Origin: Candidatus Eiseniibacteriota bacterium
GTDB taxonomy: Bacteria; Eisenbacteria; RBG-16-71-46
Assembly (NCBI GenBank): GCA_963707915.1
Contig: OY970178.1
Coordinates: forward strand, 3,264,001 to 3,328,000
DNA length: 64,000 bases
Reading direction: 5' to 3'
Under the pieces are notes generated by a model. It made no database searches. It was not told where the DNA came from and saw only the letters and a list, made by a program, of their open reading frames with translations. Of the stretch, positions 1 to 64,000 are shown in pieces (the first letter of the stretch is position 1; each line of letters opens with the position of its first letter). The position numbers and the translations under genes are program-made.

Positions 1-103
1 CCACGGCGGCCAGATCGCGATCCTCCGGCGCGCGCTGGCCGCGCAAGGCGGGGGCGGCGGCCGCGGCCAGCGGCCGCCGGCGGACACGCGGGGGCGGACA
101 TGA
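1..103 (+). CDS. 3' end of probable DinB-family protein (partial)
   Basis: Frame from base 2 reads HGGQIAILRRAL...GRT*, resembling the DinB C-terminal HxGQI motif; stop overlaps the next ATG (ATGA at 100-103). Confidence 0.55.
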   Translation, partial: HGGQIAILRRALAAQGGGGGRGQRPPADTRGRT

Positions 104-429
104 AGATGACCGGCATCCCCTTCCAGCTCACCGACTGGTCGTCGGTCGAGCCGACCGAGCATCCCGGGGAGGCGGGCGTCGCGCGGTGGCGCACCCGCGA
201 GCTCGGCGGCATCCGGGTGCGGATGGTCGAGTACTCGCCCGGCTACCGGGCGGACCACTGGTGCTCGAAGGGGCACGTCCTGCTGTGCCTCGAGGGCGAG
301 CTGCACACCGAGCTCGCCGACGGCCGGACGGTGGTCCTCCGGCCGGGCATGAGCTACCAGGTCGCGGACGACACCGCCCCGCACCGCTCCTCCACCGAGT
401 CCGGCGCGAAGCTGTTCATCGTGGACTGA
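100..429 (+). CDS. DHCW motif cupin-fold protein
   Basis: RMVEYSPGYRADHWCSKGH motif; 109 aa. Confidence 0.9.
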   Translation: MKMTGIPFQLTDWSSVEPTEHPGEAGVARWRTRELGGIRVRMVEYSPGYRADHWCSKGHVLLCLEGELHTELADGRTVVLRPGMSYQVADDTAPHRSSTESGAKLFIVD

Positions 430-565
430 ATCGCAGGGGGCCGCGGCGCCCGGGTGCCCGGGCGCCGGCCCCGCCCTCGCAGCCCCTTCCATCGCCCGCG
501 CGGGCGTTGTAGTCTGGCGCCGCGACCCGCGACCCCAGGCCAGCGCCACCTCCGGACGGGACTCC

Positions 566-1846
566 ATGCACGATCTCAAGTTCCTGCGCAACCACCGCGA
601 ACGCGTCGAAGCCGGCGTGGCACTCAAGGGCATGACCGTCGACCTCGAGCGGTTCTACGAGATCGAGGATCGCCGCCTGGCGCTGCTGCACGAGAGCGAG
701 CAGCTCAAGGCCCGGCGCAACGGGGTCACCCAGGAGGTCGGTGCGCTGCGGCAGTCCGGCCAGCCGGCCGACGAGTTGATCGCGCAGAGCCGCGACCTGG
801 GCGAGCGCATCAAGACGCTCGACGCCGAGCTCAAGACGCTCGACGAGGAGAGCGCCGAGCTGGCGGCGTGGATCCCCAACCTGCCGCACGAGAGCACCCC
901 GCCGGGCAAGGACGCGGCGCAGAACCAGGTCAAGCGGACCTGGGGCGAGCCGCCGTCGTTCGGCTTCGAGCCGCAGCCGCACTGGGAACTGGCCACGCGG
1001 CTCGGGCTGCTCGACTTCGCGCGGGCGCCCAAGATCACCGGCTCCGGGTTCCTGCTCTTCACCGGGCGCGGGGCGCGCCTGGAACGGGCGCTGATCAACT
1101 TCATGCTCGACTTCCACACCCAGCGCCACGGCTACACCGAGGTCTCGGTCCCGCACGTGGTGCGGCGCGCCGCGCTGTTCGGCACCGGCCAGCTGCCCAA
1201 GCTGGAAGGCGACATGTACCACATCGGCGAGGACGACCTGTTCCTCAACCCGACGGCCGAGGTGCCGGTCACCAACATCTACCGCGACGAGATCCTCGAT
1301 CCCGGCACGGTCCCCCTGTACCTCACGGCCTACTGCGCCTCCTACCGGCGCGAGGCCGGCACCTACGGCGCGGACACCAAGGGCATGCTGCGCGTGCACC
1401 AGTTCGACAAGGTGGAGCTCGTCAAGATCGTGCCGCCGCAGACCAGCTACGACGAGCACGAGAAGCTGGCCCGGGACGTGGCCGACATCTTCGAGGCGCT
1501 GGAGCTGCCCTACCGGCAGGTGCTGCTGTGCAGCGGCGACATGTCGTTCGCCGCGGCCAAGTGCTACGACTTCGAGGTCTGGGCGCCGGGGGTCAAGGCC
1601 TGGCTCGAGTGCTCCTCCTGCTCGAACTTCGAGGACTTCCAGGCGCGGCGCATGAACCTGCGCTTCCGGCGCGAGGCGGGGGCGAAGGTCGAGCACCCGC
1701 ACACGCTGAACGCCTCGGGCGTCGCGCTGCCGCGCACCTTCGCGGCGCTGCTCGAGAACCACCAGACCGCGTCGGGGACGGTGAGCATCCCGGCCGCCCT
1801 GCGCCCGTACCTCGGCGGCCTCGAGGAGATCGCGCCCGAGGGATGA
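566..1846 (+). CDS. serS: Serine--tRNA ligase
   Basis: N-terminal coiled coil, PTAEVP, YRREAG, RVHQFDKVE, ECSSCSN, HTLNASG motifs. Confidence 0.98.
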   Translation: MHDLKFLRNHRERVEAGVALKGMTVDLERFYEIEDRRLALLHESEQLKARRNGVTQEVGALRQSGQPADELIAQSRDLGERIKTLDAELKTLDEESAELAAWIPNLPHESTPPGKDAAQNQVKRTWGEPPSFGFEPQPHWELATRLGLLDFARAPKITGSGFLLFTGRGARLERALINFMLDFHTQRHGYTEVSVPHVVRRAALFGTGQLPKLEGDMYHIGEDDLFLNPTAEVPVTNIYRDEILDPGTVPLYLTAYCASYRREAGTYGADTKGMLRVHQFDKVELVKIVPPQTSYDEHEKLARDVADIFEALELPYRQVLLCSGDMSFAAAKCYDFEVWAPGVKAWLECSSCSNFEDFQARRMNLRFRREAGAKVEHPHTLNASGVALPRTFAALLENHQTASGTVSIPAALRPYLGGLEEIAPEG

Positions 1847-3147
1847 AGCCGAGCCCGCCCCCGGCACGGCCCCGCTTCCGCCGCACCGCCGCGCAGGTCC
1901 TGCGCACGGTGGTGTTCCTGGGCAGCGTGCTGCTGGTGGTCTCGGTCTTCCTGTTCACCCACCAGGCCATCCGGCGGCTGTCCTCCGAGGTCGAGACCAC
2001 CTCGCGGGTGCTGGCGCGCTTCCTCGCGCTCGCCACGTTCCCGGCCACGCACGACCCGGAGCTGCAGCGCATCACGCGCGAGATCGTGAACAGCCTCGAC
2101 TTCCCGATCATCATCACCGATCCGGAAGGCTACCCGCGCGCCTGGCGCAACACCGCGGTGACGCCGGAGCTGGTGCCCGCCCTCAGCATCGACAGCCTGG
2201 CCGCGGGCCAGGCGCTCTCGCCGGTGATCCGCGCGCGGATCGAGCGTCTCAAGGCGGAGGTCGTGCACCTCGACCAGCAGAACCCGCCGGTGCCGATGAA
2301 ACAACCCGGCACCGACGCCGCGCTGGGCGCGGTGCACTACGGCGAGCCCGCCGTCCTCGACCTGCTGCGCTGGATGCCCTACGTCACCGTGGGCGGCGTG
2401 CTGCTGCTGCTCTCGCTGGGGCTGTGGGCGCTCGCCGGGCTGCGCATGGCGGAGAAGCGCACCATCTGGGTGGGGATGGCGCGCGAGACCGCGCACCAGC
2501 TGGGCACGCCGCTCTCCTCGCTGATGGGCTGGGTCGAGCTGCTGCGCGCGCACGCCGACGTCGCGTCGTCGGGCGGGACGGTGCCGGTGCCGCGGGCCGA
2601 GCTGGAGGAGACGCTCGCCGAGATGGAGCGCGACGTCGAGCGGCTCAACAAGGTGGCGCAGCGCTTCAGCCACGTGGGCTCGGCGCCGCACCTGCAGCTG
2701 CAGGAGGTCGGGCCGGTGGTGCGCGAGGCGGTGCAGTACGTGCGCCGGCGCCTGCCGCACGACGAGAGCCGGGTGCTGCTGCGCGAGCACTACGAGGACG
2801 TGCCGCCCATCAACCTCAACCGCGAGCTGATCGAGTGGGCGCTCGAGAACCTGCTGGTGAACGCGATCTCGGCGCTGGACAAGACGCAGGGCGTGATCGA
2901 GGTCCGCATCGAGCGCCGCCCGGAGACCGAGATGGTCGAGATCCTGGTCCAGGACAACGGCCGCGGCATGACCTCGGCCGAGCAGCGCCAGGCCTTCGAG
3001 CCGGGCTACAGCACCAAGCACCGCGGCTGGGGGCTGGGGCTCGCGCTCGCGCGGCGCGTGGTGCAGGAATACCACGGCGGGCGGCTGTACGTCCGCCACA
3101 GCGGGCCGGGCGAAGGCACCACGATGGTGATGAGCTTCCCGACCTGA
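1843..3147 (+). CDS. Membrane sensor histidine kinase
   Basis: ATG overlaps the serS stop (ATGA); two TM segments; H-box ETAHQLGTPLSSL, N-box ENLLVNA, DNGRG, GWGLGL. Confidence 0.92.
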   Translation: MKPSPPPARPRFRRTAAQVLRTVVFLGSVLLVVSVFLFTHQAIRRLSSEVETTSRVLARFLALATFPATHDPELQRITREIVNSLDFPIIITDPEGYPRAWRNTAVTPELVPALSIDSLAAGQALSPVIRARIERLKAEVVHLDQQNPPVPMKQPGTDAALGAVHYGEPAVLDLLRWMPYVTVGGVLLLLSLGLWALAGLRMAEKRTIWVGMARETAHQLGTPLSSLMGWVELLRAHADVASSGGTVPVPRAELEETLAEMERDVERLNKVAQRFSHVGSAPHLQLQEVGPVVREAVQYVRRRLPHDESRVLLREHYEDVPPINLNRELIEWALENLLVNAISALDKTQGVIEVRIERRPETEMVEILVQDNGRGMTSAEQRQAFEPGYSTKHRGWGLGLALARRVVQEYHGGRLYVRHSGPGEGTTMVMSFPT

Positions 3148-3169
3148 CCGGGCCGGCGCGCGGGCCCGC

Positions 3170-4219
3170 CTACCGCCCCGCCACCCCGAACGCCATCGGG
3201 CGGTTCGCCGCCACGCCCCAGCCGGTGCGGTCCACCGCGATGAGCCCGACGTCCCAGCGCTCCGGGAACATCGCGACCGCCTCCTGCACCGCCTGCTTCG
3301 CCGGCACGCCGCTCTCCAGCCGCTGGTAGACCGAGTGCGCGAGGAAGCGCTTGATGATCTGCTCGCCCTCGCCGGTGCAGGCGACCGCGCCGGCCGGGCC
3401 GGCGAAGAGCCCGGCACCGTAGACCGGCACGTCGCCCACGCGGCCGCACAGCGTGACCGAGGTGCCGCCGGTGGAGAGCGTGGCGGCGAAGTGCCCGTCG
3501 GCGCCGCGCGTGACCGTGCCGACGGTGTCGCCGTGCCGGCGCCACTGGAGCGCGTCGGCGGGCATCGGCCCGGGGAAGTTCCAGTAGCGCCGCCAGTCGA
3601 AGGTCGTGGTGTCGCGGCGGGCGAACAGCTCGGCCTGGCGCTTCATGCGGGCACGGTACTTGGCCTCGGCCTGCGGGCTCACCGGGACGACGTCGGCGAA
3701 GCCGATCCGGTGGGCGAAACGGGTGGCGCCCTCGCCCACCAGGAACAGGTGCGGCGTCGAGTCCATGACCGCGCGGGCCACCCGCACGGGATTCCTCACG
3801 CGCTCGATCGCGCCGACCGCGGCGAAGCGGCCCTCGTCGGTCATCACCGCGGCGTCCATCTGGATGGTGCGCCCGTCGAGCCGGATGTTCGCGCCGGTGC
3901 CGGCGTTGAAGCGCGGGTCGTCCTCGAGCCACACCGTCCCGGTGAGCGCGGCGTCGAGCGCGGAGCCGCCCGCCTCCAGCACCGCGAGCGCGGTGTCGGC
4001 GGCGGCGCGCACGCCGTCGGCGTACTCGGGCCCGGAGCCGACGCCGCCGTGCGTGACCACCAGCGCCCCGGCGCTCGCGCCGCCGGCCAGCGTGGCCGCG
4101 GGCGCGGGGGCGAGCAGGACGACGGGCACGGGGTCGCGGGGCTGGGCTGCGGCCGGGTGCGCCGCGAGCAGGAGCGCGACGATCAGCAGGCCGGTACCGT
4201 GGGCTCGACAGGTTCTCAT
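3170..4219 (-). CDS. Isoaspartyl peptidase/L-asparaginase (Ntn hydrolase), secreted
   Basis: Signal peptide; THGG, LEDDPRFNAG, DTVG nucleophile site, STGG, GRVGD, CTGEGE. Confidence 0.92.
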   Translation of the reverse strand: MRTCRAHGTGLLIVALLLAAHPAAAQPRDPVPVVLLAPAPAATLAGGASAGALVVTHGGVGSGPEYADGVRAAADTALAVLEAGGSALDAALTGTVWLEDDPRFNAGTGANIRLDGRTIQMDAAVMTDEGRFAAVGAIERVRNPVRVARAVMDSTPHLFLVGEGATRFAHRIGFADVVPVSPQAEAKYRARMKRQAELFARRDTTTFDWRRYWNFPGPMPADALQWRRHGDTVGTVTRGADGHFAATLSTGGTSVTLCGRVGDVPVYGAGLFAGPAGAVACTGEGEQIIKRFLAHSVYQRLESGVPAKQAVQEAVAMFPERWDVGLIAVDRTGWGVAANRPMAFGVAGR

Positions 4220-4486
4220 CGCTTCTCCTTCGCGTGCCGGCTCGGGTCGATGGCGCGGGAGCCGGGATCCGGGGCGGGCGGTGGCGCGGGCGCGCCGGGC
4301 CCGGGTGGACGACGATCCCGGTCACGTTAGGACGTTGTCAGCGCCGCGGTCAACGGCCGCGCCGGTCCGCGTTGGCGCCCGGGCGGCCCGGCGCTATGAT
4401 GCCTTCGTTCCCCGCACCCGAAGCGCGCCCTGCGGTGTATGAAGAGCAGGGGTGCCCCGCCCCTCCGGCCCGAGACGAGCGACCGC

Positions 4487-6055
4487 ATGGAAGAGCCCCG
4501 CAAGCACATCCTCTGGGCCGACGACGAGATCGACCTGCTGCGGCCCCACGTCAAGTTCCTCGAGCAGAAGGGCTTCGCCGTGACGGCGGTGCCGAGCGGC
4601 GAGGACGCGCTGGCCGAGCTCGAGCGCACGCGCTTCGACCTGGTGCTGCTCGACGAGATGATGCCCGGGCTCGGCGGCCTCGAGACGCTCGGGCAGATCA
4701 AGGCGCGCAGCCTCGACGTGCCGGTGGTGCTCATCACCAAGAGCGAGGAGGAATCGCTCATGAACGAGGCGCTGGGACGGCACATCACCGACTACCTGAT
4801 CAAGCCGGTCAACGCCTCCCAGGTCTTCCTCGCGTGCAAGCGGGTCTTCGACGCCCAGAAGCTGCAGGACTCGCAGCGCGCGCGCGACTACGTCGGCGAG
4901 ATGCAGCGCTGGCAGGGCATCGACCTGCGCGGTCTCGACTGGCCGGGCTGGGTGGACCTCGCCCAGGACGTGGCCCGCTGGGACGTGCGCTTCGACGGGG
5001 TGGCCGACGCCGGGTTGCGGCACGCGCACGCCGACTTCCGGCGCGGCCTCAACATCGATTTCGGGCGCTACATCGAGGAGCACTACCCGCACTGGGTGCA
5101 CGACGCGCCGGACCGCCCGCCGCTCTCGACCGACGTGGTGGCGCGCGCGCTGGTGCCGCACCTGCAGGAGGGGCGCCGCGTCTTCTTCGTCATCATCGAC
5201 TGCATGCGGATGGACCAGTGGTTCTCGCTCGAGCCGCTGCTCGAGGAGCTCTTCACGGTCCAGCGCGACTACTACTGCTCGATCCTGCCGACCGCCACGC
5301 CCTACTCGCGCAACGCCATCTTCTCGGGGCTGCTGCCGGCCCAGCTCAAGAAGCAGCATCCGGACCTGTGGCAGGAAGGCACCGACGACGAGCGCACCAA
5401 GAACCGTTTCGAGCGGCAGCTGCTGGAGGCCCAGCTCGCGCGGCTGATGCCGGGGCAGGAGAGGCCGGTCAAGTACATCAAGATCTACGACCAGAGCGAG
5501 GCGCTGGCCACGCGCCGGCAGATCAACTCGTTCGCCGGGCTGCCGCTGGTGAGCATGGTGTTCAACTTCCTCGACATCCTGGCGCACGGCCGCTCGGAGA
5601 GCGACATCCTGCAGGAGCTGGCCCCCGACGAGGCCGCCTTCCGCTCGGTGACGAAGGCGTGGTTCGTCCACAGCCCGCTCTACGACATCTTCCGCGCGCT
5701 CTCCACCCAGAACGTCACCGTGGTGCTGACCACCGACCACGGCGCGGTGCTCGGCCGGCGCGCGGCGCTGGTCTACGGCAATCGCGACACCTCGACGAAC
5801 CTGCGCTACAAGTTCGGCGTCAACCTGAACTGCGACCCCAAGCAGGCGGTCATCATCCGCCGGCCGATGGAGTACATGCTGCCCGACGACGGCGTGAACA
5901 AGAACTACGTGCTGGCGCGCGAGGACTACTACTTCGTGTACCCGACGCGCTTCCACGAGTTCGAGCGCCAGTACCGCGGGTCGTTCCAGCACGGCGGCAT
6001 CTCGGTCGAGGAGATGATCCTGCCGCTGCTGACCCTGACCCCCCGCGCGTCGTGA
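4487..6055 (+). CDS. porX: PorX-like response regulator with PglZ/alkaline-phosphatase domain
   Basis: Receiver ILWADDEID...LLDEMMPG...ITKSEEE followed by IDCMR, SILPTATPYSRNAIFSG, TTDHG, FQHGGIS; directly upstream of tsaE as in Bacteroidota. Confidence 0.88.
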   Translation: MEEPRKHILWADDEIDLLRPHVKFLEQKGFAVTAVPSGEDALAELERTRFDLVLLDEMMPGLGGLETLGQIKARSLDVPVVLITKSEEESLMNEALGRHITDYLIKPVNASQVFLACKRVFDAQKLQDSQRARDYVGEMQRWQGIDLRGLDWPGWVDLAQDVARWDVRFDGVADAGLRHAHADFRRGLNIDFGRYIEEHYPHWVHDAPDRPPLSTDVVARALVPHLQEGRRVFFVIIDCMRMDQWFSLEPLLEELFTVQRDYYCSILPTATPYSRNAIFSGLLPAQLKKQHPDLWQEGTDDERTKNRFERQLLEAQLARLMPGQERPVKYIKIYDQSEALATRRQINSFAGLPLVSMVFNFLDILAHGRSESDILQELAPDEAAFRSVTKAWFVHSPLYDIFRALSTQNVTVVLTTDHGAVLGRRAALVYGNRDTSTNLRYKFGVNLNCDPKQAVIIRRPMEYMLPDDGVNKNYVLAREDYYFVYPTRFHEFERQYRGSFQHGGISVEEMILPLLTLTPRAS

Positions 6056-6573
6056 CGGGGCCGCCCGATCGCGACCGTCCGGCGGGCGGCGCGGGCCCGG
6101 CCGGGGCCCGGCGCGTCACCGCCGCGGCCGAGGAGACCGAGCGGCTCGGCGAGTGGCTCGCCGCAGGGCTGCTGGAGGGCGACGTGCTGGTGCTCCGCGG
6201 GCCGCTCGGCTCGGGCAAGACCCGCCTGGTGGCCGGCCTGGCCCGCGGGCTCGGCGTCCGCTCCCGGGTGCGCAGCCCGTCCTTCACCCTGCTGAACGAG
6301 TACCGCGGGGTCTTCACGCTCCACCATCTCGACCTCTACCGGCTCGAGGGCTCGGAAGCGGAGGGGCTGGGGCTCGAGGAGCTGGCCGACGAGGGCGCCC
6401 TGGTGGCGGAGTGGGGCGAGAAACTGCCGGCCTGGCTGCGGGCGGAGGCGCTGACGCTGGACTTCGAGGTGCTGTCCGAGGACCGGCGGGCGATCACCGC
6501 GAGCGGGGCGGGCGAGCGCGGCAGCGAGCTGCTGGCGGTGTGGGAGCTGATGCCGTCCGGGGAGGCCCGGTGA
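6052..6573 (+). CDS. tsaE: tRNA threonylcarbamoyladenosine biosynthesis ATPase
   Basis: GPLGSGKT Walker A, SPSFTL, HLDLYRL, AEWG; GTG overlaps the porX stop. Confidence 0.92.
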   Translation: MTGPPDRDRPAGGAGPAGARRVTAAAEETERLGEWLAAGLLEGDVLVLRGPLGSGKTRLVAGLARGLGVRSRVRSPSFTLLNEYRGVFTLHHLDLYRLEGSEAEGLGLEELADEGALVAEWGEKLPAWLRAEALTLDFEVLSEDRRAITASGAGERGSELLAVWELMPSGEAR

Positions 6574-7853
6574 GCGCCGCGGCGCCGGGGTTCGCGGGGC
6601 CCGGGCTGGTGATCGAGTCGGCGACCGCGCATGTCGAGGTGCTGGTGTGCGCGCCGGACGGCGCGGCGCTGGCGCACGAGGCCGAGGACGTGGGCCATGG
6701 CCACACGCGGCGGCTCACGCCGCTGCTGACCCGCGCGCTGGCCCGGGCGGGCGTGGAGCCGCGCGGGCTGGGCTGGGTCGCCGCGGACCTGGGGCCCGGC
6801 TCCTTCACCGGCGTGCGCGTCGGCCTCGCGACCGCGGAGGCCATCGCGCTGGCCGCGAACGCGCCGCTGCTGGGCGCCTCCGGCCTGGCCGCGCTGGCGC
6901 TCTCGTCCGGAGCCGGCCGCGCGCTGGTCGTCCCGCTCGTCCCCGGCGGCCGGCACGACCTCTACGCCGGCTTCTTCCGCGCCGACCTGCGCGGCCGCGT
7001 CAGCCTGCTCGCGGCGCCCTGCGTGGCGACCCTGCCGGCGCTGCTCGCGAGCGTGGCCGAGGCGCGCTCGCTGCTGCCGCGCGGCGCGGGCCTGCGCTTC
7101 GTGGGGCCCGGCGCGGCGCGCGAGCGCGAGTCGCTGGAGCGCTTCGCCCCGGGCAGCACCGCGCCGGAGTGGCGCTTCGCGGGGCTCTCGGCCGCGGACC
7201 TCGCCGCGGCGGTGCGCTCCGGGCTCGGGCCCGCCGCCGGGCTGCCCGCACCGGGGGAGGAGGGGCGGCCGCTCTACGTGCGCTCGGCGCAGGCCGAGGA
7301 ACGCGTGCGCCGGGCGGCGCTCGCCGGCCGCCCCGTGCGCATCCGCGACTTCGCCGAGTCGGACCTGGCGGAGGCGGCCGCGATCGAGCGGCGCATCTTC
7401 AGCGACGCGTGGCCCGAGTCGTTCTTCCGCGAGGAGCTCTCGCAGGCCATGGCCTGGGCGCGCGTCGCCGAGGTCGACGGTGCGATCGTCGGCTACCTGC
7501 TGGCCTGGGTGGGGGCCGGCGCCGGCCACGTCGGCAACCTCGGGGTGATCCCGGAGGCGCGCCGGCGCGGGGTCGCGCGCGCGCTGCTCGAGGACCTGCT
7601 GGAGCACGCCGGCGCGGCCGGCGCGGCGAGCCTCACGCTCGAGGTGCGGGCCTCCAACTTCGCGGCCCAGGCGCTCTACCGGGCCTTCGGATTCCGGCTG
7701 GCGGGTCTGCGCCGCGGGTATTATCGTGACACCGGAGAAGACGCGCTCACGATGGCGTGGACGGCGGCGGACGTCGTCGCGGCCGGCCGCGGCGGGCCCG
7801 CGCCGGACGCGGGCCCGCCGGCCGGCCGGCCCACCACCTCAACCCCCGGGTGA
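6570..7853 (+). CDS. tsaB: Fused TsaB (t6A) and RimI-type N-acetyltransferase
   Basis: N-terminal GPGSFTGVRVG and PLYVR (TsaB); C-terminal GNAT domain with RRRGVARALL, LEVRASN, LYRAFGF, RRGYY...EDA, all in one frame. Confidence 0.85.
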   Translation: MSAAAPGFAGPGLVIESATAHVEVLVCAPDGAALAHEAEDVGHGHTRRLTPLLTRALARAGVEPRGLGWVAADLGPGSFTGVRVGLATAEAIALAANAPLLGASGLAALALSSGAGRALVVPLVPGGRHDLYAGFFRADLRGRVSLLAAPCVATLPALLASVAEARSLLPRGAGLRFVGPGAARERESLERFAPGSTAPEWRFAGLSAADLAAAVRSGLGPAAGLPAPGEEGRPLYVRSAQAEERVRRAALAGRPVRIRDFAESDLAEAAAIERRIFSDAWPESFFREELSQAMAWARVAEVDGAIVGYLLAWVGAGAGHVGNLGVIPEARRRGVARALLEDLLEHAGAAGAASLTLEVRASNFAAQALYRAFGFRLAGLRRGYYRDTGEDALTMAWTAADVVAAGRGGPAPDAGPPAGRPTTSTPG

Positions 7854-7855
7854 CC

Positions 7856-8809
7856 ATGTCCTGGCTCAAGAAGGAACGCACGCGCGTCAAGACGCGGAAG
7901 AAGGAGGATCGCGGCGAGGTCCCCGAAGGCCTGTGGACCAAGTGCGAGGAGTGCGGCGAGGCGCTCTTCCAGACCGTGCTCGAGGAGAACCTCTGGACCT
8001 GCCCGCACTGCGACCACCACTTCCGCGTGCCGGCGAAGGTCTACCTGGGCTTCCTGGTGGACCCGGGCTCGTTCGAGGAACGCTTCGCGAACCTCGTGGC
8101 GGGCGACCCGCTCGGGTTCCGCGACGCCAAGATGGCCTACCCGGACCGCATCCGGCACGCGCAGAAGGAGACCGGCCTGAAGGACGCGGCGCTCTCCGGC
8201 GTGGCGACCGTGGGCGGGAAGCCCGTGAGCCTGACGCTCATGGACTTCTTCTTCATGGGCGGCAGCATGGGCTCGGTGGTGGGGGAGAAGGTGGCGCGCT
8301 CGATCGAGCTGGCGCTGGCCGAACGGCGGGCGCTGATCCTGGTGTCGTCCACCGGCGGGGCGCGCATGCAGGAGGGCATCCTCTCGCTGATGCAGATGGC
8401 CAAGACCTCGGCCCTGCTGGCGCGGCTCCAGGACGCGCACCTGCCCTTCCTCTCGATCCTGACCGACCCCTCCACCGCGGGGGTGCTGGCCTCGTACGCC
8501 TCGCTGGGCGACGTGATCCTCGCCGAGCGCAAGGCGCTGGTGGGCTTCGCCGGCGCGCGGGTCATCCGCCAGACCATCGGCGAGGAGCTTCCCGAGGGCT
8601 TCCAGCGGGCCGAGTTCGTGAGGGAGAAGGGCTTCGTGGACCGGGTGGTCCACCGCAAGCAGATGCGCGAGGAGGTCTCGACGCTGCTCGAGTTCTTCTG
8701 GCGTTCGACCGCCGGCTTCGCGGTGGAGGGGAGTCCCTCGCCGCACCCCGGCGCGCCCCGGCCGGCCGGCACCCCGGCCCGGGCGGAGGAACCGCCACGC
8801 CCGAAGTGA
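7856..8809 (+). CDS. accD: Acetyl-CoA carboxylase carboxyltransferase beta subunit
   Basis: LWTKCEEC...CPHC zinc finger, GGSMGSVVGEK, GGARMQEG, GFAGARVI. Confidence 0.97.
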   Translation: MSWLKKERTRVKTRKKEDRGEVPEGLWTKCEECGEALFQTVLEENLWTCPHCDHHFRVPAKVYLGFLVDPGSFEERFANLVAGDPLGFRDAKMAYPDRIRHAQKETGLKDAALSGVATVGGKPVSLTLMDFFFMGGSMGSVVGEKVARSIELALAERRALILVSSTGGARMQEGILSLMQMAKTSALLARLQDAHLPFLSILTDPSTAGVLASYASLGDVILAERKALVGFAGARVIRQTIGEELPEGFQRAEFVREKGFVDRVVHRKQMREEVSTLLEFFWRSTAGFAVEGSPSPHPGAPRPAGTPARAEEPPRPK

Positions 8810-10101
8810 ACCTCCAGCAGTCGCTCGAAGCGCTGTACGGGCTCGAACGCCGGCGCGACAAGCTCGGCCTCGAGGGCACCCGCGCGCTGCTCGGCGCCCT
8901 GGGCGATCCCCACGGCGAGTGGGCCTCGGTGCACGTGGCGGGCACGAACGGCAAGGGCTCGGTGTGCGCGCTGGTCGAGCGCGTCCTGCGCGAGGCCGGG
9001 ATCCGCACCGGGCTGTTCACCTCGCCGCACCTGGTGGACTTCCGCGAGCGCATCCGGGTGGACGGCCAGTGGGCCGACGCGGAGCGGCTGGCGCGGCGCC
9101 TCGCGCTGATCTCGCGCCTGCCCGAGGGCAAGGACCGCACGTTCTTCGAGGTCTGCACGGCACTGGCCTTCGACGATTTCGCCGCGCGCGAGGTCGAGTG
9201 GGCGGTGGTCGAGGTCGGCCTGGGCGGGCGGCTCGACTCCACCAACGTGGTCGAGTCCACGCTCTCGGTCATCACCTCGATCGGCGTGGACCACCCGGAG
9301 CTGCTGGGTCACACGCCCCGGCAGATCGCCGCCGAGAAGGCCGGGATCATCAAGCCCGAGGTGCCGGTGGTGAGCGGGGTCGGGCCGGGAGAGGCCGCGG
9401 ACGCGATCGCGAAGGCGGCCGAACGGCTCGACGCGCCGCTGGTGCTCGCGGCCCAGCGGGTCCGGACCGCCTGGCTCGGCGACGGGCCGGACGGCCTGCG
9501 CTGCACCGCCGAGGCCGAACCCTGGGGGCGGCTCGAGCTGTCCTGCCCGCTCCACGGCCGCCACCAGCTCGCGAACGCGCGCACCGCCCTGGCGGCGCTC
9601 TCGCTGCTGACCGAGAGCGGCGTGGAGATCGAGTCCGAGGCGGTGGTCGAGGGCTTCGCCCGCGCGCGCTGGCCGGGCCGGCTCGAGGCCTGCCCGGGCG
9701 AGCCGAGGTTGTGGTGGGACGGGGCCCACAACCCCGACGGCTTCGCCGCGCTGATCGCCGCCTGGCGCGACGACCTGGGCTTCGAGCCGCCCGACGTGGT
9801 GGTGCTGGCGCTGGCGCGCGACAAGGACGCCGCGGCCGTCGCGCGGTTGCTCGGCCCGTGGATCGCGCCGGGCCGCGTCATCGCCACCCAGTCGCGCAAC
9901 CTGCGGGCCCTGCCCGCCGGCGAGCTGCGCGCGTGCCTGGGCGCGGAGGGCCTCGACGCGCAGCAGGCGCCGGGCGTGGTGGAGGCGGTCGGAACGGCGC
10001 TCGAGGGCGCGACCGGCGGCCGCGTGTTGCTGTGCGGCTCCCTGGTCGCGGTGGCCGAGGCGATGGAGGCCTTCGGCGGCGCGCCGGGAGAGTGGCTGTG
10101 A
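8806..10101 (+). CDS. folC: Folylpolyglutamate synthase/dihydrofolate synthase
   Basis: HVAGTNGKGS, FTSPHL, EVGLGGRLDSTN, WPGRLE, DGAHN; GTGA overlap with accD. Confidence 0.95.
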   Translation: MNLQQSLEALYGLERRRDKLGLEGTRALLGALGDPHGEWASVHVAGTNGKGSVCALVERVLREAGIRTGLFTSPHLVDFRERIRVDGQWADAERLARRLALISRLPEGKDRTFFEVCTALAFDDFAAREVEWAVVEVGLGGRLDSTNVVESTLSVITSIGVDHPELLGHTPRQIAAEKAGIIKPEVPVVSGVGPGEAADAIAKAAERLDAPLVLAAQRVRTAWLGDGPDGLRCTAEAEPWGRLELSCPLHGRHQLANARTALAALSLLTESGVEIESEAVVEGFARARWPGRLEACPGEPRLWWDGAHNPDGFAALIAAWRDDLGFEPPDVVVLALARDKDAAAVARLLGPWIAPGRVIATQSRNLRALPAGELRACLGAEGLDAQQAPGVVEAVGTALEGATGGRVLLCGSLVAVAEAMEAFGGAPGEWL

Positions 10102-13100
10102 GGCGCCTGCCGGTCCTGCTGGCGCTGGCCGGGCTCGTGCTGGCGGGGCTGGCGCTGGCCGCTGCCGGCGCGCGGGCCGCCGACCTCCCCGACGGGCCGC
10201 CGCTCCACTTCACGGCCGACAACCTGACCGGCAGCCACGGCCCCGAGGGCGACTTCGTCATGCTCAACGGCTCGGTGCGCATGACCCGCGGCCGCACCGT
10301 GCTGACTGCCGACGCCGGGCGCTACTTCAAGCTGCAGGGCATGCTCTACCTGGACGGGCGCGTGCGCATGGTGGACAGCGTGACCACGATGACCTGCGAG
10401 CACGCCTCGTACTCCGAGGACCTGGACCTGCTGTTCGTCCAGGGCAACGTGACGCTGCTGGACAAGGGCGCGGAGATCCGGGCGCCCTCCGGGACCTACG
10501 ACCGGCGCCGCGGCCGCGCGGAACTGGCCGGGCCGGTCGAGGGGCGCGACAAGAAGATGCACCTCACCGCCGACCGCGCGGTCTTCCTGCGCGACTCCTC
10601 GCTGCTGCAGGTGCGGGACCACGTGCGCGGCATCGACCAGGAGAACAAGACCGAGCTCGAGGCGCGCTCGGTGGACTACGACCGCGTGAGCAAGGTGGCG
10701 GTCGGGACCGGTGACCCGGTGCTGCGCAGCCGGGGGGACGACGGCCGGACCACCGAGCTGCGCGCGCTGCGGCTGGTGGTGGACACCGAGCGGCGCTCGG
10801 CCGAGGCGATCGACTCGGTGCGGATCTCGCGCGACACGCTGCAGGCGCGCGGCGACCGGGCGGTCTTCGACGACGTCGCCCAGCGCGGCTGGGTCACCGG
10901 GAGCCCGCGGGCATGGGACGACCAGACCACCGTGACCGGCGATACGCTCGAGTTCCACACCGACCAGCGCGCGATCCGGTCGATCGTGGTGCGCCACGAT
11001 GCGGTCATGGACTACGTCGGCAGCCGGCCCGGCACGCTGGGCGAGGCCAGCCGGCTCACCGGCGACACCGCGACCGTGTACTTCACGCGCGGCGAGATCG
11101 ACAGCCTGGTGGCGGTGGGCTCGGCGCGCAACCAGTACACCGGCGTGGCGGGCGCCGGGAAGACCGCCGAGCGGAACGAGGCCGCCGGCGACACCATCAC
11201 GGTGTTCTTCCGCGCCCGCAAGATCGACCGCGCCGAGGTGCGGGGGGGCGCGCACGGCACCTACCGGATCGCCGTGGCCGCGGGCGACACCACGGCGGCC
11301 AAGAAGGAGGTCGTGGAGTACGACGCCCGGCGCATCGAGTTCCGGGTGGCGGAGAGCGCCATCGTGCTGGACAAGGAGGCCCACCTCAACTACCAGGACC
11401 TCGAGTTGCGCGCGCGCCAGGTGACCTACGACATCGAGCGGCAGACGGTCGAGGCCGAGGGCTCGCCGGTGCTCGGCGACCGCGGCGAGCAGGTCAAGGG
11501 GGGACTCATGACCTACGACCTCCCGAGCCGCGTGGGGACCATCTACGACGCGCAGACCAACTACGAGAAGGGCCTCTACCTGGGCCGGCGCATCCGCAAG
11601 GTGAGCGAGAACGAGCTGGACGTGATGAACGGCACCTACACGACCTGCAGCGCGGCCCGGCCGCACTACCGCTTCGCGTCGCGCTGGATGAAGATCTTCC
11701 TGAAGGACAAGCTGGTGGCGAAGCCGGTGGTGTTCTACCTCGGGAACGTGCCGCTGTTCCCGCTGCCCTTCTGGGTCTTCCCGGTGAAGACCGGGCGCCG
11801 CTCCGGGCTCCTCTTCCCGCAGGTCGAGCTGGGTCTCAGCAACAGCGCCGGCCAGTTCGTCCGCAACGCCGGCTACTACTGGGCGCCCAACGACTACCTC
11901 GGGCTCACCGCGGCCGGCGACTACTACCAGGCGGAGCCGTCCTGGGTGCTGCGGGGCGAAGGCGAGTACCGCGTGCTCTACCTGCTGGACGGGAGCTTCC
12001 GCGGCACCTTCGCGCGCAACGAGAGCCCGCTGAACCGCAGCGAGAACTGGGACTTCAGCGCCGACCACTCGCAGGAGATCACGCCGCGCACCCGGCTGGT
12101 GGCGCGCGCCTCGTTCGTCTCGAGCAAGGACTACAATTCGAGCAACCTCTACGGGCGCTCGCTCGCGCAGCGCCTCAACCGGTTCCTCACCTCCAGCCTG
12201 GCGGTGTCGCACAACGCCGACTGGGGCAGCATCAACGCCTTCATCGACCGGCGCCAGGACCTCGACGCGGACGAGAGCCTGATCGAGGCGAACCGCAACG
12301 GCATCCAGCCCATCGGCACCTCGACCTCGCTCGCCAACCTGGTCGAGTCGAACCCCAACCTCTCGATCTCGTTCCCGACCCGCGCCATCGGCAGCCTCGG
12401 CCTGCTCCGTCGCACGCCGCTGGCGAAGCCGCTGCGCACCCTCTACTTCGGGTTCAGCAGCCAGTTCCTCTCCTACACCGAGCGCCGGGCGTTCGTCGCG
12501 GGGCACACGCCGTTCGCCGCCGACGTGATGCGGGACTCGATCACGACGCTCGGGCAGCAGCGCACGACGCGCCGCGGCCTGTCGAACAACATCTCCGTGT
12601 CGGACTCGCGCAAGCTCTTCGGCTGGGTCAACTTCCAGCCCCAGCTGCGGTCGAACGTGGTGGTGTTCGACTTCGACGAGCTGGGCAACAAGGTGGTGCC
12701 GGCGGCGGTCTGGTCGGGGACCGTCACGATGAGCACGACCTTCTACGGCTCGTTCCGGCCCCGGGTCTTCGGGATCGAGGGGCTGCGGCACGTCGTCTCC
12801 CCGAACGTCTCGCTCTCCTACAGCCCGAAGTTCCCGGGGCTCACCTACCGGGACTCTCTCGGCTTCCAGCGCAACCGGTTCCGGAGCTTCTCCGGCATCG
12901 GCATCTCCGGGTTCCAGCGCTCCAACCTCAACTTCAGCCTCGACCAGCGCCTGCAGGCGAAGCTCAAGCGCGGCGCCAACGTCACGCGCCTGGACAACCT
13001 GCTGTCGTGGAGCGTGGGTGGCTCGTACGACTTCCTCTACAAGGAGCAGCGGGCCGCGCACCCGCTGTCGAACCTCTACTCGAGCGTGCTGCTGCAGCCG

Positions 13101-13598
13101 CCGACCTACATGAACGCGAACCTGAGCTGGGTGACCGACGTCTACAGCCGGCGCCCGGTGCGCTCGCTGGGCTACAACCTGGGCCTGAACCTGGACAGCG
13201 GCGGGCTCAAGCGCACCTCGCCCGACCTGCCGGCCGAGCAGCGGTCCGAGCCGGAGTCCGGCGAGAACTGGTCGTTCGGTTTCGCGTACTCGTACTCGGG
13301 CGGCTACACCAGCGGGACGGACTGGACCAGCGCGAAGACCGCGAATGTCACGAGCCGCTACCAGCTGACCCCGGCCTGGGCGCTCGAGTACTCGGCGTCC
13401 CTCGACCTCACGCTCCGCAGCATCCAGACCCAGCGCTTCGCGCTGAGCCGTGACCTGCACTGCTGGCAGGCGGTCTTCACCCGCCTGTTCGTGGTGGGGG
13501 GCGAGGCGGAGTACTACTTCCGCATCGGCGTGAAGGACCAGAAGGAGATCTACCTGGAGCGCGGCACGCGGGTGGGCAGCCTCGGCGGGATCCAGTAG
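10098..13598 (+). CDS. lptD: LPS-assembly protein LptD-like with extended N-terminal OstA/LptA-like repeats
   Basis: Signal peptide; long beta-jellyroll-like region; YTTC, RSGLLFP, GYYWA and C-terminal RDLHCWQ typical of Bacteroidota-type LptD; 1166 aa. Confidence 0.82.
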   Translation: MRRLPVLLALAGLVLAGLALAAAGARAADLPDGPPLHFTADNLTGSHGPEGDFVMLNGSVRMTRGRTVLTADAGRYFKLQGMLYLDGRVRMVDSVTTMTCEHASYSEDLDLLFVQGNVTLLDKGAEIRAPSGTYDRRRGRAELAGPVEGRDKKMHLTADRAVFLRDSSLLQVRDHVRGIDQENKTELEARSVDYDRVSKVAVGTGDPVLRSRGDDGRTTELRALRLVVDTERRSAEAIDSVRISRDTLQARGDRAVFDDVAQRGWVTGSPRAWDDQTTVTGDTLEFHTDQRAIRSIVVRHDAVMDYVGSRPGTLGEASRLTGDTATVYFTRGEIDSLVAVGSARNQYTGVAGAGKTAERNEAAGDTITVFFRARKIDRAEVRGGAHGTYRIAVAAGDTTAAKKEVVEYDARRIEFRVAESAIVLDKEAHLNYQDLELRARQVTYDIERQTVEAEGSPVLGDRGEQVKGGLMTYDLPSRVGTIYDAQTNYEKGLYLGRRIRKVSENELDVMNGTYTTCSAARPHYRFASRWMKIFLKDKLVAKPVVFYLGNVPLFPLPFWVFPVKTGRRSGLLFPQVELGLSNSAGQFVRNAGYYWAPNDYLGLTAAGDYYQAEPSWVLRGEGEYRVLYLLDGSFRGTFARNESPLNRSENWDFSADHSQEITPRTRLVARASFVSSKDYNSSNLYGRSLAQRLNRFLTSSLAVSHNADWGSINAFIDRRQDLDADESLIEANRNGIQPIGTSTSLANLVESNPNLSISFPTRAIGSLGLLRRTPLAKPLRTLYFGFSSQFLSYTERRAFVAGHTPFAADVMRDSITTLGQQRTTRRGLSNNISVSDSRKLFGWVNFQPQLRSNVVVFDFDELGNKVVPAAVWSGTVTMSTTFYGSFRPRVFGIEGLRHVVSPNVSLSYSPKFPGLTYRDSLGFQRNRFRSFSGIGISGFQRSNLNFSLDQRLQAKLKRGANVTRLDNLLSWSVGGSYDFLYKEQRAAHPLSNLYSSVLLQPPTYMNANLSWVTDVYSRRPVRSLGYNLGLNLDSGGLKRTSPDLPAEQRSEPESGENWSFGFAYSYSGGYTSGTDWTSAKTANVTSRYQLTPAWALEYSASLDLTLRSIQTQRFALSRDLHCWQAVFTRLFVVGGEAEYYFRIGVKDQKEIYLERGTRVGSLGGIQ

Positions 13599-13754
13599 CC
13601 CGGGCGGGCCGCAGACCGTCCGCCGGGAAGGCGGGACGCCCGGCGGCCGGAGCGAGCGGGCTCATCGGGCGCCCGGGGCGGCGCGCCCGCGCGTCACCGT
13701 CCGGCCGCCCGGCGCATCCAAGCAGCGACGATCGGCCTCTCACCCCCGGGAACC

Positions 13755-16099
<2,345 letters not shown>

Positions 16100-16100
<1 letters not shown>

Positions 16101-16342
16101 TGGATCCCGGGCGTCTCGCCGTGACCGTGCTGGGCCTGGGGCTGATCGTGGCCGTGAACCTGGGGTTCTTCGCCCGGCCGGGGACGCGGCGCGTCCCGGG
16201 GCGGCGCGGCCGCGCCGGCGTCAAGCCGCCCGGAGGTCCGGCCGATGATGGACCGGGGACCGGTAGCCGAACGGACCAGCCGTCCTTGACCCGTCCCGGA
16301 CACGCACCGCCGGCGCACCTGCCAACATCCAAGGAGCCATGA
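16100..16342 (+). CDS. Small membrane protein
   Basis: ATG overlaps the copA stop; MDPGRLAVTVLGLGLIVAVNLGFF hydrophobic helix; stop overlaps the next ATG. Confidence 0.5.
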
Positions 16343-16785
16343 ACCGCGCCACCGCCTTCCTGCGCCGCGCCCTGGGCGTGATCCTCGCGATCACACCGCT
16401 GCTCGCGGGCGCCGACCTCTGCACCGTCGGCGCGCTCACGGGCCGCGCGGACCTGGCGTGTGCGATGGAATCCGGCGGGCCCGCCTGCCGGACGGTGGTC
16501 GCGGCCACGCCGAAGTGCTCTCGTTGTGCGCCGGCTGCCCCGGTCCCGGAGACCCCGCGCTCGCAGGGTCCGACCTGCTGTGACCTGCGACCGCAGGGCA
16601 CGGCAGTGGCCGGGCAGCCCGTGCTCGACGCGTCGTCGTCGGCCGCGGTCGCAGTGGTTTCCCCCTTGCTGCCGGTCTCCGATCCGGCCGCGTCGTCGTC
16701 GGTGCGTCCCGACCCCGATGACGGCCGCGCTCCTCCGGGTGGCCCGCCGGACCGGATCTCTCCCCGGGCCCCTCCGCTCTCCTAG
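16339..16785 (+). CDS. Cys-rich exported protein with C-terminal RAPP motifs (DUF2946-like)
   Basis: AAGGAG RBS; signal peptide-like N-terminus; CSRC and CC; ends GRAPPGGPPDRISPRAPPLS. Confidence 0.65.
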   Translation: MNRATAFLRRALGVILAITPLLAGADLCTVGALTGRADLACAMESGGPACRTVVAATPKCSRCAPAAPVPETPRSQGPTCCDLRPQGTAVAGQPVLDASSSAAVAVVSPLLPVSDPAASSSVRPDPDDGRAPPGGPPDRISPRAPPLS

Positions 16786-16914
16786 TTCCCACGGCACCAG
16801 GTCCCGGCTTCCCCGGGACCTCGCCTGCGCGCATCATGCGCGCGGGAACCGATCGGCCCTCGCGTGCGCTGCAGGACGCAGCGGCACGCCGGACCAGGCG
16901 AGAGGAGCGACCCC

Positions 16915-18278
16915 ATGAGCCGAACCGCGGCGCTGTTCGCCGTGCTGCTCGTCATCACCGGCGCGCGGCCGGCCCCGGCGTTCGAACCCGAAGGCGTGCT
17001 GCCCACGGAGGCATCGGGCCCTCTGTCCGGGGCGCACGCCCTCGCGCCCGATAGCGTCGCGCGCCGGCCGGCGCCGGCCGGCGAGGACCCGGCCCCGCCG
17101 CCCGACGAGCTCGTCGCGCAGGCGCTCGAGCACGCCCCCGCCGTGGCGGCGCTCGCGGCGCGCGTCCAGCAGGCCCGGGAGATGGTCCGGCCCGCCGGGG
17201 CGCTTCCCAACCCGATGGTCGAGCTCATGATCCAGGACGTGGGCTTCCCCCGCTGGACCGTCGGCACGGAGGAGATGTCGATGGCCGGCCCCCAGCTCAC
17301 GCAGGGCATCCCATTCCCGGGCAAGCGCGGCGAGCGGCGCCGGGCGGCGAAGGCGGAACTCGCGGTGAAGGCGGACGAGCTGGAACTGCTCCGGCGCGAG
17401 GTGACGCGCGACATCCGGAGCCTCTACGCCCGGCTCTACGCGCTCGACCAGGAACGGCAGGCGCTCGCCTCCGGCCGGGAGCTGCTCGAGATGCTGGCCG
17501 CCACGGTGCGGGAGCGCTACGGCGTCGGGTTGGCCGAACAGGAAGCCGCGGTCAAGGCGCAGCTCGCGGTCTCGCGGCTGGAGGAACGCCAGGACGATCT
17601 CACCGCGGAGCGGGCGGGCCTGGCGGCCGCGGTGAACCGGCTGCTGGACCGGCCGGGTGACGCGGCCCTCGGGCGGGTCGCGTCGCTGCCCGAGCCGCAG
17701 TTCCCGGCGCCGCCCTGGGAGCCTGTCGTGCTGCAGAACTCCGCCGGGATCGCCGTGCGACGGGCTGCGGTCGAGGCCGCGGAGCGGAAGCTCAAGGTCG
17801 CCCGGATGGAGCTGAGGCCCGACCTCGTCGCCGGCGCGGGCGTCGGCTTCCGCGGCGGCAGGGACCCCGTCGCCACGTTCCGGCTGGGGGTGGAGCTGCC
17901 GCTGTGGGCGGCCGGGAACCAGCTCCCGATGATCCGTGCGGCCGGGCAGGAACTCGAGGCGGCGCGCCAGGACCTGCGCGAGGCCGAAGCCGGGGGCGGG
18001 CCGAGGCGGCCCGGCTGGAGGCGGACTGGCGCCGGGCGGGCAGCCAGGTGCCGCGCTACGCGCAGGCCATCGTGCCGCAGACCAGCCTGGCCCTCGACGC
18101 GGCGCGTTCCGGCTACCTGGCCGGGCGGGGCGATTTCTCGGCGGTCGTCGAGGACTTCAACCTGTGGCTCGAGGCCCGCACCGGGCTGGCCCGGCGCGAG
18201 GCCGAACGCTTCGCGACGTGGGCCGAACTGCAGACCATCATCGGCTCGAGCGGCGCCGCCGCCCGGCAGACGGAGTGA
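16915..18278 (+). CDS. TolC/CusC-family outer membrane efflux protein (one frameshift near 17995)
   Basis: GAGGAG RBS; LPNPMVEL, QGIPFPGK, VELPLW; C-terminus (YAQAIVPQ...SGYLAGRGDF) continues in the frame ending at 18278. Confidence 0.82.
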
Positions 18279-18288
18279 GGAGGAAACG

Positions 18289-19752
18289 ATGATCGACCTC
18301 AGAGGTGACGTCCGACGGTCGCTGCCGCTGCTGGTCCTCCTCGCGTGCGGCATGCTCGCGTTCGGGGCCCTCGTCGCCGGGTGCGGCCGGCCCGCCGCCA
18401 CCGGCCGGACCGCCGGCGGCCAGCGGCAGCAGTACCACTGCCCGATGCACCCGACCTACGTGTCCGACCGGCCGGGCGACTGCCCGATCTGCGGCATGAA
18501 GCTCGTGCCGATCGAGGCGAAGAAGCCGAACGGCGCCGGAGGTCCGCCCGCCGCGGCGGGCGCGACGACCGCTTCCGCCGGGCCGCGCAGGATCCTCCAC
18601 TACCGCAATCCGATGAACCCCGCCGTCACCTCGCCGGTGCCGATGAAGGACGAGATGGGCATGGACTACGTGCCGGTCACCTCGGACCAGGTGTCCGTGG
18701 CCGGCAGCGTGGAGGGCCATGCCTCGGTCGAGGTGAGTCCCGACGAGCTGAAGCTGGCGGGCCTTCAGAGCATTGTGGCCCGACGCGGGAGGCTGGCCCA
18801 CACCATCCGCACGGTCGGCGAGGTCAAGGCCGACGAGACGCGGATCAGCCAGGTGCACACCAAGATCTCCGGGTGGGTCGAGAAGCTGTTCGTCAGCTCC
18901 AGCGGGCAGGCGGTCCGCAGGGGCCAGCCGCTGCTGAGCATCTACTCGCCCGAACTGCTCGCGACCCAGCAGGAGTTCCTCCGGGCGCGCGAATCCGCCG
19001 CCCGGTTCACCGGGAGCGACCTGCCCGAGGTCCGCCGCGGTGGCGAGGAGCTGCTGGCGGCGGCCCGGCAGCGACTCGCGCTGTTCGACGTGCCGCAGAG
19101 CTTCGTCGAAACGCTGGAAAGCACGGGAAAGCCGCAACGCACCGTGACGCTCGACGCCCCGGCATCGGGGTTCGTCACCGGGAAGGAAGTCTTTGCGGGA
19201 ACGCAGATCGAGCCGGGAATGACGCTCTTCACGGTTACCGACCTGTCGAAGGTCTGGATCGAAGCCGAGGTCTACGAGTACGAGGCTCCGCTGGTGCGGA
19301 CCGGGCAGCAGGCCCGCGTGACCCTCGCCTACGACCCGGCGCGCGTCTACGTGGGGCGGGTCAGCTACATCTACCCGTACCTGAACCCGGACACCCGCAC
19401 GCTGCGGATCCGCTTCGAGTTCGACAATCCCGGCCTGGCGCTGAAGCCCGGGATGTACGCCAACGTCGAGCTCGACGCTCAGGCGGTCGCAGGCATCCTG
19501 ATCCCCGACGCGTCGATCCTGGACACCGGCCCACGGCAGATCGTGTACGTCAAGACCGGTGAGGGGCGCTACGAGCCGCGCCAGGTGAAGGTCGGTATCC
19601 GGAGCGACGGCCAGGCCCAGATCCTCTCGGGGGTGAAGGAAGGCGACGAGGTCGTGGATCGGGCCAACTTCCTGCTCGACTCGGAGTCCCGCCTGCGCGC
19701 CGCGATCGGCAAGGCGCCGGGGGCCCACACCGCGGGCGCGGGCGCGCGATGA
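18289..19752 (+). CDS. cusB: CusB-like efflux RND periplasmic adaptor with heavy-metal binding domains
   Basis: GAGGAGG RBS; YHCPMHP...CPICGMKL and YRNPM...KDEMGMDY motifs; IYSPEL, LKPGMY, FLLDSES. Confidence 0.88.
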   Translation: MIDLRGDVRRSLPLLVLLACGMLAFGALVAGCGRPAATGRTAGGQRQQYHCPMHPTYVSDRPGDCPICGMKLVPIEAKKPNGAGGPPAAAGATTASAGPRRILHYRNPMNPAVTSPVPMKDEMGMDYVPVTSDQVSVAGSVEGHASVEVSPDELKLAGLQSIVARRGRLAHTIRTVGEVKADETRISQVHTKISGWVEKLFVSSSGQAVRRGQPLLSIYSPELLATQQEFLRARESAARFTGSDLPEVRRGGEELLAAARQRLALFDVPQSFVETLESTGKPQRTVTLDAPASGFVTGKEVFAGTQIEPGMTLFTVTDLSKVWIEAEVYEYEAPLVRTGQQARVTLAYDPARVYVGRVSYIYPYLNPDTRTLRIRFEFDNPGLALKPGMYANVELDAQAVAGILIPDASILDTGPRQIVYVKTGEGRYEPRQVKVGIRSDGQAQILSGVKEGDEVVDRANFLLDSESRLRAAIGKAPGAHTAGAGAR

Positions 19753-22700
19753 TCCGCAAGATCATCGACTTCTCGGCTAAGAACCGGGTCCTCGTCCTGC
19801 TGGGCGTCGGGGTGCTCTGCGCCTACGCCTTCTACATCCTGCACCAGATCCGGCTCGACGCGCTGCCCGACCTCTCCGACACCCAGGTCATCGTCTACTC
19901 GCGCTGGGACCGGTCCCCCGACATCATGGAGGATCAGGTCACCTATCCCATCGTCTCGGCGCTGCTGGGAGCGCCCCGCGTCAAGGCGGTCCGCGGCTTC
20001 TCGGACTTCGGCTATTCCTTCGTCTACGTGATCTTCCAGGACGGCACCGATCTCTACTGGGCGCGCTCGCGGGTGCTGGAATACCTGTCCAAGATCCAGT
20101 CCGACCTGCCCGACGACGTGCGCACCGAGCTGGGTCCCGACGCCACCGGCGTGGGCTGGGTCTTCCAGTACGCCTTGGTCGACCGCTCGGGCACGCACTC
20201 GCTCGATCAGCTCCGCTCGTACCAGGACTGGACGCTCCGCTACGCACTCCAGTCGGTGCCCGGAGTGGCCGAGGTGGCCTCGATCGGCGGCTACGTCAAG
20301 CAGTACCAGATCACGGTGGACCCCAACCGGCTCGCCGCGTACGACCTGTCCATCTCCACCGTGATCGATGCCGTCCGCAACTCCAACAACGAGGTCGGCG
20401 GCCGGCTCATCGAGTGGAGCGGCACGGAGTACATGGTCCGCGGCCGCGGCTACTCGAAGAGTCTCGAGGACTTCGGCAGCATCGTGGTGAAGACCGGCGC
20501 GGGCGGCGTGCCGGTGCTCCTGAAGGACGTGGCGCGGGTCGGCCTGGGCCCCGAGATCCGTCGCGGCGTGTCCGACCTCGACGGGAAGGGCGATGCGGTG
20601 GGCGGCATCGTGATCATGCGCCATGGTGAGAACGCCCTGAACGTGATCCAGCGCGTCAAGGAGAAGCTCGGCGACCTCGGGCCGTCCCTGCCCGCAGGGG
20701 TGGAGTTCGTCACCACCTACGACCGGGCGGATCTCATCACCCGGGCGATCGAGACGCTCAAGCACGAGCTGACCATCGAGATGATCATCGTCTCGCTGAT
20801 CATCCTGCTCTTCCTCTGGCACATCCCCTCGGCCGTCGTGCCGATCCTGACCATCCCGATCTCGGTGCTCCTGGCCTTCATCCCGCTCTTCTACTTCGGC
20901 GTCACCGTCAACATCATGTCGCTGGCCGGCATCGCCATCTCGATCGGCGTGCTGGTGGACGGGGCGATCGTCGAGGTGGAGAACGCCTACAACAAGCTCC
21001 ATCTCTGGGACGCGGGGGGCAGGAAGGGCGACTTCCACGCGGTCCGCCTCGAGGCGCTCAAGGAGGTGGGGCCCTCGGTCTTCTTCTCGCTGCTGGTCGT
21101 GGCGGTGGCGTTCCTGCCCATCTTCGCCCTGGTGGACCAGGAAGGCCGGCTGTTCAAGCCGCTGGCCTACTCCAAGAACCTGGCCATGGCGCTGGCGGCG
21201 TTCCTCGCCATCACGCTCGACCCGGCCATGCGGATGATGTTCACCCGCATGGACCCCTTCCGCTTCAAGCCCCGCTTCCTGGCGAAGCTCGCCAGCCACG
21301 CCCTGGTCGGCACCTACTACTCCGAGGAGAAGCACCCCATCAGCCGCGCCATCTTCAGGGTGTACGACCCGGCCTGCCGCTTCGTGCTGAAGCGGCCGAA
21401 GACGATCATCCTGGCGGCGGCCGCCATCGTGGCGTTGAGCATCCCGGCCTACTTCAAGCTGGGCTCGGAGTTCATGCCCCCGCTGAACGAGGGGACGATC
21501 CTCTACATGCCGACGACCCTGCCCGGCATCTCGGTGGCGGAGGCCCAGGCGCTCCTGCAGACCCAGGACCAGGTCCTCAAGTCGTTCCCCGAGGTCGAGC
21601 GGGTGTTCGGCAAGGCGGGGCGCGCCGAGACCTCCACCGATCCCGCGCCGTTCTCGATGATGGAGACCACGGTGATCCTCAAGCCGCCGCAGGAGTGGCG
21701 CGGCAAGAAGCGCTGGTACTCTTCGTGGGTGCCGGGCTTCCTCAAGCCGGTTCTCCGCCCGATCTGGCCCGACCGGATCTCGTGGGACGAGCTGGTCGCG
21801 GAGATGGACGCCAGGCTCAAGATCCCCGGCGTGACCAACGCGTGGACCATGCCGATCAAGGCCCGCACCGACATGCTGACGACCGGGGTCCGCACCCCGA
21901 TCGGGATCAAGATCTTCGGCTCGGATCTCAAGGAGATCGAGAAGCTGGGCGCCCAGCTCGAGGGCCTGATGCGGCAGGTGCCGGGCACCCGGAGCGTCTA
22001 CGCCGAGCGGGTGACCGGCGGCTACTTCCTCGACTTCGAACCCCGGCGGGACCAGCTCGCCCGCTACGGGCTCACCATCGCGGACGTCCAGACGGTGCTG
22101 ATGTCGGCCGTGGGCGGCGAGAACGTGACCACCACCATCGAGGGCCGTGAACGCTACCCGGTCAACGTGCGCTACCCCCGGGAGCTCCGCGACAACGTGG
22201 ACCGTCTGCGAAGGGTCCTGGTGAAGACCCCCGCGGGGCCGCAGGTGCCGCTGGCCCAGCTCGCCGACATCCAGCTGGTCACCGGGCCGGCGATGATCCG
22301 GGACGAGAACGGCTTCATGGCCGGCTACGTCTACGTCGACATGACCGGCGGGGACATCGGCGGCTACGTCGAGAAGGCCAAGAAGCTGGTGCGGGAGAAG
22401 CTGACCCTGCCGCCCGGCTACCGTGCTGCAATGGAGCGGCCAGTACGAGAACATGATCCGGGTGAGCCAGCGGCTCAAGGTCGTGGTGCCCATCACGCTG
22501 GTGCTGATCTTCGTGCTGCTGTTTGCCAACACCCGCTCGTGCGTTCAAGTCGATGGTGGTGATGCTGGCCGTGCCGTTCTCCGCCGTCGGCGCCATCTGG
22601 CTCTTCCACTTCCTGGGCTACAACGTGTCCATCGCGGCATGGGTGGGGATGATCGCGCTGCTGGGCCTGGACGCGGAGACCGGCGTCTTCATGCTGCTCT

Positions 22701-23005
22701 TCCTGGACCTCTCCTACGACGAGGCCCGCAAGAAGGGGCTGCTGCGGACGCTGGGAGAGTTGGACGAGGCCATCCTGCACGGAGCGGTCAAGCGGGCGCG
22801 ACCCAAGATGATGACGGTCTGCGCCGCCTTCATGGGCCTGCTCCCGATCATGTGGTCGACTTCGGCCGGCGCGGACGTCATGAAACGGATCGCCGCGCCG
22901 ATGATCGGCGGACTGGTCACCTCGTTCCTGCTGGAACTGCTGGTCTACCCGGCCATCTACAAGCTCTGGAAGCTGAAGACCGACCTGAAGGAGCTCGAAT
23001 CGTGA
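19749..23005 (+). CDS. cusA: CusA/CzcA-family heavy metal RND permease (frameshifts near 22423 and 22540)
   Basis: DALPDLSDTQVI, GPDATGVGW, NIMSLAGIAI, EFMPPLNEG, WTMPIK; the end continues as WSGQYENM and then RPKMMT...KRIAAPMIGG in shifted frames. Confidence 0.9.
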
Positions 23006-23064
23006 CCCCCGGCGCTCCGCCGGCCGCGCGGACACGCCCACTTCACCCAGGTGCCGCAGAGGAG

Positions 23065-23409
23065 ATGAAGATGAAGCTGAAGATGCTGGTGACGGTCGTG
23101 GTGGTGATGCTGGCGGTGGCGTTCGCGAGCGCCCTGGCGGGCAGCGAGCAACGCGTGAGGCTCTCGGTGACGAAGAACGGCTTCGAGCCTGCGGTGGTGA
23201 CGGTGCGGGCCGGGCAACCGGTGGTGCTGCTGGTCACCCGCAAGACCGACCGCACCTGCGCGACCGAGCTGGTGCTGAAGGCCTACGACATCAACGAGAA
23301 GCTGCCGCTCAACAAGACCGTGTCCATCCGCTTCACCCCCAGGCAGAGCGGGACGCTCCAGTACGCCTGCGGGATGGACATGTACAAGGGGAAGATCGTG
23401 GTGAAGTGA
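23065..23409 (+). CDS. Cupredoxin-domain protein
   Basis: GAGGAG RBS; signal peptide; GFEPAVV, TCATE, YACGMDMYKGKIVV. Confidence 0.88.
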   Translation: MKMKLKMLVTVVVVMLAVAFASALAGSEQRVRLSVTKNGFEPAVVTVRAGQPVVLLVTRKTDRTCATELVLKAYDINEKLPLNKTVSIRFTPRQSGTLQYACGMDMYKGKIVVK

Positions 23410-23439
23410 CCCTGCCGCGGTCGTGGGCCGGGGCCCGGG

Positions 23440-23600
23440 CCCGAAAAGCCGCCACCCCGCTCGCCTCACGGTGAGCGGGGTGAAATGTTCTGGGAGGGGC
23501 ATCTGGAGTCTCGGGGGCCGCACCCAAGGGTCTTCAGACACTCCCTCCCAAACCTGTGCGTTCTGATGCGCGGGGAGCGGGAAGGATTCAGGGGATCCCC
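23440..23600 (-). ncRNA. Candidate 6S-like structured RNA
   Basis: On the minus strand: closing stem, central bubble and long inner stem (GGGAGGG.GUGUCUG pairing with CAGAUGCCCCUCCC), then a hairpin followed by CUUUUC; folded by eye only. Confidence 0.4.
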
Positions 23601-23800
23601 GGGAGGGCCGGAGCCGTCGCGGCCCGGCGACTCCCGGTCCGCCGTCCGGGCTCGCGCGTCCGTCGGCGCTCGTGGTTCGGACGGGCCGCCGGTGGCCGAG
23701 CCCGCTGGCCCCGGCGCAGCGCCGGGAGTATCGTCGCGCCGTTGCCGGCTTGCCAGCGTGCGCTGGCCCGAGACGGACGCGTCATCCAAGGAAGGATCCC

Positions 23801-24838
23801 ATGAGCGTTCTGCGTCGCGATCCCACCACGAATCGCTGGGTGATCTTCGGGGACCCGCCACCCGCGGCCCGGGTCCCCGGAGACAGCTGTCCATTCTGCT
23901 CCGGGCACGAGTCCCGGACGCCTCCCGAGATCGTCGCCTGGGGCCCGCCGCAGCGCCAGCCGAACGCCCCGGGCTGGCAGGTCCGGGTGGTGCCCAACGC
24001 GCGCCCGCTGCTGCGCATCGAGAGCGCGCTCGAACGCCATGCCGACCTCATCTACGACACGACGTCGGGCACCGGCGCGCACGAGATCGTGATCGAGACG
24101 CCGGAGCACCGGCGCAGCCTCTCCGCGCTGCCGAGGGCCCAGGTCGCGCTGGTGCTGAAGGCCTGGGCGGAGCGCATCCGCGACCTCAAGAAGGATCCGC
24201 GGTTCCGCTCCATCTTCGTCTTCAAGAACCAGGGGATGCTGGCCGGGGCGTGGATGCCCGACCATGCGCACTCGCAGGTCATGGGCCTGCCGGTGACGCC
24301 CAAGGCGCTCAAGGAGATCCTCGACGTCGCGCGCGCGCACTACCGGGACAAGGAGCGCTGCGTCTTCTGCGACATCCTGCGGGAGGAGCTGGAGTACGGC
24401 CGGCGCCTGGTGAAGGTCACCGAGCACTTCGTCGCGCTGGCGCCCTACGCCTCGCGCTACCCCTACGAGTACTGGATCCTGCCGCGGGAGCACTCCGCGG
24501 ACTTCGAGGCCACCGGGCCCGCGCTGCTCGAGGACCTGGCCGGCGTACTGCAGGCGACGCTGGCGCGGCTCGAGGACATCCTGCCCGATCCGGCCTACAA
24601 CCTGTTCCTCTACAGCAGCCCGAACCGTGATGCGCGCAAGGGGTACTGGACCACGCTGGCCCAGGACTTCCACTGGCACATCGCGGTGATGCCGCGGCTG
24701 GTGCAGACGGCGGGCTTCGAAGTGGGCAGCGGCCTGTACGCGAACCCGGTGCTGCCCGAGGACGCGGCGCGCATGCTGCGCCCGGAGGTGCCCGGGGCGG
24801 TGGACGACGGGAGCCCGGTCGCTACGCCGGAGTCCTGA
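23801..24838 (+). CDS. galT: Galactose-1-phosphate uridylyltransferase-like (GalT/HIT) protein
   Basis: LRRDPTTNRWVI, CPFC, GAHEIVIETP, FKNQG, HAHSQ, CVFCD, HWHI, AGFEVGSG. Confidence 0.8.
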   Translation: MSVLRRDPTTNRWVIFGDPPPAARVPGDSCPFCSGHESRTPPEIVAWGPPQRQPNAPGWQVRVVPNARPLLRIESALERHADLIYDTTSGTGAHEIVIETPEHRRSLSALPRAQVALVLKAWAERIRDLKKDPRFRSIFVFKNQGMLAGAWMPDHAHSQVMGLPVTPKALKEILDVARAHYRDKERCVFCDILREELEYGRRLVKVTEHFVALAPYASRYPYEYWILPREHSADFEATGPALLEDLAGVLQATLARLEDILPDPAYNLFLYSSPNRDARKGYWTTLAQDFHWHIAVMPRLVQTAGFEVGSGLYANPVLPEDAARMLRPEVPGAVDDGSPVATPES

Positions 24839-25010
24839 CGATCATCGGCCGGCCTGATCTCGCCGGATGGAGAGCAGGTGGACCCCGATCGGGGACCCAT
24901 CGAGCCGGGAGTCGCGCGGGCGAGCGTGTGTGCACTCAGCCGTCCACGCGGCTACCGGCTCGGCCGGTCCAGCCTGGCGCGGCGACTCCCCGGCTCCGGA
25001 GCGCCCGGGA

Positions 25011-25871
25011 CTACTCCAGGCCCAGATCCTCCATGTCGCCCTCGTCGAAGCCGAGCAGGTGCGCCAGCTCGTGCTGCACCGTGGTGCGCACCTCGGTCGC
25101 CAGCTCCTCGCGGTCCGCGCAGGAGCGGAGCAGGTTGCGACGGAAGAGGTAGATGGCCTCGGGGACGCCGGGCAGGTCGACGTGGCTGCGCTCGAGCAGG
25201 CTGCGTCCGACGAAGAGCCCGAGCAGGTCGGGCGGCAGGGGCGGATCCTCGGCGGTGAGGATCTCCCGCCAGGGCAGGTCCACGACCAGGACCGGCGTGT
25301 CGAGCGCCTCGGCGAAACTCCGGTGCATGTGTTCCGGCACCTCCGCCAGCTTCTCCTTGAAGAACCTCTCGACCAGCGCCTGGCTCTCCTCCACCAGCGC
25401 CTGGAAGTCCTCGTCCGTGATCTCGAAGGGCTGCGCGAAGGCCACCGGGTCGATGGCCCGGGCCTCGGCCGCGTGCTTCCGCGCGTGCTCCGGCTGGTCG
25501 AGGTACTCGTAGACGCGGGACAGCAGATCGTGCGCCTCGGCCAGGTCGGGGGTCACGGCCACGGCGCGCAGGGCGTCGTCGCGCGCCTGCTCGAAGCGCA
25601 CCAGTTCGAAACGGGCGACGGCGCGCAGGTAGAAGAGCAGCGCGGGGTCGGCCGAGCGCTCGGCTCCCAGCAGGGTCTCGAGCGCCCGGGCGGGCTCGCC
25701 TTCGTCGAGGTAGACGGCGGCCTCCACGATGCGGACGTCGGGATGCCCGGGGCGCGCCCGCAGGAGCGTGTCCAAGGTCGCACGGGCCTTCTCCACCTCG
25801 CCCTCGTCGAGCAGGTCCCAGATCCGGCTGACCTCGGCCCACTCGGTCTCTGACAGCGTGTCGTAGCTCAT
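25011..25871 (-). CDS. TPR-containing zincin-like metallopeptidase
   Basis: N-terminal TPR-like helices; C-terminal LLGLFVG...IYLFRRN...TTVQHELAHLLG (HExxH). Confidence 0.85.
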   Translation of the reverse strand: MSYDTLSETEWAEVSRIWDLLDEGEVEKARATLDTLLRARPGHPDVRIVEAAVYLDEGEPARALETLLGAERSADPALLFYLRAVARFELVRFEQARDDALRAVAVTPDLAEAHDLLSRVYEYLDQPEHARKHAAEARAIDPVAFAQPFEITDEDFQALVEESQALVERFFKEKLAEVPEHMHRSFAEALDTPVLVVDLPWREILTAEDPPLPPDLLGLFVGRSLLERSHVDLPGVPEAIYLFRRNLLRSCADREELATEVRTTVQHELAHLLGFDEGDMEDLGLE

Positions 25872-26063
25872 CGCAGGCGACCTCCGTCCCCGCAATCTAG
25901 CGCCCCGCGACCGGGTGCGCCACCCGCTCGCGCGCGCGTCCCGCGCGGTCCGCTCCGCGCCCGCGCGGGGTCGCGCCGATCGCCGTTCGCGCGCCGACGC
26001 GTCAACGGGATGTCAATCATTCCGGCCGCGGCACCGCGACCGGGCGGGAAACGGGCCATATCC

Positions 26064-26093
26064 TTGACGCCCGCGCGCGGCGAACCGTAGACT
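26064..26093 (+). promoter_or_regulatory. Putative sigma70 promoter of the selenoprotein gene
   Basis: TTGACG-N18-TAGACT about 70 nt upstream of ATG 26161. Confidence 0.55.
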
Positions 26094-26160
26094 CAAGTCG
26101 CATCTTCCGCACGCCGTTACCGTGCTTCGAACCATCCTCGTTCTCGGGAGAGCCTGTCGC

Positions 26161-27585
26161 ATGAAGACCCTGCTGTCGCGGTTCGTCGCCACCGCGTTCC
26201 TCGCGGCCGTCGCCTGGGTGCTGCTGGCCGGTGCCAGCGCTCCGCGGACGACCCCGCTCGAGCCGGACAAGCTCGTCATCCTCTCCACCAACGACGTCAA
26301 GGGCAAGACCGACCCCTGTGGCTGACACACCCCCAAGGGGGGACTCGCCCGGCGGGCGGGTTTTGTCGACAGCATCAAGGTGAGCTACGGCCAGGTCGTG
26401 CTGGTGGACGGCGGCGGCTTCTTTCCCGAGGACGACCTGCACCAGGACGTCGCCTGGTTCCTGATGGACGCGATGAAGGTGCTGGGTGTCGACGCGGTGG
26501 GGACGAGCGAGAGGGAGCTGCGCTTCGGGGCGAGCTTCCTGAAGGCGCAGATCAAGCGCACCCAGCTGCCGATGGTGTGCGCCAACCTCTACCTGTCGAA
26601 GACCTCGAAGCTGCTGCTGCCGCCCTACGTGCTCAAGCAGGTGGGCACGGTCAAGGTCGGCATCTTCGGGCTCATGAGCAACGCCCCCGGCCTGGACCTG
26701 GGCCCGGCCCGGGACTCGCTGCGCGTCGAGGAGCCCTCGGCCGCGGCCAAGCGCACGGTCGCGGAGTTGCGCAAGAAGGGCGCGACGGTGGTGGTGCTGC
26801 TTTCCCAGCTCGGCAAGGTCGAAGGCGAGGACCTGGTGACGGCGGTGGACGGCATCGACGCGGTGATCCTCGGTCACGGCACGCCGCTGCTCCAGAAGGG
26901 GCGCCTGATCAAGGCCACGGTGGCGTGCTACGGCGGCGAACAGGGCCAGTACATCGGGCGCACGCTGCTGACGCTCGATGCGAAGCGGAAGATGACCACC
27001 GGCGACAACGAGACCTTCATCCTGGGGCCCGAGATCGCGGAGAAGAAGGAGATCGCCGCGCTGGTGAAGGGGTTCAACGACAGCTTCAACGACAAGCTGC
27101 AGAAGCTGCAGAAGGAGAAGGCCGCGAGGGACGCCGAGAAGGCGGTGCAGGGTTCGCCCGAGCACTACCTCGGGGGCGAGATCTGCGCGCGCTGCCATCC
27201 GGCGGAGGCGGCGCAGTGGAAGACGACCAAGCACGCTCAGGCCTGGGAGACGCTGGTGGCGGCGAAGCAGGACACCGTCGCCAGCTGCATCGGCTGCCAC
27301 GCGGTCGGTTTCCGACAGGCCGGTGGGTTCAGGGACCCAGTGAGCACCGGGAACCTGAAGGGCGTCCAGTGCGAGAGCTGTCACGGCATGGGCTCCACGC
27401 ACGAAGCGTTCAGCGCGACGCCGCGCAGGGTCACCGAGCTGACCTGCCGGATCTGCCACACCAAGGAAGTGAGCCCGGGGTTCGACTTCGCCCTGTACCA
27501 GGCCCACGTGGACCACAAGGGCACGGGAACGAAGCAGCCTCTGCCCGGGTCTCCGATGAGGAAGTACCTGCCGACCGGCAAGTAG
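26161..27585 (+). CDS. Exported UshA-like selenoprotein fused to a tetraheme cytochrome c (Sec at UGA 26323-26325)
   Basis: ORFs 26122..26325 and 26380..27585 are in the same frame; read-through gives DPCG-U-HTPKGGLARRAG...VLVDGG; signal peptide; CARCH, CIGCH, CESCH, CRICH. Confidence 0.85.
26326..26367 (+). promoter_or_regulatory. Candidate bacterial SECIS element
   Basis: Stem GGACUCGCCC (26341-50) pairs with GGGCGGGUUU (26354-63); G-starting apical loop GGC begins 25 nt after the UGA. Confidence 0.7.
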
Positions 27586-27897
27586 CGCCGCAAGGCCTGA
27601 AGAACGTCGCGGAGCGGGTCTCCCGAGAGGCCCGCTCCGCAGCCGTTTCCAGCTCCGCCCTTCGGCCGGGAGGCTCCGCAAGGCCGCGCGCCCGGTGGTC
27701 CCACGCCGCTCCTGCGCGGTCTCGGTCCGCTCGATCGCGGAAGGAGAGCCCCGATTCCCGCCCCCCGGAACGGACTCAAGTGTCCAGCCAGGACCGTCGC
27801 CGGTCCCCGCGACCCCGGCAGGGACCCGGTCGTGGTTTGTAAGATGTTCGATATCAACGAGTTGAATATGTCGGACAAGGTTCTGTCGCGAAGAAGG

Positions 27898-27926
27898 TTG
27901 ACAAGCCCGTGGCCTCGCTCTAGGTT
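27898..27926 (+). promoter_or_regulatory. Sigma70 promoter
   Basis: TTGACA-N17-TAGGTT preceded by an AT-richer tract. Confidence 0.7.
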
Positions 27927-28142
27927 CTCGTGGACTTCTGCTAGGCGCACCTGCCCCGACATGGAAGTGCATCGCGCCTTCCGGACTGACGACACGCGAT
28001 TCACGCGCAGGGACGCCGCGGACTTCGAATCGTACTTTCGACGTGGCAGGTCCTGAGAAAGCGTTCTTGAGAAAATGATGGGCCGCTGCCGGACTTCTCA
28101 TGTTCCGGCGCGGCGAGACCGAGAGGAGGTGAAATGGAAAGG

Positions 28143-28325
28143 ATGCGGAAGAATCTCGCTCTGGCGATGGTCGCCCTCTTGGCGCTGACCCTCGCGCTCG
28201 CCGCGGTCGGTTGCGCTCAGAAGAAGGCCGAGGAAGTGACCCCGGCTCCGGTGGCTGACACCACCAGCATGGTTCAGGACACGACGACGATGGCGCCGGT
28301 CGACACGACGGCTGCCCAGCAGTAA
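28143..28325 (+). CDS. Small lipoprotein with DTT repeats
   Basis: GAGGAGG RBS; hydrophobic signal ending AAVG-C; mature part AQKKAEEVTPAPVADTTSMVQDTTTMAPVDTTAAQQ; alternative start 28134. Confidence 0.8.
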   Translation: MRKNLALAMVALLALTLALAAVGCAQKKAEEVTPAPVADTTSMVQDTTTMAPVDTTAAQQ

Positions 28326-28352
28326 CCAGGATCGTCTCGCTGTTTGCCTGGC

Positions 28353-28384
28353 GGGAGGGGGGGGTAGCGATATCCTCCCCTCCC
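28353..28384 (+). terminator. Hairpin downstream of the lipoprotein gene
   Basis: GGGAGGGGGGGGTA-GCGA-TATCCTCCCCTCCC, GNRA loop. Confidence 0.55.
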
Positions 28385-28566
28385 TGTAGTTTCCGGGGGA
28401 AACCCGGAGCCCGGGCTCCGATCCCTCGCCCGGCCCGCACCTCGGTCCGACGCCAACCCCTCCCGGGCGAGCCGGGAACTCCGCGACCTACCCCCATTTC
28501 GGCCGCTCCGGCGCAACCCGGCCGCGGTCCGTTGCGTAGACGTGGGCAGACGAGGAGGGTCCGTCC

Positions 28567-29646
28567 GTGAAAGCCCAACACCTGATGCTCGCCGTCGCCG
28601 CCCTGGCGCTCCTGCCAGGCACCCTGTTGGCCGACAGGACCACTGCCCTGCGAGAGCAGAGCCAGCAGGTGGTCGAGGCCCGGGGCCTCACCGGCCTGAG
28701 GGTCGAGAACCCCCGCGGCCTGGTCCAGGTGAGCCCGAGCCGGGACGGGCGCATCCACCTGACGGCGCTCAAGCTGGCGAGCAGCCGTGCGTCCGAGCGG
28801 GCCGAGGACTTCGCCCGCGGGACCCGCGTGGAGACCTCGACCGAGTCGGGCCGTTTCGTGGTGCGCGTTCGCTACCCGCAACGGCGGACGCTCCACGCCA
28901 GCCTCTCGCAGCTCTTCAAGGGTGAGTTCGACCTGCCCCGCATCGAGGTGCGGCTGTCCCTCGAGGTGCCGCCCAGCCTGCCGGTCGACCTGGAGACCTC
29001 CAGCGGCGACCTGGAGACCGGCGGCCTGACGGGGACGCAGTCGCTGCAGACCACGAGCGGCGACATCGAGGTGCACGCGGCGGCAGCGTTCGTCTCGATC
29101 ATCACCACCAGCGGGAACATCATGGCCTCCGGGCTGGGGCGGGCCACGGTCCACAGCGTGAGCGGCGACATCACCCTGGACGCCGCGCGCGGTCCGCTCG
29201 ACGTCCGCACGACCAGCGGGGACATCAGCCTGAGCGGCGTCACCGACAGCCTGCGCCTGTCCAGCGTGAGCGGGGACATCGGGTTGGACCGGGCGCCCCG
29301 CGGCCTGGACGCCGGCACCACCAGCGGACGCATCGTCGTGGACGGTCTCGCCGGCGGAGCGGTGCGCCTGCGCTCCACCTCGGGCGAGGTGAGCTTCGGT
29401 CTCGACCGCAACCTGCGCCGCGCCGACGTGAGCACGGTATCGGGCGGGATCACCGCCCGGCTGGCCGACGGGCTCGGCTGCGACCTGACGCTCAAGAGCA
29501 CGAGTGGCACGCTCGACAGTTCCGTGCCCCTGAAGATCCGCACCGTCTCCCGCAGCGAGATGTCGGGCACGGTGTCCGGCGGGGGCCCGCCGGTGATCCT
29601 GCACAGCCTGTCGGGCGACATCGCCGTGACCGGCAGAGGGAGATGA
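28567..29646 (+). CDS. DUF4097-family beta-strand repeat protein
   Basis: Signal peptide; repeated TTSGDI/SVSGDI units. Confidence 0.88.
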   Translation: MKAQHLMLAVAALALLPGTLLADRTTALREQSQQVVEARGLTGLRVENPRGLVQVSPSRDGRIHLTALKLASSRASERAEDFARGTRVETSTESGRFVVRVRYPQRRTLHASLSQLFKGEFDLPRIEVRLSLEVPPSLPVDLETSSGDLETGGLTGTQSLQTTSGDIEVHAAAAFVSIITTSGNIMASGLGRATVHSVSGDITLDAARGPLDVRTTSGDISLSGVTDSLRLSSVSGDIGLDRAPRGLDAGTTSGRIVVDGLAGGAVRLRSTSGEVSFGLDRNLRRADVSTVSGGITARLADGLGCDLTLKSTSGTLDSSVPLKIRTVSRSEMSGTVSGGGPPVILHSLSGDIAVTGRGR

Positions 29647-31079
29647 CCATGCGAAGACACAGCGTGCTGATCCTGGCCCTGGCCCTGGCCCTGGCGGCTC
29701 CCGTGCTCGGCCTGGCAGTCCTGCGGCACGCCGGGCCGGCCGCGATGGCGAAGGCCGCGGTGGCCCTGCTCGAGGCCTCGGGCCCGAGCCGGGCGGTGGC
29801 GCAGGTGACGACTCTGCCCTTCAAGCCCGTGCCGCCCGAGAGCGTCTCCACGCTCGAGCGTGAACGGCCGACGAGAACTCGCGTGCACGTGACCGTGGAC
29901 GTCCCCGAGACCCCGGCGGTGCCCGAGGTCCCCGAGGTCCCCGCGGTGCCCGAGGCCCCCGAGCCTCCGGCCGTGACCGAGCACGTGACGCGCTCCGGCG
30001 ACATCACGCGCGTGGGCAGCGACATCCACGTCGAGCAGGACGAGGTGGTGCGCGGTGACGTCACCGCCATCCGCGGCGACATCACCGTGGACGGCGCGGT
30101 GCACGGCGGAGTGGTGTCATTCGGCGGCGACATCTACCTGAACTCGACCGCCCGCGTGGACGGCGACGTCGTCACCATCGGGGGCGTCCTGCACGAGCAG
30201 CCGGGCGCCTACGTCAGCGGGGAGCGCGTGAGCGCGCTCAGCGGCTCGCGGGGCGATCGCCTTGCCCGGAGCCTGCGGGTCGGCGGGCTCCACCGTGGGG
30301 GCGACGGGGAGGGTCGGGACCTGGGGTGGGGGGTGCTGAGGGCCTTCGGCGCGCTCGTGCGGCTGCTGATCGTCATCGGCCTCACCCTGCTCATCGTCTG
30401 GCTGTTCCAGGGGCGCATCGCCGTCGGGGCGGAGACGCTGAAACGGCAGCCGGCCGTCTCGCTGGGGATCGGTGCGCTGGTCCACGCGTTGTTCATCCCG
30501 TCGATCGTCGCACTGGCCCTGGTCATGGCCCTGCTGTGCATCACCATCGTGGGGATTCCGCTCGCGCTGGCCGCCCTGGTTGGCTACCTTCTCTTCTTCG
30601 CGGTCTTCTGGATCTTCGGCCTGGTGGTCGGGTCCGTGCTCGTCGGCGAGAAGCTCGCCGCCAGGCAGGGCCGGACGGGGGTGTCGGTCCGGGACTCGGC
30701 CCTGCTGGGAGTGCTGGTCGTGGCGGGCGCGGCCTTCGTGGGCAAGGTGCTCGCGATCGCGGACGTTCCTGTCCTCGGCGGTCTCGGCAAGCTGGTGACC
30801 GTCCTGGCCGTGATCGCGATGATCTTCATGGGCCTGATGGGTGGAGGCGCATGGCTCAAGTGGGAGTTCAGCGAGGGCGTGTTCGGACGCTGGCGCGGGC
30901 GCTGGGAGAGCCGCAACGCCGCGCGCGCCGCGGCCGCCCCGCCGAGCGCGTACGGTCCGCCGCCGACGTCGCCGTACGGTCCGCCTGCGGCCGCGGCGCC
31001 CGCCGTGGAGCCGCCGGTGCCGCCGCCTGCGCCGCCCGCCCCGGAGCCGCCGCCTTCCGGGCCTTCGACGGGCGCCTGA
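29643..31079 (+). CDS. Bactofilin-like (polymer-forming) repeat membrane protein
   Basis: VRGDVTAIRGDITVDGAVHGGVVSFGGDI beta-helix repeats, several TM helices, Pro-rich tail. Confidence 0.75.
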   Translation: MTMRRHSVLILALALALAAPVLGLAVLRHAGPAAMAKAAVALLEASGPSRAVAQVTTLPFKPVPPESVSTLERERPTRTRVHVTVDVPETPAVPEVPEVPAVPEAPEPPAVTEHVTRSGDITRVGSDIHVEQDEVVRGDVTAIRGDITVDGAVHGGVVSFGGDIYLNSTARVDGDVVTIGGVLHEQPGAYVSGERVSALSGSRGDRLARSLRVGGLHRGGDGEGRDLGWGVLRAFGALVRLLIVIGLTLLIVWLFQGRIAVGAETLKRQPAVSLGIGALVHALFIPSIVALALVMALLCITIVGIPLALAALVGYLLFFAVFWIFGLVVGSVLVGEKLAARQGRTGVSVRDSALLGVLVVAGAAFVGKVLAIADVPVLGGLGKLVTVLAVIAMIFMGLMGGGAWLKWEFSEGVFGRWRGRWESRNAARAAAAPPSAYGPPPTSPYGPPAAAAPAVEPPVPPPAPPAPEPPPSGPSTGA

Positions 31080-31096
31080 GCCCGGTTCGGGTCGAG

Positions 31097-31134
31097 CGCG
31101 TCACCCGGGAGGATGGACTCCCCCGGGTGACGCG
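31097..31134. terminator. Intergenic hairpin
   Basis: CGCGTCACCCGGG ... CCCGGGTGACGCG inverted repeat. Confidence 0.5.
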
Positions 31135-31158
31135 TTCGTATGGGGCGATGGGGGACCC

Positions 31159-31731
31159 GTGGACCTGAGCCCGCTCTGGACCTACTGCCTCGGCTCGCTC
31201 TGGGTCTTCTGCCTGGCCCTGTTCGTGGACGGCGCGACCTTCGCCTTCGCCACCACGATCCTCATCATCCTCTTCGCGCCGTTCCACGCTCCCTGGGAGC
31301 TGGCGCTGGCCGGAAGCCTGTCGAGTGCCCTGGGCAGCGCGGTGCAGTTCAAGGTGCTGGGCATGATGCTCGATTCGGGGCATCGTTGGCTCCATCGCTT
31401 CGCGCCGTCGCGTGAGAAGCTCGCCGCCGCCCTGAGCCAGAACCCCTCGGCCTCGTTCCTCACCATCCTGGTCGCGCGCGCCACGCCGCTTCCCGACGCG
31501 CCGGTGAAGCTGGTGGCGGCGGCGGGCCGCTACCCGGTCCGCCTCTACGCCCTGGCCATCCTGCTCGGGGCGTTGCCCTACTACTTCGTCCTGGCCTTCC
31601 TCGCGCGGCAGGCCGCGGCCCTCGCCCGCGAATTCGAGGTGCCCTGGTGGGTCATCGCCGGGGCGTTCGCGCTGGTGGGGCTCGGCCTGGGCCTGGACCA
31701 CCTGCGCCGGCGGGCTCGCCGGAACCGCTAG
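31159..31731 (+). CDS. VTT/SNARE-associated (DedA-like) membrane protein
   Basis: Hydrophobic; ARATPLPDAPVKLVAAAGRYP motif. Confidence 0.7.
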   Translation: MDLSPLWTYCLGSLWVFCLALFVDGATFAFATTILIILFAPFHAPWELALAGSLSSALGSAVQFKVLGMMLDSGHRWLHRFAPSREKLAAALSQNPSASFLTILVARATPLPDAPVKLVAAAGRYPVRLYALAILLGALPYYFVLAFLARQAAALAREFEVPWWVIAGAFALVGLGLGLDHLRRRARRNR

Positions 31732-31778
31732 GAGCCTGTCCGAGCAATCGCAACCACGGCGCGTACGATCCGGGGGTT

Positions 31779-31885
31779 CGGGTCGAGCGGGCCACGGGCG
31801 CGAGTCGGACGGGCCACGGGATCGGGTCGGGCGGGCCGCGGGCGCGGGTCGAGCGGGCCACGGGTTCGGGTCGGGCGAGCCGCAC
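31779..31885. repeat. 22-bp tandem repeat, about 5 copies
   Basis: Units start at 31779, 31801, 31823, 31845, 31867; consensus CGGGTCGRGCGGGCCACGGGNN. Confidence 0.85.
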
Positions 31886-31915
31886 TGCTCCCGTGCCGCC
31901 CGGCTCCCGTATCGC

Positions 31916-33124
31916 TCATGCCGCCGGGCGTGTGGCGGCGGCGCGCGGCCCGCCATAGCACCTCAGCGCGTAGCGCAGGCGCTTCTCGAGCGGGGCGTCG
32001 GGTGGGGCGCCGCAATGTTCCGCGACCCGGTGCGCCTCCTCCGCGCGGAGCCCGAGCGTCCGCAGCCAGGGCACCAACTCGGCCAGGTGCGGAGCCAGCT
32101 CGCGCCTCGCCGCCGGCCTACGCCGTGCATTCCCGCGCCGCGCCTCCATGAAGTCCCGTCCGAGGCTGCGCTCGGCCTCGAACTGGTTGTGGGCGCGGCA
32201 GCGCAGGCGCAGGCCCCGCACCGTCGCGCGGCCGCCCAATGCCACCGGCTCGACGTGGTCGTACTCCAGCCGCGTGCGTGCCTCGCAGCGATGTCCGCCC
32301 GCGCTCACGAACGTGCAGCGGCCGCCATCGCGCTCCCAGACCGCGCGCTTCACCTCCGCAGGGACGTGGCGGGGGTCGTCGCTTGCGCGGCAGCGGCGGG
32401 GCCGGTCGGTCTTGGCGAACTTGCGCTGCTCGAGCTGGGCGACCAGGGCCTTCAGGGCGCGGGCGAACACGGCGGCCGGATCGCCCGAGGGCACGGCGTG
32501 CCCGAGCAGGGCCTGGGCGTAGAGCAGGTCGTCGTGCGCTTCCTGGTCCATGGTGAACTGCACGGCGAAGCGCTGCGGCGCGAGGGGCGTGACCCGCGTG
32601 AGTTGCGTGGTGCTCAACTTTACTCGCTCTGGAGCGAGTAAAGTCGCGTCACACTGAACATCGCCGACCTGCTCCGGCGTATCGGAAGGCAGCGCGGTGA
32701 CGAGCGGGAGCGGTTCGGTGCGGGGGAAGCGACGGGCCAACTCCTGCTCGATCTCGGCCTTGGACCTGCCGGCGGCGGCAGCGAGCAGCTCCGCGGCGCC
32801 CGCGTCGGTGAGGCAGGGAGCGAGGAGGAGCACGGCGGTGAGGTTCAGGCGGCCGTCGGCGAGCAAGGGGAGGATGGCGGGGAAGCGTCGGGCGGTGCGC
32901 GCGACCTGGATGCGGCGGTACGCGCTGTCCTCCGAGAAGCCCAGCTGCTCGACGCACCACGCGAACATCGAGGGGTAGCCGGCTTCGGCGTAGAGCCGCC
33001 GGGCATCGACCTCCCCGAGGTGGGCGACCAGCAGGGCCGTGGTCGCGCGGTCCTGCGAGACGAGTGTCCGCAGTTCGCGCAGGAGCGCCTGGTCGGACAG
33101 GTGGGAGAGCGCGTAACGGTTCAT
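31916..33124 (-). CDS. HNH endonuclease with DUF222-like N-terminal region
   Basis: N-terminal LSHLSDQALL...HLGEVDARRLY...YPSMFAWC; C-terminal VWERDGGRCTF...RC...LEYDHVEP...LRCRAHN. Confidence 0.85.
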   Translation of the reverse strand: MNRYALSHLSDQALLRELRTLVSQDRATTALLVAHLGEVDARRLYAEAGYPSMFAWCVEQLGFSEDSAYRRIQVARTARRFPAILPLLADGRLNLTAVLLLAPCLTDAGAAELLAAAAGRSKAEIEQELARRFPRTEPLPLVTALPSDTPEQVGDVQCDATLLAPERVKLSTTQLTRVTPLAPQRFAVQFTMDQEAHDDLLYAQALLGHAVPSGDPAAVFARALKALVAQLEQRKFAKTDRPRRCRASDDPRHVPAEVKRAVWERDGGRCTFVSAGGHRCEARTRLEYDHVEPVALGGRATVRGLRLRCRAHNQFEAERSLGRDFMEARRGNARRRPAARRELAPHLAELVPWLRTLGLRAEEAHRVAEHCGAPPDAPLEKRLRYALRCYGGPRAAATRPAA

Positions 33125-33359
33125 CGACGTGACTCCGCGCGGGGGCGGGTCACGGGGGCGCTGCGAGCACATTCATATCATGCCCGTCTTCGGCCCTCGC
33201 AGCGCCCCGCAGGTCGCACGACGGGGCATGGCGGGAGAGCGAGTTCGCAACCCGGCTCGCGATCCCGTCTCCGCCCGGCAGACGGCGTCCTGCGAGCAGC
33301 GCGAACGCCCCGGCGATCGAAGCGCATCGCGAGCCCCGAAACCTGTCAAGCGAAATCGG

Positions 33360-34732
33360 TGGTTCAGACCGGGCACACTGGTAACAGATCAGACCGGGGA
33401 CATGGGTTACAGCCCGCGGGCATCATGGGTGGTTCGAGGAGGACCACACGATGCCCTGGGCGAGGACCGACTGGATGTCTGAACGAGTGAAGTTCATTGC
33501 CGCCTACCTGCAGGCGGAGGCCAGCTTCTCCGACTTGTGCCACGACTTCGGGGTCAGCCGGAAGACGGGGTACAAGTGGGTCCGTCGTTATGAGGCCGAC
33601 GGGGTCGCGGCCCTCGAGGAGATCTCACGCGCGCCGCACTCTCATCCCAACGCCGTCGCCGCCGACCTCGTGCAGGCGATCGTCGCGATCCGACGTCGCC
33701 ATCCGCGTTGGGGACCACGCAAGGTGCGGGTGGTGCTGAAGCGGGAACGGCCGCCGGTCGCGCTCCCGGCGGCCAGCACGATCGGCGACATCCTGAGGCG
33801 CAGCGGACTGGTTCGCCCGCGCCGGCGAGTCCGGCGCAGCTCACCGTACGGGGACCGGCTGCGGCAGTACGACGCACCCAACGCCGTCTGGTGTGCCGAC
33901 TTCAAGGGCCACTTCCCGCTGGGTCGCCGGGGTGAACGCTGTCATCCGCTGACCATCAGCGATGGATACAGTCGCCTGCTCCTTCGCTGCCGCGCCCTGC
34001 GTCGTCCGCTCACTCAGCATGTCCGGCGCGTCTTCGAGTCCGCTTTCACCGAATACGGCTTGCCGAGGGCGATCCGCACCGATAACGGGCCGCCGTTCTC
34101 GACGCTCGCCCCGGGCGGACTGTCGCGTCTCTCGGTCTGGTGGATCCGACTCGGGATCCGTCCCGAACGCATCATGCCAGGTCGTCCCGAACAGAACGGG
34201 CGCCACGAGCGCATGCATCGCACCTTGAAAGCCGAGACCGCCAGACCGCCGCGCTCGAGCTTCAGCGCCCAGCAACGCGCGTTCGATCGCTTCCAGACGG
34301 AGTACAACCAGGAGCGGCCGCACGAGGCGCTCGGCCAGGAGGTGCCGGCCGCGCTTTACCGCCCATCGCTTCGCTCGTACCCGCGCGAGCTCCCCGAACC
34401 AGAGTACCCGCGACACTTCGAGACCCGGGTGGCCTATCCCAACGGCGTGATCACCTTCGGCACCACGCAGTGGTACGTGAGCAACTGCCTCGTCGGCGAA
34501 CGGGTCGGACTCGAGCCCTGCGACGATGGCCGGTGGCGTGTCCACTTCGGCTGGGTGCCGATCGGACTGCTAGATCTCAAGCAGGCCACCGACCGCGGAC
34601 CCCGCCACTTTGGGCGGCTCGAACCCATCGTTGATCCTGCCTTGAGCAGACGTCGTCGCCGCCGTTATGGAAGCTAGAATGTGTTACCCATGTGCCCGGT
34701 CTGTCCTGTCACCCATGTCCCCGGTTGCTTCA
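33360..34732 (+). mobile_element. IS481-family insertion sequence
   Basis: Transposase flanked by doubled subterminal motifs (ACCGGG(C/G)ACATGGGT(A/G/T)ACA-like) in inverted orientation at 33368-33411 and 34682-34725; ends TG...CA; the left end could instead be TGT at 33344. Confidence 0.85.
33451..34677 (+). CDS. IS481-family DDE transposase
   Basis: MPW start, HTH GVSRKTGYKW, WCADFKG, IRTDNGPPF, PEQNGRHERMHRTLK, YNQERPHEAL. Confidence 0.95.
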   Translation: MPWARTDWMSERVKFIAAYLQAEASFSDLCHDFGVSRKTGYKWVRRYEADGVAALEEISRAPHSHPNAVAADLVQAIVAIRRRHPRWGPRKVRVVLKRERPPVALPAASTIGDILRRSGLVRPRRRVRRSSPYGDRLRQYDAPNAVWCADFKGHFPLGRRGERCHPLTISDGYSRLLLRCRALRRPLTQHVRRVFESAFTEYGLPRAIRTDNGPPFSTLAPGGLSRLSVWWIRLGIRPERIMPGRPEQNGRHERMHRTLKAETARPPRSSFSAQQRAFDRFQTEYNQERPHEALGQEVPAALYRPSLRSYPRELPEPEYPRHFETRVAYPNGVITFGTTQWYVSNCLVGERVGLEPCDDGRWRVHFGWVPIGLLDLKQATDRGPRHFGRLEPIVDPALSRRRRRRYGS

Positions 34733-34772
34733 GGTGGTCCAGACCGGGGGCGCCGCCGCCAGTCGGCCCCGG

Positions 34773-36227
34773 TCAGGCCTCGCCCGCCGCCCGCCACAGG
34801 CCAGCGACCGCGCGTGAGACCGCCCGCCGGGTGAGGGGCGTGGCGTCGGCCGCCGAGATCCGGACCGCGGCCTCGGGCAGCGCGTCGAGGAAGGCGTCGT
34901 TCTGCAGCCCCACGAGCACCGTCGGACCCGCGCGACAGAGCCCGCGCAGGCGCCCGATCTCGGCGTCCGCGAGCGGCACCCGGCTCGCGATCGCGACGAA
35001 CTCGACGCGGGGCCCGGCCGCCGGCTCCGCGAGCAGCAGTGGCAGGGGCACGCCGGCATTGCCCAGGCAGCCGCGGAAGGACGGGCCCTCGAGGCAGTCC
35101 GGCGCCTCCACGTGCCAGGGCAGCGCGGCCGCCGCGCGCGGCAGCCCGCCGCGGATCACCAGGCCGCGCCCGGCGATGCGCTCCAGCCGTTCCTCCCAGC
35201 CTGCCGGGGTGAGCGCCTCGAGCGGTCCCGCCAGTTCCTCCGGCGTGGGTTCCGCCCAGGCGCGGGCGAAGGTCTCGAGCCGCTCGGCGGAGGCCTCGAG
35301 GTCCACGCGGTCGAGTCGGCCGCCGGCCAGCGACTCGGCGAGCCCGGCCTGCAGGGCCGGGAGGGAGCCGTCGTCGCGCGCGACCAGCAGCAGGTCGCAG
35401 CCCGCCTCGAGCGCGAGCGTGGCGGCCTCGAGGGGCGTGCGCCCGTCGGCCGCGCCCTTCATCTCGAGCGCGTCGGTGACGCAGACCCCCTTGAACCCGA
35501 GCGTGCCGCGCAGCAGGCCGCGCACGATCGCGCGCGAGAAGGTCGCCGGGCGATCGGCGTCCAGCGCCGGGTAGAGCACGTGCGCGGTCATCACCGCCGG
35601 GGCGCCGAGCCCGGCGCGGAACGGCTCGAGGTCGCGGCGCTCGAGCGTCTCGCGATCGGCATCGCAGACCGGCAACGCCAGGTGCGAGTCGAGCGCGGTC
35701 GAGCCGTGGCCGGGGAAGTGCTTGAGGCAGCAGGCCAGCCGCGCGGCCTGGAAGCCGCGCACGGCCGCCGCGACGCCACGCGCCGCGCCTTCGGCGTCGA
35801 CCCCGTAGGCGCGCGGCCCGATGACCGGGTTCGCGGGGAGCGCGTTCACGTCGGCCACCGGCGCGAAGACCCAGTCCACCCCCAGCGCCCGCAGGCGCTG
35901 GCCGGTGACGCGTGCCGCCCACTCGATGTCGCCGGGCTGGGCCCCGCGCGCCAGCAGTGCGGCGTCGGGCGGCACCACCAGGTGGCCGCGCAGCTGCGAG
36001 ACGAAGCCGCCCTCCTCGTCCATCGCGATGAAGAGGCGGTGGGGCCGGGCCAGCTCGCGCAGGCGGACGGTCAGCCGCCGCAGGTCCGCGAGGTCGCCGA
36101 AGTCGCGCCGGAAGACCAGGATCCCGGCGGAGGGGGACGCGGCGAAATCCCGTTCCCATCCGGGCGTGAGACCGCCCTCCGGCAGGCCGACCATCATGCG
36201 TCGCGCGATCAGCTGGCGAGGTTCCAT
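34773..36227 (-). CDS. nagZ: Beta-N-acetylhexosaminidase (GH3)
   Basis: AMDEEGG, APVADV, KHFPGHG...DSH, VMTAH, TDALEM. Confidence 0.9.
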   Translation of the reverse strand: MEPRQLIARRMMVGLPEGGLTPGWERDFAASPSAGILVFRRDFGDLADLRRLTVRLRELARPHRLFIAMDEEGGFVSQLRGHLVVPPDAALLARGAQPGDIEWAARVTGQRLRALGVDWVFAPVADVNALPANPVIGPRAYGVDAEGAARGVAAAVRGFQAARLACCLKHFPGHGSTALDSHLALPVCDADRETLERRDLEPFRAGLGAPAVMTAHVLYPALDADRPATFSRAIVRGLLRGTLGFKGVCVTDALEMKGAADGRTPLEAATLALEAGCDLLLVARDDGSLPALQAGLAESLAGGRLDRVDLEASAERLETFARAWAEPTPEELAGPLEALTPAGWEERLERIAGRGLVIRGGLPRAAAALPWHVEAPDCLEGPSFRGCLGNAGVPLPLLLAEPAAGPRVEFVAIASRVPLADAEIGRLRGLCRAGPTVLVGLQNDAFLDALPEAAVRISAADATPLTRRAVSRAVAGLWRAAGEA

Positions 36228-36560
36228 GCCGCAGAAAGTGGGGGAGGCGCGCGTGGCTGTCAATCGGTCGGGTCACGGCGGCGGGGCGTCCGGCCGCGGA
36301 CTTGCCGCGCCGGTGCTCTCACCCTGCACGGCGGCGCCGAACGCGGATATGATCCCGGCTGGCGGGGCGCATCGCCCCGCGGTCCATCGGGTTGCCTGCG
36401 CGACGCCGCCCGGCGGCCCGGCGCGGACAACGCGGGATTCACGACTCCTTGACCGCCGCCGGCCCGGGTCGTTTCAGGAACGGGCGCCCGCGGCCTTAGA
36501 CTTGACGCCGGTGCTCCGATGACTCCCCGTCCCGAAGACGACTCTCGAAAGGTGTCCTGG

Positions 36561-38216
36561 ATGGCATGGTTGAGTGGCAGACGGACCGGCCCCCTCGTGG
36601 CGGCCATGGTGCTGGCGCTCCTGCTGGGCTTCGGCCTCGCCCGGGGGCTGCAGGCGACCGACGACCTGATGACCCAGCTGCACCTGTTCGGACAGGTGCT
36701 GAACGCGGTCGAGCAGAACTACGTCGAGCAGCCCGACAGCGAGAAGCTCATCCGCGGCGCCATCGACGGGATGCTGAAGACCCTCGACCCGCACTCGGTC
36801 TACGTGCCGGCCCAGCGCGCGGAGCGCATGGACGAGGAGTTCCGCGGCGAGTACTCCGGCATCGGCATCCAGTTCGAGCTGCGTGACAACGCGATCGTCG
36901 TGATCTCCCCGCTCGAGGGCACGCCGGCGTTCCGGCTCGGGCTGCGGGCCGGCGACCGGATCACCGAGGTGGACGCGAAACCGCTCGCCCGCGGCATCAC
37001 CAATGACGACGTCTTCAAGCTGCTGCGCGGCCCGGCGGGCAGCACGGTCGAGGTCACGGTGGTGCGCGACGGGGAGCCGGAGCCGGTCAAGTTCTCGATC
37101 GAGCGCGCCAAGATCCCGATCGAGAGCGTCCCCTACGCCTACATGATCCGCCCGGGCGTGGGCTACGTGCGCATCACGCGCTTCGCGGCCACGACCGGCG
37201 AGGAGCTCGAGAAGGCGCTCGCGACCCTGCACGCCGCCGGCATGAAGTCGCTGGTGATCGACCTGCGCGCCAACGCGGGCGGGCTGCTCAACCAGGCGGT
37301 GGACGTGCTCGACCAGATCGTGCCCAGCGACAAGCTGCTGGTCTACACGGTCGGCCGCATCCCCAGCGCGAACGAACGGTACCGCAGCACCGAGCGGCCC
37401 CGCGTCGCCACCGACGAGCCGCTCATCGTGCTCATCGATCACGGCAGCGCCTCGGCCTCCGAGATCGTGTCGGGCGCGGTGCAGGACCTGGACCGCGGCC
37501 TGGTGGCGGGCACCAACTCGTTCGGCAAGGGCCTGGTCCAGAACCAGATCGCGCTGGGTCCGGGCGGGGCCCAGGGCAAGCTGCTGCTCACCATCGCCAA
37601 GTACTACACGCCGAGCGGGCGGCTCATCCAGCGCGACTACGCCGGCAAGGACCGCGAGGAGTACCACGAGGAGGCCTACGAGGGTGACGTGCCGCCGGAT
37701 TCGGTGCTGGCCAAGCGGCCGCAGTTCAAGACCGCGGCCGGCCGGAAGATCTACGGCGGCGGTGGCATCTATCCCGACGTGATCCTCAAGGACGGTCCCT
37801 TCCTGACCCGGCCGCAGATCGAGATGATCCAGAAGCGGGCGTTCTTCCCGTACGCCGCGCACTACGTGACCGTGGCCCACCAGGACACGCGGTGGACGGA
37901 GGACTCGTTCGGCCCGGGCTTCACGCTGAGCGATGCCGAGTGGGCGGACCTGCGCGAGTCGATGGCCAAGAGCAAGGTGACCGTCTCGGATTCGGTCTGG
38001 CAGGCCGATCGGCCCTTCATCCTGCGCCAGTTGCGCGCGGACCTGTCCACCTCGGCGAACCTCGGGCAGACGGCGCGTTACCGGATCCTGGTCGAGAACG
38101 ATGTGCAGCTCAACGCCGCGCTCGACCTGTTCCCGCAGGCCACCAAGCTCCTGAGCCTGTCCCTGGCCCCGCCGGCGAAGGCCGCCCGGCCGGCGCGGAC
38201 GGGCGGGAAGCGCTAG
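36561..38216 (+). CDS. Carboxyl-terminal processing protease, S41 family
   Basis: LDPHS, PDZ GIGI, DLRANAGG, SASASEIV, FGKGLVQ, KYYTPSGR; start could be 36519. Confidence 0.93.
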   Translation: MAWLSGRRTGPLVAAMVLALLLGFGLARGLQATDDLMTQLHLFGQVLNAVEQNYVEQPDSEKLIRGAIDGMLKTLDPHSVYVPAQRAERMDEEFRGEYSGIGIQFELRDNAIVVISPLEGTPAFRLGLRAGDRITEVDAKPLARGITNDDVFKLLRGPAGSTVEVTVVRDGEPEPVKFSIERAKIPIESVPYAYMIRPGVGYVRITRFAATTGEELEKALATLHAAGMKSLVIDLRANAGGLLNQAVDVLDQIVPSDKLLVYTVGRIPSANERYRSTERPRVATDEPLIVLIDHGSASASEIVSGAVQDLDRGLVAGTNSFGKGLVQNQIALGPGGAQGKLLLTIAKYYTPSGRLIQRDYAGKDREEYHEEAYEGDVPPDSVLAKRPQFKTAAGRKIYGGGGIYPDVILKDGPFLTRPQIEMIQKRAFFPYAAHYVTVAHQDTRWTEDSFGPGFTLSDAEWADLRESMAKSKVTVSDSVWQADRPFILRQLRADLSTSANLGQTARYRILVENDVQLNAALDLFPQATKLLSLSLAPPAKAARPARTGGKR

Positions 38217-38233
38217 CCCGCGGCGCCGCAGCG

Positions 38234-38270
38234 GACGAAGCCCCGGTCGTCGTCCGACCGGGGCTTCGTC
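38234..38270. terminator. Hairpin between convergent genes
   Basis: Perfect 16-bp stem GACGAAGCCCCGGTCG / CGACCGGGGCTTCGTC, 5-nt loop. Confidence 0.7.
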
Positions 38271-38307
38271 ATGACGCGTCCGCCCGGGCGCGGGCGCCGG
38301 CGCCGGC

Positions 38308-39147
38308 CTAGTGCCGGGGTGGCTCGAGCTCGGTCGCGGGCGTCCGGCCCTGCAGGCGTCTCACCTGCACGCGGTCGCCCGCGCCGATACCCAGGCGCGT
38401 GGCGCAATCGCCGCCGACCTGCGCGAACTCGAGCCGCCCGCTCGAGCCCACCACGGCCACCATCGTGCCCAGCGCGTGCTCGCCATAGGAGCGCGCGAGG
38501 CCGCGGATCGTGTGGTCGAGCACCCGCACCTCGAGTTCCGGCTCGGACCGGTCGGGGAAGGCGCGCGCCAGGTCCTCGGCATCGATGTTCGTGAGCGCGT
38601 TGCCGAAGTGGTCCACGAACATGACGCAACCCAGGATCCCGTCGGGGCGGAACTCGGGCGCGGCGTGCGGCAGCCGCACCACGTCGCTGGTCTCGGGGCC
38701 CAGGCGATCGGGCGCCACTCCGCCGGCGAGGTGCGCGGCGACCGGCGCGAAGACGTCGCGGGCATGGAAGGTGCGCGAGACCGGCTGGCGGAACCAGCGC
38801 GCGCCGGTCAGGTGCCAGGCCCGGGCGTCCGGGTCTCGCAGCGCCCACTCGAGGATCCCGTTGTCGGGCCCGACGAAGACCTGCCCCCGCGCCGCCACGG
38901 CCAGTGCGCGACGCGCGGTGCCGACCCCGGGGTCCACGACCGCGAGGTGCACCGTGCCCGCGGGGAAATCGGGCGCGGCCGCCTCGAGCAGGAAGGCCGC
39001 GCGGGCGACGTGGCCGGGCGGGATGTCGTGCGTGAGGTCCACGATGTGGGCCTCGGGGCAGAGCTGGTAGAGGACGCCATGCACGACGCCCACGAACCAG
39101 TCCTTGCGGCCGAAGTCCGAGGTGAAGGTGATGATGGGACGTGCCAT
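38308..39147 (-). CDS. SAM hydroxide adenosyltransferase / chlorinase-fluorinase family (DUF62)
   Basis: TFTSDFG, DLTHDI, VVDPGVG, GPDNG, TFHARDVF, DHFGN. Confidence 0.93.
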   Translation of the reverse strand: MARPIITFTSDFGRKDWFVGVVHGVLYQLCPEAHIVDLTHDIPPGHVARAAFLLEAAAPDFPAGTVHLAVVDPGVGTARRALAVAARGQVFVGPDNGILEWALRDPDARAWHLTGARWFRQPVSRTFHARDVFAPVAAHLAGGVAPDRLGPETSDVVRLPHAAPEFRPDGILGCVMFVDHFGNALTNIDAEDLARAFPDRSEPELEVRVLDHTIRGLARSYGEHALGTMVAVVGSSGRLEFAQVGGDCATRLGIGAGDRVQVRRLQGRTPATELEPPRH

Positions 39148-39366
39148 GGCGAGCGACCTCCAGGGTGGCGCTGCTGCCGCCAATGTAGCCCATCCCGCCG
39201 CCGCCCTGCACGCGGTCCCGGCGGGGCGCGGAGATGTCCGGGAGTTGTCCAATCGACCGCGGCCGGCGCGGGCGCCGGGCCCATTCGCTGTTGGAGGCCC
39301 TTCGCGGCCCGTGCTACCATTTCGGTCCTGTCGAAGTTCCCGCTGACCCGAGAAGGAGTGGATCCC

Positions 39367-40008
39367 GTGAAGCGACTGATGATGATCCTGGTGTGCCTGG
39401 GCCTCTCGGCCGTGACGGTCGCGCCGGTGCGCGCCCAGGGCAGCGCCGGCGCTCCGGCGGTCGAGAAGACCTCCGTCGCCGCGACGCCGGTGGATTCCCT
39501 GGCGCTGCTCGAGAAGGCGGTCGCGAAGGATTCGACGCAGTTCGAGGACCTCTACCGGCTGGGCGTGATGTACCTGGACCGCGACAAGCCCTTCGCTGCC
39601 ATCACCGTGCTGACCCGGGCGCACGTGCTGCGGCCGAAGGATCACCGTGTCAGCGTCAACCTGGGCGTCGCCCACGACGCCGCCGGCCGGCCGGCCCCGG
39701 CGCAGGCCTACTACCGTGACGCGCTCGCGCAGTTCCCGGAGGATTCGGTGGCGTCGTGCCGGCTGGCGAGCTCGCTCTACTCGCAGTCCAAGCATGCCCA
39801 GGCCGTCGCGCTGCTGCAGGAGATCATCCAGAAGGCCCCGCGGGCCTACTGCGCGTACTTCACGCTCGGCGTGGCCTTCGCGGACGCCGGCATCTACAAG
39901 GACGCCATCCGGATGTGGCGGAAGGTCATCGAGCTCGCGCCCGCCTCGCCCGAGGCCAGCAGCGCCCGCGAGAGCGTGGACGTGCTGGAGAAGTTCGTCG
40001 CCCAGTAG
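39367..40008 (+). CDS. Secreted TPR protein
   Basis: AAGGAG RBS; signal peptide; TPR-like helices. Confidence 0.8.
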   Translation: MKRLMMILVCLGLSAVTVAPVRAQGSAGAPAVEKTSVAATPVDSLALLEKAVAKDSTQFEDLYRLGVMYLDRDKPFAAITVLTRAHVLRPKDHRVSVNLGVAHDAAGRPAPAQAYYRDALAQFPEDSVASCRLASSLYSQSKHAQAVALLQEIIQKAPRAYCAYFTLGVAFADAGIYKDAIRMWRKVIELAPASPEASSARESVDVLEKFVAQ

Positions 40009-40142
40009 GTCCTGCGCGGCCAGGTGCCGGTGGCCCGCCTGCGGACGGGCCCCGGCACCGGGCTCGCGCGTCGGCTCCCTCCGGTCCGGCCCGCCCGCCC
40101 GCTCGCCTTGCCTGGCCGCCCTCCCGGGGGCACTCTGACGCC

Positions 40143-41296
40143 ATGATCTACTTCGACCACAATGCCTCGACCCCGGTGCGCCCCGAGGTGGTCGAGGCCA
40201 TGCGCGCGTGCCTCGCCGACGTGTCCGCCAATCCCTCGAGCCTGCACCGCGAGGGCCAGCGCGCCCGCGCCGCGGTCGAGCACGCCCGCGAGCAGGTGGC
40301 GGCGCTGCTCCACGCCCGGCCCGACGACGTGGTCTTCACGAGCGGCGGCACCGAGGGCGACCACGCCGCGCTGATCGGCGCGGCCTGGGCGCTCGAGCCC
40401 CGGGGCCGGCGCGTCGCCTTCGCGCCGATCGAGCACCACGCCGTGCACGGCGCCGCGCAGGTGCTCGCGCGCTCGGGCTTCGCCGCCGAGCACCTGCCGG
40501 TGCTCGCGGACGGCTGGGTGCCGCCGGCGGCGGTGGACGCGCTGCCCGCGGACACCACGGTGGTCGCGGTGATGCTCGCCAACAACGAGACCGGCGTGCT
40601 GCAGCCCGTGGCGGAGATCGCGCGCCGCGCCCGCGCGCGCGGCCTGCACGTGCTGTGCGACGCGGTGCAGGCCGCCGGCAAGATCCCGGTGGACTTCGAG
40701 GCGCTGGGCGCGGACTACCTGGTGGTCTCGGGGCACAAGTTCGGCGGGCCCAAGGGCGCGGGCGCCCTGCTGGTGCGCGCGGGCGCGCCGTTCGAGCCGC
40801 TGTTCCGCGGCAGCGGCCACGAGCGCGGCCGCCGCGGCGGCACCGAGAACGTGCCCGGCATCGTCGGGCTGGGGCTGGCCGCCGAGCTGGCGGCGCGCGA
40901 ACAGCGGGCCGAGGCCGTGCGCCTGCTCGCGCTGCGGGAGCGCCTGGAGGCGGGGCTGCGGGCGGCCGTGCCCGACCTGGTCGTGCACGGCGCGCGCGCC
41001 CCCCGGCTGCCCAACACCGTGAACGTCTCGTTCCCGGGGGCGCGCAGCGATCACCTGCTGATGGCGCTCGACGCGCGCGGCATCGAGGTCTCGGCCGGCG
41101 CGGCGTGCGCCAGCGGCGCGGTCGAGCCCTCGCCGGTGCTCGCGGCCATGGGGGTCGCGCGCGAGCTGGCGGTCTGCGCCCTGCGCTTCTCGCTCGGGCG
41201 CACCACGCACCGCGGCGGAGGTCGAACAGGTCGCCGCCGCGGCGGGGGAGGCGGTGCGCGCCGCGCGGGCGGCGACGCGCGGGGGGCCACTCGTGA
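40143..41296 (+). CDS. iscS: Cysteine desulfurase (frameshift near 41210; C-terminal end uncertain)
   Basis: IYFDHNAST, FTSGGTE, NNETG, DAVQ, SGHKFGGPKG, GGTEN, SAGAACASG, RFSLG. Confidence 0.88.
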
Positions 41297-42453
41297 GCGA
41301 GCGGCTGCGCGTGCTGGTCGCGATGAGCGGCGGGGTGGACTCGGGCGTGGCCGCCGCGCTGCTGGCCGAGCAGGGCCACGAGGTGACCGGCGTGACGCTC
41401 CGGCTCTGGTGTCACGGCCAGGCGTCCGTCGCGCCACGCGCCTGCTGCACGCTCGAGGCCATCGAGCAGGCGCGCGCGGTCGCGCGGCGCCTGGGGTTCC
41501 CGCACTACGTGGTCGACGCCGAGGAGGCGTTCCGCGAGCGCGTGCTGCAGCCATTCCTCGACGACTACGCCGCGGGCCGGACGCCCTACCCGTGCGCGCT
41601 GTGCAACCAGCACCTCAAGTTCGGCGACCTGCTGACGCGCCTCGACGCGCTCGGCGCCGACCGGCTGGCGACCGGGCACTACGCCCGCCTCGAGCCGCGG
41701 GAGCGCGGCGCGCCGGCGCTGCTGCGCGCCGCCGACCCGGCCAAGGACCAGTCCTACGCGCTGGCGCTCACGCCCCGCGCCGCGCTCCCGCGCCTGCTGT
41801 TCCCGCTCGGCGCGCTCACCAAGGCGGAGGTCCGCGCCCACGGCCGCCGGCTCGGGCTGGCGCTCTGGGACCGGCCCGAGAGCCAGGACCTGTGCTTCGT
41901 GCCCGACGGCGACTACGCCGGGTTCATCGCGCAGCGCCCGGGCGGGGCGCGGGGCGTGACGCCCGGCCCGTTCGAGGACTCCGCGGGCCGTCGGCTGGGC
42001 ACGCACCGCGGGATCATCCACTACACCGTGGGGCAGCGCCGCGGCCTGGGGCTGGCGGCGGCCGAGCCGCTCTACGTGCTCGCGGTGGATGCCGGGCGCA
42101 ACGTCGTGGTGGTGGGCGCGCGCGCCGCGCTGCTGGCGCCGGGGCTGGTCGCCGCACCGGTCCAGTGGCTGGTGGACGCGCCGCCCGCGGACGGCGCGCC
42201 GGCGGTGATCAAGATCCGCTACAACCACGGCGGCGCCGCGGGCACGCTCCACCCGCGCGCGGACGGTTCGTGCGAAGCGCGTTTCGAGCAGCCCCAGGCG
42301 GCGGTGACGCCGGGGCAATTGGCGGTGTTCTACGCCGGCGAGCGGGTGCTGGGTGGCGCGGCCATCGAGCACGCGCTGCCGGCGGGCCCGGCGGACGGCG
42401 CCCGCCCCGCGGCCCGTGCCGCCGGCACGGCGCCGGCGGCGGTGATGCCGTGA
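41293..42453 (+). CDS. mnmA: tRNA-specific 2-thiouridylase
   Basis: AMSGGVDS, TPYPCALCN, ATGHY, KDQSY, ESQDLCF, TVGQRRGL, VTPGQ. Confidence 0.96.
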   Translation: MSERLRVLVAMSGGVDSGVAAALLAEQGHEVTGVTLRLWCHGQASVAPRACCTLEAIEQARAVARRLGFPHYVVDAEEAFRERVLQPFLDDYAAGRTPYPCALCNQHLKFGDLLTRLDALGADRLATGHYARLEPRERGAPALLRAADPAKDQSYALALTPRAALPRLLFPLGALTKAEVRAHGRRLGLALWDRPESQDLCFVPDGDYAGFIAQRPGGARGVTPGPFEDSAGRRLGTHRGIIHYTVGQRRGLGLAAAEPLYVLAVDAGRNVVVVGARAALLAPGLVAAPVQWLVDAPPADGAPAVIKIRYNHGGAAGTLHPRADGSCEARFEQPQAAVTPGQLAVFYAGERVLGGAAIEHALPAGPADGARPAARAAGTAPAAVMP

Positions 42454-43403
42454 ACGGCCCGGCCGCGCTCCCGGTGCGCACGCTGGATTCGTGCGTGGCC
42501 TGCGGCAGTGCCGCGCTGCGTCCGTTGCCGCTGGTGTACGAGTTCCACGGCAGCTTCCCGCTGGTCGAGTGCGACGACTGCGGGCTGCGCTTCCTGCGCG
42601 TGCAGCCCGCGGGAGAGGGGCTCGCAGCGCTCTACACCGCCGCCTATTTCGAGAGCGACTTCCGCTGCGGCCGCAGCGAGGTGACCTACGCCTCGGAGGA
42701 GGCCTTCCGCGTCGAGAACGAGGGGCTGCTCGACGCCTTCGAGCGGCTCGCGCCGGGGCCGGACCCGGATCTCGCGCCGGTGCCCCCCGCGGGGGCATCC
42801 CGCCGGCTGCTCGAGCTGGGCAGCGCCGGTGGCTGGCTGCTCAAGCACGCGCGCGAGCGCGGCTGGCAGGCCCAGGGCGTCGAGCTCTCCGGCGATGCGG
42901 CGGAGCGCTCGCTCGCGATGGGGCTCGAGGTGTTCCAGGGCGACCTGCTCGCGGCCGCCCTGCCGGCGGACTCGTTCGATCTGGTCTACATGGGCGACGT
43001 GCTCGAGCACGTGCCCGACTGCCGCGCGGTGCTGGTCGAATCGGCGCGCCTGCTCCGGACCGGCGGACATCTCTACCTGCGCGGGCCGATCACCACGAAC
43101 TCGCTCGCGCGCCGGCTCGCCCTCGCGCTCTACGGCGCCGCGGGCCGCACGATCGTCCTGCACGAGCCGCCCTACCACCTCTGGGAATTCACCCCGGGGC
43201 CGCTGGAGCACCTCTTCGCCTCCGCCGGGCTCGAGGTGGTCGTGTCGCGGCAGAGCAAGATCCCGCCCGGCCGGGCGCACGGCGAGAAGTCGCCGTTCCA
43301 GCGGCTGGCGATGGGCGCGGTGGACGCGCTCAACCTGCCGCTGACCCGCCTGCTCAACGCCGCCGGCGACCGCATCGTGATGGTGGGCCGGAAGACGGCC
43401 TGA
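42450..43403 (+). CDS. Class I SAM-dependent methyltransferase
   Basis: N-terminal CVAC/CDDC, LLELGSAGG, DVLEH, PYHLWEF. Confidence 0.88.
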   Translation: MNGPAALPVRTLDSCVACGSAALRPLPLVYEFHGSFPLVECDDCGLRFLRVQPAGEGLAALYTAAYFESDFRCGRSEVTYASEEAFRVENEGLLDAFERLAPGPDPDLAPVPPAGASRRLLELGSAGGWLLKHARERGWQAQGVELSGDAAERSLAMGLEVFQGDLLAAALPADSFDLVYMGDVLEHVPDCRAVLVESARLLRTGGHLYLRGPITTNSLARRLALALYGAAGRTIVLHEPPYHLWEFTPGPLEHLFASAGLEVVVSRQSKIPPGRAHGEKSPFQRLAMGAVDALNLPLTRLLNAAGDRIVMVGRKTA

Positions 43404-43576
43404 ATCGCCGCCCCGGGCCGTTCTCGTCGCGGACCGCGCGTCCCCCGGACGCGCGAAATCCCGGTTGACAGGGTGCCCGGGCAGGTCAACCATTGTCCTG
43501 TTCGACCTCCGACCGGGTCAACTCCAGAGCGCCGCCGCCGACCATCGGGGGGCGGTGCCGAACCGACAGGTGCGCC

Positions 43577-45454
43577 ATGCGACACGCCCTCCGCATCTTC
43601 CTGCTCACGTTGGCGCTGGTCCTCATCGGGCTGGCGCTGACCCCCAGGGCCGTCCCCGCGCAGGACACCGCCGGCGGCGGCGTCCTGCCGTACACCGAGC
43701 GGATCCAGATCGGGCCGCCGCCGCCGTGCGCAGACTGCCCGCCGCGCATCTGCCCGGGCGAGCCCATCCCGTTCCTGATCGCCGGTTCGTTCCCCAACGG
43801 CTGCTACCGGGTCCGCGGACTCGAGTTGCTGCCCTCGCCCATCGCGGGCCCGGGCCCCGAGCCGCCGGTGGTGCGCGTCCTCGTCGACCATCTCAGCTGC
43901 ACGTTGTGCACGCTGAACGTGCCGCCCTGGTCCGCCGACACGACGCTGCCGGGGCTGCCGCCGGGAACCTACAACCTGATGCTGCAGATGGTGGTCACCA
44001 GCATCTGCGACTCGGTGCGCTCGGACACGACCTTCCGCGCCGGCCGCAGTCTTCACGGTAAAGGACACCTGCGCGGTGGTGCCGGTCGCGCCCTGCGTCA
44101 CGGCCGACTGGGTGCACCCGGGCGCCGGCTGCGACGCCTTCATCCGGCCGGGGGGCCGCGCCGCGGTCACGATGACGATCAACTCGGCCGTCCCGCTGGC
44201 GGGGCTCCAGGGCACGATCGGCGTCTCGCCGCCGGGATTGCTGGTCGCGGGCCTCGCGCCGGTCGGGCGCGCCGAGGGCATGCACATCGCCTGGGAGCGC
44301 ACGCACGGGGGCGCGAAGTTCGTGATGTTCGCCGATCGGGGCGCGCCCATCGGCGGCCTGCGCTGCGAAGCGGGCGCGCGCTGCGAGGAGCCGGTGCTGG
44401 CCGTGAGCCTGCTGCCGGACACCGACGCGGTGGTGCCGCCGGTCACCCACGTCTCGGTTGGGGACCTGCTCGGCTCCGACTCGCTGGGCGGCGCGGTGCC
44501 GCAGTGCCGGATCATGACGCTGGTGGTCGTCGAGGCGCGGGTCTGTGCCGGGCCGTCGTGCGACTTCAACCGGGACGGCCGGCTCGACGTGCGTGACCTC
44601 GTCTCGATGGTCCATTGCGTGCTCGGCAACGGACCGTGCCCCGACAGCTCGCTCGCGCGGGCTCGACTGCAACGGCGACGGGCGGACGAGCGTGGACGAC
44701 GTGTTGTGCTGCGCTCGCTCCATCCTGCACGGCGGCGAGCGCGACACCACGCCCGGACGCCCGGAGCCGGACGTCGCGGTCGAACTCGGCGAGCCGGTGC
44801 AGGAGCCCGACGGCCTGCGTGTGCCCATCCGGGTGCTCGCCGCCGACCGGGTCGGCGCGGCGCGCCTCGCGCTGGCGCTGCCGCTGGACCGCTACGACGT
44901 GACCGGGGTCGAGACCGGCGCCGGCGCGGGCGGGTGGCTCGAGCTGCACGAGGCGGTGGACGGGCGGTTGGTGCTCGGGCTCATCGGCCTGGACGCCGAT
45001 CGGCCGGCCGGAGAGTCGACCACGCTCGACCTCGCGCTGCGCCTCGCCCTCAAGCCCGGGCAGAGCGCGGGCGGCGAGGTCGGGATCGCCGACCTGCAGC
45101 TCTCCGGGCGCGACGGGGTCACGCTCGTGGTCACGGCCCTGCCGGTCGCCGTGCCGCTGCCGGTGCCGGAGTCGCTGGCGCTCTCCGCGGCGCGGCCCAA
45201 CCCGTTCACCCACGAGACCCGCTTCACGCTGAACCTGGAACGCGCCGCCGACGTGGAGTTGGCCGTGCACGACCTGGGCGGACGGCGGGTGGCCACGCTC
45301 CACCGCGGCCCGCTCGGCGCGGGGCCGCACGTCGTTCACCTGGCGCGGCCTGCGCGGCGACGGCTCGGCCGTGGCGAACGGCGTCTACTTCCTGCGGGCG
45401 CGCGTGGACGGGGAGCGGCTGGTCCGCAAGCTGATCCTGCTGCGCGGGAATTGA
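43577..45454 (+). CDS. Secreted Cys-rich protein with dockerin-like repeats and FlgD-Ig/T9SS-like C-terminal domain (several frameshifts)
   Basis: Signal peptide; CDFNRDGRLDVRDL and DCNGDGRTSVDD; RPNPF...VHDLGGRRVATL...GVYFLR...RKLILLRGN* pieced together across frames (shifts near 44045-44080, 44655, 45335). Confidence 0.65.
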
Positions 45455-45474
45455 GCGAACCGGGGGTCCGAACC

Positions 45475-45503
45475 GGGCGGGGCGCCACCAGGGTGCCCCG
45501 CCC
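45475..45503 (+). terminator. Hairpin after the secreted protein gene
   Basis: GGGCGGGGCGCC ... GGTGCCCCGCCC inverted repeat. Confidence 0.5.
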
Positions 45504-45521
45504 GGTCCGCGTCCGCCGCGT

Positions 45522-45550
45522 TTGACACCTCCGGGGGCGCTGCCTAGCTT
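45522..45550 (+). promoter_or_regulatory. Sigma70 promoter of the ABC operon (near-leaderless)
   Basis: TTGACA-N17-TAGCTT ending 10 nt before ATG 45561. Confidence 0.6.
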
Positions 45551-45560
45551 CGGCGGACCC

Positions 45561-46610
45561 ATGGCTCCTGACGCTCCGCTGAACCCGCCTGCGGTCGAGG
45601 TGCGCGGGCTCGCCCGCACGTTCCGCGCCGCGCGCGGCGGCGGCGAGGTCTGCGCGCTCGACGGCGTGGACGTGCGCATCGAGCGCGGCGAGGTCTTCGG
45701 GCTGCTGGGCCCCAACGGCGCCGGCAAGACCACGCTCATCAAGATCCTCACCACGCTGCTGTTCCCGACTTCGCGGCGAGGCGCGCGTCGCCGGGCTTCG
45801 ACGTCGTCCGCGACGCCCAGGAGGTGCGCAAGCGCATCGGGCTGGTCTCGGGCGGCGAGATCGAGCGGCTACGGCATCCTGACCGTGCGCGAGTGCCTGT
45901 GGATGTTCTCGCAGTTCTACGGCGTGCCCGGCGCGGTCGCCGGGCCGCGCATCGACGCGCTCATCGAGACCGCGGGGCTCGCGCGAGCAGGCCCGCACCC
46001 GCATCAACCGGCTCTCGACCGGGCAGCGCCAGCGCATGAACTTCGCGCGCGGCTTCGTCAGCGACCCCGAGGTGGTGTTCCTCGACGAGCCCACGCTCGG
46101 CATGGACGTGAACGCCGCCCGCGCGATGCGCGAGTACGTGGCGCGCTGGGTGCGCGAGCGGCCCGGCCGCACCGTGCTGCTCACCACGCACTACATGGCG
46201 CGAGGCCGAGGAGCTGTGCGACCGCATCGCCATCATCGACCGCGGCCGGCGTGCTGGCCTGCGACTCGTTCGCCGGGCTCCGGCGCCTGGTCGAGGGCGG
46301 GCAGCACGTCGAGCTCGAGGTGCGCGCGGGCGACGGCGGCACGCCCGCCCTGGCGTCGCTGGCCGGCGCGCCGCCGGCCTGGGGCGCGCCGCATCCCGAG
46401 CGCGGCACGCGCGCGCTCAAGTTCCGGCTGCCGCCCGGCGGCTCGCTCGCCGACGTGCTGCGCGAGCTCGAGGCGGGCGGCGCGCGGGTGGAGGCCATCG
46501 CGACGCGCGAGACCTCGCTCGAGGACGTGTTCGTCGCCCTGGTGGGCCGCGGCCTCGAGGAGTCGGACGAGCCCGGGGCCGACGGGGCCGCCCCCGCCGG
46601 GGCGCCGTGA
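45561..46610 (+). CDS. ABC transporter ATP-binding protein (multiple frameshifts)
   Basis: GPNGAGKT, LSTGQRQR, FLDEPT and LLTTHYM lie in different frames; C-terminal SLEDVF. Confidence 0.82.
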   Translation: MAPDAPLNPPAVEVRGLARTFRAARGGGEVCALDGVDVRIERGEVFGLLGPNGAGKTTLIKILTTLLFPTSRRGARRRASTSSATPRRCASASGWSRAARSSGYGILTVRECLWMFSQFYGVPGAVAGPRIDALIETAGLARAGPHPHQPALDRAAPAHELRARLRQRPRGGVPRRAHARHGRERRPRDARVRGALGARAARPHRAAHHALHGARPRSCATASPSSTAAGVLACDSFAGLRRLVEGGQHVELEVRAGDGGTPALASLAGAPPAWGAPHPERGTRALKFRLPPGGSLADVLRELEAGGARVEAIATRETSLEDVFVALVGRGLEESDEPGADGAAPAGAP

Positions 46611-47419
46611 GCGCGCTGGCGCTCAACCTGCGCGCGACCTGGGGGCGCGCCTACGGGCGGCTGGTCGGGGCGTTCCGCGAGCCCACCTGGCTCATCACCG
46701 ACGCCATCCTGCCGAACCTCGGCATGCTCGCCTTCGTCATGCTCTACCGCGCGCTGGGCGCGCCGCGCTCGTTCGAGGCGCTGGCCGTGGTGGGCGGGCT
46801 GCTCGCCACCTACTGGATCAACGTGCTGTGGGGCATGGGCGCGCAGTTCTACTGGGAGAAGCAGAGCGGGCAGCTGCAGCTCTACTTCGTCGCGCCCTGC
46901 TCGCGCATGGCCATCCTCTCGGGCATGGCGCTCGGCGGCTTCCTGCTGACCACGGCGCGCCTGGCGTTCGGCCTGTTCCTCGGCTTCGTGGTGATGGGCG
47001 TGCAGGTCGGGCCCTTCAGCCTGTCCGCGCTGCTCGGCGTGTTCGCGCTCACCATGGTGGCGCTCTACGCGCTGGGCATGGTGATGGCCTCGCTGTTCCT
47101 GCTCTGGGGGCGCGAGGCCTACCACCTGAGCAACGCGCTCTACCAGCCCGTCCAGTTCCTCTCCGGGCTCTACTTCCCGCTCCGCACGCTCGGGCCGCTG
47201 GGCATCGTCGCCGCCGGCCTCGTGCCGCTCGGGCTCGGCGTGGACGCGCTGCGCCAGGTGCTGCTCGGCGCCGGAGCCCACGCGCTGATGCCGCTGCGTC
47301 TCGAGGTGGCGCTGCTGGTCGTGCTGGGCGCGGCCTTCCTGTGGCTCGCGCGCGTGGCGCTCGCCCACCTCGAGTCGCTCGCCAAGCGCGAGGGGCGGCT
47401 GACGCAGAGGTGGCAATGA
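46607..47419 (+). CDS. ABC-2 type permease
   Basis: About six TM helices; WEKQSGQL, FLSGLYFP, GVDALR. Confidence 0.88.
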   Translation: MSALALNLRATWGRAYGRLVGAFREPTWLITDAILPNLGMLAFVMLYRALGAPRSFEALAVVGGLLATYWINVLWGMGAQFYWEKQSGQLQLYFVAPCSRMAILSGMALGGFLLTTARLAFGLFLGFVVMGVQVGPFSLSALLGVFALTMVALYALGMVMASLFLLWGREAYHLSNALYQPVQFLSGLYFPLRTLGPLGIVAAGLVPLGLGVDALRQVLLGAGAHALMPLRLEVALLVVLGAAFLWLARVALAHLESLAKREGRLTQRWQ

Positions 47420-47476
47420 AGGCGCGGTGGGTGGCGGGCCGGCGCGCGGGTCGGGCGACCCGGGGGAGGTGCTTCG

Positions 47477-48319
47477 ATGAGGGTGCTGGTCGCCCGCCTG
47501 CGGGCCTCGGCCTGGCTGGGGCTGCAGATCGAGTCCAACTGGACCGACCCGTTCCTGTTCACCGCCTACGCCATCACCCACCCGCTCGCCACCGCGCTGA
47601 TCCTGGCCGGCATGTACTGGGCCGTGGGGACGACCGCGCACGGCGCCGACACCTTCCGCGGCCTCTACCTGGGCAGCGCGTTCCACAACTACGTGGTCAT
47701 GGTGCTGGTCGGCATGGGCTGGATGATCGTCGAGGAGCGCGAGGAGTTCGAGACCCTCAAGTACGTCTACACCTCGCCGATCGGCATGTTCAACTACCTC
47801 GCCGGACGCTCGCTGGTGAAGCTGGCGCTCGCCACGCTCAGCACCGTGCTCACGCTGGCGGTGGGCTGGTTCCTGGTGGGGCTGCGTTGGGACTGGGCGG
47901 CGGTCCACTGGCTGCCGCTGGTCGCCGCGCTCGGGCTCGGCGTGTTCGCCACCGTCTCGCTCGGCTTCTTCGTCGCCGGCTTCGCCATGGTCATGCCGCG
48001 CGCGGCATTCACGCTGAACGACGGCATCGCCGTGGCGCTCTACCTGCTGTGCGGCGTCATCTTCCCCGTGGACCTGCTGCCGCGCGCGCTGCAGTGGGTC
48101 GCGCTCGCCCTGCCGTTCACCTGGTGGTACGAGGCGCTGCGCCGCTTCCTGCTGGGCCACGGCTCCAGCGCGTTGCTCAACGCGTGGTCGGACACCGCGC
48201 TGATGCTGTGGCTGTTCGCCACCACGCTGGTCTTCAGCGTGGCCGCCCACCTGGCCTACCTCGCCCTCGAGCGCCGCGCCCGCCAACTCGGGCGGCTGGA
48301 CCAGACGACGCTGTTCTGA
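47477..48319 (+). CDS. ABC-2 type permease
   Basis: GGAGG RBS; EEREEFETLKY, LCGVIFP, YEALRR. Confidence 0.88.
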   Translation: MRVLVARLRASAWLGLQIESNWTDPFLFTAYAITHPLATALILAGMYWAVGTTAHGADTFRGLYLGSAFHNYVVMVLVGMGWMIVEEREEFETLKYVYTSPIGMFNYLAGRSLVKLALATLSTVLTLAVGWFLVGLRWDWAAVHWLPLVAALGLGVFATVSLGFFVAGFAMVMPRAAFTLNDGIAVALYLLCGVIFPVDLLPRALQWVALALPFTWWYEALRRFLLGHGSSALLNAWSDTALMLWLFATTLVFSVAAHLAYLALERRARQLGRLDQTTLF

Positions 48320-48359
48320 GACAGGGTGCTGTCCGATAGCGACGGTGTGAGATTCGTCA

Positions 48360-48387
48360 TTGACGTCCAGCGCGTCGAGAGTAGACT
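48360..48387 (+). promoter_or_regulatory. Putative sigma70 promoter
   Basis: TTGACG-N16-TAGACT upstream of ATG 48545. Confidence 0.45.
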
Positions 48388-48544
48388 GCGGCGTATCTCA
48401 TTCATGGGCAGAGGCCGCATTGTGTTGGATATCGGCCCTCGCCACTGCCGGTACTGGCCCTCTATCAGCCACAGCCGTCAAGACCACTCCATTGTTGCGC
48501 CGCCGATGTCATTGAGTCATCGCATCAAACCGGGAGGATTCCAA

Positions 48545-51500
48545 ATGGGCCGCGCTAGCCGTAGGGCATTCCGTGCGTTGAGGCTGCCGGGACAGCTGCT
48601 GCTGGTCGCCATCGCCATGATTCTGACGGCCCCAGCGACGCAGGCTGCGGAAACTGACTATACATGGCTGTTCAATGGGTCAACGAACGGTTGGACCGCT
48701 TCGTCCGGCACTAGCGTTAGCAGTGCTGGTGGTAGCCTTCACGTGGTGTTCGCGACCGGCGGGGGTATCTACACGCCGGTCATCAACTACATCCCCGGGC
48801 AGGACACCTACCACCGTGACTACGTCCGCTTCGGCTATCAGATTGTGAGCGGCATGGTCGGACGGCTGCAATTCAACTTCTCTACGGACACACGGCCGAA
48901 TTTCAGTTCTACAAGCCGCGACCTCTCAGGATTGATCCGTGATGGCGGTTGGCACTACGTCACTTTCCGGGTCGATGACATCGGAGACTGGTCCGGCAGC
49001 AATCGGATCACGCAGATGCGCTTCGTGGCAATCGGCTCAGGTGGCGGGGGTGCCAGCGGCACGATGAACTTCGACTTCATGGCGCTGCGCGAAGACGACA
49101 AGCTGCCCCAGACCTATAGCTGTCCCCGTGGCACCGACATTGTCTCGGTATCGCCGGCGGGGTGGACGAACGGGCCCATCACGGTGACGGTCAGGGGAAA
49201 CGACCCCGGGCCGTACCTCTTTCCTGAGTGTGGACCCACGCCTCCTGATCAGTACGGCTCGGGCGTGGCTGTCTTCCGCTATGCTGTGAACGGCAGTTGG
49301 GCGGGAGTTGACTACAATGACCAGGACAGCCAGTGGCCGACTGGGTGGTCGCAGGCGTCGATCGAGGTGCCCCCCGGCAGCATGCGGGTGGGAGCGAATG
49401 CCTTTCTGGTGCACGCAAACGACCGCGTCGGCTTCCAGGCCACTTCATCCACATCTGCCACGCTCTATTACGATCCCACCCCCCCCGTAATCAGTGATGC
49501 CGGTACGTCGGGCCCGGGCACCTATAGCTCCAATGCGACAGTGACCTTCTCGCTTGACGACGAGGGCCGCAGCGGAGTGCAGGGCTACAGCGTCACGTGG
49601 GACAACTCGAGTCGCCCGGGAGCGCCCGCAGTCCTTGCGAGTTACGGTTCGGTCAGCATCGGTGATGGTGGTGCGCCCTACTCAAGTCATGCGCTCTACG
49701 TCCATGGTTACGACAACCTCGGGAATGCAACTACCAAGTACATGGGATCCTGGACGTACGTGCCGCCGCACTCGATCCTGGCAACCGCGGGGGCCAACGG
49801 TTCGATATCGCCAAGCGGGACCATCACCGTCGGCCACGGTGCGAGCCAGACCTTCACGATTACTCCCAGCGCCTGCTATCGCATCTCCGACGTGGTCGTG
49901 GACGGTGCGTCGGTGGGGGCGGTGAGCAGCTACACCTTCAGCAATGTTCAGAGCAACCGCAGCATCTCGGCGTACTTCGCGCTGAACACCTACGCAATTA
50001 GCGCCTCGGCCGGCGCAGGTGGCTCGATCAGTCCGGGCTCGGGGTCGGTGAACTGCGGATCGAGTCCGACCTACACGATCACTCCAAGCGCCTGCTATCG
50101 CATCGCCGACGTGGTCGTGGACGGTGCGTCGGTGGGGGCGGTGAGCAGCTACACCTTCAGTAACGTCCAGGCGAGCCACAGCATCTCGGCGAGCTTCGCG
50201 ATCACCACCTACACGATCAGCGCTTCCGCCGGCGCGGGGGGCTCGATCAGCCCGGGCTCCGTGTCGGTGAATTGCGGGTCGAGCCAGACCTTCACGATCG
50301 CTCCGAATGCCTGCTGTCGCATCGCCGACGTGGTCGTGGACGGATCGTCGGTGGGGACGGTAGGCAGCTACACGTTCACCAACGTCCAGTCCGGCCACAG
50401 CATCGCTGCGAGTTTCGCAGACGCGACCGCGCCCGACGTGCATGTGCTTTACCCGAACGGTGGCGAGAGCCTGGTCGCCGGCTCAATGGCCATGCTGACC
50501 TGGGTCGCGATCGACTCGGCCGGCGTGACCGGCGTGGACCTCTACCTCTCTCGCGGCGGACCGTCGGGGACCTTCACGCCACTGGTTGCCGGAATCCCCA
50601 ACAGCGGCACCGTTGGGTGGATGGTCACGGGGCCGGCGAGCAGCGACTGCTACCTGAAGGTGGTCGCGCACGACGCCAACGGGAATACGGGCGAGGACCG
50701 CAGCGACATGGCCTTTGCGATCGCGGTGGTCCGTGACAGCATCGTCTGGTGTCCGGAGCAACGCATCACCAGCGACACGCCGCACTCCGAGGCCCCCGAC
50801 CTGGCGGCGACCGCCTCCGGGGTCCATGTCGTTTGGCAGGAGAAGGCCGAGGGCGACACGGACTTCGGCGTGCGCTTCAGCAGCGGAGCGCGGCAGTGGC
50901 CGGCGGACACCCTGCTCTGGCAGTCGGCGCTCGCGCTCTCCGGGGCACCCTCGAGCCACAGTCCGAGCATCGCCGTCGATTCACAGGACAGGCTCCACGT
51001 CGTCTGGGTGCGCGACGAAGAGCCGGCGACCGAGGAGGTCTACTACCGCAGGTGGAACGGGACCTGGAGTGAGCCCGAGTGTCTGCGGACTGGGCAGAAC
51101 CCCGTGCAGCACCCCTCGGTCATGGTCGACGGCGCCGCCGACGTGCACGTGATGTGGTCGGAGTCCGTGCTGGGCCAGGGCACGATCTACCACAAGCGCT
51201 GGCACTCCGCGTGGGTGCCGGAGGAAGTCGTCTCTGCGGGGACCGGCCAGGCCGATCCGGACCTTGCGGCGGATCCGCAGAACCGGCTGCACGCCGTCTG
51301 GCTGAGCAGCGGGGGGGACGGCCCCGGTGTCTACTACAAGTCCTGGGACACCGCGTGGGGAGACGAGGGTCGCGTGAACGCCATACCGGTTGCTGCCGAG
51401 TCGCCGGCGGTCACCGTCGATGCCGTCGGCCGGATCCACGTCGTGTGGTCAGATTCGCGTACCGGCCATCCGGAGGTCTACTACCGCTCAGGCAACGGTA

Positions 51501-52375
51501 CCACCTGGGACGCCGAATTCGCCGTGAGTCCGCTCGATGCGAACAACTCGGTGACACCCGAGATCGGCGTGGATGGGGCGGGCCGCATCCACGTCGTCTG
51601 GAGCGACACGCGCGACGGCAACCCCGAGATCTACCACCGCATCTGGGATGGCGCCTGGCTGCCCGCCGTGCGGGTCACGGACGCCGGCGGGAACTCCTCG
51701 GTTCCTCGAATCGTGTGCAGCGGCGACTACCTCTACCTGGCCTGGACCGACGAACGCCACGGCCATCCCGAGATCTACTGGCGCAAAGGCACGGTCTGCC
51801 CGAACGGCAACTGCGAGGCGCAGCCCACGCCGACACTGGCCTCGCTCGCGGAGTCGCGCGTCGAGGGCGATCGCGTGCTGCTGCGCTGGTACGTCAGCGG
51901 CGCCAAGCGCGGGAGCGCGGTCGTGTACCGGCAGGCCCCAGGCAAGGAATGGACGAGTCTCGGCGAGCGGAGTCCGGATGGTACCGGCTACCTGGCGTTC
52001 GAGGATGTCGGGGTCACGGCCGGGCTTCGCTACGGATACCGCCTGGGGCTGCGCACGGCGGAGGGAGAGGTGATCGCCGGGGAGACCTGGGTGGATGTGC
52101 CAGCGCTCGGCTTTGCGCTGCAGGGTGTGCGCCCGAATCCGGCCGAGGGCGTGGTGTTGTCGGTGCACTTCACCCTGCCCGACGCGGCACCCGCATCACT
52201 GGCGTTGTACGACGTGTCGGGGCGGCAGATACAGAAGCTCGACGTGGGCTCGCTCGGCGCGGGTGCCCACGTGGTAGAGCTGAGGCCGCATTCCTCACTG
52301 GCCGCCGGAGTCTACCTCCTGCGACTGTCGCAGGGCCCGCGCGCGGCGACCCAGAGAGTCGCGTTGGTCAGATAG
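48545..52375 (+). CDS. Large secreted multidomain protein (InlB B-like repeats, Ig-like domains, propeller-like repeats, T9SS-like CTD)
   Basis: GGGAGG RBS; signal peptide; three ~73-aa repeats; PNGGE domain; repeated HVVW.D...EIYY blades; RPNP...LYDVSGR...GVYLLRL. Confidence 0.85.
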   Translation: MGRASRRAFRALRLPGQLLLVAIAMILTAPATQAAETDYTWLFNGSTNGWTASSGTSVSSAGGSLHVVFATGGGIYTPVINYIPGQDTYHRDYVRFGYQIVSGMVGRLQFNFSTDTRPNFSSTSRDLSGLIRDGGWHYVTFRVDDIGDWSGSNRITQMRFVAIGSGGGGASGTMNFDFMALREDDKLPQTYSCPRGTDIVSVSPAGWTNGPITVTVRGNDPGPYLFPECGPTPPDQYGSGVAVFRYAVNGSWAGVDYNDQDSQWPTGWSQASIEVPPGSMRVGANAFLVHANDRVGFQATSSTSATLYYDPTPPVISDAGTSGPGTYSSNATVTFSLDDEGRSGVQGYSVTWDNSSRPGAPAVLASYGSVSIGDGGAPYSSHALYVHGYDNLGNATTKYMGSWTYVPPHSILATAGANGSISPSGTITVGHGASQTFTITPSACYRISDVVVDGASVGAVSSYTFSNVQSNRSISAYFALNTYAISASAGAGGSISPGSGSVNCGSSPTYTITPSACYRIADVVVDGASVGAVSSYTFSNVQASHSISASFAITTYTISASAGAGGSISPGSVSVNCGSSQTFTIAPNACCRIADVVVDGSSVGTVGSYTFTNVQSGHSIAASFADATAPDVHVLYPNGGESLVAGSMAMLTWVAIDSAGVTGVDLYLSRGGPSGTFTPLVAGIPNSGTVGWMVTGPASSDCYLKVVAHDANGNTGEDRSDMAFAIAVVRDSIVWCPEQRITSDTPHSEAPDLAATASGVHVVWQEKAEGDTDFGVRFSSGARQWPADTLLWQSALALSGAPSSHSPSIAVDSQDRLHVVWVRDEEPATEEVYYRRWNGTWSEPECLRTGQNPVQHPSVMVDGAADVHVMWSESVLGQGTIYHKRWHSAWVPEEVVSAGTGQADPDLAADPQNRLHAVWLSSGGDGPGVYYKSWDTAWGDEGRVNAIPVAAESPAVTVDAVGRIHVVWSDSRTGHPEVYYRSGNGTTWDAEFAVSPLDANNSVTPEIGVDGAGRIHVVWSDTRDGNPEIYHRIWDGAWLPAVRVTDAGGNSSVPRIVCSGDYLYLAWTDERHGHPEIYWRKGTVCPNGNCEAQPTPTLASLAESRVEGDRVLLRWYVSGAKRGSAVVYRQAPGKEWTSLGERSPDGTGYLAFEDVGVTAGLRYGYRLGLRTAEGEVIAGETWVDVPALGFALQGVRPNPAEGVVLSVHFTLPDAAPASLALYDVSGRQIQKLDVGSLGAGAHVVELRPHSSLAAGVYLLRLSQGPRAATQRVALVR
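49770..50420 (+). repeat. Three intragenic tandem repeats of about 219 bp
   Basis: CGCCTGCTATCGCATC...GACGTGGTCGTGGACGG recurs at about 49870, 50089 and 50308. Confidence 0.85.
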
Positions 52376-52392
52376 CGCGTCGTCTGGAGTGG

Positions 52393-52431
52393 AGGGAGGC
52401 GGCCGGATGGCGACACCTGGCCGCCTCCCTC
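52393..52431 (+). terminator. Hairpin after the large secreted protein gene
   Basis: AGGGAGGCGGCC ... GGCCGCCTCCCT inverted repeat. Confidence 0.55.
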
Positions 52432-52589
52432 TCGAATCCGCCGCTTGCGATGCTCATCTGCTCACCAACGCCTGTGGTGTGCCAACGTGGGAGCCCGCCG
52501 GCGGGCCTCGGGATCGCCGTGCCCCGCGAGCGGAACTCGGGCGAGGATCCGGGAGGGGAATCCGGCGTGTCGCGACGGGTGGCAAGAGA

Positions 52590-52919
52590 GCACAATCAAG
52601 GCGCTGATTCCCTTGCGGGGACCTGCCGCTCAGGGCCTTCGCAACGGCGGTCAAGCGGCTGGCGGGCTTCCGGTTCCACGCCCGCCAGCCGCGCCTCCCG
52701 TTCGCTTGCACGCGGCTGGAGCGGGGTGGTAGCTTAGCCGCCCTGCAAGCCGTCCTGGGACACTCCACGATCGTCACAACGCAGCGGTACGCGCGACTAT
52801 CGGACGAGCACGTCTGGGCGGAGGCAGAGCGGATAGGCGGACGTTCGGTAGCAGATTCGGTAGCACGCAGGTTCGCAAGCGACTCTCAGGACACCCGCAA
52901 GATAGCAGCGGCCAGGTAG
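52590..52919 (+). pseudogene. Tyrosine recombinase/integrase C-terminal remnant
   Basis: Frame from 52641 reads ATAVKRLAGFRFHARQPRLPFACTRLERGGSLAALQAVLGHSTIVTTQRYARL; HxLRH box degraded, no N-terminus. Confidence 0.8.
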
Positions 52920-52921
52920 TT

Positions 52922-53007
52922 GGAGGGATGGCCGAGTGGTTGAAGGCGGCGGTCTTGAAAACCGCTGAGCGAAAGCTCCGTGGGTTCGAATCCTACTCCC
53001 TCCGCCA
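52922..53007 (+). tRNA. tRNA-Ser(TGA)
   Basis: GGAGGGA acceptor, anticodon loop CTTGAAA, long variable arm, GTTCGAATC, CCA end. Confidence 0.96.
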
Positions 53008-53014
53008 GTTGTCT

Positions 53015-53106
53015 GGAGAGGTGGCCGAGTGGCTGAAGGCAGCCGCCTGCTAAGCGGTTGACTGGGTAAAACCGGTCCGGAGGTTCGAATCCTCTCCTCT
53101 CCGCCA
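53015..53106 (+). tRNA. tRNA-Ser(GCT)
   Basis: GGAGAGG acceptor, loop CTGCTAA, long variable arm, CCA end. Confidence 0.96.
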
Positions 53107-53129
53107 GTAACGGGTACAGCAGCAAGCGT

Positions 53130-53206
53130 GCGCCCTTAGCTCAATTGGATAGAGCATCTGACTACGGATCAGAAGGTTGGGGGTTCAAATCCTCCAGGGC
53201 GCGCCA
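53130..53206 (+). tRNA. tRNA-Arg(ACG)
   Basis: GCGCCCT acceptor, loop CTACGGA, GTTCAAATC, CCA end. Confidence 0.96.
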
Positions 53207-53224
53207 TCCTACCTGTGGGCCTGA

Positions 53225-54481
<1,257 letters not shown>

Positions 54482-54580
54482 CCGGCCGGGGACGTCGATC
54501 GAGGCGGGGCGGCGCTGCCCCGCGATCCTGCGGGGGCCGGTCCGGGAGGACGGCCCCCGCGGGCGTTCGCGCCCCCGCGG

Positions 54581-55256
<676 letters not shown>

Positions 55257-55500
55257 CCCAAGAGCTCCGGGCAAGGGCTGAGGAGTTGGCCGTGACCGTT
55301 GTGGAGCTCTCGCCGGCGACGATCCGCGAGCGCGTGGTTGGGAACCCGAGGGCGACGAAGATCGACGTAGCCGAAGCGCTCACCGGCGATCGATTCCCCC
55401 AGCCTCGAGCACTGCTTCCTCAGCGCCCGACTAGTCCCGCGCTGGGGCTACGGCCGCGGGACAAGAACTGGCTGCACATGTTTTGCTGGCTCTGGGAACG
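55257..55500 (+). pseudogene. RuvC-like nuclease C-terminal fragment
   Basis: VVELSPATIRERVVGNPRATKIDVAEAL resembles the RuvC E.xP..IK..V.G.G.A.K motif; begins at the IS end with no start codon. Confidence 0.4.
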
Positions 55501-56003
55501 GCGGTCCTGGATCAGGCTCAGCCTCGGGGGCCCGGGTCGAGAAGGCGACTGCAGATCCAGTAATTGGAGGGTAGTCTCAGCGACGAGCGTGCCCGGTTGG
55601 AAGGCCGCGCTGCGCGAATTTCAACCGACTCGATTCCTGCTTGACTAGACGCTTCCGGCAATGGCGGGAACGGCCGTGAATTCTTGAGCCCAGCACGCGC
55701 CCACGTCGCCCTTCTCCGGGACGGCGAAAGAAGGCCCCATGAACGCCAAGTCCTTGGTTCTTACGATGTCGCCGGTCGCCGTTGCCGCACCCCCGGTTGT
55801 GGCCGCGAGCGCCACCGCCACCGAGATATTGACCACAGCCACCTTCCCGTTTGGAGTACCTACGGACGGCCTCGTCGGCCCTGGTGCCGGGCACCGTGAA
55901 GGCCTGCCATTTGTAGCGGGGGCCGCGTCTCGGCAATTTGCCGTGCCAGCTGTGGTCTATCGATGATGCACCGCACCGACTCCCTTTGCGCACGGAGAGG
56001 AAT

Positions 56004-57980
56004 ATGACCTCACGTGGACTTGAGTTCATGCGATATGCAGCGGCGCTTGCTATGACTATTGCTTCCATCTATTCCATCGCGATCAATACAGATGCGGTCT
56101 TCGCCTGGGACGCCGCGGGTACCCCGATTTGCACCGCCACGGGAGATCAGTACAACATTGCCCTGGTATCTGACGGATCAGACGGCCTGTACTTCGCTTG
56201 GGGTGACAACAGGACCGGGCAACAGCACCTCTACGCCCAACGCCGACGAGGGGACGGATCGATCGCCCCGGGCTGGCCGGTTGACGGGCTTGCCGTGACG
56301 AGTACGGCCCGAACATTGGGTCTGCCGTATGTTGCGCTGGGAGACTCGGGCCGCCTCTTCGTCGCCTGGTCCGATCCTCGGAACGGCGATTTTGACGTGT
56401 TCCTGCAGTGCATCTGCGGATCTGGAGAAACGGCACCGGGTTGGCCGCCCGAAGGCCAGCCAATCTGCACGGCGAGCGGGAACCAGTACGTGTCGTCGCT
56501 TCTCTCGACAGCGGGGGGTGTCTTCGTTGCCTGGACGAGCGGTCCCAGCGGAGCTCAGGCTGCCTTCATGCAGCGAATCGCCCCGAGTGGGGCTGTGTGG
56601 CCGGGTTGGCCGGTGGATGGCCTCCTGGTATGTGATGCGCCTGGGACCCGGTACGTGCCGCAACTTTGCGCGGATGGGGCCGACGGGGCGATCGTCGTGT
56701 GGACGGACTACCGGGCCGGGAACCCTGACATCTATGCCCAGCGCATCAGCTCCGCTGGAGCGGTGTCGCCGGGCTGGCCTGCTGACGGTCTGCCGGTATG
56801 CGCAGACAGCGCGAATCAGGCCGACCCCGCGATCTGGCCGGATGGTGCCGGCGGTGCCGTGGTCTCCTGGACAGACTGGCGCAACCTCGGCAGCGACATC
56901 TTCGCGCAGCGCATCGTCTCCGGTGCGGCCTTGTGGACGGATAATGGCGTACCCGTGTGCACGTATTCCGGGAATCAGGGCAAGTCCCAGGTGGCGATGT
57001 GCGGTAACGCGGATACGATCATGGTCGTATGGAATGATTTGCGTAGTGGCTGGTATGCGCCATACGCTCAGGAACTCCTGCTCGACGGCAGCGTCCTGGT
57101 CGGATGGCCCGAGAATGGGATTGGCATCAACTCGACCATCAACTACGGCGTCGCCGGAATATCCCTCGCGCCGGATGGGATTGGCGGAGCGTATGTCGCG
57201 TGGAGCTCGTGCTACGACAACGTTGGGAGCCAATATGATGTCCTGTGCCAGCGTCTCACTCCAAGCGGTCAGCCCGCCGCGGGCTGGCCGCCCGGCGGAC
57301 GGCTGGTCTCCGGAGAACAAGACAACCAGATCAACCCGAGACTCCTCCTCCTAGACGAGAACTTGGTAGCAGCCTGGGAGGACCACCGTGGTTCCGACTT
57401 GGACATCTACGCCGCTGCGGTCACTCCGTCCGGAGTGGTGCCGACGAGACTAGCTCTTGTGCGTGTCGTAGTTGATGCGACAGGTGTCCACCTACTGTGG
57501 CAAGGTAGCGCATACTCGGGCCGCACGCTGTACCTGTTCAGGGCGGTCAACAGCAACGCGCCGGTTCTGGCAGCCGAACTGGATGTGGCCGCGAATGGCC
57601 TGGTCGGCTTTGACGATAGCAACGCCGAAGAAGGTACCGTCATCCACTACTCGCTCTATGACACCAGGGAGCGAAGTGAGGACCCCCTCGACACTCTGAT
57701 TGTCGCCATACCAGGCGAAGCGCCGGTCTCGAAGCCGGCGCTTGCACCGAATCCCACCTCTGGCACCGTGCGGCTACGACTCCCAGCGCAGTCCGCCGGG
57801 CCGGTGTTCGCGGAGTACTTCGACCCGCGTGGACGGCATCTTGGCCGAGAGCGTGTCTACGCGGACCGCGGCGGGGGTGCAACGCTGCACGGATTGGACG
57901 GCCTCCCCAGCGGTAGCTACCTCGTCCGCGTTGTTCGCCCGGATACGAGCTACATCCAGAAGGTCATCGTGCTACGCTAA
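56004..57980 (+). CDS. Secreted repeat protein with T9SS-like C-terminal domain
   Basis: GGAGAGG RBS; signal peptide; repeated DG..G...W.D.R...DIYAQR....GWP.DG..VC units; APNP...FDPRGR...GSYLVRV...QKVIVLR. Confidence 0.82.
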   Translation: MTSRGLEFMRYAAALAMTIASIYSIAINTDAVFAWDAAGTPICTATGDQYNIALVSDGSDGLYFAWGDNRTGQQHLYAQRRRGDGSIAPGWPVDGLAVTSTARTLGLPYVALGDSGRLFVAWSDPRNGDFDVFLQCICGSGETAPGWPPEGQPICTASGNQYVSSLLSTAGGVFVAWTSGPSGAQAAFMQRIAPSGAVWPGWPVDGLLVCDAPGTRYVPQLCADGADGAIVVWTDYRAGNPDIYAQRISSAGAVSPGWPADGLPVCADSANQADPAIWPDGAGGAVVSWTDWRNLGSDIFAQRIVSGAALWTDNGVPVCTYSGNQGKSQVAMCGNADTIMVVWNDLRSGWYAPYAQELLLDGSVLVGWPENGIGINSTINYGVAGISLAPDGIGGAYVAWSSCYDNVGSQYDVLCQRLTPSGQPAAGWPPGGRLVSGEQDNQINPRLLLLDENLVAAWEDHRGSDLDIYAAAVTPSGVVPTRLALVRVVVDATGVHLLWQGSAYSGRTLYLFRAVNSNAPVLAAELDVAANGLVGFDDSNAEEGTVIHYSLYDTRERSEDPLDTLIVAIPGEAPVSKPALAPNPTSGTVRLRLPAQSAGPVFAEYFDPRGRHLGRERVYADRGGGATLHGLDGLPSGSYLVRVVRPDTSYIQKVIVLR

Positions 57981-57988
57981 TTCGCTGG

Positions 57989-58408
57989 GTGGTCCCGTCC
58001 AGGCAATGCGGCTCTTCACGCTCGGCGATGTCCCCATTGACTGACCTTCCCCCCGGACGGTGCCTCGTCCCCGTCGAAGTGACGCTGGGCGGGCGGTACG
58101 CTGTCGATGCAGTGCTTCCTTCCGATATCACGTGGGTGGGACCCCCTACTACACCATGGCGTATGTACCGGAATACCCGCATCCGGCCGGCGTATCGGCA
58201 GGGCGTGGCGCGGCCGTACGTGGCGCACGTGCTGGTCGGGCGGGACGGGCGGGTGCTCGACGTGCGGATCGACCAGGGCCACAGCGTCCCGATGCTGGAC
58301 GAGGCGGCGGTCCGCGCGGCGCGACAGTGGGTGTTCACGCCCGCGTTCGCCAACGGCAAGCCGGTCGCCGTGTGGGTGGCGGTGCCGTTCAATTTCAGCC
58401 TGCAGTAG
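57989..58408 (+). CDS. TonB C-terminal domain protein (possibly truncated)
   Basis: VLVGRDGRV...LDEAAVRAARQWVFTPA..NGKPVAVWVAVPFNF; start uncertain. Confidence 0.65.
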   Translation: MVPSRQCGSSRSAMSPLTDLPPGRCLVPVEVTLGGRYAVDAVLPSDITWVGPPTTPWRMYRNTRIRPAYRQGVARPYVAHVLVGRDGRVLDVRIDQGHSVPMLDEAAVRAARQWVFTPAFANGKPVAVWVAVPFNFSLQ

Positions 58409-58489
58409 GACGGTCGCGCCCGCGGCCGCCGCGAAACCGGACGCCCGCGCCGGGTCCGGCGCGGGCGTCGGCGCGGTGCGGCGGGGGAC

Positions 58490-58939
58490 TCAGGCGGCCT
58501 TGGATGCCTCGAGGGCCGCGAGCGCGTCCGCGGCCGGGCCGACCTTGACCTCGCGTGCGGCGTGGGTCAGCACGTAGGCCCGCAGGTTGTTGCTCGACGG
58601 ATCGGCGGGGGTCATGAAGAAGCCGCTGCGGTCCGGCATGTAGGTGAGCGTGTAGCCGAAGACCAGTTCGCCGTCCTTGAAGCGGATCGCGATCTTCTTG
58701 CCACGGCTGATGTCGCTCGTCGCACAGGCGAACCCGCGCACCTCGTGCCGGCTTCGATCGCCGGCGAAGTCCTTGACGAAGAACACCGCCTTCAGGTCTT
58801 TGCAGTGGATGTCCCTGGCCTCGCTGGATCCGGCGGGCCGCAGGTGGAAGGTCGGCCGGTTGGGGAAGAAGTCCTCGGTCGTGCCCTTCAGCAGGTGACC
58901 GTCCAGGAACCTCACGACAACCTTGTTGGTTTCGCTCAC
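58490..58939 (-). CDS. Conserved hypothetical protein (DUF6982-like)
   Basis: GGAGG RBS; NKVVVRFLDGHLLKG, LKAVFFVKDF, FKDGE, GFFMTPADPSSNN. Confidence 0.75.
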   Translation of the reverse strand: MSETNKVVVRFLDGHLLKGTTEDFFPNRPTFHLRPAGSSEARDIHCKDLKAVFFVKDFAGDRSRHEVRGFACATSDISRGKKIAIRFKDGELVFGYTLTYMPDRSGFFMTPADPSSNNLRAYVLTHAAREVKVGPAADALAALEASKAA

Positions 58940-59141
58940 GATGACGCCTCCGAGGAACGGGCTCGCACTCGGGTCCATGGGGTGATCGGGCGCACGGTGA
59001 CAGAACTCGGACCACCGGGGTTGTCGGCAGGTCGGGGGGCGGGCTTGAGCGGGACCGCCCCGGGGGGCCAAGCCCGCGCCCCGCGGCCGGAAGGGCCCGC
59101 GGGGCGCGGGGGCAATGCCAGGTTCGCCGCCTGGCGGAGCG

Positions 59142-60349
59142 CTAGAAGCCGAGATCCAGCCGTGCGGTGGCGAAGTCCTCGGCCGGATCGTCGGCCGCAT
59201 GCGTGTCGATCACCCGGCGCGAGTACTCCAGGTGCAAGCGCCAGGTTGTCGGCGAAGTAGTAGCGTCCGCCGCCGGTCAGGCGGGTGACGTCCTCGCCGA
59301 GCCAGGTGGGGACCTGGACCAGGTCGTAGCGGGCGAAGGCCACGCACTGGACCTGCGGCTGCCAGCTCAGCTCCGCGAAGAAGCCGTTCCAGCAGACGTC
59401 ATCCGGCCGGCCCCAGAGCGTCCGGTTGTCGTTGCCGTAGAGCCACTGTGCGGCGAGGTTCACCTGCGCCAGGTTGAGGCTCGCGTCCACGCCGACCCGG
59501 GTGAAGCTCTCGAGCGCGCCGGGGACGGCATCCGGGTCGGCACGCCCCGGCCGGGCCCTGCCGACGTAGCCGGTCACGCCGATCCGTTGGCCCGCCGACT
59601 GCCCCTCGCCCTCGCCGATCACCATCGACGCGCGCGCGTAGACGTCGGCCGGACCGTCGTCGGGCAGGTTGGTGGCGGAGCCGTTGACCAGGCCGGCGGC
59701 GTAGGCGAAGCCGCGACCGCTGCCGGTGAGCTCGACGCCCTCCCGGGTCTCCGAGAACGGCGAGCCGCCGGGGAAGGCGTACTCGTAGACCTCGTAGGGA
59801 GTGATGCCCAGGTGGCGCTTGACGCTGAAGGCCGCGTACGCGGGCTCGAAGCGCCCGGCCCGCAGGTTCAGCCACGGCGAGCCCAGGCCGCTGAAGACGA
59901 CGCTCGCCATCTCGATCGTCCCTTCCTGCTCCTCGACCCCGCGCGAGCCGGCGAGCTGCGGCGGGTAGACCAGCAGGTAGCTGACGTGCGGGCGCGAGGA
60001 CGCCGGCCGACAGGACGTCCAGGCCGTGCACGCGGAACCCGCTGGTGTTCGTGCCCACGGCGCCGTGCTCGAACTGCTGGTGCGTGTAGCCGTGGCTGGT
60101 CCGCAGGGCGAACGGGGGCGGGCTGTCGAGGACGGTCTTCTCCTCGTTCTCGCGGCCCGGCAGCCGGTAGCCGTTGGCGCGGAAGCGCTGGCCCCAGTCG
60201 TTCAGGCGCGGGAAGCCCGAGTGGCAGGTGGTGCAGTTGAGACCGTACTTGCGCGCGAACACCGGCACGGCGCCGGCCGGCGCCGGCCGCAGGGCGAGCA
60301 GCGTCGCGGTCGCGAGCACGGCCGCCAGAGCGATGCGGAGGGTCTTCAT
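59142..60349 (-). CDS. Cyc2-like fused monoheme cytochrome c-porin (frameshifts near 59990 and 59238)
   Basis: Signal peptide then AVPVFARKYGLNCTTCHSGFPRLNDWGQRFRANGY; beta-barrel-like remainder ending RLDLGF*. Confidence 0.78.
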
Positions 60350-61391
60350 CGCGGGCCTCCTCCCTGCGCGTGGTCGCCCTCGGGCAGCGCCGGGGGCGTC
60401 GATCTTCGGCTGGGTCCCGGTGAGCGCCTCGAGGAACGCGACCAGGTCCGCCTTCTCGCGCGTCGTCAGCCGGAGCGGCAGCATCAGCGGGTCGAGGTTC
60501 GGGTTCGCGGATCCCGCCGCGGTCGTAGTAGTCGACCACGTCCGCCAGGGTCTTCTCGGATCCGTCGTGCAGGTAGGGGGCGGTCAGCGCGATGTTGCGC
60601 AGGCCCGGCGTCTTGAAGCGGCCGCGGTCGCGCGGGTCCTTCGAGATCGCCTCGCGGCCGAGGTCGGGCTTGGGCTTGTCCATCCCGACCCCGATGTTGT
60701 GGTAGCCCTGGTCGGAGAAGGCGGGCCCGCTGTGGCAAGGCGTGCAGTGGCCCTTGCCGTTGAAGAGGTTCATGCCGCGGACCGCGGCGGGCGTCATGGC
60801 CGACTTCTCGCCCGCGAGCCAGCGGTCGTAGGGCGCGGGGCCGGTCACGACCGTGCGCTCGAAGGCGGCGATCGCCTTGGCGATGCCGTCGGTCGTGACG
60901 TCGGTGCCGAAGACCGTGTTGAACTGCGCCCGGTAGCCCGGGATGGCGTTGAGCTTGCGCACCACGTTCTCGAGCGTCTCGCCCATCTCGATCGGGTTGT
61001 GGATGGGCCCGAGCGCCTGCTCCTCGAGCGAGGCGGCGCGGCCGTCCCAGAACTGCACGCGCATGTAGGCGGCGTCGAGGATGGTGCCCGAGTTGCGCCC
61101 GCCGACCTGCCCGCGGATGCCGGTGTCGGTCGGGTGGTGGTTCGCCCACCCGGTCTTCGGGGCGTGGCAGGTCGCGCAGCTGATGGTGTTGTCCGCGGAG
61201 AGCCGCGTGTCGAAGTAGAGCTGCGCGCCGAGCCGGACCTTCGCGTCGGTCTGCGGGTTGTCCGCCGGCACCGGCACCGGCGGCAGCGGACCGTTCGCGA
61301 GGTTCTGACCCAGGGCGCCGGGGGACCACGGCATGACCAGCCCTGCGAGGGCCGTGGCCAGGAGGAGCGAGGTCCAGCGTGCTCTCATCAT
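60346..61391 (-). CDS. Di-heme cytochrome c peroxidase/MauG family (frameshifts near 60510 and 60395)
   Basis: AAGGAG RBS; LYFDTRLS, CATCH, QFWDGRA, NPIEM, CTPCH, FKTPGLRN, PYLHDG, LVAFLEALT. Confidence 0.9.
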
Positions 61392-61494
61392 GCGGCTCCT
61401 TTCGGTGGAAGGGGTGACCGTCACCGGGACCGCGCGAGAGTGCCGCCGCGCCCGCCCGGCGTCAATCGGCTTCTGAGGTAGTCCCTGGTGGCCC

Positions 61495-61532
61495 AAAAGG
61501 CGGCGACCACCCCCCGAGGGGAGTGGTCGCCG
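61495..61532 (-). terminator. Rho-independent terminator
   Basis: Minus strand CGGCGACCAC...GTGGTCGCCG hairpin followed by CCTTTT. Confidence 0.65.
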
Positions 61533-61560
61533 TTGACCGGGGCCTGTCGGTCGCTGCGAA

Positions 61561-62283
61561 CTAGCGGTAAATGGACTTGAGCGAACCCCAGGTGGTGGTC
61601 TTGCTCGGGGTGGCGCAGTCCGACGTCAGCGTGAGCGAGATGGACGTGAAGTCCCACCACGCGCCCAGCGTCCGGGTCGGGGTGCAGCTGGTGCTGAGCA
61701 GGGCCGGGTAGTTGGCCGGCATGACGTTGCCGAGGTCCGTGGTGCCCACGCGGGTGCCGTTGCCGATCGAGAAGCCCATGCAGAGCGTCGGGTAGTTGTT
61801 GAAGTGCGCCGCCGCCTGGACGTTCGTGATCGCCGCGTAGGGAACGAAGTTGGAATACATCACGGTCTCGTACTCGACGTAGCTGTCGAAGACGCCCGGG
61901 TAATCGGCATCGCCGTTCGCCCACGGGCCGGTTCCGCTCAGCCAGAAGATGCCGCCGCTATAGACCTTCATGAAGGTGCGCTGGCCGTTGCCCTGCGGGG
62001 TGACGTAGCCGCCGATCTGGATCCCCGGCGTCAACTCGGTGCCACAGGTGTACCGCCAGACGCCGCCCAGCACGCTGCCGTCCCAGGACCCGCAGTTCTG
62101 CGTGGTGTTGATCCCCATCGCGTTGCCGCCCGCGTCCCAGCCCTCGGTGTAGCGTCCGGCCGGGATCGTGCCGCCGATGTCCGTGCTCTGGTAATTGCCG
62201 GACAGGGGCGCGGCGGCCAGGGAGACCGTCGCCGAGAAAGCCATCGCCGCCAGGACCAACAGAATCGTAACCGTTCTCTTCAT
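61561..62283 (-). CDS. Secreted protein with C-terminal TWGxLKxxYR motif
   Basis: GGAGG RBS; signal peptide MKRTVTILLVLAAMAFSATVSLA; ends KTTTWGSLKSIYR. Confidence 0.85.
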   Translation of the reverse strand: MKRTVTILLVLAAMAFSATVSLAAAPLSGNYQSTDIGGTIPAGRYTEGWDAGGNAMGINTTQNCGSWDGSVLGGVWRYTCGTELTPGIQIGGYVTPQGNGQRTFMKVYSGGIFWLSGTGPWANGDADYPGVFDSYVEYETVMYSNFVPYAAITNVQAAAHFNNYPTLCMGFSIGNGTRVGTTDLGNVMPANYPALLSTSCTPTRTLGAWWDFTSISLTLTSDCATPSKTTTWGSLKSIYR

Positions 62284-62461
62284 CTGCAACCTCCTTCGAA
62301 GGGGGAGCTGCTGCGTGGCCCGAGGAGTCTGTGGGTGCGGTCGACGTCGCGACCGCGACCAGGTGCTGCCCCGATTCATTTCCTCCCAGGCGACATCGTG
62401 AGATGCGCGGCCCATCGCGTGGATCCAGCCAGAATCCGAGCGTCTACCCTGACTCGCAGGG

Positions 62462-62528
62462 ATTATGGAATCGACCCGGCAAGGCCGCCATGCCGCAGAT
62501 CAAGTCCGGACTTGACCGCGGTCAAGTC
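62462..62528 (-). promoter_or_regulatory. Class II FNR-type promoter with tandem FNR boxes
   Basis: TTGAC-N4-GTCAA at 62512-62525 and TTGAT-N4-GGCAT at 62490-62503; -10 CATAAT at 62467-62462. Confidence 0.7.
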
Positions 62529-63244
62529 GTCGGGGGCGTGACTTCCCCGGCGGCCTTGAGGAGCAGGGCGCGGTCCCGGATGCCGATGCGGTCGCGGGCG
62601 AGGGTGACGATGCCGCGCTGGGCGAAATCGCGCAGCACCCGCGAGAGCGTTTCGGGCGTGGTGCCGATCATCCGCGCCATGTCCAGCCGGCGCAGGTGCT
62701 GCGACAACAGGACCGCGGGCTCGGCCGCGCGGCGGCCGTCCTCGAGCAGGATGAGCAGCAGGCGCGCCGCACGCTGGCGGACCGGGCGATGGAGGAGGTC
62801 CATCATCAGGTCCTCCGAGAGCCGCAGCTCGCGGGCCAGCTTCGCCAGCAGCTCGAGCGCCGCCGCGGGCTCGTCGCGCAGCAACTCGCGCACGGTCGCG
62901 GCGGGGATGATGCAGATCGTGGAGTCCTCGACGGCCTCGGCGCTGGCGACGTACGGCTCGTTCGCCAGTAGCGGGCGGTAGCCAATGAGCTCGCCCGGAC
63001 CCAGCAGGCGGAGGACCTGCTCCTGGCCGCCTCGCCCGGTGCGGAAGACCTTGACCCGGCCGGAGCGGACGACGTAGAGGGCGTGGGCCGGCGCGCCGGC
63101 GAAGAAGACCACCTGCCCGCGCCGGAAGAGGTGGGTGGCCTTGTCCCGCTCGACGCGGTCCTGGGTCCGGGGGCTCAAGCCGCAGATCAGGCCGGCAGAA
63201 CGCGTCTTGCAGACGGCGCAACGATCGGGGGAGGGCTTCACCAT
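62522..63244 (-). CDS. Crp/Fnr-family transcriptional regulator with N-terminal Cys cluster
   Basis: CAVC-x8-C, GRVKV, GELIG, STIC, HTH IGTTPETLSRVL. Confidence 0.92.
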   Translation of the reverse strand: MVKPSPDRCAVCKTRSAGLICGLSPRTQDRVERDKATHLFRRGQVVFFAGAPAHALYVVRSGRVKVFRTGRGGQEQVLRLLGPGELIGYRPLLANEPYVASAEAVEDSTICIIPAATVRELLRDEPAAALELLAKLARELRLSEDLMMDLLHRPVRQRAARLLLILLEDGRRAAEPAVLLSQHLRRLDMARMIGTTPETLSRVLRDFAQRGIVTLARDRIGIRDRALLLKAAGEVTPPTT

Positions 63245-63362
63245 CGCGGCGCAATGGTCCCAGATGCCGGCGCCGGGGCGCAAGGCGCGGCGCGGGGCGG
63301 CCCGGCGTGGGGGGCGCCCCGCCCGGTGGGCCGCGTGCCGGGCCCCGGTTCGCGCCAGCGGA

Positions 63363-63413
63363 CCATTCGTCGCCGCTCCGGCCCCATTCGTCCCCCCGCG
63401 GGGACCATTGGTC
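63363..63413 (+). promoter_or_regulatory. Three 9-bp direct repeats with 21-bp period (LytTR-like sites)
   Basis: CCATTCGTC at 63363 and 63384, CCATTGGTC at 63405. Confidence 0.6.
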
Positions 63414-63495
63414 GGTTCGCGATGGCAGTGCGTGCCCCGGGTGAGTCAGCGTGACGGGGTCCCGAGCAGGCCTCCCTCTCTCCGGAAGGACCGTC

Positions 63496-64000
63496 ATGAA
63501 GCCGACGACCGCCACCCTGATGTTCCTCGCGCTGGCCCGGGTCGCGGTCGCCGCGGGCCCGGCTCCTGGCGGCGCCGAGGTCCGCGCGGTCCGCGCGACT
63601 TCCCCCATCGCGATCGACGGCATCGCCTCCGAGAGCGCCTGGCGGTCGGCGCCCGTGGTCCCGGGGCTCCGCCAGCAGCGGCCCAACGAGGGCGCGGAGC
63701 CGACCCAGCGCACCGAGGTCCGCGTGCTCTACGACGACCAGGCGCTGTACGTGGCGGCGCGCATGTTCGACGCGCATCCCGACTCCATCGTCAGGACGCT
63801 GGCGCGGCGGGACTACGGCATGCGGTCGGACGTCTTCACGCTCTTCCTCGACCCGCAGCACGACCGCCGCAGCGGCTACTTCTTCGGGCTCAGCGCGGCC
63901 GGGACGCTCTACGACGGGACGCTGCAGAACGACGTCGAGCGCAGCTCGACCTGGGACGGCGTGTGGGAGGGCCGGGCGAAGGTCGACCGCGAGGGCTGGA
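63496..64000 (+). CDS. CBM9-like/DUF5916 protein (3'-partial)
   Basis: Signal peptide; IDG...ESAW, TEVRVLYDDQALYV, LARRD, DPQHDRRSGYFF, WDGVWE; runs off the window. Confidence 0.8.
   Translation, partial: MKPTTATLMFLALARVAVAAGPAPGGAEVRAVRATSPIAIDGIASESAWRSAPVVPGLRQQRPNEGAEPTQRTEVRVLYDDQALYVAARMFDAHPDSIVRTLARRDYGMRSDVFTLFLDPQHDRRSGYFFGLSAAGTLYDGTLQNDVERSSTWDGVWEGRAKVDREGW

Follow-up and report, generated by a model that had tools for sequence, protein, structure and literature searches.

A predicted selenocysteine site and four heme motifs in one UshA-like protein of Candidatus Eiseniibacteriota

One reading frame across a TGA codon

Two open reading frames on a contig of Candidatus Eiseniibacteriota, 26122..26325 (67 aa) and 26380..27585 (401 aa), both lie in the frame of an ATG at 26161 and are split by a single TGA, which raises the question of whether they are separate genes or the two parts of one heme-bearing selenoprotein and, if the latter, what such a protein could do. 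All positions refer to the window, i.e., the whole stretch of 64,000 nucleotides that was analysed. Read-through of the TGA gives a 474-aa ORF, from the ATG at 26161 to 27585, and its translation agrees with the original prediction in carrying STNDVKGKTDPCG-U-HTPKGGLARR with U55, followed by CxxCH motifs at C342, C376, C404 and C429. The following features were assigned to the gene and its flanks:

26064..26093, + strand: consensus match resembling a sigma-70 promoter, TTGACG-18 nt-TAGACT, with the ATG 68 nt downstream
26146..26150, + strand: putative Shine-Dalgarno-like GGGAG, read from the sequence, 10 nt before the ATG
26161..27585, + strand: full coding sequence of the predicted UshA-like tetraheme selenoprotein, 474 aa, stop TAG at 27583-27585
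26161..26241, + strand: predicted Sec-type signal peptide, about aa 1-25/27 (...LLAGA/SA), with a hydrophobic helix at 2-24 in the model and a cleavage site deduced from the sequence
26317..26319, + strand: codon TGT for Cys53, the first residue of C-G-U, with Cys kept in 52/55 rows of a diverse alignment
26323..26325, + strand: predicted Sec codon TGA (U55), a TGA/Cys column in homologues
27610..27639, + strand: GC-rich perfect inverted repeat read from the sequence, 9-bp outer stem CGGAGCGGG/CCCGCTCCG, 25 nt after the stop

Orthologues can be aligned from residue 1 to about residue 470, straight across the TGA. The N-terminus was missed by annotation, as had been suspected: the protein called on the contig (P0002) is the 401-aa truncated product, and truncated calls are also found in relatives, with 106 of the 120 best homologues listed being 312-423 aa long. 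The gene and more than 100 homologues in public databases are therefore in need of an annotation fix, since the calls leave out some 70-90 codons at the start (73 in this gene); lost with them are the signal peptide and the Sec site, and the products are named “hypothetical” or “multiheme cytochrome.” Very likely, positions 26161-27585 form one gene, whose product is a selenoprotein that is exported and belongs to the UshA-like CxU family already catalogued. The promoter-like site that had been noted upstream is the sole consensus match between 25700 and 28000 and was reached in 0 of 50 shuffles, as a pattern match only, while the inverted repeat downstream is a possible terminator lacking a T-run and was not flagged by a T-run-dependent scan.

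The codons around the TGA read GAC CCC TGT GGC TGA CAC (motif PCG-U-H). When the PCG-x-H.PKGG frame was followed through 32 loci of relatives, 25 sites carried TGA and 12 carried TGC or TGT. A larger sample from the contigs of related genomes, which shares genomes with the first, comprised 96 sites at 77 loci and gave 55 TGA, 33 TGC, 8 TGT and no other codon in column 55, so that only Cys or TGA stood opposite this position, and no homologue with another residue or with a true stop there was encountered. Column 55 is Cys in all 14 full-length database homologues among the 120 best, and among the 55 rows of a diverse alignment, in which identity falls as low as 25%, 52 have Cys at position 53 and likewise 52 at position 55. 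The Sec machinery, on whose presence the original prediction depended, was found as well: selA (544 bits), selB (345 bits), selD (368 bits) and tRNA-Sec (71 bits, anticodon tca) are all encoded in the genome searched (one contig, 94.8% complete), each scoring above its curated cut-off, and selD itself contains an in-frame TGA. We consider that the in-frame TGA of this gene almost certainly codes for selenocysteine in an exported four-heme protein, and our confidence in selenoprotein status and family assignment, taken jointly, is high.

A search for public sequencing runs holding this stretch found none, the best run sharing 0.18 of the sampled words. Contigs of relatives, assembled in three runs that include an RNA library, span the site; none of the 40 differences listed (of 146) falls at 26323-26325, which is weak evidence because it comes from other organisms.

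Two hairpins were identified downstream of the codon:

26330..26341, + strand: small, weak upstream hairpin CCCC-CAAG-GGGG, possibly part of the SECIS base
26344..26360, + strand: SECIS-like hairpin, stem 26344-26350, loop GGC 26351-26353, stem 26354-26360, beginning 18 nt past the UGA

The 7-bp helix of the second is complete in 54 of 55 TGA sites of the larger sample vs. 0 of 41 Cys sites, and in the smaller sample its columns are 100% paired in the 25 Sec genes and only 59.5% in the 12 Cys genes. Pair 33-45 shows a compensatory swap, C-G in 16/25 and G-C in 9/25 Sec genes, brought about by Leu CTC/CTG vs. Ala GCG/GCC and synonymous at both codons; the covariation score of the helix (0.128 vs. 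0.065 shuffled) was reached in none of 500 shuffles. Since the hairpin and the codons of the conserved GGLARRA motif overlap, conservation of the hairpin is partly at the protein level, and we argue for an RNA structure from the contrast between Sec and Cys genes and from synonymous covariation rather than from plain conservation. The minimum free energy of the 90-nt region 26311-26400 has a z-score of only -1.8, so that the single sequence is by itself no proof of structure. An Rfam scan of 26250-26450 (E ≤ 10) returned seven sub-threshold chance matches and no SECIS family, and the upstream hairpin is non-discriminating because its paired cells amount to 87% in Sec genes and 81% in Cys genes. 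The conserved hairpin 18 nt past the UGA is compatible with a bacterial SECIS, with putative binding by SelB, and the clean difference between Sec and Cys genes would make it a well-defined SECIS for this lineage.

Were the TGA a true stop, the locus would yield two products, a peptide of 54 aa and, from GTG 26380, a cytochrome of 401 aa, or would be a pseudogene. The 401-aa ORF called here and the truncated ORFs of those 106 of the 120 best homologues listed would fit such a reading, as would an orthologue (G004) in which a frameshift directly follows the TGA. However, that shift comes from a single base missing in a run of G, as is typical of homopolymer assembly errors; 55 genes preserve the TGA together with its frame and the 54 codons before it, 41 paralogues have Cys at the site, and the hairpin specific to Sec genes also speaks against termination. 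Export is a requirement for c-type heme attachment, and a 401-aa product without a signal peptide would therefore carry no c-type hemes as a separate cytochrome. We regard a true stop as very improbable. General reassignment of TGA (to Trp or Gly, NCBI tables 4 and 25) or a sequencing error is effectively refuted, since TGA is the ordinary stop in 7 of 10 Pfam-supported neighbouring genes and internal in none of them, the residue opposite it within the close clade is Cys and never Trp or Gly, and it is kept across 55 independent assemblies.

A nucleotidase-like domain without its metal site, joined to a tetraheme domain

With position 55 read as selenocysteine, the 474-aa protein resolves into two domains connected by a helix:

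26266..27045, + strand: UshA/5'-nucleotidase-like N-domain, aa 36-295, from profile match, profile alignment, model and Foldseek
27046..27135, + strand: long linker helix, aa 296-325 (H296-325 in the model), counterpart of the 5'-nucleotidase inter-domain helix
27151..27525, + strand: cytochrome c554-like tetraheme domain, aa 331-455, from PF13435 and alignment to 1bvb
27184..27198, + strand: heme motif 1, C342-A-R-C-H346, invariant in 55/55
27286..27300, + strand: heme motif 2, C376-I-G-C-H380, invariant in 55/55
27370..27384, + strand: heme motif 3, C404-E-S-C-H408, invariant in 55/55
27445..27459, + strand: heme motif 4, C429-R-I-C-H433, invariant in 55/55

The N-domain has the fold of the 5'-nucleotidase N-domain and has lost the dimetal ligands. 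An AlphaFold2 model (pLDDT 91.3, pTM 0.85) found its best Foldseek matches among 5'-nucleotidases, with E about 1e-22 and TM about 0.5 over about 310 columns, while Pfam Metallophos gave no match to the protein. Profile alignment to the Thermus thermophilus 5'-nucleotidase (2z1a) confirmed that the metal motifs are altered as had been described: DVK (D45-V-K47) stands opposite DxH, the invariant G86 opposite the bridging Asp of DAGD, E117-R118 opposite the N-H of GNHE, Q216 opposite the His of LSHLG, and H239 (H239-G-T241), which is Arg in most relatives, opposite the first His of GGHSH. The ligand set of a functional metallophosphoesterase (DxH, GD, GNH[ED], H, GH.H) is thus not retained; a genuine 5'-nucleotidase-type ORF with intact GNHE/GNHD is encoded elsewhere in the same genome. 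The only polar residues of the N-domain conserved in at least 70% of sequences are C53, C55, R64, D83 and D233.

In place of the nucleoside-binding C-domain stands a c554-like domain, whose four CxxCH motifs are invariant. No Pfam match to the C-terminal 5'-nucleotidase substrate-binding domain was obtained, and aa 331-455 match PF13435 instead, with 53.9 bits against a cut-off of 20.8 (Pfam); profile alignment to 1bvb gave E 5.9e-17, and 8.6e-11 for the C-domain alone. All 54 full-length Sec forms have the four CxxCH motifs. Additional conserved histidines of the domain are H358 (55/55), H414 (54/55) and H452 (47/55), and there is no conserved Met. Cytochrome c maturation genes (CcmF/CcsA-type) are present in the genome.

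Genomic context and a possible redox role

The Sec-type signal peptide would direct the protein to the periplasm, where the hemes would be attached. Among candidate catalytic residues of the N-domain, only Cys53 and Sec55 are conserved near-universally; they may then form a two-electron selenenylsulfide/selenol-thiol couple on a loop overlying the former metal site, and this couple would exchange electrons, to or from, with four one-electron hemes. In this way the protein could connect the periplasmic electron-transfer chain with a two-electron substrate (thiol, sulfur, selenium or the like). The conservation pattern leads us to favour this thiol/selenol-heme mechanism, by a narrow measure, as the working model. 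A large family, present in every relative searched, would on this model couple its only conserved Cys/Sec pair to four hemes, and the recurrent pairs of Sec and Cys paralogues could serve as built-in controls in biochemical work.

The gene is monocistronic and has no informative neighbour. Upstream of it lie a GalT-like gene (23672-24838, +) and a gene with TPR and Zincin_1 domains (25011-25895, -). Two ORFs on the + strand (23485-24630 and 24867-25853) were rejected as neighbours on account of their low-complexity translations; the synteny seen in relatives at the second of these, ORF 24867 (+), reflects the zincin gene on the opposite strand. Tandem paralogue remnants were sought in the 64-kb window by tblastn and none was found.

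A cupredoxin, a CopA-like ATPase and a Cus-type efflux system are encoded 3-12 kb upstream, and among relatives 4 of the 12 loci examined (L066, L067, L070, L072) have copA and the cupredoxin gene no more than about 4 kb away from the orthologue. This would suit a role in envelope copper handling, in which CGU is a metal-binding site, e.g., for Cu(I)/Cu(II) redox, and the hemes serve as electron sink; Cys/Sec pairs are good binders of soft metals, and such binding is established chemistry. Yet the GalT-like gene and the opposite-strand TPR-zincin gene stand between the copper genes and this gene, the synteny is confined to one bacterial family and may be mere inheritance, and the N-domain has just two conserved potential metal ligands. 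We consider a copper function unlikely.

The counts of hemes and histidines allow another arrangement, in which Sec55/Cys53 adjoins or ligates a heme without a conserved distal His and thereby forms a catalytic His/Sec(Cys) heme acting on sulfur compounds, for which TsdA and SoxA are the comparison. Four hemes stand against three conserved extra histidines and no conserved Met, the C-domain aligns to cytochrome c554, in which one heme is five-coordinate, the pTM of 0.85 suggests that the two domains of the model are fixed relative to each other, and there is a distant relation to SoxB (TIGR04486, 68 bits). The similarity to SoxB, however, is generic to the 5'-nucleotidase superfamily, and the genes noted beside this one include no sox, tsd or dsr. 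To this arrangement we give a low probability. As a speculation of low probability, UshA-like CGU/CGC tetraheme proteins may be an undescribed class of periplasmic catalyst, with a strained Cys-Gly-Sec selenenylsulfide at or on the one heme lacking a conserved distal His. If so, the Cys-Gly-Sec site could produce disulfides or oxidise sulfur compounds, with the electrons entering the heme chain directly, and the family, which was present in 61 of 61 genomes searched, might supply a disulfide-generating activity in a class where VKOR was detected in 7 and DsbB in none of the 61.

Returning to the thiol/selenol-heme model, we looked for partners. The organism's own genome gave no match to DsbB, VKOR, DSBA, Thioredoxin_4 or DUF1573 and thus contains no partner candidate from among these. 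Twelve longer homologues include six with a DsbA/GILT-like domain and five with a DUF1573 Ig-like domain. The DsbA-like parts mostly lack CxxC (absent in 4/6, while P0182 and P0265 have a single non-heme CxxC apiece), and the fusions therefore do not firmly support a Dsb link.

Family membership and comparison with known systems

The protein is not new but a member of an already catalogued selenoprotein family. It is recognised by NCBIfam NF041198 (UshA_like_PCGU, “UshA-like (seleno)protein”) at 272.5 bits (U read as C, E 6e-81), 2.5 bits short of the equivalog cut-off of 275 bits. Profile positions 7-272 and 344-518 match the two halves of the protein, the heme half included (127 bits for positions 344-518 against C1:3290983-3291489), and a PCG[U/C] motif stands before GG.ARR in the UshA-like N-domain. 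Close Cys homologues of the clade straddle the cut-off (239.7 to 287.1 bits), and true members (P0165, P0230, P0240), which likewise have four CxxCH, score 342-372 bits in a single stretch.

A “COG0737, UshA-like, CxU” selenoprotein family was listed by Zhang and Gladyshev (2008; PMC2398784) and again in PMC9312934 and PMC13188914; the entries for it in these three surveys give motif and accession only, leaving hemes unmentioned and assigning no function. The present protein combines the features by which the family is recognised there, homology to COG0737/5'-nucleotidases and a CxU motif with Cys homologues. The earlier statement that UshA-like CxC/CxU selenoproteins are known is therefore supported by the NCBIfam and survey entries, and the novelty that the original prediction implied for the fusion is not, as the curated NF041198 already spans the PCGU and heme domains and the family is entered in the selenoprotein surveys. 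A literature search for fusions of a nucleotidase or metallophosphoesterase with a multiheme cytochrome, selenocysteine included, returned no paper. The family comprises 586 representative clusters at E ≤ 1e-30 and was found in 61 of 61 related genomes searched; relatives of the clade are almost all Candidatus Eisenbacteria MAGs, according to a contig search with a close-clade alignment that reaches the close clade only.

With 5'-nucleotidases, UshA and CD73 (2z1a, 1ush, 4h1s, 3ivd), the protein has in common the metallophosphoesterase fold of the N-domain, the long inter-domain helix and the structural motifs GG.ARR and ANL. It differs from them in that its dimetal site has kept no ligand but D45 and, in the present copy, H239, and in that a heme domain takes the place of the absent nucleoside-binding C-domain. 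The thiosulfohydrolase SoxB (TIGR04486), a periplasmic sulfur enzyme, has the same superfamily fold, with 68 bits against a cut-off of 550. So does NF049981, “UshA-like (seleno)protein family 2,” which is also a selenoprotein family: its 262-position profile gives 32 bits against a cut-off of 140, and its entry has a CxxU motif in contrast to the CxU found here.

The C-terminal half resembles cytochrome c554 of Nitrosomonas (PF13435; 1bvb), with which the first three CxxCH motifs align in order and spacing. Four hemes, here predicted from motifs, are a further likeness, with three conserved extra histidines in the present domain. Unlike cytochrome c554, which is a free electron carrier, the domain is the C-terminal part of a larger enzyme-like protein, and the context of hydroxylamine oxidation is absent.

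The closest counterpart is NF041198, which shares PCGU/C followed by GG.ARR, a degenerate metal site, a tetraheme C-terminus, Sec/Cys alternation and predicted export. Compared to this family, the clade is shorter by about 70 profile positions (273-343), which form a helical insert in P0165, P0230 and P0240, and this deletion accounts for the match in two stretches and the shortfall at 272.5 bits.

Reading frame and the probable selenocysteine codon

The mechanical ORF list cuts the locus of the UshA-like tetraheme selenoprotein gene into 26122..26325 and 26380..27585, and both pieces share the frame of the ATG at 26161, which bears out the original prediction of two separately called ORFs in frame across one TGA. 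The codons around this TGA (26323-26325) read GAC CCC TGT GGC TGA CAC ACC CCC AAG GGG GGA in the window. Translated with TGA as U, the frame gives the 474-residue protein accurately described before, with a hydrophobic N-terminus, the motif STNDVKGKTDPCG-U55-HTPKGGLARR and CxxCH at 342, 376, 404 and 429. Routine annotation does miss the N-terminus: the product called in the database for this gene, on a contig of 3,623,634 bp, is the 401-aa downstream ORF (P0002), and just 14 of the best 120 homologues listed have the full length (470-486 aa), the other 106 being 312-423 aa long.

That position 55 should hold Cys or TGA in homologues was likewise confirmed. It is Cys in all 14 full-length homologues among the best 120 listed, and in a diverse alignment of 55 rows (these 14 plus 41 representatives, identity down to about 25%) both position 53 and position 55 have Cys in 52/55, with Gly at position 54 in 50/55. 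Related genomes searched with stops read through gave a match in 61/61, and nearly all best matches from the same taxonomic family aligned over residues 1 to about 470 and contained one TGA. The PCG-x-H.PKGG frame contains TGA 25 times and TGC/TGT 12 times in 32 loci from these genomes. Among 77 further loci from a species-representative genome collection, which overlaps the 61-genome set and whose titles are nearly all Candidatus Eisenbacteria MAGs, 96 motif sites in 75 loci comprised 55 TGA and 41 TGC/TGT (33 TGC, 8 TGT) and no other codon.

The machinery that the original prediction had proposed to look for is present in the window genome (one contig, 94.8% complete), namely selA, selB, selD and a tRNA-Sec with anticodon UCA. 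selD (loci L010 and L014, G000:C1:534747-536011, outside the window) has an in-frame TGA of its own, so that SelD is itself a selenoprotein, and the tRNA-Sec(UCA) follows about 250 nt later. A general reassignment of TGA in this organism is excluded, since it is the ordinary stop in 7/10 of the Pfam-supported genes neighbouring the selenoprotein gene. From sequence comparison, the TGA very probably encodes selenocysteine.

A SECIS-like element follows the codon:

26344-26360, + strand: hairpin CUCGCCC-GGC-GGGCGGG, beginning 18 nt past the UGA

Across 25 Sec genes, 100% of the cells of the seven hairpin pairs are paired. One pair is C-G in 16 and G-C in 9, a compensatory exchange in which the third positions of a Leu codon (CTC/CTG) and an Ala codon (GCG/GCC) change synonymously. 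These genes give a covariation score of 0.128, which none of 500 shuffles reached; with the partner shifted by 1-3 columns, pairing falls to 33-63%. The helix is 59.5% paired in 12 Cys paralogues coding the same GGL(A/S)RR peptide, and in the 96-site sample it is complete in 54/55 TGA genes versus 0/41 Cys genes. The lone exception is consistent with the frameshifted copy of G004, the closest near-complete relative. This orthologue (L032/L062/L083; G004:C4, about 1197074-1198321) is split by loss of one base in the G-run directly after the TGA (AAGGGGGG-CTC), which probably reflects misassembly of a homopolymer rather than a pseudogene.

Many relatives have one or two paralogues behind the Sec gene: a Cys form of full length, and a short one, also with Cys, that lacks hemes. 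Such tandem arrays, with a short heme-less CGC copy and/or a full-length Cys copy after the Sec form, recur, for example, in L053 (G033:C419:7250-11400), L056 (G012:C29), L049 (G029:C11) and L040 (G027:C379); in the window genome only the Sec form, and no Cys-form paralogue, was found. When the Sec/Cys state is mapped onto a FastTree tree of 95 copies, a minimum of 10 changes is needed; shuffled labels average 31. The tree places several Cys copies as sisters of the Sec gene beside them, and its deepest clades consist entirely of Cys forms; it is rooted at its midpoint only and hence does not establish the direction of change.

Fold, metal ligands and hemes

AlphaFold2, run on the 55-row alignment, gave a confident model (pLDDT 91.3, pTM 0.85), and Foldseek matched it to the 5'-nucleotidases 3ivd, 2z1a, CD73 and UshA (E about 1e-22 over about 310 columns) along the N-domain and the long linker helix (residues 296-325). 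Whereas these enzymes continue into a nucleoside-binding C-domain, a cytochrome c554-like domain takes its place here (PF13435, 53.9 bits; 1bvb, E 5.9e-17 and 8.6e-11). The altered metal ligands noticed earlier were recovered by profile alignment to 2z1a:

Metal-ligand motifs of 5'-nucleotidases and their counterparts in the window protein
DxH: D45-V-K47
Bridging Asp of DAGD: G86, invariant within 14 close homologues; Asp in 25/55 rows of the wider alignment
GNHE: E117-R118
LSHLG: Q216 in place of His
GGHSH: H239-G-T241, with Arg replacing H239 in most close relatives

The hydrolase site of the N-domain is dismantled. Elsewhere in the genome (L024/L026, G000:C1:1979539-1982262, outside the window), two 5'-nucleotidase-type domains within one open frame of 1227 aa keep the canonical GNHE/GNHD; the loss is thus specific to the UshA-like selenoprotein family.

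At a threshold of at least 70% in the 55 rows, the conserved polar residues of the N-domain are C53, C55, R64, D83 and D233, and those of the C-domain are the four CxxCH (55/55), W353, E405, H358 (55/55), H414 (54/55) and H452 (47/55); no Met is conserved in the C-domain. Three distal His for four hemes and no conserved Met imply that one heme would be without a conserved sixth ligand, and cytochrome c554 likewise has one such heme. Another multiheme locus of the genome (L025, G000:C1:2606053-2609481, outside the window) places an ORF of 387 aa, whose c554-like C-terminus has three CxxCH, beside one of 484 aa with 14 CxxCH.

Proposed redox role and gene neighbourhood

The Cys-Gly-Sec motif lies in the loop after the first β-strand, the usual place of the DxH ligands. 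The protein has an N-terminus of exported type and four heme-attachment motifs, and cytochrome maturation genes are present in the genome. A redox enzyme wired to hemes is plausible: Cys53 and Sec55 would form a two-electron selenenylsulfide couple that trades electrons with the heme chain and in this way connects electron transfer in the periplasm with a substrate of the thiol, sulfur, selenium or a similar kind. We lean, by a modest degree, towards this mechanism. Longer homologues of the module carry a fused DsbA/GILT-like domain (6/12) or a DUF1573 Ig-like domain (5/12, three of the five with a CGC of their own), fusions that hint at thiol chemistry; the DsbA-like parts are mostly without CxxC. 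DsbA, DsbB, VKOR and DUF1573 gave no match in the window genome, and the occurrence of DsbB in 0/61 and of VKOR in 7/61 relatives leaves room for a disulfide-generating role. A catalytic heme adjacent to, or ligated by, the selenocysteine seems improbable by comparison.

The selenoprotein gene stands alone among the following features:

13755-23409: heavy-metal (copper-type) resistance cluster with a CopA-like P-type ATPase with HMA, an OEP-HlyD fusion, an AcrB/CusA-like pump and a cupredoxin-domain protein
25011-25895, opposite strand: TPR + Zincin_1 gene, the upstream neighbour
33451-34677: IS481-family transposase gene (rve, HTH_32, LZ_Tnp_IS481)
52922-53206: tRNA cluster Ser(TGA), Ser(GCT), Arg(ACG)

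Beyond the TPR + Zincin_1 gene come a GalT-like gene and then the copper cluster, whose proximity might suggest that Cys-Gly-Sec is a soft-metal site; the copper genes are, however, separated from the selenoprotein gene and the strands are mixed, and we consider this unlikely. The OEP-HlyD fusion (962 aa) unites an outer-membrane-factor (OEP) part with a CusB/HlyD membrane-fusion part with HMBD, an unusual joining in one polypeptide.

The promoter-like site of the original prediction is, as a pattern match, the sole consensus match nearby, and an inverted repeat rich in GC lies past the stop codon. On the 3' side lies a conserved region of about 1 kb, followed by DUF4097, bactofilin-like and VTT genes and the IS481-type transposase. 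This seemingly empty kilobase (27852-28566) is 83% identical to that of G004, and three other relatives conserve part of it. An ORF of 63 aa (28134-28325) lies within it and has a signal of lipoprotein-like type (…LAAVGC…); around 27832-28056 there is a patch richer in AT. Gene order is retained in relatives of the same taxonomic family, which may be simple inheritance. A 1195-aa minus-strand ORF (26017-29604), lying antisense across the selenoprotein gene and adjacent genes, and the + strand ORFs 23485-24630 and 24867-25853 were rejected as low-complexity artefacts of the 71.5% G+C.

Family assignment and relation to known selenoproteins

The ocean-metagenome selenoproteome of 2008 (PMC2398784) lists 76 Sec sequences of the family under 'COG0737, UshA-like, CxU', and two later reviews tabulate it (PMC9312934; PMC13188914, which cites NF041198); where these sources list it, hemes are not mentioned alongside. 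A literature search on the fusion of UshA-like and multiheme cytochrome domains found no paper. In the genome search the NCBIfam profile NF041198, 'UshA-like (seleno)protein' (UshA_like_PCGU), aligned by its positions 7-272 to the N-domain and 344-518 to the cytochrome half, so the two-domain architecture is already part of the curated family. The 474-aa protein scores 272.5 bits (E 6e-81) and misses the equivalog cut-off of 275 by 2.5 bits; close Cys homologues of its clade fall on both sides of that line (240-287 bits). The true members P0165, P0230, P0240 and P0271 align in a single stretch at 342-372 bits and contain a helical insert of about 70 residues, whereas the clade of the window protein is built without it. 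The UshA-like tetraheme selenoprotein gene belongs to a family of selenoproteins that was already catalogued, and had itself gone unannotated.
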